NCBI GenBank assembly: GCA_950097015.1 | Contig: CATNEN010000003.1 | Location: forward strand, 7,502,001-7,566,000 | Reading direction: 5' to 3' | Origin: Macrostomum hystrix | Taxonomy: Eukaryota; Animalia; Platyhelminthes | Length of the DNA stretch: 64,000 nucleotides | Shown: positions 1-64,000 of the stretch, piece after piece | How positions within the stretch are numbered: position 1 is the first letter of the stretch | How the letters are laid out: each line of letters starts with the position of its first letter | Made by a program: the position numbers and the translations under genes | Notes under the pieces: model-generated | What the model was told of the DNA's origin: nothing | Seen by the model: only the letters and a program-made list of their open reading frames with translations | The model's database searches: none

Positions 1-231
1 TACTGTTAGACTAGGGTGTCTACTGTTAGACTAGGGTGTCTACTGTTAGACTAGGGTGTTTACTGTTAGACTATGGTGTCTACTGTTAGACTAGGGTGTC
101 TACTGTTAGACTAGGGTGCCTACTGTTAGACTAGGGTGTTTACTGTTAGACTAGGGTGTCTACTGTTAGACTAGGGTGTCTACTGTTAGACTATGGTGTC
201 TACTGTTAGACTATGGTGTCTACTGTTAGAC
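1..231. repeat. 20-bp minisatellite (tactgttagactagggtgtc)n, runs off the window start
   Basis: About 11.5 near-identical tandem units are visible; probably intronic to the gene ending at 868. Confidence 0.97.
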
Positions 232-388
232 AGGCCTAATAGACAAACGGTCTCCCTTTATACATGATAGAAAATAGAGTATGATGTTAAAACTACTGTA
301 TTTTTAAATGACATAGGAAACGGTCTCGTGTTATGATTTCATCAAAGGCATACAAAAACCTTTTACCACTGAAAATAACTATATCCAG

Positions 389-868
389 GTGCTGGCTTTC
401 CTCCGCCGATTTCGCCCACCTGAACCGCTAAGCTCTCAGCCAAGCGGGCTGACATTTCTGGACTCTATGCGTCAGCAACAGCAGCAGCAGCAGCAGGCCT
501 CATCCAATCAACAGTCCTCATCGATAGCTGCCTCATCAGAACCGGCTTCCAAGCGTTCTCGCTTAGCAGGCGTGGCCAGCTCTGGGCAGCCGAGTATCAC
601 GCTGACTCCTGCCCCAGTCCGATCTGGCCTATCCCTGCAGGAGTGGCACCTGGACAGGATTCGGGCTGGCCTGTCTAATCGTAGGCCAGAATTTCACGGT
701 CGTCTAGTTTGTAAGCCGGGTGAAATCTATCCGTTGTATCAGCATTTGACAGCTTCATCGGCTTCAGCTTCCGCTAGCAACTTAGAGCAGTATCAGCCAC
801 AGCATCAGCAGCAGCAGCAGCATGTTCGGAGTAAAGACCCAAGAATTTCTTTAGGAGGGATGGGCTAA
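389..868 (+). CDS. Terminal coding exon of an unidentified gene that starts upstream of the window
   Basis: Acceptor tccag just before 389, GC-richer open frame with polyQ tracts, TAA at 866-868, AATAAA near 996. No family recognised. Confidence 0.65.
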   Translation: MLAFLRRFRPPEPLSSQPSGLTFLDSMRQQQQQQQQASSNQQSSSIAASSEPASKRSRLAGVASSGQPSITLTPAPVRSGLSLQEWHLDRIRAGLSNRRPEFHGRLVCKPGEIYPLYQHLTASSASASASNLEQYQPQHQQQQQHVRSKDPRISLGGMG

Positions 869-1406
869 TGCTTGTTCCATTCTATTAGAAAGTGACGTCA
901 TTTGCTTATGTTAATTCCAATCGATATTTTCACTTTTGATCTGACTATAAGCCATGCTGTTTATTTTAAACTCACAATGGTTTGTTCACTTTCAAATAAA
1001 AGTTATTCATTCTCATTTGTACTGTGCATCAGCATTTGCTGCTAAGTGGATGTGTTACATATAAATATATAATGTTCACATAAAACTTTTATAGCTGTGT
1101 TTCTTGTCGCCAGCACGTTATCTGCTTCTTATACTTTTACTTTTAGATAGCAGAAAAAATCTAATGACAGTTAATCAATCTTCGACTCAGAGAATGTTTA
1201 GGATCGCTGCCTATATTGTAAATATCCTACTCAAATATTCTAGCAGCTGTTCTCAATTTCCTACTCAGGGGATATTTAGGATCTCAAATAGTTACTGATC
1301 CAGTAACCATCATATTTAAAAGCCCCGAAAGACTTGTTCTAGCTGTCAAACTCACTGTTTCAGTGGCCACAGCCATAACAGAAACCTAACGGCCAACTAG
1401 ACAGCC

Positions 1407-2018
1407 ATGGGATTCAAGTCCAGTCCGTTAATCATTGACGCTCGCGGCCACCTACTGGGCCGCCTGGCCTCCATCGTGGCCAAGACCCTCCTGCTTGGCC
1501 AGCGGGTTGTTGTTGTCCGCTGCGAGGGCATTGTGATCTCCGGTTCCTTCTTTCGCAACAAGACCCGCTTCCACGAGTTCCTGCGCAAACGGCTGAACAC
1601 CAACCCCAGCAGGGGTCCGTATCACTTCCGCGCCCCCTCCAAGATCTTCTGGCGCACCGTGCGAGGCATGCTGCCGCACAAGCTGGCCAGAGGCGCCGAA
1701 GCTCTCGACCGCTTGAAGGTGTTCGAGGGCATTCCGAGTCCCTACGACAAGGCCAAGCGTCAGGTTGTGCCATCGGCGTTGAAGTGTCTCCGACTGAAGA
1801 CTCGGCGCAAGTTCTGCGTCCTCGGCCGTCTGTCGCACGAGGTTGGCTGGAAATACCAGGGCGTCATCGGCACTTTGGAGCGTCGGCGCAAGGTCAAATC
1901 GGCCCACTTTCACAAGCGTCAGGTTCGAGACCGCCAGCTGCGCGCCAAAGCCATCGAGAAGGTGAAGGACCGAGTAGCCAAGTATCAGAAGATCATTGAG
2001 TCCTATGGGCACAAGTGA
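1407..2018 (+). CDS. RPL13A: 60S ribosomal protein L13a (uL13), uninterrupted CDS, 203 aa
   Basis: [47 protein letters not shown] and [12 protein letters not shown] are diagnostic; gccATGg start context; AATAAA near 2088. Confidence 0.98.
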
Positions 2019-3929
2019 ACAACAACTGTTGTGACTGGATTTGCTTGGAGAAATGGGTCGATTAGAATTTCTAGAATGTTGCTTGGGAAATAAAATGAGT
2101 CGCCAATGAATCAATAGTGTTCAATTGACAATGCCCTGTTGGAAGAAATTTGAGACGGATTTCGCGTATTTCCTTGCTATTTATTTTTATCCGATAGGTA
2201 CACCATGCATACACCTGGTTTATTACGAGTAATACGATGGACTTATTGTTATTCGCATTTAATGATTAGACTATTATAATTGCACACTTTTAGGTTACTT
2301 ATATTAATATGTGTATGTATACGGAGAATGAGTGGTACGGCGGTTAAAAACGTTGTTAAAAAACACGTACGTTTGACTGCACTGCCACTGTACTGCTGTT
2401 CTGCAGTCCAAGGACTGGGCGGACGCCACAACCACTCTAAGGTTCCCCAGCTCAGCCTCAACCTCAATATATATGTAACATTTTACAATAATGCATAATA
2501 CACAACTACAGCTGGAATACAATAGAGGAAATTTGCGATTTCATTTTCGCGAAAAAGTTGTCGTACAAACAAATATCTTTAGTTTCAGACCGAAAAAATT
2601 AAACCCGCTACTCAATTAAACTTTATTAGTAGTAAAATTTGCGTCTGAACTACAAATCCGAAGAACAAGGCAGCTTGCACGCGTGCGGCGCACGTGCAAT
2701 CTACTTTTTTTAACTGCATGATGAAAAATCTAGTCAAGGACGTTTCAGTTGGTGGAGCTGGGGCTCGAAGTAAGCGAAAGTCGGCCAAACTTTCCAGTGC
2801 AAGAACAGACAAGTAACTTTCATTTGATGCCAATATGACCCCTGTGAGCACTCTTCTGCAAGTTCTACGTTACCATTGTCTACGTGTTTTGTTTGTTACC
2901 GGTTGTTTGAAGCACACCTGCATATGCGTTAATCCATTTGAATTTGCGTTGTTGCTTCAAGGTAAACATAAATTAATAATCTGAAGAAAGGAACTAGCCA
3001 GCTAACATTACATCTCTGCATTTTCGATATTTGAATTTCCGATCTTGCATTTCCCAATTTGACAGATTCCATAGAAAGCAGGGGAAAACTGGCCTCCTGA
3101 GGTAATGGGTATTTCTTCGCTTCCAGTCCAGATGCTATTATATAGAAGTCCTTGCAGCATATGGTCATCATTGGATTTGCACCCAATTGGAAATGAAACT
3201 TTTCGCTCCAAACGTATAGTCTATGGCCATGCATCATTTGGCATGCGCCAAGTGGAAAATGCCTATGACACAAATCCCTAGAATCACTTAGGGAACAATA
3301 CCCGTCTGGGAAGTTGTGCCCTAGCCGTTTTGAATTGGTTTTTGGACGAAGCTAGACACAGTCATGCATTGTCATTAACTTTTGTGAGCTCAAGTGTCCC
3401 TTTTCGGGGTATCAATGAATGAAATTTCGTCTCGAATTTTCGTAGTCTATGGTAAAACAAGTTCCAACCAAGTATGCTTTTATGTTTTAGAATAAATTAT
3501 ACATTTTATAGGATTATTATGATTTTGTTTTCTTTTACGCTTTCGTACTTTCATAATTTCGTAACAGTATAACGCAATATTTCGGCTTGTTAGTTTAGTT
3601 CATTCAATCAAATGTCGTTTTACTTCTAAGCTACAGCTTACCAACTCCAGTTAGATTAAACGTGAAATTCTGGAAGGTCCCGTGAAATTCACGACGATTG
3701 TAGCCGATTCCATAGACACTTCACCATCCTAACCAACACGACGGATAAAGACATGGGAGGCGCTTGTCTCGACGCTCAGCGCTGATGACATCGCACGGAA
3801 GTCGGCATCGCGCTTCACTCGCATATAGCGCTCTACGCTCGCTGAATTCATGTGGCCGCGGTGTAAACTGCGATGGCAACGTTTGAGAAGCGGCTGTCAT
3901 TCAGTACCGTCATGTGTGTAACTCTAATG

Positions 3930-4332
3930 CAGGGGTCGGCAAACTCCGGCCCGCGGGCCAGATGCGGCCCTCGAAGCTCCCAAATCCGGCCCGTTGCCCC
4001 TTCTGACATCTACAGTGTCCTGTTTCATCTCTCTCGTGTCTCATCTCTTCCGTGTCTCATCTCTCCCGTGTCTAATCTCTCCTGTGTCTCATCTCTCCAG
4101 TGTCTCATCTCTCCCGTGTCTCATCTCTCCCGTGTCTCATCTCTTCCGTGTCTCATCTCTTCCGTGTCTCATCTCTCCCGTGTCTAATCTCTCCCGTGTC
4201 TCATCTCTCATGTGTCTAATCTCTCCCGTTTCTAATCTCTCCCCTATCTCATATTTATACAGTCAATGCGGCCCGCTGTCGTCTTTTAGGTTCTCTCTTT
4301 GGCCCGCCAGCAAATAAGTTTACCTACCCCTG
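3930..4332. mobile_element. Non-autonomous hAT (Charlie/MER58-like ends) MITE carrying an internal 17-bp minisatellite
   Basis: Left end caggggtcggcaaact, right end agtttacctacccctg (imperfect inverted repeats). Perfect 8-bp target duplication ctctaatg at 3922-3929 and 4333-4340. Confidence 0.9.
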
Positions 4333-5535
4333 CTCTAATGCAATGGTTGGTATAACGCTTAGAGAGGGCCAGTTTAGTGGACAGAGAGCTCATTAGTTGC
4401 ATGGTCAATTGCATTTTTGCCCACTCGTCGCGTAGCGCAGTTCCTACGTTTGTCCGCTATAGGCCTCCGATTGGCAGCAGTAAACGTCGACGAGATCTCC
4501 GATAATGTTTACTCCTGGACGGTTGATATTGTAGAACCTATTGACATTGACAACTGCAAAATTCTATGTTAATGTTATATTAATATCAGTAAACCATTCC
4601 TATTGGTCGAAGCGTTTTATCTGCACGGTTAATATATAATACGAGTATATATAGCTTGCATTGTACCGACAGTTGCAGAGCTGTCCAGTAAAATAAACTG
4701 CGATATGAAACAAATGAGATGTGCTTACCCTTTACCAGTTGTCAAGAATTACTAAAAATATATGATTTTGGTACAACTAAAAGAGGCAATGTTATGTTAA
4801 TATAAAGCTTGCCATTTCAGGTCAAGCTGAGTATACTCAAATTAAAATTTATTAGTCATGAGCTTATTAGAATTAGAATAAAATTGGAACATTGTTTAAG
4901 AATATTTGAAGCACATTTTTGCTGCACCGCTGGTATCATTGTCCCATGCACTAAATTGCTCTTAATTTACACTTAAATGCAACAAGATACGCTCGTACAC
5001 ATATTAGCAAAATTGCAGAAATATTTTTGTAAATATAGATAAAACAATTTTTTAAAAATTTCAACGAAATTCGTGTTACGTAATCCGTCTACGAGCTAGG
5101 TAGAAATTTCCTGTATTTATTTGACGTCTCTGCGAGTTTCTAAAAGTAGAAAGTCTAATGACAACTTTAAGGTATAAATCCTACAAGCGTTGTTGTTTTG
5201 CCAAAAACGTGTAAATTCAACATGCAGTACAATGTATTTTTATCCGATCATACATTTAGAGCTCAACACTACATTAACCGGCGCGATCCAAATTAAACTG
5301 GTACTACGTCGGTCCAATTAGCGCTAGAAAAATAAACTAACTCTCAAAATGAAGCAGTCTGCCTGTGCTGAAAAATCCCCACAACAAAACATGAGCTGCA
5401 TAAATTGAGTTGTTTGCAGCTATAATACAATCCTCTGATCTTGAGTTTAGCTGCCTGACAATAAAATATTATTGAAGAGACACAGAATTCTGAACTGAAG
5501 CACACTGTCAGATCCACACAAGCTGCCAGTCAGAC

Positions 5536-6285
5536 ATGAAGGCCATTGGATTCCCAGCAACAATGATGCTGACGCTTCTCGTTCTTGCTAGAATGCCCGA
5601 AGTCTTCTCTGAGGCCTACAACCTGCTGATGGGATATCTGTGCGTCAGGAGCGACTTCATCGTGACAGTCCAGGGAAGCCTTACGGATATTGAATGTGCC
5701 GTTTTGTGCGAACGAAACCAGCGCTGCCAGGCCTTCACCATGGCTGACAGTCCGTGTCAGCTATTCGTGTTCGACAAGTGCAGCAAGTCGGTGAGGGACT
5801 GCAGCTGCTCCAGGAGAGGCCAGGTGTTTGTGAAGCAGCAGCCGGGACTCGAGGCTGGCAAGCTGTGTCCGACTGGCTACGGAGACGACCTGTGCGGAGT
5901 GAAGTACAAGCTGCTAGCTGGCAATGACTACTGGTTGCCGAGCAGACAGAAGTGCGAGTCGGAGAGCGGTCTGGTGATCATGGCCGATGTGATCAACGCT
6001 GCTGAACTGAGCCACATTGGGACATTGTACAGCAGCGTAGCATCTGCCATCTGGCTAGGAGGTCTTCAAGCTCCAGGCAGTCCGGAGCCAGCTGGAGGCT
6101 GGTACTGGGTCGGCTGCAACATCACCATGGACGGAAGCCTATGGGGCGCTAATGAGCCAAATAATCAAGGTTCTAATGGCGAGAATGCGGTTGGTCGCTT
6201 CCCAGCAAGTAGCACCATAGTGGATATGTGGCAGTCAGGTGGTATTTTTCAAGTTGTCTGCGAGTGCGTGTCACCTTTTGACTGA
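5536..6285 (+). CDS. Secreted PAN/apple-like plus C-type lectin domain protein, single exon, 249 aa
   Basis: Hydrophobic signal peptide; ECAVLCERNQRCQAF...C is a PAN pattern; IWLGG, WYW, WGANEPNN (EPN motif) and terminal VVCEC are C-type lectin features; TATA-like tataat near 5421. Confidence 0.85.
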   Translation: MKAIGFPATMMLTLLVLARMPEVFSEAYNLLMGYLCVRSDFIVTVQGSLTDIECAVLCERNQRCQAFTMADSPCQLFVFDKCSKSVRDCSCSRRGQVFVKQQPGLEAGKLCPTGYGDDLCGVKYKLLAGNDYWLPSRQKCESESGLVIMADVINAAELSHIGTLYSSVASAIWLGGLQAPGSPEPAGGWYWVGCNITMDGSLWGANEPNNQGSNGENAVGRFPASSTIVDMWQSGGIFQVVCECVSPFD

Positions 6286-7290
6286 GATGAAAATTGACTG
6301 TTAGAGAGACGTACGAGTCAATGAGCATGTTCTTATTGCTTAGTTGGTGTATGTAAAAGTCCATTGTTATCATGTGACTATTGACTCAAAAGTATAGAAT
6401 ATTCTATATAGTACTTTAATTTATATGAAAGCAGAATAGTGCATTGCATACATTTCCTTACAGAAAAATATTTTCTTTTGTTAAAGCCTAATAGAGTCCT
6501 ACCTAACACAGCCATTAGGCAAGAAATCGTTCCCAGCTTTTACCAATTGTTATCGTAGAATTTTCTAGATTCGCGATCGATTTTTCTTTACCGCGATTGT
6601 TATATTTAAGGTCCATTTGAATATGTCAGTATTTTAATTGCAGGTTTACAAATTATGGCGAAAGTGTTTTTGTTCCTAAAATCTAACGTGTAAACGTTAA
6701 ACTGTTTAAACGTGTAAAACTATAATTGCCATGAAATCTTATAGATGTGATCACAAAAAGTTTAAACAGCTTGACGTCATTAACTGATGGTCAATGCGAC
6801 ATTGTCAACAACTTTCGCATCATTTTACGAGATTGAATTTTACATTTTTTAGATGTAAAAAAAGATTTTTTTAGATTTTTTTTACTTTTTAGAGATCTTA
6901 TAGATGGAGATTTCATTAGATCTTCTTATAAAACATAGTCCTTGCTGTCCTTGCATATCTGTCCTGACTTACTCATTTCCAGACAATATATGTTTTTGTA
7001 CTTTCACTGTGCAGCACCTTTTTGGGAGTCATATTGGACCTCTCTGCACCAGGGCGTCTAATTGCACGACAAACCTCTCGAGATCGGGGCGGCCGGACCC
7101 TGACTCATGCAAATATATTCTGCAAATGTTTATCCGATAAAAAAGTTTCATCGTTTCATGAAATTTTGCATAAAATCTTATTCTATGCAGATGTTTATAA
7201 GCGTCTTTGTGGACTACCTCAATTTGGTCTATTTTTGTTTCTACTTCTAATTTATTCTTATTTTTCTTCTGTCAGTGCAGACAACACGGC

Positions 7291-7530
7291 CAGTGGCGGG
7301 TCCATATGCAGCTTATTCTTTCGGGGGGCTAAACCTGTTGGTAAATCGGGCTCCACAACAAGAAAAGTGCCGAATCGGGCGCCAAAAAGGGACGCCATTT
7401 ACAACAATCTGGACGCCACTTTGGTGGCACTTCGAAGTAAGCGCTAGGCTTAAACTTGCATACAAACATTTTCAGGGAGACGCTGTGAGGGGGCGCCAAT
7501 CAGGAGTATTTCAATTGCGGATCCGCCCTG
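7291..7530. mobile_element. 240-bp hAT-type MITE
   Basis: Ends cagtggcgggtcc and ggatccgccctg are imperfect inverted repeats; perfect 8-bp target duplication aacacggc at 7283-7290 and 7531-7538. Confidence 0.85.
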
Positions 7531-10404
7531 AACACGGCTATGTTTAATTTGATCAAATGGCTATATAGCTAATAGATGAAGCTATTCGTGGCTCCGTAGT
7601 AGACATATCATTTTGCAGCGTAGCCTTTCTTTTAAAAAGATCTTTTTTATAGAATACCCCAAGCATGTGTAAGACATATTTGCTACTGCTACATCCACTC
7701 GCAGTTCATAAAGAAGTTTTAAACGGTAAATTTGTCCAAAGTAAAAAACTAAAAATTGCGGTACAAAAGAACGTTGAAAATTAAAACGAAGTTTTGTGTC
7801 AACTTACTATTTAATTAAGTTTAATAAGAGCTCTAGCATGAAATTCAAGTATTAAAATATTTTGTCTTAAGAATTTTTTGAAGACCTTAAAACTTGTCTT
7901 CGCACTAATTTAATGTATGTGAAAAATTTAAGATCTTCGGCCTAAAGATCGTGTACATGTACTTTAAGAACGAAGTCACATAAGAAGAAGTCGGTAATTG
8001 TGTTTTAAAAAACAAGAACATGTCAATTTCAGCAATTTTTTTGCGTCGTAGTTGGTGCTCAAGCCTGGCTTCCTATTGTTTCTTTTATAAAAAAAGTTGG
8101 TGCCTAGGCAGATGTTTTGCATCTTCTACCTCTTTAGTTCAATCTTTGATACTATTTCTTCTATCTGCCTATCGGCGAGTTTGTATTGTTACTATTGGCA
8201 TTGTGTGTACAACTTTTATCAGTTGCTTTTATCTGGAGTGTTTTCTCACTCTCCTTTGTCCGTAAAGGTTACGAAGTGAAACCTATTTAAAGGAAAAAAA
8301 GTCAAAATTTTATCTTGTCATGTATCTCAAATAGCTACAAAAGAATCAGATTTGTTTAATTTAACATTAGAAGTTTAACTCAACAAAAATGTGTTCATTC
8401 AATTTTTTGGTCAGTGAAATAGAGCCAATATATATAGTGTAAATAAATATTATGACAATGTACTTTTTAACTTTGAATGAACATTTTGTTGATGTGAAGT
8501 GTTGAACTAATACAACTAATATTTGAAAAATTGCTTAGGCCTATGCCACTGTTAAAATGAATTAGCACTGGTTTAACTAATTTACTTTTAACTGCATAAA
8601 AGGTAAATAGATTTTTCACCAAAATGGTTGTCACTGAAAATGTAGTCACTAAAATAGTTGTCACAGAGTGTATTGGCTTATCCATTTTGTGACTAAGTCC
8701 ATTGCATGGCAGCATACGATGATGATTGATGACACAGAAAGTTATTCTGTGTGGTAGTAATTTTGGCCCATTTAGTCTGCTCTTTAAAATAAAAAATATT
8801 AATTTTATTTATAAACTATTAATATATTTAGTCAATGGTAGTGAAGTCTTTCTAAGCATTAGGCCTATTTTTATATTTTATAGCTAGCCTAAAAGCAAGA
8901 ACTCTAGCTAAAAACATTTATTATCACTGTTGTATATAATTTTAATTTGTGACTATTTTACAACTATCTGGATCTTGCTAGACATTTAATTTTTTAGATA
9001 TATTATAAGGCCTAGTAGTTACTTTTGTAGATTGTAGTTAGTTGTTTTTAGTATTTTAGCAGTTATTTTTTACCTAAATGTCTGTTATAAAATGGTTTTT
9101 ATTGTGCTATCAAAGTGAATGTTAGAGCCTACCAATGTTTATGTTACTAAATAATAAGTAGGCTGCTAATAATACTTTTTGTATAGGCTAAGTAGAAGTG
9201 TGCAGTCACTTATATACCTACAATTGTGAATTGGTATTAAAATTGTACAATTTGGTTAAGAAAGTTAAGTTCTTAAGTAAGTTAAGTGGTACCAAAGTTA
9301 CTGATGGCTAATTTTTTTTATTTTTTATTTTATTTATTGCTAATAATTGCGATAATCTCGCTAATAATACCTACTAAAATACTATCTTACTGTACTCACA
9401 GTATAACAGAATGGTCTAATTAGTCTAGTATGCTCTAGTTGTATTGAATATTACAACTAAATTAGTTTAGTTATGGTCATGGCTTGTCTTTAGCCCAAAG
9501 TCTAGTATTGTTGTAAATCAATGAATACAGTAAAAAAAGTTGTAATTCAATTATTTATATTTCACTAAAACTAGAGTATAAAATATTATAAAATATAGAT
9601 ACATAATAATACTTATTGTTATTATTATTATTAAGTGCATAATAAAACATATTATTTTTATGTATGCATGTATATTCTAAATGATGGCTAAGGTGTTTTA
9701 GTTAGCTATACATATAAAAATTCATTCAACTATCTATACATCCTTAATTTTTACTCATATGGCTTTACCTATCTTTTATGCTGGATCTGACATAGCTTTA
9801 GGCAAAATTATTTTAATCACTGGCAAAAAATTAACTGTAGAGTACTTATTTCCATGTTTACTGATTTTTTGTTTCCTATTTACCAGAAAATTAACCATAT
9901 CAACACAATTGCTCTCTCATTTTATGACATGTTTATCAATTAGACCTTGCTTTTAGAATAAGTGCTTCTCCTACACAGTTATGGCTAGCTAGTAGTCTGT
10001 AGTAAGGCTAATATATGGTTTAAAATAGGAATATAAATTTTTGACATGTTATATATTTGCAGTGATATATTTGACAACTACATTGACAAACTATTGGGTG
10101 AGTACTGTTAGGAGTGTAGATTAAATTAAATGTAAATTAATTATGCAATTTTCTTTTTGTATAAAGAAAATAGCATTTTGTATTTTTGTATTTTAATCCC
10201 AAAATATTAATTTAATTCTTTATAACCAACTTTCAGACACACCAGTGCAGTGAACTGCCCCGTGGCTTACAGATCTCCATAGGAGAGCCACAAAACTACT
10301 GTACTATTTTTTGATCTGAGAGTTCTGCATTTCTTTATCAAAGTCTGCCAGAGACAGCATTTTGCCTGCCTGTCTAAAGACAAAAGAAAAAGCAAACTAA
10401 AAAA

Positions 10405-25241
<14,837 letters not shown>

Positions 25242-28200
25242 AGTGCAGAATGATTTTGTTCTGTTCTGTTCTGTTTTTTTTCGGTCCTAGAACACTGAGT
25301 GGTTAGTTTGCTTTTAAGGATTTCATCTTCATTTAACTAAATTTGACAGTATGTGTTCTGTTTCGTAATTTTTTAGCGCCAGCGCGTTCACTGATCGACT
25401 CAAAAATGGACTCATTTGATCCCTCTAATTGCAATCTATTCTGCTACAGATGGACATCTGAATCTAGAACTTGGCTTTATTCGCTGCTAAATAGCTTGCA
25501 ATTAATACCACACTGTCTATTGTATTTTCAAATCTATTTGTCTTTGTCTTCAAAGAAAATACTCTATGTAAACAAAGACAATGAGATGAATAGTGTCATT
25601 TTAAACCTGCGTAATCCCATTCGAATGCCTCGATTTTCATTCTTCCCGAGCCACGGAGCGATCCGGTTATTTTTCCTTTATCGCACTTCATGAGTCGTCT
25701 GGGAATTGTGTACGATGCTGTTTAGTACTCGTAAATGTATTTCGTTTACTTTTAGCAACATCTAGCTAGCTTTGTACTTTACGATTGGTCACAGAGTGTG
25801 TTTTCTTTGCTTTCGTTATTAATCTAACGTTGTACAATATAGCTTTTAGTGCGATATTTTTACTCTTAAGATTTATTTGCTATTAAGTTTGAAAAATATT
25901 CATGTGACACCAAATAGTTGCTTAAAATACGCCTAAGCTCGTATGATAAGTGATTCAATGAATAGAAATCATTTCCTGATTGGCTAGCGGACAATAGAGG
26001 TTTCACGCGGCCTTGACGTGATATTAAATGTACATTGTTCTATAAATAGTAACAGTGCTTGCGCTCATAATCGGAGCCGCACCCAGCCAGATTTCAACCC
26101 CAGTTTAAAGGGCGCCAAAAATGGCCACAAGGGCAGAAATTCGAACTCGTGACTCATGAAACAAAACTTTCAAACTAATAGCAATCATTTTTTATTTAAT
26201 CTGTCATGTTTGTAGCAAAAAAATTGAGATAGTATTTTTTCTTAGCCGATTTACAATGAGTAGAGAAACTTTTCTATGCGACTAATATTGAGTGCTTTTG
26301 TTACTCGTATATTCAATCATGAACAAATTGGTCTCACAGTCTGATCTGGCGCTTCGATTTCGTTTTCGCGTGTTAAAGATCTCCTATAGCTAACGATTAA
26401 CAATCAAAAAGCAGTTTCAGTTTTTGTTTATTTTCTTTTTGAAGCATTCTTTGTTTAAAGATAACTGCTTTGCTTGTTAATTTTTGCTTTTTTCCGCGCT
26501 TTGCTTTTTGCACGCTTAATTATATTTTGCGTTGTTGCTATGGCGAAATCTCAGTTTATTGTCAATATTTTATTCCCGCTAATGCACTCATCATTTTGGA
26601 GTGGAGGTCGTCTTTAAAATGTGCACAATTTGCAATAAATATTTTTTCATTTTTTCTGCGAACTCATTTTATCAATTTAAGTTTTTGTGCGCTGATGTAA
26701 TTGAACGCTCACGTCCATTTGTCTGCGTCGTTTCTTTTTTAAGTAAAATGTCCATGCGATGAGTTGGCCTAGCTTGCTGATCGACAACTTTAAAAGTGTA
26801 ATACTCTAATCTACTCAATTTTGGCCGATCCCTTCTCGATATAGACTACTGACGCGTACAATTAAGTAGTCTTAGTAGCGCATTCAGTACGGTTGTGTTG
26901 CATTTTTGTTTTTGTGTTTGACGAAAGCGATTGCTTGCGTTTGCTGTGTCTGTTGTTGCTTTTTTGAAAAAAAGACGGGGTCTATTTTGTTAGAAAAAAA
27001 GGTAGGGCTCTTCCCATTACCCTTTCACTTGATCCTTTATTTTTTCTGTTGTGACTTCAATTAAATGAAAGTTTTGCTTTTCAATAGGTAAATCTGGGAG
27101 CTTTTCGGTCTTAGTCGGTCTGCTTATTTGAGTTAAGTTTGTCACCAAGCTTTTTGTTTATTCATTCATCCATGAGTAGTTATTGTGCTATATATATTTT
27201 TATTTGCGCAGTAATAAAATAATCTCAACAGAAAGTTACGTCCTACTATTCTATTTCACTGCTCGTTTTCAACTGAATAATTCTTTTATAACTCATTATT
27301 AGTTATTCCGCTTCTCTGCAAATATTAATCTGATTACATACAAAATATACTTACATAAATATATATATATGCATAAAGAAGTTATTTGCTCCGTGTTTGC
27401 ATCTCGTGATTAGTCTAAATAGATCAATAGTTAAATGATTTTTTCTTACTTTTCAACTGCCCTTCAAAATGTTTTAACCAAGGACCTTGAAGGACGGAGC
27501 ACTTCGTTTCTTTCGAAAATTAATTCAAGGCTGATTGTCTCGCAAAAAAGCACGAGCGAGAACTTTCACGTTTTCAAAATCTGGATAACTTTGGAAGCTA
27601 ATTTTATTACTGTACTTTCAATATATCTTGCCAATAATTTTTCTTCAACGACTTTGAGAAAGTCTAATTTATGAATAATTAATGTTCATTTGATTGTCAT
27701 CTTTTTATTTGAATTTAAGCTATTAAGGGCACATTTCTACCCTGATTATTTATTTGTTTTAATTCGTTTGGAAGCGGAGATTTGACTAATTCATTTTCCA
27801 GGAGTTTGTTAACCGGAATCATATGCAAATACACGAACAAAACTCACTTATAGTCATTTGATATTAATTTTTTCTTTTATTTAATCTCTTCAAGTACATC
27901 AATAATCCTGAAGTACCGTATGGTTTGTCCTAGCTAAAAGGCTGGACAAGTGGATTGAGAGCTGACAGATTTCCGTTTTTAACTTTATTTAATTAAAGTA
28001 TTCAAGAATCTCGGAAATCGTAGAAGTATTCCATTCTAAAAACAACTTATGTAATCCAGCTTGCTTCATTTATAACATTTTCCCTAGTGAACAGACTGGT
28101 TAGGATTTAAATTGTAAAATTAAGACAACAATTTTTACGATTAAAACCTAGAAAGATTATGTTCCTAAGTTTTATATCGAAATATTATTATAGCTAAATA

Positions 28201-29001
28201 TATTTTCTAAAATTATATAAAATCATTATTATAGTTTTTATTTCAAATAAGGTCATGATTTTTTCTTCATTTTGCTATACTTCTAGCTTACTATAATAAT
28301 TAGTAATTAAAAAACTTTTCCATTTTTAGTTATTTGCTATTTAAATTCTGTAAAATAAAATGTTTTTGGTATCTAAAGTTTATAAAATAATTGAAAAATA
28401 AATGGAAGACAATAAGAAAGAACTACTATTATTAGTTCTTTCAAAAGAACTACTATTATTGGAGCTGTAGCCTCAAAATATTTTGTAATGGTTTATTTCA
28501 GCCAACAATTATATCGATAACAGCATTAGCTATGTTAAAAATTTAGGCCAGTCTTGCCAGCTTCCTAGTCAATGTACCTCGTACAGACTAAACAGTTGTA
28601 CATAGCATTTTGGAAATGCCATTCAATAGCTGCAGATATGTCACTGGCTGCACTTCTGCTCTAATTTAAATCTTGTTTTTATCTAGATGCTTTATATTGT
28701 TAGATTTCATTCATCATTATACTCGTATGAGTATTGTAGAGAAGTTTTTAAAGACATTTATATACACTCTTTACTAAAATCCTACGAATTGTATAGTCTG
28801 TTCTCAAAACATTTTGCATTTCTTTAAAGGTTTAATTTACTAACTATAATTTTTATTATTATGAAACCATATTATCTATATGTTTAATCTAATTGTATAA
28901 ATTACAATAAGTGCTTAGTTTTTATCTGACAATTTATAGAACTAAACTTAAAGAGATAGTGAAAAAAACTAAAAATATAACATTTCAGGTATTTATTTAC
29001 A

Positions 29002-32000
29002 ATGGATGGTGCAACTGTACTTGCTCAAGCTCTGCATTCTCAGGTTTGTAATATCTAGTTAGTTTTTTGTATTTTCTTTAAAATAGTAAAATAAGTACAA
29101 ACATCGTTTTAGAATAAACAATTTTAAACCAATTTTACAACTTCTAGGGCATCGAGTATGCATTTGGCGTTGTTGGCATTCCTGTTGTTGAAGTGGCTGT
29201 CGCTTTTCAAGCTATCGGTATAAAATTTGTTGCCATGCGTAATGAACAGTCTGTAAGTCTGTTGTGACAAAAGAAAATAGTAAATGGTTTTTGCATTGGT
29301 TAATTTATTAATTTGCGTCTTTTAAAACACTCTCAGGCATCTTATGCAGCTTCTGCTATTGGTTACCTGACTGGAAAGTGAGAGCAAAGCTATATTAATT
29401 TAGAAATGAAAATCTAGCTTTCATTGATCTTGAGTAAATTGAAATTGCAGACCCGGAGTTTGTCTAGTCGTGTCTGGTCCAGGCTATGTCCATGCTCTAG
29501 CTGGCCTTTCGAATGCCAATGAAAATTGCTGGTAATAATTTATTTACCTACTGCCTATTTTTGCTTAACCTCAAATCTTCATTTTAGGACTGAAATGCCT
29601 CTTAACTTATCAATTTTGTGACACTAAAATCACCGATAGCCAAGACCCAAGTTTAGAACACTGAAATCCCAGGTTATCCCAAATCCTCAAGTTTAGAACG
29701 CCGTAATTCCAGAATCTAGATCCTCAGGTAATCTAGATCCTCAGGTAATCTAGATCCTCAGGTAATCTAGATCCTCAGGTAATCTAGATCCTCAGGTAAT
29801 CTAGATCCTCAGGTAATCTAGATCCTCAGGTAATCTAGATCCTCAGGTAATCTAGATCCTCAGGTAAACTAGATCCTCAGGTAATCTAGATCCTCAGGTA
29901 ATCTAGATCCTCAGGTAATCTAGATCCTCAGGTAATCTAGATCCTCAGGTAAACTAGATCCTCAGGTAATCTAGATCCTCAGGTACACTAGATCCTCAGG
30001 CAATCTAGATCCTCAGGTAATCTAGATCCTCAGGTAAACTAGATCCTCAGGTAATCTAGATCCTCAGGTACACTAGATCCTCAGGTAATCTAGATCCTCA
30101 GGTTTATAACACCAAAATCCAAAATCCCAGATCCCCAGTTTGAGGCACCAAAATCCCAGATTCCCAGTTTGAGGCACCAAAATCCCAGATCCCCAGTTTG
30201 AGACACCAAAATCCCAGATCCCCAGTCTAAGGCAAAAATCCTAGATCCCCAGTCTAAGAAGCCAAAATCCTAGGTCCTTAGTTTGAGACAACAAAACCCC
30301 AGATCCTCAGTCTGAGATACAAAAATCCCAGATCCTCAGTCTGAGATACAAAAATCCCAGATCCTCAGTCTGAGATACAAAAATCCCAGATCCTCAGTCT
30401 GAGATACAAAAATCCCAGATCCTCAGTCTGAGATACAAAAATCCCAGATCCTCAGTCTGAGATACAAAAATCCCAGATCCTCAGTCTGAGATACAAAAAT
30501 CCCAGATCCTCAGTCTGAGATACAAAAATCCCAGATCCCCAGCCCGAGAAGCTGAAACCCTAAATACTCTATTTCAAGGCACTCAATTTTACCGTATCGA
30601 AAAGTGAGGATTTTTTCAAATAAAACCCGTACTCAATCAATATCTTCATTGCCACAAGGCCGCTAATCGTAATTGGCGGCTCCAGTGATTCACACCTGGA
30701 CGGCAGCGAAGCGTTTCAAGAATTTCCTCAGGTAGCCTCGGCTGCAAGGTTTTGCAAATACTCGGCTAGACTGCCTTCCATTGCTCGAATTCCTCATTTT
30801 GTACACAAGGTGCGCATTTGGTTTAATTAATTAGATCTTTTTTCTGTCTGAATTCCGCTATAAACGAATGTCTCCATTTAATGTAGGCCGTCAAGGAGGC
30901 TACCTACGGCCGCCCTGGCGCTGTTTATCTTGACTTTCCCGGCGACTTTGTGACGTCATCCGTGGACGCCGACGAGATCCAGTAATTAGTCATTATTTCG
31001 ATATTACCTGGATTTTGATGGAATGAAAAGGGCAGTGGGATTTTTTTATTTTAGGGAGATCGTGAAATAAATCAGTTTAGAGACAATTTCGATACAGCTC
31101 TGAGTTTGCAGCCCAGTGGTTACAGCGTCACGCTCTTGACTTGGTGGTTCAGGGTTCGATTCCTGACAGCATAGCTTCTCTGTACACCCTGAACAGCTGT
31201 ACACAGCCCCATCAGGGCAAGAGTGGGATTATTCTGAGACTAGGAATTCTTGAAGGTCGGGGGTTCGATTCCCGACTCCATTGGAACAATTTGCGTCCTT
31301 TAGCAAGACACTTAGCTCTGCATTGCTTCAGTTCACCCAGCTGTTAAATGGGTACCAGCATCAGCTGGGGTAATTGAGAGTGGGTGTGGCGTCCACCCAG
31401 TCCATGGACTGAACAGCCGTACGCAGCCTTCTGATGCGCCGCGCATTAGCTGCGGCTGTGCTGTCGGCTGCACATCTGGCCCGATTCGGACACCAGGTGT
31501 AATAAATAGTACAAATTAAAAAAAGCAGATCCTCATCTGCTTGAATTATTTATCTAATTCTTCAAGATAAATATTTCAAGAAGCATTTTGCCACTCTTAT
31601 CTCCCAGATATCCGCCGCTGCTGCCGCCGCCGCCGGTCGTTTTATCGGATCCAGACAGCGTGCGTCGAGCAGTCGAACTGCTTCGCTCGGCCCACCGTCC
31701 GCTTGTCATCGTCGGCAAAGGCGCCGCTTACGCCAGGGCCGAAGGATCGATTCGCGAGTTTCTAGAAGCCAGCCAACTGCCGTTTCTAGCCACACCCATG
31801 GGCAAAGGCGTGGCCAGCGATCAGCACTCTAACTGCGTGTCAGCTGCTAGAACACGAGCTTTGAAGTCTGCCGACGTTGTTCTGCTGCTGGGCGCCAGGC
31901 TGAATTGGATTCTGCACTTTGGCCGACCACCGCGATGGTCGGCAGATGTCAAGCTTATCCAGGTGTGTTAAGATCCGGGTTGTTTATAAAACTACTGGGT

Positions 32001-35000
32001 GTTTATGAAGCTACTGGGTGTTTATGAAGATACTGGGTGTTTATGAAGATACTGGGTGTTTATGAAGATACTGGGTGTTTATGAAGCTACTGGGTGTTTA
32101 TGAAGATACTGGGTGTTTATGAAGCTACTGGGTGTTTATGAAGCTACTGGGTGTTTATGAAGCTACTGGGTGTTTATGAAGATACTGGGTGTTTATGAAG
32201 ATACTGGGTGTTTATGAAGCTACTGGGTGTTTATGAAGCTACTGGGTGTTTATGAAGCTACTGGGTGTTTATGAAGATACTGGGTGTTTATGAAGATACT
32301 GGGTGTTTATGAAGATACTGGGTGTTTATGAAGCTACTGGGTGTTTATGAAGATACTGGGTGTTTATGAAGATACTGGGTGTTTATGAAGATACTGGGTG
32401 TTTATGAAGATACTGGGTGTTTATGAAGATACTGGGTGTTTATGAAGATACTGGGTGTTTATGAAGATACTGGGTGTTTATGAAGATACTGGGTGTTTAT
32501 GAAGATACTGGGTGTTTATGAAGATACTGGGTGTTTATGAAGCTACTGGGTGTTTATGAAGATACTGGGTGTTTATGAAGCTACTGGGTGTTTATGAAGC
32601 TACTGGGTGTTTATGAAGCTACTGGGTGTTTATGAAGCTACTGGGTGTTTATGAAGATACTGGGTGTTTATGAAGCTACTGGGTGTTTATGAAGCTACTG
32701 GGTGTTTATGAAGCTACTGGGTGTTTATGAAGATACTGGGTGTTTATGAAGATACTGGGTGTTTATGAAGCTACTGGGTGTTTATGAAGATACTGGGTGT
32801 TTATGAAGCTACTGGGTGTTTATGAAGCTACTGGGTGTTTATGAAGATACTGGGTGTTTATGAAGATACTGGGTGTTTATGAAGATACTGGGTGTTTATG
32901 AAGCTACTGGGTGTTTATGAAGATACTGGGTGTTTATGAATATACTGGGTGTTTATGAAGATACTGGGTGTTTATGAAGATACTGGGTGTTTATGAAGAT
33001 ACTGGGTGTTTATGAAGCTACTGGGTGTTTATGAAGATACTGGGTGTTTATGAATATACTGGGTGTTTATGAAGATACTGGGTGTTTATGAAGATACTGG
33101 GTGTTTATGAAGATACTGGGTGTTTATGAAGCTACTGGGTGTTTATGAAGATACTGGGTGTTTATGAAGCTACTGGGTGTTTATGAAGATACTGGGTGTT
33201 TATGAAGCTACTGGGTGTTTATGAAGCTACTGGGTGTTTATAAAACTACTGGGTGTTTATGAAGATACTGGGTGTTTATAAAACTACTGGGTGTTTATGA
33301 AGCTACTGGGTGTTTATAAAACTACTGGGTGTTTATGAAGATACTGGGTGTTTATGAAGCTACTGGGTGTTTATGAAGCTACTGGGTGTTTATGAAGCTA
33401 CTAGGTTTTTATGAAACTACTGGGTGTTTATGAAGCTACTGGGTGTTTATGAAGCTACTAGTGTGATAATGAAGCTACTAGGTGTTTATGAAGCTACTGG
33501 GTGTTTATGAAGCTACTGGGTGTTTATGAAGATACTGGGTGTTTATAAAGCTACAATGTGTTTAGGAAGATCCACGGTGGTTTCTGAAGATTATAGAGGC
33601 TTATGAAAATCCAATTTTTAAGTCGTTTGTTCAGATCCAGTATGGTTATGAAGATGCCGGGTGTTTATGAAGATACTGGGTGTTTATGGAGATCTGCTGT
33701 GATATTTGTGGTTCTTACCTTAATACCTAGACCTAGACCCAAGGTCTAATAGCAAAAAAATATATAATTCTTGTATTTTATAAATTTTCTCAAAGAATCA
33801 ATCATTTCTACGCATTTTGTATGCATACATACTCGTAGATACACAAAATAAGCATTGTTACATACTTGTGAAGTTGTAAAAAAGTAAAGCTGATATATTG
33901 TTTGGAAAGCTAAAAGCTAAACATGTCATAGCACAGCAGAAGTGGATTTTATAATAATGTTTAGCAAAGTGTTGAGTTAAGCTAACTCTCAATCAATGAT
34001 TTGCAAATCGCGTATTAGTAAATACAACAAAAATTATATTATTTCTTAGAAAACGAACATTTTATCGTTTTGTCTAGTTAAAGTAGTATGATACATATGT
34101 AAAGAGTTAAATAAGTTATATTTTTTAAGAAATATCACGGACGGATGATATGAAAATATCATTAAGTATTGTTTTCTAAGCCAAGTAAAAAATTAGAATT
34201 CTATTTCCCCTAAAAAAGAATAGGAACAATAAAACTTGTGCAAAATAGCAACAAACGACCTATAGACTAGATTAAAAAAGAAGGCCTCTTTAAAACTAAA
34301 ATCAGTTGCTATCACGCAGCAACTTTGTTGATCAGGTGTGATAGACTTTGATTACATCCTGTATTGGCTGGCGACAAACAGGGCAAAAATCACGCCTAGA
34401 ATGCAGCAATTGAGCACAGGTGCAGCAGAGGGCCAGGTGGTGACACGGAGACAGCAGGCAGTCTCTGGCACGATCCAGACAGATGGCACACTCTGACTGC
34501 TGCTGATGCTGCAGCTGCTGTTGCATCTGCTGATATTGCAGCAGCTGATGTTGATGCGTCTGGTGCTGACTGTGATTGCCGCTGCCGCCGCCACCGCCGC
34601 CCCAACTCAAACCGAGTGCTGGCACGCTGGGCGCGTGCTCAGACCTACCCAGTCCCGAGCTGAGCTGCAGCTGCTCAAGGACTGCTCGCTTGCGTTCCTC
34701 TCGCTGCTCCTCGTTTAAGATGAGAGGATTGCCGCCGCTGCGAAAGAACAGAGTCTTGCCCATGTCTTCTAGGAGGCGGCGGACACGCTCCGTGGTGGCG
34801 GACGATGTTTCGCGGCTTGGGTTAATTTCGACCTTTAAGGGAAAATGACGAATCCTAACGATTATTCATAGTTGCCAACCACCAAAGGTGGATTTCAACC
34901 ACCAGACCTTCAGGGCATCTCCTGTCTTAACCACCAGACCTTCAGGGCATCTCCTGTCTTAACCACCAGACCTTCAGGGAATCTCCTGTCTTAACCACCA

Positions 35001-38000
35001 GACCTTCAGGGCATCTCCTGTCTTAACCACCAGACCTTCAGGGCATCTCCTGTCTTAACCGCCGGACCTTCAGGGCATCTGCTGTCTCAACCGCCGGACC
35101 TTCAGGGCATCTGCTGTCTCAACCGCCGGACCTTCAGGGCATCTGCTGTCTCAACCACCAGACCTTCAGGGCATCTGCTGTCTCAGCCACCAGACCTTCA
35201 GGGCATTTCCTATTTCAACCATCAGACCTTCAGGGCATTTCGTATTTCAACCGCCAGACCTTCAGGGCATCGCGTATTTCAACCGCCAGATATTCAGGGC
35301 ATCCCTATTTTAACTATCTGACCATCAGGGCATTTCCTGTCTCAACCATCAGACCTTCAGGGCATCTGCTGTCTCAACCACCAGACCTTCAGGGCATCTC
35401 CTGTCTCAACCATCAGACCTTCAGGGCATCTGCTGTCTCAACCACCAGACCTTCAGGGCATATCCTGTCTCAACCACCAGACCTTCAGGACATCTGCGAT
35501 ATCAAATAGCAGACCTTCAGGGCATTAACTATTTCAACCAATAAGATCTTCAGGACAAGATATGATTCATTTAGATCATTGATTAATTAAATTAAATTAA
35601 ATAAATAAATGTCATTAATTTCAATTCGACATGCTTCGTCTATTGACAAATTATTGCAAAGTCACTTGTGAAAAAGTAGCAGACAAAATCACCTCACCTC
35701 AGGTATATAATAGACTGGGAACAGAAATCTCAATCCTAGGCAGCGCTCCCGTTTGGCACACCTGGAGAACACCTCATTGACATCCAGGTGAAGCGTGTTA
35801 CTGCTGATCACAGCATCTGGCTGACACAGATGACTCACTTTCTCCAATAGGTCAGATTTGACTTCAAGATTGTCGTGCACAGCTTCAAAGATAAATTCGG
35901 CGTCTGACACGGTCTCTTCTAGGCGAGAGAGACAGAGAACTTGGCCCGGGAAGGCGCCCTGAATTAGCAGGCCCTCCCGCAGCAGCTCCTGCTTGTCCTC
36001 CTCCATTCGCTGATAGGCGCTGTTTAACACCTCGGCGTTGCTGTCGGTCATTTTTACTCGGTGACCCTGACGAGCTAGCTCGCCGGCGATCTTGCAGCCC
36101 ATTAGGCCACAGCCAATCACGGCGCATTTCACCATCGCTTTGATTGTTAGCTTCCGATTTAGTTCAATTTCGAAAGTCCTAGAGCTCCACGACTGGCAAC
36201 TGTAGAATGCGGTCTATGCAACTAATTTGGCCCGTTTGTAAATGCTGGCTGCACGGCTTGTTGAGGATCATTGCAGATAGACGGAGAGAGATACGAAATG
36301 GACCAATGGGTATGAAAGGCATGAAAGGGGTGGGTAGGAACTCTCTTACCCCCTCGCTCTGTACAGCAGCAGCAGCTAACAGCGCCAGACCCATGATACC
36401 CAGCCCACACGACGAGGTCGATAGAGTTTTCTGGCGGGGCAGTCGTACAACTGACTACTGGCTGCTCTAAGTGCTCGTTCCTCAGATATTTTTGGCGAGA
36501 ATGTACTCAGCCTATTCTCGTACATTATTGAGTGTACTCATTTTGAATTGCAATTCGTAGGAGTTTTTCTACTTATAGTAGAATAAAACATATGCCTTTT
36601 TTCTAATTCTTTTAGGTGGACATTCATCCCGAAGAGTTTCACACCAATGTCAACTGTCAGGTGGCATTGTGCGGCAGTGTTCACGCTGTTGTGGAACAGG
36701 TAAGAACCTAAAAGTTTTAAGGAAGCTTTTAGTCTGGCGCTTGGTCCGCACAAACTTGGTTAGGCGGATAAACTAGCGTAACTTCAAAAAGCTGTGTACA
36801 GGCTGTCAGTCTGTGGACTGTAAATGCCGCAACACCCCATTGGTTTGAGCGCGAACCACTAGAAGTTGAAGGACAGGTCATGGTAAATAACTTTCTTAGA
36901 AGCAGTTTGGAATGTTTAGGAGACTACAGATACTTACTCCATTCTCAGATCAATTATTAACTTTAATTTAGTAAATAGTAGTAAAATTACTAATAGTAGT
37001 AATAAAAGTAGTAATAATAGTAATAATAGTAGTAATAATAGTAGTAGTAATAGTAGTAATCGTAGTAATAATATTAGTAATAAATATTAGTAATAATTAT
37101 AGTAATAAATAGTAGTAAAATTAATAAATTTAGTAAAATTACTTTCTACCCTTCCGCCATAATTATTAACGTAGGCCTATCCCAAAAAATAAAAAAGTGA
37201 AAGTTAAAATTAAAACTATGTTATAATTTTTTCTAAGAAACGCAGATTCCCGCCCAGATTCGAACTCTTGACCTCTCAGTTGAATTGAATAGTGAAATCT
37301 CCCGCAGCTTGTGTCGGCCTTGAATGGTTTCCGATTTGCTACGGAGAGTGACTGGTGGCGCGAACTAAACGAGGCCTCAGCGGCGAATCGAACTCGAGTC
37401 GAAAATTTGGTCGCAGCCGGTCAGACAGTGCCAATGACTTATTATTCGGCGCTGAACGAGTTGGCGCAGTTTCTAGACAGCAGCGACCAGGACTGGCTCA
37501 TTGTTAGCGAAGGCGCCAACACTATGGACATTGGAAGGGCTATGCTGCCTAACAAGCTGGCCAGGAGGCGGTTGGTTAGTTTGGGGCTGGAATCTGCTAG
37601 TGGTGAATTATCATTTTTCGATACATTTCGGGATTCCCATTTTATCCTCATTCCCACACTTATCCCATTCCAAACTTATCCCATTTCAATACTTATCCCC
37701 AATCCCATACTATTCCCCAATCCCATTGGGATGTTTTTAAGACACTACTTGTCCCAATCCTGTCATGAATCCCAAATCCCATATGCATCTCCGTCTTCAG
37801 TTTATCCGTATCGCATTTTATCTCAATCCTCTTCAACTTCCATGTTTAACACAGTCCTATTCTGCAGATCCTATAATTTTTGTGATTTCCTCCGCAGGAT
37901 GCGGGCACATTCGGCACAATGGGTGTGGGTCTCGGCTTCGCAGCCGCCGCCGACCTCTGCCGAGGCGACGCCCGAGCTGCTCACAGTCGGGTGCTGTGCC

Positions 38001-38506
38001 TGGAAGGCGACTCGGCCATCGGGTTCTCGCTAGCGGAGCTCGAGACCCTAGTCCGCTATCGCATGCCCATACTGCTGGTTGTCATCAACAATTCGGGCAT
38101 CTATTCAGGAGTTCCAGCTGACATAGTTCAGCAGCTACTACAGCAGGCCGAACAAGCTTCGCCGACATTGCCAGCCGCGGCCGCACTGGCTCTCCGTCTG
38201 CCAGCGACTTCGTTGAGCACCGAGTGTCGCTACGATCTGGTAGCCGAAGCGCTCGGCGGTTTCGGTCGGCTAGTTCGCAGCGTCCAGGAGCTGCGATCGG
38301 CGCTGGCCGAATTCGTTGAAGTGCGCGACAGGCCCTGCCTGATCAATGTCATCATCGACACCGGAGCCGAAAGGAAGCAGCAGGTGAGATTGCTGTTTTT
38401 TTCTACCCTAATTTCTAATATCAAGGTATAGTAAAGTTTATCTGCAAATTCGTTTCTAATTTTTAATTTCCAGGAGTTCGACTGGCTTTCTAGATCAAAG
38501 CTCTAA
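29002..38506 (+). CDS. HACL1: 2-hydroxyacyl-CoA lyase 1 (TPP-dependent, peroxisomal). Exons 29002-29043, 29148-29252, 29337-29377, 29451-29531, 30659-30809, 30887-30981, 31608-31962, 36616-36699, 37308-37574, 37898-38383, 38474-38506
   Basis: Spliced frame gives [134 protein letters not shown]. All junctions are GT-AG and in phase; the C-terminal SKL is a PTS1. Confidence 0.96.
29712..30103. repeat. 17-bp minisatellite (aatctagatcctcaggt)n in HACL1 intron 4
   Basis: About 23 tandem units. Confidence 0.96.
30110..30545. repeat. 29-bp minisatellite (aaaatcccagatcctcagtctgagataca)n
   Basis: Tandem units; shares the agatcctcag core with the adjacent 17-mer. Confidence 0.93.
31105..31505 (+). 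mobile_element. tRNA-derived SINE, family 1 (CORE-like body), with two successive B-box heads
   Basis: ggttcgattcc at 31153 and 31262; the body cctttagcaagacacttagctctgcattgcttcagttcacccagctgttaaatgggtacc matches 60590-60655. Confidence 0.8.
31978..33560. repeat. 19-bp minisatellite (tttatgaagatactgggtg)n at the start of HACL1 intron 7
   Basis: About 80 tandem units with two interspersed variants (aagat/aagct). Confidence 0.97.
34332..36135 (-). CDS. Nested gene: 3-hydroxyacyl-CoA dehydrogenase-like NAD-binding domain fused to a C-terminal C3HC4 RING finger, 312 aa. Exons 36135-35698 and 34832-34332
   Basis: GCGLMG Rossmann motif, [16 protein letters not shown]. The phase-0 splice GAG|gtgagg...cccttaaag|GTC restores PVYYIPE|[19 protein letters not shown]. 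The frame continues through a polyQ linker to [37 protein letters not shown]. Confidence 0.9.
34895..35545. repeat. 32-bp minisatellite (aaccaccagaccttcagggcatctcctgtctt)n filling the nested gene's intron
   Basis: About 20 tandem units. Confidence 0.95.
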
Positions 38507-40339
38507 AAATGGTGCTGCTGACAAACAACGAGACAAAAGGCATAGAAATTCATCCTTGACTTACTCGTAGAAGATCGTTTAATTATTTCGATTTCTCTCT
38601 GAAACCTATTTAACATTTCCTTAATTGACTAGCTTTTTGACTGTTGCTGAAGTAGTTGATTTGTTATATCGTGCCAATTGGATGATAATTTTACATTCTT
38701 TACCAGATTTAAAAAGTACATTGTCTGACCTAGGAACCCGCGATTATTTTGGAAGTTCATGGTAATTGATTTTATATCATTTTCCTGATTGTAAAAATGG
38801 ACTAGAGGTCTGTGGCTTATTCTCTGCAGTTTTTATTATATCAATTGTACTATGGTTATGACTATACATATTATGTACCTACTATTAATATTACAGTCTA
38901 GCAAGGGGCGACTTGCATTAGAAGACGACGTATATTGTAGAAGAGAAACGTGGCTATGATCCGGCAGGATCAGTAAATAAATAAAAATCTGAATATCACC
39001 ATGAAGTTAAGTCGTTTTGAGCGTAAGAAACATCTTATTAATTACTAGTAGTATTTTTCATCTGGTGATTAACTACCTAACTTAGTTAGGATAATTTTCA
39101 GTGGCGTTACTCTGTTTTATTCGTGTAGAAATTACTCTAAAGGCTTTCTCTAAATACTTTAAATATTAAATATCACGTACTGATTAGTTAAACTTAATTT
39201 CTAAAAAACATAGTATTACGGCTTTCAAAGACAGTAAGTGTTACACTTTATGCTCTTCGATTTCGGAACATCTGTTCGGTTCTAACTGCAGAATAAACAC
39301 TGACATCGATAAACGCTAAAACCGTAAGTTACGTATTATAACAAAGCGTTTTGTTGGACTAGGTAAATTTTGCTTAAAATTTACCAAAGTTATATAAAAA
39401 TATTTAATAATACTTTCTCTTTTTTTATATACATTATTTTAATAATTTTAAAGCAAATAAAGTTTTCGTTTTTACATTATTCATGATGTGTAGAACTTAC
39501 TAAACAAATGATTTTTACTTCCACATTTCCACTTCATATCAATATATCGCCGTTGTCACGCATAGAATAGGGGTTTCTAGTTTCTCTTTACCTAAACTCT
39601 TTATAAAAAAAATAGTAAGTAACATCATGCTGAAATATTATGACATAAAAGAAGTGAAAGCACGACATCGCAGCATGTTTAAAATAAAATTGGCTTTTAA
39701 AGTTCTGCTCTGAACACTCTCCACGACCACGTCCACTAAACAGTTTTTATGACAAGGTCGCGTTTTGGCGACTTTTAAAATACTTTAGAACATTTTAAAG
39801 TGTTAAAGTGAAAGTGAATGACTATATGACTATATGACTAAAAGTGAATTAAAAATTCTTGCATTTTCATAAAACAATAAAAAATCTTTCATATTTGAAC
39901 ATTTGCTATCTTAACATAGTTGGCCATAAATTCATATCCTTGATTTTTTTGAAACTCTCGAGTATATAAGTCATCAATCGGTCATACACGACTTATATAC
40001 TTGTGCTTCAGTATAAAGAAAATTACCGAAAGAAATACAGAAAGAAAGTTTAAATTAAAAAACAACACCTGCATTTAACTAGATATTAGGTAAATGTTTA
40101 ATATGAATTAAAAAAAACTATGTATAGTGTATGCAACCAAAAGGCAGTCTAGGAAAATGCTGAAAAACATTTTGCTATATATATTATCAATTTATTTATT
40201 TGTATATGTATTGGATATATATTTGAATATATATTGATTATCTGAATGTTCCATACTTCTTCTATTTTTTAGTACAGCTGCCAGATGGTTTTTTTATTCC
40301 AGCCAACACATTCAGTGAAATTTGTCTTCTGGTTCCATA

Positions 40340-40852
40340 ATGTATTCTGTAGCTGCAACCTCAGCTTTGACTGCCCTAGCTTTGATTCTGGTGTTCTCAT
40401 CTAGCTTAGCAGTCTGTTTTGTCTGCATGCGGTTATCTGGAAGGAGACGGTACAAGCCAACTGATCCCAATGAAATCAACCAAGTGATTCTGCCTTCTTC
40501 TGCCAAGGCTAGACAGACAACTCTGAACTCTCAGACTGGTCAATCGAAAATTGGACAGCTTCTAGCCAACTTGTCATTACAGAGAAAGCTTGCATATCAA
40601 CATCAACGGCCTGATGATTTCATAGTTGATTGTGCAAATCAATCTACAAACTGTCATGACAACATGGCTTTCAATACTATGGAAGCTCAGCAGCTTCAAC
40701 CAGCTGCTGTTGATAGCATCAACAGTGGCAGCAGATTCAACTTCGATAACTATTCTAGTGCATCATTTCAAAGATTTTTTAATCAGGGCCTTCATCACAG
40801 TTTTTACACATCCACAGCAGCTTATGTGAACAGCAAAGAGAGCGAACTTTGA
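40340..40852 (+). CDS. Uncharacterised protein with one N-terminal hydrophobic anchor, 170 aa
   Basis: ATG at 40340; hydrophobic stretch ALTALALILVFSSSLAVCFVCM followed by basic RLSGRRRYK; open frame inside very AT-rich DNA; AATAAA near 41052. Confidence 0.55.
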   Translation: MYSVAATSALTALALILVFSSSLAVCFVCMRLSGRRRYKPTDPNEINQVILPSSAKARQTTLNSQTGQSKIGQLLANLSLQRKLAYQHQRPDDFIVDCANQSTNCHDNMAFNTMEAQQLQPAAVDSINSGSRFNFDNYSSASFQRFFNQGLHHSFYTSTAAYVNSKESEL

Positions 40853-43473
40853 TAATTTATAATTGTTTTGCATATTTATTACTTTAAGTAGTAAGAAAAA
40901 ACACTTTATCATTAACTTTCTACTTTAGCAGTAACACACAGGCTTCCGTTTGATTCATTTTCAGCTAAAATTGTGGCAATCGCCTGCTATAAACATATCT
41001 ATTCAATCAATTGACTGTGCAATACTAACACTAAGCAATATGCTGAGTGTAAATAAAGTATATATACTTTATTTTTCAGCTCTAGAATCTATTGCACCAT
41101 TCTAATCACCAATTCGTAAATTCACACAGACAATGCTTTTGTGTTAAATTTATATTGATTTTTCCTAAACCTGAAGTCTCACTTTTTAATTTATAATATT
41201 TTTATATTATCTCTATGAAACTGATTCTGCACAGATACATATTTTGTTTTACCACTGTAAAAACTTCTTAATGATGGCTTAAATCAAAGTAATGATGCAT
41301 TCCAAGTTTGAATGCTGTGTTTTTTCATTTTCATGGCCTTTTTATGCAAGTAGCTTGAAAATATTTATTAACCTAAATCCTTTTTTCTTTTATTATTGAT
41401 GTGAAGCAAATTAAACCTGGATATACAATTTTTTTCAGTATTATGCAGTGGATTCATGAAGTCTTACTTTGAAAGTTTTGCAATCGACAACATTGTTTTG
41501 TTTTAAATAATATTCACTGATTTAAATTTTAGTATATTTAAATTAAATGTAAATGAGCTTTCCAATTTCGATTGGCTAAGAACGCTAAGAAAAAGTACCC
41601 TACTAAAAATATTTAATATTTCAGACAATTGTTTATTTTCAGTTATATATTTACATTTTGAGACTAGAAATTGGTTTTCGGAGTAAGTTAAAGTACGTCG
41701 ATCGTGTTAGTTAATTATTGTCAGCTTTATAGTTATTGACACAAATAATTATTCACATACAAATCTGTTGAATTTTTAACCGCTCAACCATTTACGATCG
41801 TGTTTATAATCTGAATTCGAGTATGCTATGTAAGAAAGTGCTAAAACAATTTGGTATATCTTCTTTATGCACATTGACTACTTCTATTAGTAAACAACGC
41901 AGAGTTTGTAGTACGAATATCCAAGAAATCATGTACGAGTGTCCTGGATATTAAATTTCGTGAGACAATCAGAAATCGGTTTGGCCATACAAAAAGTGTC
42001 AACGCGACTACAATATAAAAAGAGACAGTGGTAACTATAAAATAATTTTTTAGAGCTAAATTTCCTAATTTACACCGTCGAGAAAATGTTTTAAAACTGG
42101 AACTAGTGTTTTCAGATAAGTCAAGGTTCTAAAACGATGATACGCGCTAATAATACATTTATGTATTGTATATTAAATACGCTATTGTAGCATGGGGGGC
42201 TTACCTCCTGGAACCTGTAGCGCCCCTTATGACCGTAACATTTTTGAAAGAGCGCACTTTCGATGCTGCATAGCAACTCGCTTCAGGTCAGCTTTAACAC
42301 ACACAACATAGGCTCGTGGTCAGAAATAGGACACATTACCCTGCTCTACAATGTACAAAAACGTAGCCTCAGGTTACTGGGCCTCCCTACACGAACGTTC
42401 GAACTCAATTATTAGACAGAGGCTCGAGAAACAAATGCGGCGTAGCCAACTGTCGCTTCCTTGGCATCATGCGTGTCTTTTATAACCTTGATAATTGAAG
42501 TCCTCAGTACTTTTGGACTGATGCTATCCCAATACTCTACACGTAAATAAAATGGTAACAGTAAATAGCTTTTTCGAATAAATATACTACATGTAGTAGA
42601 TCTTTGCTCGCCTACAGAATATATATGATTGCTCTTTTGCTCAAATTTCTCGAATTGTTGTTCGTATGAAGAAGTAAGAATTAGCTTTAGTGCGCGAATA
42701 AATAAAATTAAATAAAGTTAATAAACAAAAACTTTCGTTTGCCACGAAAGCTACTTTACAATTGACGACATATGCCTGTCTGATTACGTTTGTAATGAAA
42801 CTGGACCTATCATACGAAAAAAGAAATTTAGATTATAAATTTCCGAATAACAAATTTATCAACAATTATTGACCCTTCAAATGAATTCAGACTGTGTCCT
42901 ATTTTCTTCCTCTATGTAATTAGTAATTCTACTCAGTTTTATTATGAAAATGTATGAGTCACACAGGCGGCAAAACACACAGTTCGGTCTATTTAGAATG
43001 CTTTCACTGCAACTAAATAAGCTGCATTGCACGGTCGCGAATAGCGATCCAGCGTGGCTCGAAGAATTGCGCCAACATGAGTGAACCGCGCGAGAGCGAA
43101 TACGCGGGTGCTGGGCCACGCGCCAATTAATTTGAGGCGGTGGGCGATGTATAGAGCATATGGGTACATTTAGTCTATAGCTGGGTTCATGAATGTACAT
43201 ATCTTGTTTCTAAAAATAGAATCCTAGGCTGCATTGTCCAACGAGCTCCTTAGTCGACTACAGGTATAAAGCATGGTTAATGAATTTGTCTACCTTGCTT
43301 ATTCATTTAGCCTAGCAACTTTGAACGACTCTTTGAAGATATCAAATCGAGCAAACTACGCACATTGGGTGAGCAACAGGTCTTAAGTTTTAGCTTCCTT
43401 CAGTTCAGAGAAGAGGAAAACGTGTTCTTTGGCGGTCTTTGTAACCTGTTTGGATGTTAGAGTTTGAAACTAA

Positions 43474-44763
43474 ATGGAATACGACTGCCTATTCAAAATC
43501 ATTGTGATCGGCAGTAGCGGAGTTGGTAAGACCAACCTGATCAGTCGATTCACCAGAAATGAATTTCGCATCGAAAGTCAGACTACAATTGGAGTGGAGT
43601 TCTCAAGCAAGGTTGTGCCAGTTAATGGACGAACTGTACGCTGCCAGATTTGGGATACAGCAGGTGAGAATTGGTGTGGATTGTAGGAGGCAATTCTGTC
43701 CACTTCTCTGACTCCTGAGCACACAGATACTGCATGTACACAGGCACAGGCTGACTTTGATTCATTGTCAGGCAGAATATACACTTTCTCTCGGACTACT
43801 TTATTAGTTAATACGTAGACTTACGAACGTAATTTTACGTAGACTCCTATTCTACCAATTAAGTAGTCCGTGCTCTCTCTCTGTGCCTTGGAGGTGGGCC
43901 TTCAAGGGCGTAAATTTCACGACAAGCCTCCAAGCCTTTTCTCTAAAGTGAATGAATGTGGCCTCGCCGCGGAATCGAGCCTAGGAACCTTGGTGCGAGA
44001 GGCAAACGCGTCTGCCACCCACTCCCATAATGAATAGTGGTACCGCTGCACCTATCATGCAACGCTCCTTAACGCCGTTCAGTCCATGGACGCCCACTCA
44101 AATTTAACCCATGGTACCGGTTTTCACTAGCCTGTGCGTTGTGTGCAGATCTGAAGCAATGCGGAATTAAGCATTTAGCTCAGGAACACTAATTGCTTCC
44201 AAAATGATGCGATATCTTACTCTCTTTTACGCAGACTCACGTCCCTCCCCTACATTCTCGAACTCCGAAAAGGCCAGGATCGTTTCCGCGCAGTTACGAA
44301 GGCCTTCTATCGCGACTCTCTCGGCGCCCTGCTAGTGTTCTCAATTTCTAATCGAGCCTCATTCGACAGCCTCGGCTACTGGCTCGACGAGTTGCGACAG
44401 AATAGCAGCGAAGAAGCAATAGTGGTTCTGATTGGCAACAAACTCGATCAAGAGTTCGCGCGTCAGGTGACAAAGACTGAGGCGACAAATTTTGCTAGCG
44501 ATAATGGCCTGTCATATCTGGAGACTAGCGCCTTGGATACTACCAATGTTGAACAGGGCTTTAATCTGTTGATTCAGGCCATATACAAAACCTACAGTCA
44601 TCGCCTATTGGTTGACGGTCGTGCTAGTCGGACATCTATCCGGCCAAGCAGCACAGTTCAGCTGACAAGGTCAATCAGTGCGCAGCAGGAGGATAATGAC
44701 AAAGACTCAGGAGGCTGTTGCTCAGGGTTGAATCGATTTTCTGGCAAACTGACTGACGACTGA
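43474..44763 (+). CDS. Divergent Rab11-subfamily small GTPase, 226 aa. Exons 43474-43663 and 44273-44763
   Basis: [40 protein letters not shown]|[19 protein letters not shown]; phase-1 GT-AG intron. Confidence 0.9.
43790..44200 (-). mobile_element. Two SINE fragments in the Rab intron (family 2 at ~43790-44025, family 1 at ~44060-44200)
   Basis: Reverse complements of 10770-10930 (ctccaaggcacag, gaggccacattca) and of 31290-31420 (tccatggactgaac, gcattgcttca). Confidence 0.7.
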
Positions 44764-44776
44764 GCTGCCTCAAACT

Positions 44777-44884
44777 CAGGGAGGGGGCGCAGCCAGGGTG
44801 AGGGCAAGGAAGGCCGTGCGGCCCCCTAATAGTCTGACGAAACTATGTGGCGCCCCATAGGAAACCATGCTGGCTACGCTACTG
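44777..44884. mobile_element. 108-bp hAT-type MITE just after the Rab stop codon
   Basis: Ends cagg..ggcgcagccag and ctggctacgctactg; flanks ctcaaact and ctcaaaca (7 of 8 match). Confidence 0.7.
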
Positions 44885-45689
44885 CTCAAACAAGCCGTTC
44901 ATTATGCATTCCATTTGATCTCAAAATCCGCTTCTTGAACTCAAATTTTAGAACGAACTGTATGACTCCTCTCATTTCATAACATTTTATTTTCAGTCGG
45001 AAAAAATTAAGTTTAGCGTAGGAATATCGAACTAGTTTTTCGTAGATTTTAGAAGCAAATTACCTGAAAGAAGCCACACCGATACTATTTTGTTTGTTTG
45101 AAGTAATCTGATCGATACTTAATCGGATTTTTACTTGACATTGGTTGCGTGTGGCAGGTTCAAGAATGGATCTCTATAGATATAGCACCTACGTATACCT
45201 GCACTGGACGGGAAACAGTCTCAGTTTTAGTGCACCGGATCATCCGGGTGCTAGTTATGGAGGCCCATTGGTTTGGTGATGCAGACCTATATTGGCCTAC
45301 CAACCTTTTTTCCACTAAACAGGTAACTATTGAAGTCAGTACATATGTACACAGATATTAATTGACTTATTTCTTATGCAGTCAATTATTTAAATGCATT
45401 ATACAGTATGCACTTTTCTTTTCTCATGGTTGCAGTTGCTTTCCAGGATGACTAATATAAAACTTTCAAGTGTCGTTGTCTAACCCGAGTTTATAGTGCT
45501 TCAGTTCAACAGTGTTTATCGAAGGAATTGTTAGTTAAAACACAATTCGGCCTCACGGTGTTGACCAATCACAATTTGAGCGACGGGTTTCAACAAAGTT
45601 TAGCGTTTTGTCTATCTGCTGGCAGTGCGAGTAAATTATTTTTTTTTTCAGTAAAAATTTAACATTAAAAATACGAGCATAGCAATATA

Positions 45690-47332
45690 ACATGAGCACT
45701 GAAGCTATACTGATGTGACATGAGCATTGAAGTTATACTGATGTGACATGAGCATTAAAGCTATACTGATGTGACATGAGAATTGAAGTTATACTGATGT
45801 GACATGAGAATTGAAGCTATACTGATGTGACATGAGAATTGAAGCTATACTGATGTGACATGAGCATTGAAGCTATACTGATGTGACATGAGCATTGAAG
45901 TTATACTGATGTGACATGAGCATTGAAGCTATACTGATGTGACATGAGCATTGAAGTTATACTGATGTGACATGAGCATTGAAGTTATACTGATGTGACA
46001 TGAGCATTGAAGTTATACTGATGTGACATGAGCATTGAAGTTATACTGATGTGACATGAGAATTGAAGCTATACTGATGTGACATGAGAATTGAAGTTAT
46101 ACTGATGTGACATGAGCATTGAATCTAATCATGTGACATGAGCATTGAATCTAATCATGTGACATGAGCATTGAGTCTAATCATGTGAAATGAGCATTGA
46201 GTCTAATCATGTGACATGAGCATTGAATCTAATCATGTGACATGAGCATTGAAGCTAATCATGTGACATGAGCATCGAATCTAATCATGTGACATGAGCA
46301 TTGAATCTAATCATGGAACATTAGCATTGAGTCTAATCATGTGACATGAGCATTGAATCTAATCATGTGACATGAGCATTGAATCTAATCATGTGACATG
46401 AGCATTGAATCTAATCATGTGACATGAGCATTGAATCTAATCATGTGACATGAGCATTGAATCTAATCATGTGACATGAGCATTGAATCTAATCATGTGA
46501 CATGAGCATTGAATCTAATCATGTGACATGAGCATTGAATCTAATCATGTGACATGAGCATTGAATCTAATCATGTGACATGAGCATTGAGTCTAATCAT
46601 GTGACATGAGCATTGAGTCTAATCATGTGACATGAGCATTGAGTCTAATCATGTGACATGAGCATTGAGTCTAATCATGTGACATGAGCATTGAATCTAA
46701 TCATGTGACATGAGCATTGAATCTAATCATGTGACATGAGCATTGAGTCTAATCATGTGACATGAGCATTGAGTCTAATCATGTGACATGAGCATTGAAT
46801 CTAATCATGTGACATGAGCATTGAGTCTAATCATGTGAAATGAGCATTGAGTCTAATCATGTGACATGAGCATTGAATCTAATCATGTGACATGAGCATT
46901 GAATCTAATCATGTGACATGAGCATTGAATCTAATCATGTGACATGAGCATTGAGTCTAATCATGTGACATGAGCATTGAGTCTAATCATGTGACATGAG
47001 CATTGAGTCTAATCATGTGAAATGAGCATTGAATCTAATCATGTGACATGAGCATTGAGTCTAATCATGTGAAATGAGCATTGAGTCTAATCATGTGACA
47101 TGAGCATTGAATCTAATCATGTGACATGAGCATTGAGTCTAATCATGTGACATGAGCATTGAATCTAATCATGTGACATGAGCATTGAATCTAATCATGT
47201 GACATGAGCATTGAGTCTAATCATGTGACATGAGCATTGAATCTAATCATGTGACATGAGCATTGAATCTAATCATGTGACATGAGCATTGAATCTAATC
47301 ATGTGACATGAGCATTGAATCTAATCATGTGA
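45690..47332. repeat. Minisatellite switching from a 28-bp unit (gtgacatgagcattgaagctatactgat) to a 26-bp unit (gtgacatgagcattgaatctaatcat) near 46120
   Basis: Directly visible tandem units. Confidence 0.97.
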
Positions 47333-47867
47333 CTCACTTGATTAAAAAATCCTTCTAACGTTTCTAAGTATGGCACATTGTCAATATAATAAATACATCT
47401 GCAGGTCGATATCTTCACATAGTAAAATACTGCTTGACAATTTTAACTCCATGGCCTCGAACAAACAGTCATGCCCCGAAGGCACTGTTTCTTAGAATTA
47501 TTGTCACATGGCTGTCAAAGTGGGGCCATTTGAACAATGCATTCTATGAGAGTTTATACCTAACTGGTCATTCTGGAAAATTACTCAGCCTTTCTATTTT
47601 CTGAGTTGGAAATCTTTGCCTTGTGTATGTGTACTAGCTAAATGCATTCATTGCAAACACCACTTTGTAAAAGCAACAAGGCATACACAGTAAAATCTAT
47701 GCATATATATAGTCTCTATAAGAACAGGAAAGCTAGAGTTTCATCGGCTTGATTTTCAAAAGACATTCGACTCTACAACGAGGAGCCGATTCTGCCGACT
47801 TCCGAAGACACACACAGGTACGCCCAGACTCACACAGGTGTAAATTGCTGAACAAGTACCAAACAAC

Positions 47868-48076
47868 AAACAAGAATCAAGTCGCCAGCTCTTCAGACAG
47901 TCGAGATTGTCATCCGTTTATTTTATTTTATACCCCAATACACGAATTAGCACTTCGCTTCAGTGCGGCCTTGCCAGGCCTTCAAAATTTATCAGCATGT
48001 CACCCGAATGTGCCTGCAGCATCTCCGACCTCGATTCACAGACCTTTATCTAGACGGTGATGCTGGACCTTCAACA
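47868..48076 (+). mobile_element. Fourth, partial copy of the dispersed repeat from MARK introns 4 and 5
   Basis: aaacaagaatcaagtcgccagc...cacccgaatgtgcctgc...gctggaccttcaa matches 20143-20364. Confidence 0.8.
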
Positions 48077-48236
48077 AATTATAGGAAAAAATCCTTTTCC
48101 TACTGTTAATCCCTAGTGCTAATGGGACACTTAGAACCACGAACATTGGGCCCTAGAAGAAAGCATTTTGCAAGTACCCACATTATTCCATGCTCCTAAC
48201 TTTTCAGCAGTCCCGCTAAAGCTAGCTGACACCGAC

Positions 48237-48788
48237 ATGACGGCGGAACTGGAGACCACCACAGAGAAGCTGGAGAGCAGCGTGGCAGACGTTGCATACA
48301 GCGTGGAGGAAATTCTCGCAGCCGCCAATTACGACTCAATCCCTGTCACCAGCTCAGTCTACGTGGTGGCAATTGAAGGCCGACTGCAAAAATTCGCCGA
48401 GCACACTGTCGGATTCATCGAGACAGCCGTCAAGGTGACAAAGAACTACACCGGACCCAAGATTGAATACCTGATTGGAGCCGGCCTGGTCAGAGTGAAC
48501 TCGGGTGAGACTCCCCTGAATACCATCGATTTCACGGTGTTTGGCGCCGAAGCTTCAGCCTATGCTGGCGCCACCTGTCTGGGCTACGGAGCGAAACTAG
48601 TCCTCGCCGGCGGTCGCGTTTCGGCCTTCGATGTCACCATCGGTCTCGGCGTTTCCTCGGCCATCGGCATTGTTGACGATTCAATAACTGTCAAAGTGCT
48701 CGGCGCCGGATTTCAACTGGGACGCAAAGTAAGCATCAGCCTGTTTGACACATCCTTTGGCGTCGATTTTGGCCGACTCTGGAACTGA
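48237..48788 (+). CDS. Uncharacterised 183-aa protein with a Gly/Val/Ala-rich, beta-strand-like C-terminal half
   Basis: Strong GC3 coding bias; acceptor ttttcag at 48207 ahead of gacATG. Probable 5' UTR exon ends at cag|gtacgc (47817), downstream of a TATA-like region near 47705. Confidence 0.8.
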   Translation: MTAELETTTEKLESSVADVAYSVEEILAAANYDSIPVTSSVYVVAIEGRLQKFAEHTVGFIETAVKVTKNYTGPKIEYLIGAGLVRVNSGETPLNTIDFTVFGAEASAYAGATCLGYGAKLVLAGGRVSAFDVTIGLGVSSAIGIVDDSITVKVLGAGFQLGRKVSISLFDTSFGVDFGRLWN

Positions 48789-49654
48789 CGCTCGTGTTCT
48801 TGACTGTCCGCTGATGAAGCCGATTTTCAGCTTCTAAAGCGGCGTTCAAAGTGTTCCATGGATGTTACTTACTATGTGTTTTAAAAATGTGTAAATAAGC
48901 GATGTCGCTCGTTTTTTATTCCAAGTGTAGTTGAAAGCTAAATATACTCGTATTATTTAAAAAATGTTTTTTTACGTTTTTTAGTAAAGTGAATAATCGA
49001 CGGTAGTAGGTTTTTTAATTTTCTCGGAAAAATTTAGAAGTATCTTTTGGTAAGTTTTTTCTGAGAAAAAAATAATTTTCTGAAAATTATTAGGAATTTT
49101 CTGAGAAATCTCCACGATTAATTATTTAAACTGCTGATGCATTTCGTCCAACAAAAAAATTTCGTCAGAATCGATTTACGAAACAAGGTAATCGAGAGAC
49201 CTACAAAAGAGAATGGCACCTTTCTTTGTCGAAATCCATCATTCCGCTGACTCACGCTCACGCAGGTTTGTAACATTTGCCCTGACTTTCTCATCTATCG
49301 TTTCTCATCGCCCTCAAATGAATGTTGATCGAGTATTATTTGCCATCGACAACTCTACTAAAGTAGTTATTACAGTGTATTTCCAAGGATATTTACCCTG
49401 CTATTCTGTGATGTTTTTGATGATGTCTAGCAGAGGCACGTTGAAGATTTTGGCTTTAATAGCTCTCAAAAGGCGAAAGGGAAGGATGGTATTTGTGCGA
49501 AACAGCTCACACTGCTCAATCTCCCATGACGTCTAGAAGATGGGAAAAGTGCCTAGGTATATGCAAGTCACGTGACACTTTCTACAGTGTGCTTTTTTCT
49601 TGTTGTCCTTGCTCTGAATTCACAATTCACACTATAAACAATTTAGAAACCTTC

Positions 49655-49760
49655 AACTCACGACTTGAAGGTTAGGGGTTCGATTCCCGATTCCACTGGA
49701 GCAATTTGTGTCCTTTGCTTCAGTTCACGCAGCTGTTAAATGGGTACCAGCATCAGCTTA
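49655..49760 (+). mobile_element. Truncated family 1 SINE
   Basis: cacgacttgaagg..gggttcgattcccga..cagctgttaaatgggtaccagcatcagct matches 60541-60663. Confidence 0.75.
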
Positions 49761-50231
49761 TCATTCAATTTCTAGGAACTGAATCGTGACTGAGAAAATT
49801 AGAAATACATAAACAGAATGCTTGAGCAATTTGACAACAAATTTTTTTTCAAAGCTCCTTAATGTTTTCTGCGAAACATATAATCTGTAAGCAGCAATTT
49901 CGCATCATAACGAGACTCAGAACTAAATCACATGGCAGTTTTAAGAAGCTGAATAGATGGACATTGCTTCACAGATTGAGCAGGCTGGTCAAAATGGGAA
50001 TCAGCAGTGGAGTTTAGTACATCAGCAGCTCTGGTTGAGGACTGAAAAGCAACCTAGTAGTTAACCGAGTGGTCTGGCGGAAGTTGTACTTTTAACAAGC
50101 AAGCCGGATGACACCTGTCAGGTTTAATTCTATTCAACGTTTTTGAACCTTTTTGCAAATAAAATAGTTTAATACTTTCAATCAAATTCATACTTTCCAT
50201 TACCCTACTTGCAAGCTTGCATGTGATTTGA

Positions 50232-50720
50232 AGACAGGGGAGAGATGAGACAGGGGAGAGATGAGACAGGGAAGAGATCAGACAGAGGAGAGATGAGGCA
50301 GGGGAGAGATGAGACAGGGGAGAGATGAGGCAGAGGAGAGATGAGGCAGAGGAGAGATGAGGCAGAGGAGAGATGAGGCAGGGGAGAGATGAGGCAGAGG
50401 AGAGATGAGGCAGAGGAGAGATGAGATATGGGAGAGATAAGGCAGAGGAGAGATGAGGCAGGGGAGAGATGAGGCAGAGGAGAGATGAGGCAGAGGAGAG
50501 ATGAGGCAGGGGAGAGATGAGGCAGAGGAGAGATGAGGCAGGGGAGAGATGAGACGGGGGAGAGATGAGACAGGGGAGAGATGAGACGGGGGAGAGATGA
50601 GACAGGGGAGAGATGAGACTGGGGAGAGATGAGACGGGGGGAGGGATGAGACAGTAGAAAGATGAGACAGGGGAGAGATGAGACAGGGGAGAGATGAGAC
50701 AGTAGTGAGATAAGGAACGG
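50232..50720. repeat. 17-bp purine-rich minisatellite (ggagagatgaggcagag/ggagagatgagacaggg)n
   Basis: Tandem units; the reverse complement matches the repeat inside the MITE at 4015-4250. Confidence 0.95.
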
Positions 50721-51936
50721 AAGAGACTTGGTAGGAGGTATCCACATGTTGAGAGGTTTTGAAAGTCTATGAAATATGGAATTTTGCAAGTGATATTTGA
50801 TCTCATTTTGAACCCAAGCTCAAACCGACGTCAGGGAGCACAGGAAATAATTAGTACTCACCTCAGGTTATCCTGGAACCCTGGGAAAAAAACGATATTT
50901 ATCGAAACCAGAAGCCTATGACCAGATGGCTACAATGACAACAGCGGATATTGCCACCTTCCTATCTGATTAGATGTACACTCGAGAGCCTTGCTGCTTG
51001 CGGGAAATCGTATTTCCTGATTCATGGTCTTCCTGGGCCAGTTGATGCAAATCTATCCGAAGATCTGTCAGGATACCAGAGCCGCAGAGCGATCGTAAAA
51101 TCTGATCTAAAATGGGATTATCCAGCTCTCAGGGGGTCGGTTAACATGATTAGCGCATTGCAAATCGTCGGTGACTGATGTTACATATTACATGCATGTA
51201 CTCGTCATGTTTTCCTAGTTTATTCATCCCTAATCTACTAGGATTGCCTCTTTTTCGTATTATCACCTATCGTTTTTGCAGGGCTTCACTCTATAGCGTC
51301 TAGCTGATCAATCTCGGTAGATTCAAGCAGGTTTGTTCCCAAATCGCTCTGCATAACAAAATAGGCCAATCAGAATTCGCCATGTCAGTAGCTCGTATTA
51401 CGAGTGTCTTTAGCGAATCGCGAAGGGGCAGTAAGCATGTCAAACTGGTTGAGACAGCTCTTATTTATTTCGAACCCTGCTCATGCTCTTCTCCGCCTCG
51501 CCATTTCTAACTGGACCAGAAAATACAAAAGGAATCATTTAAAAAGTTTTAAACTTACCGCAATTACTTCTTCGATCGTGTAAGTGCTAACGGAGGTTGT
51601 GTCTGGACTTATATCAGATCAGAGAAAGTACGTCTTAGTTTTTTCTCTTCAAGAATAACGAAATCTGAGCATAGCCAGACATTATACTTGTTATCTTCTC
51701 AGACAAGACAGATAACACCGCCACGTATTTCGTTAGTCAAACTTTGACTATCCTTAGAACAGAGCAAAGATGACACTATACTAGCTAGAAGTGCACTTAT
51801 AATATAGTAAAATTAAAGTGCTATGTATCTAGGCGAGACAGGTTGAATTGAGTCAAGCAACAATGTTCAATGAGTGACAATGAGTGTCCTGAGTATTCAA
51901 AATTACTGTTTCCCCGAAACAATTTTTTTAGCAAAC

Positions 51937-52221
51937 ATGTCAGTTTTTGCTGGTGTGGCACTGATTGTTCTGATAGTTTCGATGCCAACTAAATCAACAG
52001 CGGGATCGGGCACCTCGATGGCTAACAACGACCGAGTCGATCCTGTGATGTCATACGCTAATGACGTCACCGTTGACAGTGAGAACACGCTTGGGAAGCG
52101 ACAGCAGGAGGACGCTTCGCTGAGTCATCAATACCGAGCCCACCTGCTGCGGCTGTGCCTGAAGCACCGCTTGATGTGCGACGAACTCGACGGCGGACCA
52201 CTCGGCTATGCTTATCCCTGA
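51937..52221 (+). CDS. Putative neuropeptide or peptide-hormone precursor, 94 aa
   Basis: Signal peptide MSVFAGVALIVLIVSMPTKSTAG, a GKR site, then a Gln-initiated peptide with two Cys. Acceptor ttttttag 5 nt before aacATG. Confidence 0.7.
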   Translation: MSVFAGVALIVLIVSMPTKSTAGSGTSMANNDRVDPVMSYANDVTVDSENTLGKRQQEDASLSHQYRAHLLRLCLKHRLMCDELDGGPLGYAYP

Positions 52222-52494
52222 TTGTACACCTGAACATTGAGACACTAACACCTGGATGTGTACACCCTGATGCACTTCCACTGTATACAATACCTTAAAA
52301 TATTGAGGAACAATAACAAGTCGACTAAAAACTGTTAATTCTGTTGTGCGTGATTTTCAATCACTATTGTCTAGCACGTTTCAAGGCGTGTTATATTTTC
52401 AAAGAATTCATAAAATACATTAAGTGAAAGGTAATGTGTGAGAATTTCAATCGATAAAAAGGTTGAGAGAATTTCTTTAGGCTGGAAAAATTGA

Positions 52495-52750
52495 TCGCGG
52501 AGGGGTGGATGAATGCCAGGGGGTAGGAATTCAGTCGGGAGGAGGGTTGGGTGAATGCCAGGGGGTAGGAATTCAGTCGGGTAGGAGGGGTGGGTGAATG
52601 CCATGGAGTAGGAATTCAGTCGGGTAGGAGGGGTGGGTGAATGCCAGGGGGTTGGAATTCCGTCGGGTAGGAGGGGTTGGTGAATGCCAGGGGGTAGGAA
52701 TTTAGTCGGGGAGGAGGGGTGGTTGAATGTCCGGGGGCAGGAATTCAGTC
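52495..52750. repeat. 43-bp G-rich minisatellite (gaatgccagggggtaggaattcagtcgggtaggaggggtgggt)n
   Basis: About 6 tandem units. Confidence 0.92.
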
Positions 52751-52903
52751 AGTTTATTGACTTTAAATATTTTATAAAATTAAAAGCTTTTAACCAGAGC
52801 GTCAGAATTTTTTTTTAGAAACAGAAAAGAGTAAAGCAGTAAAGCCTAACTTATTGAAATGATTGTCCGTTTGCATGATCAAAGTTAGACGAATTCGTCT
52901 TTT

Positions 52904-55900
52904 TCAGTCGGCAGATATATCAATGCGGATCACGGGAAGATTACGATTTTCATTAAAATCCGCTAGATCCCCAGTCGAGGGTCGGTGGTCGCGCAGGCTT
53001 TGAGTTACCGTCCTCTCTGTGTCGATTAGCATCTGCACCTGAGATGTAAACGCAACGCTAGCAAACATTTTAAGGCTTCAACAAAAAAGGAAAGCTAGTT
53101 TAGTAACAGAAAATCAGTCAGGGCTCACTTGATAGTCAGCAACTCTTCTACCTGCCGGTTTGACCCTCTTAGGCGTCGGTCGATCCATCTGCTCGATGTA
53201 ATCGAATACGCTCAAATTGTTCTGCAATTTATGAAACGGTGTTCTCACAGCAATAAAGAACAAAGTGGCACAAATGCTCAATAACTAAGGTACGCTTCTA
53301 AATAAAGTGTGTACGTTTTAGTTTTTCAAGGAACTAATGTTCCGCTTAATCAGTTGTCAAGTGCTGTATAAACTTGCACCAGCTCTGTTGACCGACTTTA
53401 TGATCTGTAACATTCGGCACCTGAGAATCACGAGAAGCTCAAACTCATGACGCTTATCAGTTGGACTTTTGACATTTGATAAGGTTTACTATAATAGAAA
53501 GTACTTTTATAACTTCGAGCCGTGAGGATTTAGTATAAATTTTCGACTACCAACAGCAGAAGTATACGTGTGTTTATTTCAACATGAGTAACGCTTGCAC
53601 ACCGCATCTCTGCGAAGCATATCGACGCCGCCGATTGCCTTGGATATTGCGGCCAGCGTTGCCTTCGAGTCACGCAGACAGACGGCGTAGTGGACTGGCG
53701 TCCGACCCAGACAGTCGCCCTGTACAGCCAGAGCCGGGAATCGTTCCGCAATGGCTCCTGCCAGGGCTGCATCGCCGGCCAGTGCGGCTGCGTGCAGCAG
53801 ATTTCGGCCGCGCCAGTCGACTCCCAAGGCGAGACGTTTCTCGCCGGCGAATCTCGCGAAAGCGGCAGCCGCGATGACGCCACCAGCGGCCACGGAGGCG
53901 TGCAGAGCTGAGATTTGCTGGCGATAGCGCGGTGCGTCTTCGAGCAGACGAAGTAGATCCCGATCGTGTCGTCTTGTTGCGACCTGCGCTGTTTTTCCAT
54001 CGAATCCGGCGTCGTAGGCTTCCAGAATCAGCTGCTCTAAAGCGTCGAGATCGCCGCGACGTGCCAGTTCGGTCACGTGATCGTCTAGCAGGCGGCAGAC
54101 TTCCGAGTCGCCAGCCGCTTTAGCCAAATCGCGTGCAGTTTGACCTGCGGAGTCGCGAGCAGCCAAGGGAGCACCGCGCGCTAGAAGACGACGAATGACT
54201 CGATGTCGAGACTCAGAAATCAAAGTCACGAGAGATGACTCCTGTGATGGTAAATCTGGTGAGTTCGAAACTATCGGGACTGCCTCACAAGTTGAAGATG
54301 GCGAAGTCGCCGATGTTGACCGATGCATCAATGTTTGCAACGGTAGCTGCGACAAAGGTAACGTTTTTGTGCTTGACGCTAACACGGCCGTTAATGGTGA
54401 ATGAAAAGATGACGGTTTGAGAGCCTGTGTCGTTGACTGTTTCAAAACTGACGATGTCGAATGAAATGACGACGAACGCAGAGTCGGCCGCAGCGCATTG
54501 GACTGCACTGGAACTGCTGATGCTGGCGGCTGCACTGGATCTACCACTGTTGAAAGCCGTTCGACGTAACGCCACTCAACTGCTGCGTGAAGAAGGGTCC
54601 GGCCGCGTTCGTCTCGCAAGAATTTAGCGTCGGCCCAGGAGGCGATTGTCTCCACCACGGCTGGCCCGCCAACGGGCGCTCCTGGACAGTCGTTGAAGGG
54701 CCAGAAGGCGACCGGACCGCACGGGTATCGCTCCTCGCACTGAGTGTCCAGTCTAGCACCGAAGCGCAGGAGGCAGTCAACAACATCTGCTGGTGCCAGC
54801 TCCATCGCGGCTGCTAGTAGTGGACGGCTAGCGAACAGCGGTGAGAGGCCGTCCTGGCTAAGCGCGACGAAATGGTATCTGTGGGCCAGTTTTTGTAGAG
54901 AACATAATATAAAGTCATTATGGTTTGTGGTCCATTATTAGTAGGGCTCATACTAGTGGTGATCTTTGGGTCATCTATTCAACTAGCTGAATTACCGGAA
55001 GCATGCATTGACTAATTGTGCTGCACCTCCCATCGCAAGTCGTCGCCGCATCGCTGTTAAATCACCAGCTAGAACAGCCGTAACGAACTCCGTAGTTTGT
55101 CTGGCGGCTTCCACCAGCTTGGCCACCTCACCGCCAGACTCCCGAGCCAGTTGCACTATGCTGCGACCGTTGCTGACTGCCTCAACGCGACTCAAACTGG
55201 CCAGCCAGCGACGAATCCTGACGAGGTCGCCGTTGCGAACAGCCGCCACGAGGCCAGGCACGCGACGTGGAGCGCAGCCGCCGCGTTGAAGCCGAAGGTC
55301 GGGTCCGAAGCTGACTGAGACAAGGCCGCGACCGCCAGCGCCTCGAATTCCGGCATCAACTCCCAGACGCAGGAGATGGTCCAGCAGCTGACGATCCGGC
55401 GGTAGGAGGGCTGACGATGCCCCAGGGGCAGGTGTTGCCGCAGTTAGCAGCGCGGTGTCTCCGCTAATGTTTCGTACTTGAAGGTCGACACCTTCCAAAG
55501 CCAGTTTGTACATCAGGCGAACCAGGCTGCGGCGACTACGCTCGCTGATGTCTGCTGCTGCGTGTCTGTAGAGCGGACGTCATCGTTAAAAAATTTTTAA
55601 CGGATAGACATAATTATAGGAGCGACGAACTTCAAAAAGTTTGGTGGCTGGAAGAGCAAGATGTATGGAGGAATGAGAGGAGTGCGGTTGCTGGAGGAGT
55701 GAGGTGGCTGGAGGAGTGAGGTTGCTGGAGGAGTGAGGATGCTAGACGAGTGAGGTGGCTGGAGGAGTGAGGATGCTGGATGAGTGAGGTGGCTGGAGGA
55801 GTGAGGATGCTGGATGAGTGAGGTGGCTGGAGGAGTGAGGTGGCTGAAGGAGTGAGGTGGCTTAAGGAGTGAGGTTGCTGGAGGACTGATGTAGTTTGAA

Positions 55901-57968
55901 AAGTGAGGTTGTTGGAGTAGTGAGGATGCTAGACGAGTGAGGTGGCTGGAGGAGTGAGGATGCTGGATGAGTGAGGTGGCTGGAGGAGTGAGGTGGCTGA
56001 AGGAGTGAGGTTGCTGGAGGACTGATGTAGTTGGAGGAGTGAGGTTGCTGGAGGAGTGAGGTGGCTGGAGTGATGGGGTAGTTGGATGAGTGGGGTGGCT
56101 GGAAGAGTGACTTGCTCATAAATGTATAATACGAGCTACAAAAAGCTGCGAGTCCATTGTGTCACCTGCGCACTAAATAGTGCAAGTAAGTATCGCCAGA
56201 AGCCTGATCAATGCAATCCACATCAACTTTCTTAGTGTCGAGTTCAATCCAAGCCTTTGCCAAGCTTTCTGCAGTTCCTTCTTCAACCAGTCGATAAAAT
56301 TTAGATAGCCGAAACGAGCGTTGACTTTCTTTCACCTGTTCTGTCGGTATTAACAATATGATTCAATTCTACATTGGTGAAAATTTTAGGACGCTTTGCA
56401 GTTTGCGTACTGTTCAATGATTCTTACCAAAGTACTCGGAATCATCAGCAGAACCCGCCAATCGAAGCATAGAACAGATTTCTTTGGCTCCCGGCACTTC
56501 ATGAACCAGCCCCATCTCGGCTAGCAACGGCTTAGCAATCTTCTGGGAGATGTCCATTGTCGATAGATTGGGCTTGTCTGCAATGTTTTTAGTCCAGTTT
56601 TAAGCTGAATATGAGCTTATGAGTACGTCAGCTGACGCGTTAATTTGATGTGTAATGATGAGTACATTATTACTTTCTAAACTCTACCTGACTTCATAGC
56701 CAGTAGTTGCATAACACCCTCGCTGTCGCAAGCCATCGCCCTGCAGACCAACTCATTTGTGCTGGCATGCCGCTCCATCAGTTGAATTATATCGTAATTA
56801 CCCGTCTCATGAGCAAGCTGCATCAGAGTCTTGCGCCTGCGTCGGGCCTGAGTTCGAATCCAGGAGCCGAGGAACTTAGCTACCAATGCGGAGTCCTCTT
56901 TAGCAACTATTTTAATGAATAATTATTACATTTTTTCTCTACTTTTGTGCACAGACGAAGAAAAAAATAAACTAAAAAAATTAGCTTTGACTTTCAAAAC
57001 GCCAAGTGCACTCGTAATAACTGCAAACCTTGAGCTGTCTAACCGTGACTAGAGCATAAATAAGTTAGAGGTGTACGAGTTTGTTACCTGCCAACCAGAT
57101 ACCATCGCAAGCTAGACGTTTTGTTTGAATAAGTGATACAGGATGACCCCTTTTTATTTGCAAATTTAGGAAACGCGATTTAAAAGGATTTAACTTGTTT
57201 TTAAGTGATGAAGCTGCCCTTGAGATCCATAAGGGCACAAACCTGCACTCCACAGACTACAGCTGCTGTGTCCGCTGACATGGCTGCATCTGACAAGCCA
57301 CACTCATCTGTGCTGTCTATTGTCATGAAACACCCGATAACGACGCTCGTTGGCGATGCCTGGGTCAGCTCCTAGAGAGAGGCAGGATAATATCTACTTT
57401 GTACTCGGGACCACAAATGATAGGGTTTCTAAGTACGAGTTAGGCGAGCAATGAGTTGGCTGATGAGTAAATTCTGTAGTTGATGAGTTGATAAGTTAGT
57501 TCCAGACTGAGTTCGAGAGTTAATGAATAAATTCTGAAGCTTTGATAGTTCGATGGTTTAGCAGTTTGATAGGCCTGTTCCTGATACACCGGTTATCTAA
57601 GAAATCAGCAGGTGTCGCGCACCCATTCGTATGAGGTGCTGGGCTAATCGATGCCCAGCTGGTCTGTAACAAGCCATGTGCAGCGCTGTGTTGCCGGCCA
57701 AATTCTGCCCATTCACATCGCAGCCAAGCTGCGCCAAGCGATAAGCGACTGCTATGGCCAACCCAACGTCGCCGTTGCATCGACCAGACAACCGGCGCAG
57801 TTGCAGCATCAGCAGGTGCAGGTAAGTGTTCTGTCGTCGGCTGCATCGTCGGATAATCTCCGTCGATTTGAAGCTTGAGTTTGATAAATTGCCGAGCAAA
57901 TCCAAAGCCAATGTGTAGTTAGCCCGGCTGGGGTTGCAGATTAGTCGATAAAGCTCGCTAGACTCCAT
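52904..57968 (-). CDS. Ankyrin-repeat protein, ~1030 codons, with one in-frame TGA in exon 2. Exons 57968-57623, 57371-57243, 56906-56688, 56577-56428, 56340-56166, 55565-54996, 54878-53603, 53221-53129, 53038-52904
   Basis: Ankyrin motifs GNTALHMAC, GDTYLHYLV, GDTALLTAA, GRTLLHAAV, GQTARDLA, GRNLLHAAA and GRTPVHYAV. All eight introns are GT-AG and phase-consistent (total 3093 nt). Confidence 0.8.
55680..56110. repeat. 17-bp minisatellite (ggaggagtgaggtggct)n in an ankyrin-gene intron
   Basis: Visible tandem units. Confidence 0.92.
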
Positions 57969-58574
57969 GACATTGTAGTAAGATAGAACAAATCTGTATT
58001 TATCTTTGTTCAGTTAAATACAGAATTGAACAACAGAGGCTAGCAAGTTGTCTTCTCGGTTGTAATTTTATTGTCGTCTTATAGCTCCGTGGGGCTTTTT
58101 TACTACCCTGCTAAGTATCGATGAATAAGACGCCGCAACGTGACTTTTATTAGCCTTCAGAGGCACCTGAGCATCCTCGCCTTCCCTCTTTATTGGTGAG
58201 AACTCAATGGTTTTACTATTCCAGGCAGTCAGAGACTGGTGGAAGCCGCCAGACATGAATACACTATACCGATAATGACACAGGGAACATGACCTGGAGG
58301 AGGGGTCCAGCGGACACATCCCCTATTGCCATGTATTGCAGTTACACTCGGAAAAGTTGTGATACCTTGTTAGAGGCTTTCAACTTTGATCTCTAGACTA
58401 CTTGACGCAGTTCTGCAGGTGCAACTGAGGGCAGAAAATGTGAAATGTAAGGCTTCGGAGTTAGTGCTTATAATATACATCTGCCATTTTCCACTCTAAA
58501 TTTCACTTGCTAAATTCATGCTGCACGGTTGTAAATTTTTTAATTTTTAAGAGATAATAGAAATTTCTCTGGGT

Positions 58575-58676
58575 TCAAGTCTCAGAGTCCAAGTCTCATA
58601 GTCCAAGTCTCAGAGTCCAATTCGCATAGTCCAAGTCTCAGAGTCCAATTCTCTAAGCCAGAGTCCAAGTCTAAGA
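58575..58676. repeat. Short 14-bp tandem repeat (agtccaagtctcag)n
   Basis: About 6-7 degenerate units. Confidence 0.8.
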
Positions 58677-59233
58677 GATGGCCTTAATAAGCAGACTTCT
58701 TGTTTCCCAGTAACAAAATGTAGCCGAATACTAATGAACGCGTGCAACTTGTTCAATCCTTCACGAAAGAAAGTATACTGAACAGAAGAGTGGACTTTTT
58801 GGAGTTTTAGTATGTTGAGTTCATTGATTCTTTACATTACAACTGTCATCTACTAAGATTGTACCTCACGCTAAGCCTTCGCACTTCCATACACCCGGTT
58901 GAAATGTGCGTACCACCCACCCCACCACAATTTACTGCCTCATCAGCCCACCCATTTCACGGCGCACGTTGCGCTTCCTTTAGTCGCGGCGAGCTAGGGT
59001 GGTGGAGAGCTATTTTTAGAAACGCAACTGCGTACAGCAGAAACTCAGTCATCGCGCCTGCCTTCCTCAACGAGGCCGGCCGCATCTCCTCTGCCTAAAC
59101 CCCCTCCTATTACTTTGTAAAAAACACACACAAGACAGGCTACGATTTAGTTCTTAACGAGCAGCAAGATCTAACTAGCTCCACAGTGTGTGCGTAAGGA
59201 GGAAGGCAAAGAAACAGTAGCCCCCAGGCCAGA

Positions 59234-62200
59234 ATGCAAGAACAGTTGCCGGGGGCAAGTCAAGCGAAAGATGACGCCCACGAGGCAGACGATCGTCACA
59301 ATCACGCTACAGAAGCCAAAGAGGATCTGGAGTTGAAAACTGCCGCGGCGTCTGCGGAGTCGCTGCTACCGGGCGGCGTGGCTTTTCAGGAGCCGACATT
59401 CGACGACTATATGGACGCTGTAGGGAGGCGACATCGCTACCAGGCTGCCTTCATGTTCACCATCGGGGTGGCGGTGGCTTTCCCGTCGATGCAAATTCAT
59501 TCGGTGAATTTCAGCATGCTTGACAGACGCTTCGCCTGTCAGCCAAATCTCACATCGGCTACTGTTGACTGGGCAGCGATTGCCAACTCCAGCAACTGCC
59601 AGAGTTCCAGCACTGACGCCGCTGAAAACTTCAGCCAGACCACAAGCACCAGCATTCACTGCCGACGATACATCTTTAACGACGCCGATCCGATGTCGGA
59701 AACGGTAGCGGAATCGTTTGGTTTAGTCTGCGGCTGGGAGCCTATAGAAACGGTAGTCAAGGTAATGTTTATGCTGGGCTTCTTGTTTGGAAGTACCTGC
59801 TACGGCATCTTGTCTGATCGATGGGGCAGGCGGAACGCCTACCTGCTCGCTTGCGTCAACTTGGCCATGGGTGGCGTGATCGCGGCGTTTGTCAAAGAGG
59901 TGGCGGCTTACGCGGTGTTTCGCTTTGTTTCTGGATTTGCCGCTTCCGGTCTGCTTACAGTCTGCTTCGCTTGGCACACCGAAATGCAGCACAGCCGGCA
60001 CAGGTTTCTGTTCACTATGCTAATGAAACAGGTGCGTGAAATTTCTATAGCTAATTTTACATCAAAGCTATTTGTGTTTATTAACGCGTCAAAAAAATTC
60101 ACCCAGTTAAATCTTGTCACTTAAAATTCATGACTAAACAAGCCAAAGTTTTATTCGTCAATCGAAACGAATCTTCGAAATATCATTCGAATAGCCTGGA
60201 ATTCATATGCATCACTACGTAGATAAAATCTGAACCAAGTATCTCACCGAAGTTGAAAGCGAAGTCCAGTGTCTTTTAGTCCATCGCTAAAATCCTACAG
60301 TACGAGTACTATCAGGGAGACATTTTTTAATGTCTTTCATGGAAACCTAACAAAAGATGGCAAATGCATATATACCCAAGAAACACTATCGTTATTCACA
60401 AAAATAACTATTTGAAATGAGAGAAGGCCCACAGCTGCCCTGAATAGATCTAGGCTTCAATTTGGCTTAAAAACTCTGTGATAAAGTATTATATGTGATA
60501 ATAACATGAGTTTGTAGTCTAGTGGTTAGAGCATCGAAATCACGACTTGAAGGTCGGGGGTTCGATTCCCGACTCCACTGAAACAATTTGTGCCCTTTAG
60601 CAAGACACTTAACTCTGCATTGCTTCAGTTCATCCAGCTGTTAAATGGGTACCAGCATCAGCTGGTGTAATTTAGGGTGTGTGGCGTCCCCCCAGTCCAT
60701 GGACTGAACAGCCGTATGCAGTCTTCAGATGCGCCGCGCAATAGCTGCGGCTGTGCATCTCGCCCAATTGGGGCAGGTGTAATCAATGATTATAAAATAA
60801 AATTATTCAATTATGCGATAATACAGTGACACGGCAACTATAATACGAAACTAATGTGATAGATAAATTTATAACATTTTTTCCAATTCCTCTATTTTTG
60901 CCTTCTCTCTACACCGTTAAGATTTATAGTGTCTAATTTGGATATAAATATGATTTATATAATTTTTATGCATAAATAAACATAAAGCCCCTTTATTAGG
61001 TGCGGATTAAAAAAAATAATGATAATAATAATGAAATTTGCAGGGCTGGAGTGCAGGCATTTTTCTGTTAACCAGCGCCGCCTACATGACGCGTGACTGG
61101 CGCATACTCGAGCTCACGATATCTGCACCAGCGTTGCTGCTATTGCTGGCGCACTTTTATGTTGTTGAGTCACCGCGCTATCTGCTTCAGGTTGGTGACA
61201 AAACAATCAACATTTTTAGCTCGTATTTTCATTAAACACCTGAATCATTCAACTGATTCCCAAATTAGAAACCTAGAAAGCTGTGATGCATGATGTAAAA
61301 CCGTTTTTATAGTTGTTAGTTTTTTCACGTCAGGTAGTTTAAATTAGAGGAAAAAATCGAAAGGATACTTATATGTCGTGATTCAAGGCCACGAATTCAT
61401 CGAGAATAAAGGGGATTATTTTTGTAACGATCAGATCCTTACATTTTTTTATTTTAGACAAGTCGAGCTTCCGACGCCATGGAAGCGCTTCGCTACATCG
61501 CGAAGGTAAACAATCGGTTAGATCGTCTCGAAAGTCTTCTGGCTGATAAAGAGCGCCGTGCGGCTATCATAAATTACCGAAAGGAAATGATTCTGCGACA
61601 AAAACAGCAACAGCAGCAGCAGTCTCACAATCACGGCCGTCGTCAGAGAAAATCATCGGGTCAGCCGCCGCCAGATAACGCTGAGGATGACGATGGAAGC
61701 AACGCGGCGGATCGCATGGACAATGGAAGGCAGAGTGTACAGAGCCTGCCACAGCAGTATCAGGATAAGTGAGAACTCTAAATACTTTATTTAGCCAAAC
61801 ACGAACGGCTTGGGTGTGTGGGGTCTTATGGCTCTCAAAGGTGCAAATTAAACGACAAGCCCAAACGAATGTGCCATTGCCAAGGATTCGAGCTCAGGGA
61901 CCCTGGTGCGAAATTCCAACGCGTTAAAACCGCTCGCTTCTATACTTAATTAATTGAGATTGAGACAAATAATTCCTGATCAGAATAAAATTTCCTCAAC
62001 CATCACCTTAGAAGTCAACAATCGGGGCAGCTACAAGCGACGCAGAAGCGCATCTCCGCCACGGCTCCGTTGGCTCAGCTGATGTCGCGTCCAGCCACAA
62101 GAGCAGTCGCCCTCACCGTCTGGTCCGTGTTCGCCATGGTCAGCTTCGGCTATTACGGTCTGTCCCTCGGCTGGAGCAATTTCAATCTTGGCACATCGAC

Positions 62201-62798
62201 GAAGTCGCCTTTCATCGCAATGACACTCGGCGGCTGCGCCGAAGTCGCCGCTCGTCTATTGGGCACAGCGTGCGGACTTCGCCTTGGTAGAGTTCGCCTA
62301 CTTTCTGGCTCCATGGGCCTGGGTGGCCTTGCTCTTGTGCTGACAGCCGCTATGCGGCACAGTTTTCAGCTGCTCGAAGGTACAGGCATCGCCCTGGCTT
62401 TAGCTGGTAGATTCGGCCTACTTCTGGCTTTTGAACTGATCTGGCTGTACGCCAGCGAGGTGTTCCCGACGCCAGCCAGAAACTCGGCAGTCGGGGTAGG
62501 ATCTACCGCGGCTCGAATCGGCGGAGTTCTGGCACCGGAGTTGAAGCTGCTGAGCAGCTTGTGGACTCAGCTGCCCCTAACCGTGTGCGGAGTTGTCAGC
62601 CTCGCCGGTTGCTGCTTGGCGGCTGCGCTGCTGCCGGAAACTCGCGGAATTTCGGCGCCGGACACCATCGATGAGGCGGAGCAGATCATGCTGAATGGTC
62701 GCGGCCGGGGATGCTTTGGCGACTGCCGCTGTGGCAAGGGTAGAAGCGATGCCGACGAAGGCATGAGAAGTCGTCGAGTTTCTCAGCTCACAGCTTAG
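59234..62798 (+). CDS. SLC22-family organic cation/anion transporter (MFS), ~680 aa. Exons 59234-60031, 61044-61190, 61458-61768, 62012-62798
   Basis: Cys-rich glycosylated first loop ending ETVAESFGLVC, then GILSDRWGRR, RDWRIL, VESPRYLL, IAKVN, YASEVFPTPARN, ARIGGVLAP and LPETRG..PDTIDE; phases are consistent. Confidence 0.93.
60508..60805 (+). mobile_element. Full-length family 1 tRNA-derived SINE (CORE-like) in SLC22 intron 1
   Basis: A-box tagtctagtgg, B-box ggttcgattcc (60559), body shared with 31290-31500, A-rich tail. Confidence 0.82.
61785..61940 (-). mobile_element. Diverged family 2 SINE fragment in SLC22 intron 3
   Basis: ggattcgagctcagggaccctggtgcga and acgacaagccc resemble 43915-44010. 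Confidence 0.55.
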
Positions 62799-64000
62799 CT
62801 CTTCATGATTAACTTCATGTGTAGTTCAATTTAGTTTAATTCATTTAATTCAGATGATGGACTTTGACGAAAATCGGTCATTAGTCTGGAAGCCATCGTA
62901 AAGTAGACACTGCAGGTATAATTTGAAATACCCACGTGGTCCTTGTACTTTTACAGACAAAACCAGATACCAATACGAGCTATAGATTGCTAAATAGCTA
63001 TTGGACATCAGAAATCAGTCTCATTAGCTCAATTTATTGCCATTCTCTATATTTGCTTGCTTTTGCTTTAATAAACACACTTCATTTTGATTTCTATGAA
63101 ACTACTGGTTGTTTCAAGTCAACTTATAAGAACGAACTATATTTTTTTATTACCCAATTCGTGGGAATAAGTCTGAAAGTAAGTTTTGGATCAGTAAATC
63201 GCTCCTTAATTCGAACAGATGAGCAATAAATAGTTTACTTTAGAAATAAATGAACTGAAATAATCAAAAGTTATAAATACAGATAATTAGTCACACTGAA
63301 CTGACTCCATTTAAAACGTAAATTTTTTCCTTTTGAAAACCGGATCACATGGTAAAACGTAGGTTTTGTCTGTGATAATTCAAAAAAGACTGCACAGTAT
63401 AACACTGAATAAAAATACTGTACAGATTAAAAGGTTTCAGTGCAACAAAAAATAATAATGAAACTCTTTTTTTCCATGAAACCTAATATACAAGAATATG
63501 GACAGCTATATTGTTTGACTGCCGTTGCCGTTAAAATATTGACAAAATGAGAATAATAACTTACTTAAAAAATACTGTATAAACACAGGATAAAGATGTC
63601 GTTCAAATTAAAAAGATTCAGTGCAGAAAAAACTGACCCTTAAAAAGTTTCAACTTGTAGTGTTACAAAAGAAGATCAGAAAAAAAATTTGTCGAGTTTA
63701 TGAAAAAAATATTAACAAAAATATACTTTACAAACAATCGGAAAAATTTGGGCGCCGTTGCAAGTTTCTATAATAAAAGAAAATCATTTAGACAAAAATT
63801 TAGCTCGTATTAAACTTGCGCAAGCTTTTGTTAATGATATACGCAAGCCACAAATATAAAAATCAGAGCTTTTTTCTAACACATGCATTAACGAGATCCT
63901 CATTAATAAACATAACGGAACTTTAGAATTATTTTTATTTAGCTAAATTTTACTTGTCTGTTAAGTTATTTTTTTTCTTCAATTAAAATAAATAGCAAAA

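Follow-up and report, generated by a model that had tools for sequence, protein, structure and literature searches.

Results

The window, meaning the whole 64,000-nucleotide stretch of Macrostomum hystrix DNA that was analysed, contains a minus-strand gene with two coding exons (36135-35698 and 34832-34332), read from the sequence as encoding a protein of 312 amino acids. The underlying entries in the open reading frame listing were 35689-36135(-) and 34332-34763(-). The start codon at 36135 is the first ATG, GTG or TTG downstream of an in-frame stop, within an open frame of 174 amino acids. Exon 1 (35698-36135, minus strand) consists of 146 codons ending in phase 0 and encodes residues 1 to 146, which include most of a Rossmann domain of the 3-hydroxyacyl-CoA dehydrogenase (HAD) type. 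Exon 2 (34332-34832, minus strand) consists of 166 codons plus the stop and encodes residues 147 to 312. These residues complete the Rossmann domain, Glu148 included, and continue through a charged helix and a Gly/His/Gln linker into a RING domain. The two are separated by an 865-nt phase 0 GT..AG intron (34833-35697, minus strand), with the donor GTGAGG at 35697 and an acceptor ending TTAAAG at 34834-34833. Most of this intron is filled by a minisatellite of about 20 copies of a 32-bp unit at 34895-35525 (Tandem Repeats Finder; period 32, 19.8 copies, 90% matches). The gene is nested in HACL1.

Contigs from all four runs examined contained the exon joint, placed by alignment at 34830/35696 and, with the cut moved by +2, at 34832/35698; the ends of the removed segment were CT..AC on the plus strand, equivalent to GT..AG on the minus strand. 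The 1,155-nt contig X2 matched 34257-34830 and 35696-36276 with zero mismatches and hence carries the entire 312-codon frame in one piece. The minimum extents of the untranslated regions on the minus strand were 36136-36276 for the 5′ UTR, where X2 reaches 36276, and 34257-34331 for the 3′ UTR, where X2 extends to 34257 and contig X1 to 34140. The four runs derive from one study, are stored as contigs rather than raw reads and have a record that does not say RNA. Clean removal of three introns, from two genes on opposite strands, together with absent or patchy cover of introns and intergenic DNA, led us to treat these runs as transcriptome assemblies. A 59-nt skip in X1 (34517-34577) was rejected as an isoform, having non-canonical CT..AT ends and a shorter side of 21 nt. 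The depth at this skip was 27.9, unlike that of the gene's own contigs, and it was put down to chimeric joining within a CAG-rich, low-complexity region. A search of the 220-Mb genome detected a close match to either exon at one locus only. The gene is, therefore, a single-copy, expressed, two-exon gene of this Macrostomum flatworm, and the junction on which the first-pass annotation had built its two-exon, 312-residue protein was recovered in every run.

Homologues were sought with each exon separately and with P0221, the orthologue from Macrostomum lignano, as a full-length proxy for the window protein. P0221 is 95% identical to exon 1 (residues 1 to 146) and 78% identical to exon 2 (residues 147 to 309), and is collinear and uninterrupted across the exon junction. 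Exon 1 was searched exhaustively with phmmer against 1.84 billion cluster representatives, which yielded about 40 family clusters. Members were present in choanoflagellates, sponges and cnidarians; in molluscs, annelids, a brachiopod, nemerteans, rotifers, flatworms, a priapulid, chelicerates, myriapods and a barnacle among the protostomes; and in echinoderms, hemichordates and amphioxus. No member from vertebrates, insects or nematodes was seen among the homologues found. Identity between phyla was 50 to 60%. The cassette was combined with a PX domain in a millipede and with a kinase domain in an environmental eukaryote.

The two domains might have been brought together by an artefact, through the misjoining of neighbouring genes or of a processed copy, and the origin of the four runs in a single study with unrecorded RNA status leaves some room for this explanation. 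Removal of a GT..AG intron in four of four runs and the spanning of the reading frame by a single contig argue against it, as do homologues, numbering over 100 and drawn from many phyla, in which both domains occur in one protein that is continuous through the IPE|VEI junction. A misjoined gene model was rejected on the basis of the spliced contigs and these two-domain homologues, and is extremely improbable. It is close to certain that this is a genuine, conserved gene in which an Arg-bearing HAD N-terminal domain is fused to a RING.

Exon 1 matched the Pfam 3HCDH_N profile at 5.4e-29 over profile positions 2 to 145 of 180. The dinucleotide-binding GxGxxG motif reads GCGLMG (residues 8 to 13; 36097-36114, minus strand), and the other motifs read were VKMTD, which ends in Asp31, a 10-residue motif at residues 84 to 93 that includes Glu84 and Lys93, and SNTL at residues 112 to 115. 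Alignment to the GMHFFNP His of the solved Hbd enzymes placed Arg136 (codon AGA, 35728-35730, minus strand) at the site of the HAD catalytic His. The 13-residue stretch containing this Arg runs up to the exon junction, with VEI directly beyond it, and the dyad partner, Glu148, which corresponds to HADH Glu170, is kept 12 residues past the catalytic-His position, His158 in human HADH. As read in SNTL, Leu115 (35791-35793, minus strand) occupies the site of the HAD catalytic Ser137. The AlphaFold2 model of P0221 had a pLDDT of 89, with confident prediction at residues 1 to 204 and 251 to 309, and superimposed on Hbd (4kue) at 1.9 Å over 189 columns in Foldseek. Only a single long helix followed the Rossmann domain in this model. 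The HAD C-terminal domain, PF00725, had no Pfam match in either exon, nor in P0221 or the homologues P0004, P0039 and P0083.

A tree was constructed from 119 HAD N-domains, comprising 40 from the family (34 RING-bearing representatives and 6 Arg-bearing fragments) and 79 from canonical HADs. In this quick tree, the 40 family domains, including that of P0221, formed one clade with an SH-aLRT of 99 that excluded all 79 canonical domains. This grouping indicates a single origin for the ancient, holozoan family. The catalytic-His column contained Arg in 39/40 family sequences versus His in 76/79 canonical sequences. The Ser137 column, which was Ser in 76/79 canonical sequences, was never Ser in the family (26 Leu, 11 Met, 2 Ile and 1 His). 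An aromatic residue occupied the column of Asn161 (from FFNP) in the family, and the Asn208 position was variable. GxGxxG, Asp31, Glu84, Lys93 and Glu148 showed no or almost no variation in either group; the GxGxxG glycines were found in 40/40, 40/40 and 40/41 family sequences, and Glu148 in 39/40 family and 79/79 canonical sequences. Few stretches of the family alignment were conserved as well as a 17-residue block around the former active site, an argument for a site that works. As these changes are conserved across a monophyletic family, the domain is a pseudo-dehydrogenase under constraint rather than a relic in decay. The first-pass annotation had described a HAD N-terminal domain fused to a RING, with catalytic His changed to Arg, SNTS to SNTL, the dyad Glu retained and the C-terminal dimerisation domain lost; each of these features was recovered here, and all of them were found to persist from choanoflagellates to amphioxus.

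The remainder of the protein ends in a C3HC4 RING of the IAP/MDM2/Mind-bomb type (exon 2 residues 112 to 160; 34353-34499, minus strand), which the earlier annotation had assigned to an IAP/Neuralized/Mind-bomb class. The zf-C3HC4_3 match was at 7.8e-13, with a score of 48.5 bits, well clear of the gathering cut-off (27 bits). Eight zinc ligands are present in C3HC4 order, and the Cys and His columns were at least 90% conserved in the family alignment. The final 50 residues of the window protein are 100% identical to those of the M. lignano orthologue, whose RING had sequence matches in the PDB to MDM2, MGRN1 and the third RING of MIB1. In BIRC7, the linchpin is Arg286, and ubiquitin is contacted across the RING dimer by a C-terminal aromatic residue, Phe296. 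The corresponding residues were conserved in the family alignment (linchpin Arg in 43/43, C-terminal Tyr or Phe in 42/43) and both are present in the window protein. Prediction of a RING homodimer from two copies of P0221 residues 236 to 309 gave a score of 0.28 relative to a mark of 0.32. Residues with which such RINGs activate E2~ubiquitin are thus kept in the family, and the protein is likely to be an active E3.

Discussion

The best overall explanation of these data, to which we assign a probability of roughly 60%, is that the gene encodes a RING E3 ligase carrying a pseudo-dehydrogenase that is probably an NAD(H)-binding module, and that it belongs to an ancient, uncharacterised family. 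Like the HAD enzymes HADH, Hbd, the dehydrogenase part of MFE1 and CRYL1, the family has an N-terminal Rossmann fold with GxGxxG, the strand-2 Asp, the Glu84 and Lys93 columns and the dyad Glu. It differs from these enzymes in having Arg for His, Leu or Met for Ser and an aromatic residue for the Asn of FFNP, in being without PF00725 and in having a C-terminal RING. The domain is designated a pseudo-dehydrogenase because the catalytic Ser and His have been replaced and the C-terminal domain, responsible for dimerisation and part of the acyl-CoA cleft, has been lost.

One alternative is that the protein is a working enzyme and not a sensor, namely an oxidoreductase of altered chemistry or substrate that uses Arg136 and Glu148 in place of the His-Glu dyad and happens to be fused to a RING. 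Arg is the catalytic base in a few enzymes, and the strongly conserved cleft, with invariant dinucleotide-binding residues and dyad Glu, could be accommodated by such an activity. Against this, Ser137, His158 and Asn161 are all three replaced (by Leu or Met, Arg and an aromatic residue, respectively), the Asn208 position varies and nothing remains of the C-terminal domain through which HADs close the substrate cleft and dimerise. We regard residual oxidoreductase activity as quite improbable.

A second alternative is that the Rossmann domain no longer holds a nucleotide and serves only for protein-protein docking or as a scaffold, acting as a substrate adaptor for the RING. Loss of ligand binding is common among pseudoenzymes, and the combination of the cassette with other targeting domains (PX, kinase) in some lineages would fit a docking role. 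This explanation is unlikely. From choanoflagellates through animals, GxGxxG and the residues Asp31 (at the end of strand 2), Glu84 and Lys93 are as well conserved as in active enzymes, which is difficult to account for unless a dinucleotide is bound. The invariance of these residues also supports the part of the sensor idea that concerns NAD(H) binding. The kept Rossmann residues could reflect fold stability instead of ligand binding; nevertheless, dinucleotide binding is the more probable prediction from these residues. The earlier proposal of an NAD(H) or acyl-CoA sensor thus survives in its NAD(H)-binding part, while acyl-CoA sensing is now less likely because the missing C-terminal domain forms half of the acyl-CoA cleft.

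For an NAD(H)-binding pseudo-dehydrogenase ligase, the following mode of action can be envisaged. The N-terminal ∼185 residues, a HAD-derived Rossmann domain, would hold NAD(H), or a related ligand that contains ADP, but would not turn over a hydroxyacyl-CoA. The retained helix and the variable linker would tether this module to the C-terminal RING, and the module may act as a ligand-gated or a substrate-recognition unit. The RING, with its zinc ligands, linchpin Arg and C-terminal aromatic residue kept, would activate E2~ubiquitin and transfer ubiquitin. Control of ligase output by the state of the ligand is a tentative suggestion, and on balance a somewhat unlikely one. More speculative, and distinctly doubtful as a whole, is an ancestral holozoan NAD(H)-gated ubiquitin ligase in which dinucleotide occupancy or redox state in the dead HAD pocket, read by Arg136 and Glu148, would switch substrate capture or RING activity. 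A bolder variant would involve a Deltex-like chemical use of NAD+ at E2~Ub. Deltex and DTX3L carry a RING beside an NAD+-binding DTC module in one polypeptide, but the DTC is non-Rossmann and consumes NAD+ to ADP-ribosylate ubiquitin, and there was no indication of such chemistry in the family.

Precedents exist for each half of the protein. CtBP, NmrA/HSCARG, bacterial Rex and KTN/TrkA-N contain dehydrogenase-derived domains that report dinucleotide binding to an effector. These domains derive from dehydrogenase families other than HAD and, to our knowledge, none is fused to a RING; the family resembles these NAD(P)H-sensor pseudo-dehydrogenases in concept, its own sensing role being a putative one. 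The IAP, MDM2, Mind-bomb and MGRN1 E3s have, like the family, a C3HC4 RING at the extreme C terminus, with the linchpin Arg of CPxCR and, in the third position from the end, a Tyr or Phe. Unlike these E3s, the family is without a BIR, a p53-binding, a MIB/HERC2 or any other known substrate domain, and the partner of its RING is a pseudo-dehydrogenase. RING ligases are defined by recognition through their non-RING domains, and we know of no characterised RING ligase with a dehydrogenase-derived dinucleotide pocket as the recognition domain.

A literature search, in which subscription journals were thinly covered, detected no study of the HAD-N plus RING architecture. The claim that no characterised protein has this architecture was upheld to that extent, although the architecture itself is already in the databases, with well over 100 automatically annotated members. 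Dozens of invertebrate entries bear the automatic label "3-hydroxybutyryl-CoA dehydrogenase-like", a name that is misleading because the catalytic Ser and His have been lost. With no vertebrate, insect or nematode member seen, the usual model organisms cannot reveal the function, which would explain the lack of study. Maintenance of the fusion almost unchanged from choanoflagellates through most animal lineages implies that this function is important. The family is a testable candidate for a metabolite-to-ubiquitin link and, if the NAD(H)-gated reading is true, the cellular redox or fatty-acid metabolic state would be coupled directly to protein ubiquitination.

Gene structure and transcripts of the HAD-RING gene

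The HAD-RING gene, encoding a 3-hydroxyacyl-CoA dehydrogenase (HAD) NAD-binding domain followed by a RING, lies on the minus strand and has two coding exons. Exon 1 (36135-35698) starts with an ATG at 36135, contains 146 codons and ends right before GTGAGG; exon 2 (34832-34332) follows an acceptor, ..TTAAAG, at 34834-34833, resumes with a Val codon (GTC) and terminates with a stop codon at 34334-34332, the joined exons amounting to 312 codons. Most of the sole intron (35697-34833, 865 nt, phase 0) is occupied by a 32-bp minisatellite (34895-35525, 19.8 copies, 90% matches).

Transcript evidence was obtained from contigs of four public runs of a single study, which show presence rather than level or exact ends. 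These runs behave as transcriptome assemblies, though their records carry no RNA label, because their contigs lack the HAD-RING intron as well as a pair of GT..AG introns belonging to the neighboring gene on the other strand and because intron and intergenic cover is patchy or nil. The 35698/34832 splice junction proposed in the first-pass annotation was detected in all four runs, with GT..AG on the minus strand. One contig of 1155 nt corresponded to 34257-34830 plus 35696-36276 with zero mismatches and, therefore, contained the complete reading frame and both untranslated regions in one piece.

At the sequence level, independent support for the gene model is provided by P0221, a 309-aa database protein that is the Macrostomum lignano orthologue and is collinear with both exons. 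Residues 1 to 146 are 95% identical to exon 1 and residues 147 to 309 are 78% identical to exon 2, with identity throughout the final 50 residues; on this identity, the window would come from a Macrostomum species near M. lignano. Sequence searches were run per exon, and P0221 was used as a stand-in for analyses of the full-length chain. The gene is single copy in the 220-Mb genome (42 contigs). The sole other HAD-like match to exon 1 was a CRYL1-like gene on another contig (L002 1267-1965 = G000:C33, around 1924788-1925228, minus strand), which has a canonical AHPINPP..LVE motif with His and looks like an ordinary enzyme; the remaining RING matches were at most 40% identical.

The HAD-RING gene is nested, in antisense orientation, within an intron of a host gene on the plus strand. 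The host encodes a HACL1-like thiamine-diphosphate enzyme of the 2-hydroxyacyl-CoA lyase/oxalyl-CoA decarboxylase family, whose best PDB matches were oxalyl-CoA decarboxylase and HACL1 (2c31 and 6xn8). The preceding host exon extends from 31588 to near 31963-31968 (TPP_enzyme_M, 3e-26), and the exons that follow are at 36614-36696, 37305-37573 and 37897-38431 (TPP_enzyme_C, 2.9e-15). GT..AG splicing of the host exons was likewise seen in these transcript contigs, with a word depth of ∼3 to 4 times that of the nested gene.

Domain content and predicted fold

All the motifs quoted in the first-pass annotation could be read in the sequence: GCGLMG (aa 8-13), Asp31 as the last residue of VKMTD, the motif at aa 84-93, SNTL (aa 112-115) and Arg136 (AGA codon 35730-35728, minus strand), situated upstream of the exon junction |VEI. 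Exon 1 matched Pfam 3HCDH_N (5.4e-29, profile positions 2 to 145 of 180), and the end of exon 2 matched zf-C3HC4_3 (7.8e-13, 48.5 bits against a cut-off of 27). The HAD C-terminal domain had been described as missing, and neither exon had a Pfam match to it.

An AlphaFold2 model of P0221, built with a 44-row alignment, had a mean pLDDT of 89, with values above 90 for residues 1 to 204 (the Rossmann domain and next helix), below 50 for the linker (214 to 238) and confident prediction of a helix (237 to 254) and the RING. In Foldseek searches, this model superposed on Clostridium 3-hydroxybutyryl-CoA dehydrogenase (Hbd; 4kue, 1.9 A over 189 columns) and also on CRYL1 and human HADH; of the HAD C-domain, nothing beyond its first helix remains after the Rossmann domain. 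The linker of the window protein (34503-34640, minus strand; exon 2 aa 65-110) consists of a Gly run and then a His/Gln-rich tract. This linker is Macrostomum specific, being common to M. lignano with indels and absent in other phyla, and is replaced in most bilaterian orthologues by a short conserved consensus, P.L.H.GN. CAG-rich contigs of other transcripts partly cover the linker, giving loose ends at 34497-34601.

In the RING, eight Zn ligands are conserved in the family, as are an Arg after the last Cys (43/43) and an aromatic residue, Tyr or Phe, at the third position from the C terminus (42/43). In BIRC7, RNF4 and MDM2, locking of E2~ubiquitin in its closed conformation requires this linchpin Arg and this C-terminal aromatic residue, the latter acting across the RING dimer. 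The nearest solved RINGs by sequence were those of MDM2, MGRN1 and MIB1 (RING3). A homodimer prediction for the P0221 RING plus helix argued neither for nor against a dimer.

Replacement of catalytic residues

A tree of the N-domains of 119 proteins (IQ-TREE, LG+C20, quick search) contained a branch with an SH-aLRT value of 99, one side of which held 34 RING-bearing proteins and 6 Arg-bearing fragments or truncated models, with all 79 canonical HADs outside. In P0096, a 326-aa HAD-family protein without a RING from a Desulfatitalea sp. MAG, the catalytic His column holds Arg (GARFGNPPYLIPLVE); this bacterial protein fell outside the RING clade and, hence, the His-to-Arg change arose independently there.

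Columns were counted, in P0221 numbering, for 40 family members and the 79 canonical HADs. HADH residue numbers were placed by a gap-free alignment to Hbd and by the HADH sequence. The catalytic His (76/79 canonical HADs) is Arg in 39 family members and Gln in 1, the catalytic Ser (HADH Ser137; 76/79) is Leu in 26, Met in 11, Ile in 2 and His in 1, and the Asn of FFNP (Asn in 48 and Ser in 14) is Tyr, Phe or His in 33/40. The dyad Glu is present in 39/40 family members and 79/79 canonical HADs, Glu84 and Lys93 in every protein of both sets, and Asp31 in 38/40 (canonical Asp, 56; Glu, 14). Thus, the loss of His and Ser with retention of Glu, noted initially for one protein, holds family-wide. 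In the 44-row alignment, the three Gly of GxGxxG never varied in the rows that contain them, and the column of HADH Asn208 was variable, with Ser, Thr or Asn. PDB titles list human HADH mutants E110Q, S137A/C, E170Q and N208S, indicating that these residues have been studied as functional.

Conservation is thus selective: residues contacting the dinucleotide or holding the fold are kept at the level of the enzymes, and those acting on the 3-hydroxyacyl group are consistently replaced. A purely protein-binding role for the Rossmann domain is possible but would leave the enzyme-level conservation of the nucleotide fingerprint unexplained. A block at the former active site forms one of the most strongly conserved parts of the family alignment, and two conserved charged residues, Glu146 and Arg177, have been gained as well, which points to the site still doing something. 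Residual or altered catalysis is conceivable, but this explanation must account for three replaced residues and one missing domain.

Breadth of the family

When exon 1 was compared exhaustively, by phmmer, with 1.84 billion cluster representatives, 5624 matches were obtained, 8 of them below 1e-30; a C-terminal RING was present in 34 of the best 150. With a snail member as the query, a word-indexed search returned ∼95 family proteins, after which the score fell from 9e-37 to 4e-18 and ordinary Hbd enzymes of bacteria began. Named members came from choanoflagellates (Salpingoeca), sponges (Oscarella, Sycon and Halichondria), cnidarians (one coral and two jellyfish), molluscs, annelids, one brachiopod, nemerteans, rotifers, flatworms, one priapulid, arthropods (sea spider, horseshoe crab, mite, centipede, millipede and barnacle), echinoderms, hemichordates and amphioxus. 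No vertebrate, insect or nematode member was seen among the nameable clusters, several clusters being anonymous environmental or Logan transcripts, and the family is probably absent from these groups.

P0004, from the millipede Chamberlinius, has a PX domain N-terminal to HAD-N and RING, and P0083, from an environmental eukaryote (three contigs), has a protein kinase domain in that N-terminal position. These extra domains would fit a portable HAD-N plus RING effector module or, alternatively, prediction errors in the form of fused gene models. P0030 (Salpingoeca rosetta, 220 aa) and P0019 (Halichondria, 214 aa) are clade members with the Arg whose deposited models have no RING, and are either truncated predictions or true stand-alone pseudo-HAD domains. 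If genuine, the latter would be informative about the sequence of evolutionary steps, with the Arg first and the RING later.

Interpretation

The first-pass annotation knew of no characterized protein with this architecture. Full-text literature searches found no paper describing it, but the architecture itself has already been cataloged automatically in sequence databases: both Pfam domains occur in 100% of the 152 proteins, all of them eukaryotic, that make up one ESM Atlas cluster, and family members carry only automatic names such as "3-hydroxybutyryl-CoA dehydrogenase-like", "RING-type domain-containing protein" or even "lambda-crystallin homolog". The gene in the window is an ordinary orthologue within this family; we rate the pseudo-dehydrogenase as an unprecedented partner domain for a RING E3.

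Of the ligands initially suggested, acyl-CoA is the less likely to be sensed because the C-domain, which forms half of the CoA cleft, is gone. The protein is most likely an E3 ligase in which a pseudo-dehydrogenase serves for recognition or regulation. This module would retain NAD(H) or a related ligand with an ADP moiety, and the C-terminal RING would transfer ubiquitin in a manner coupled to the state of the ligand or to a bound partner.
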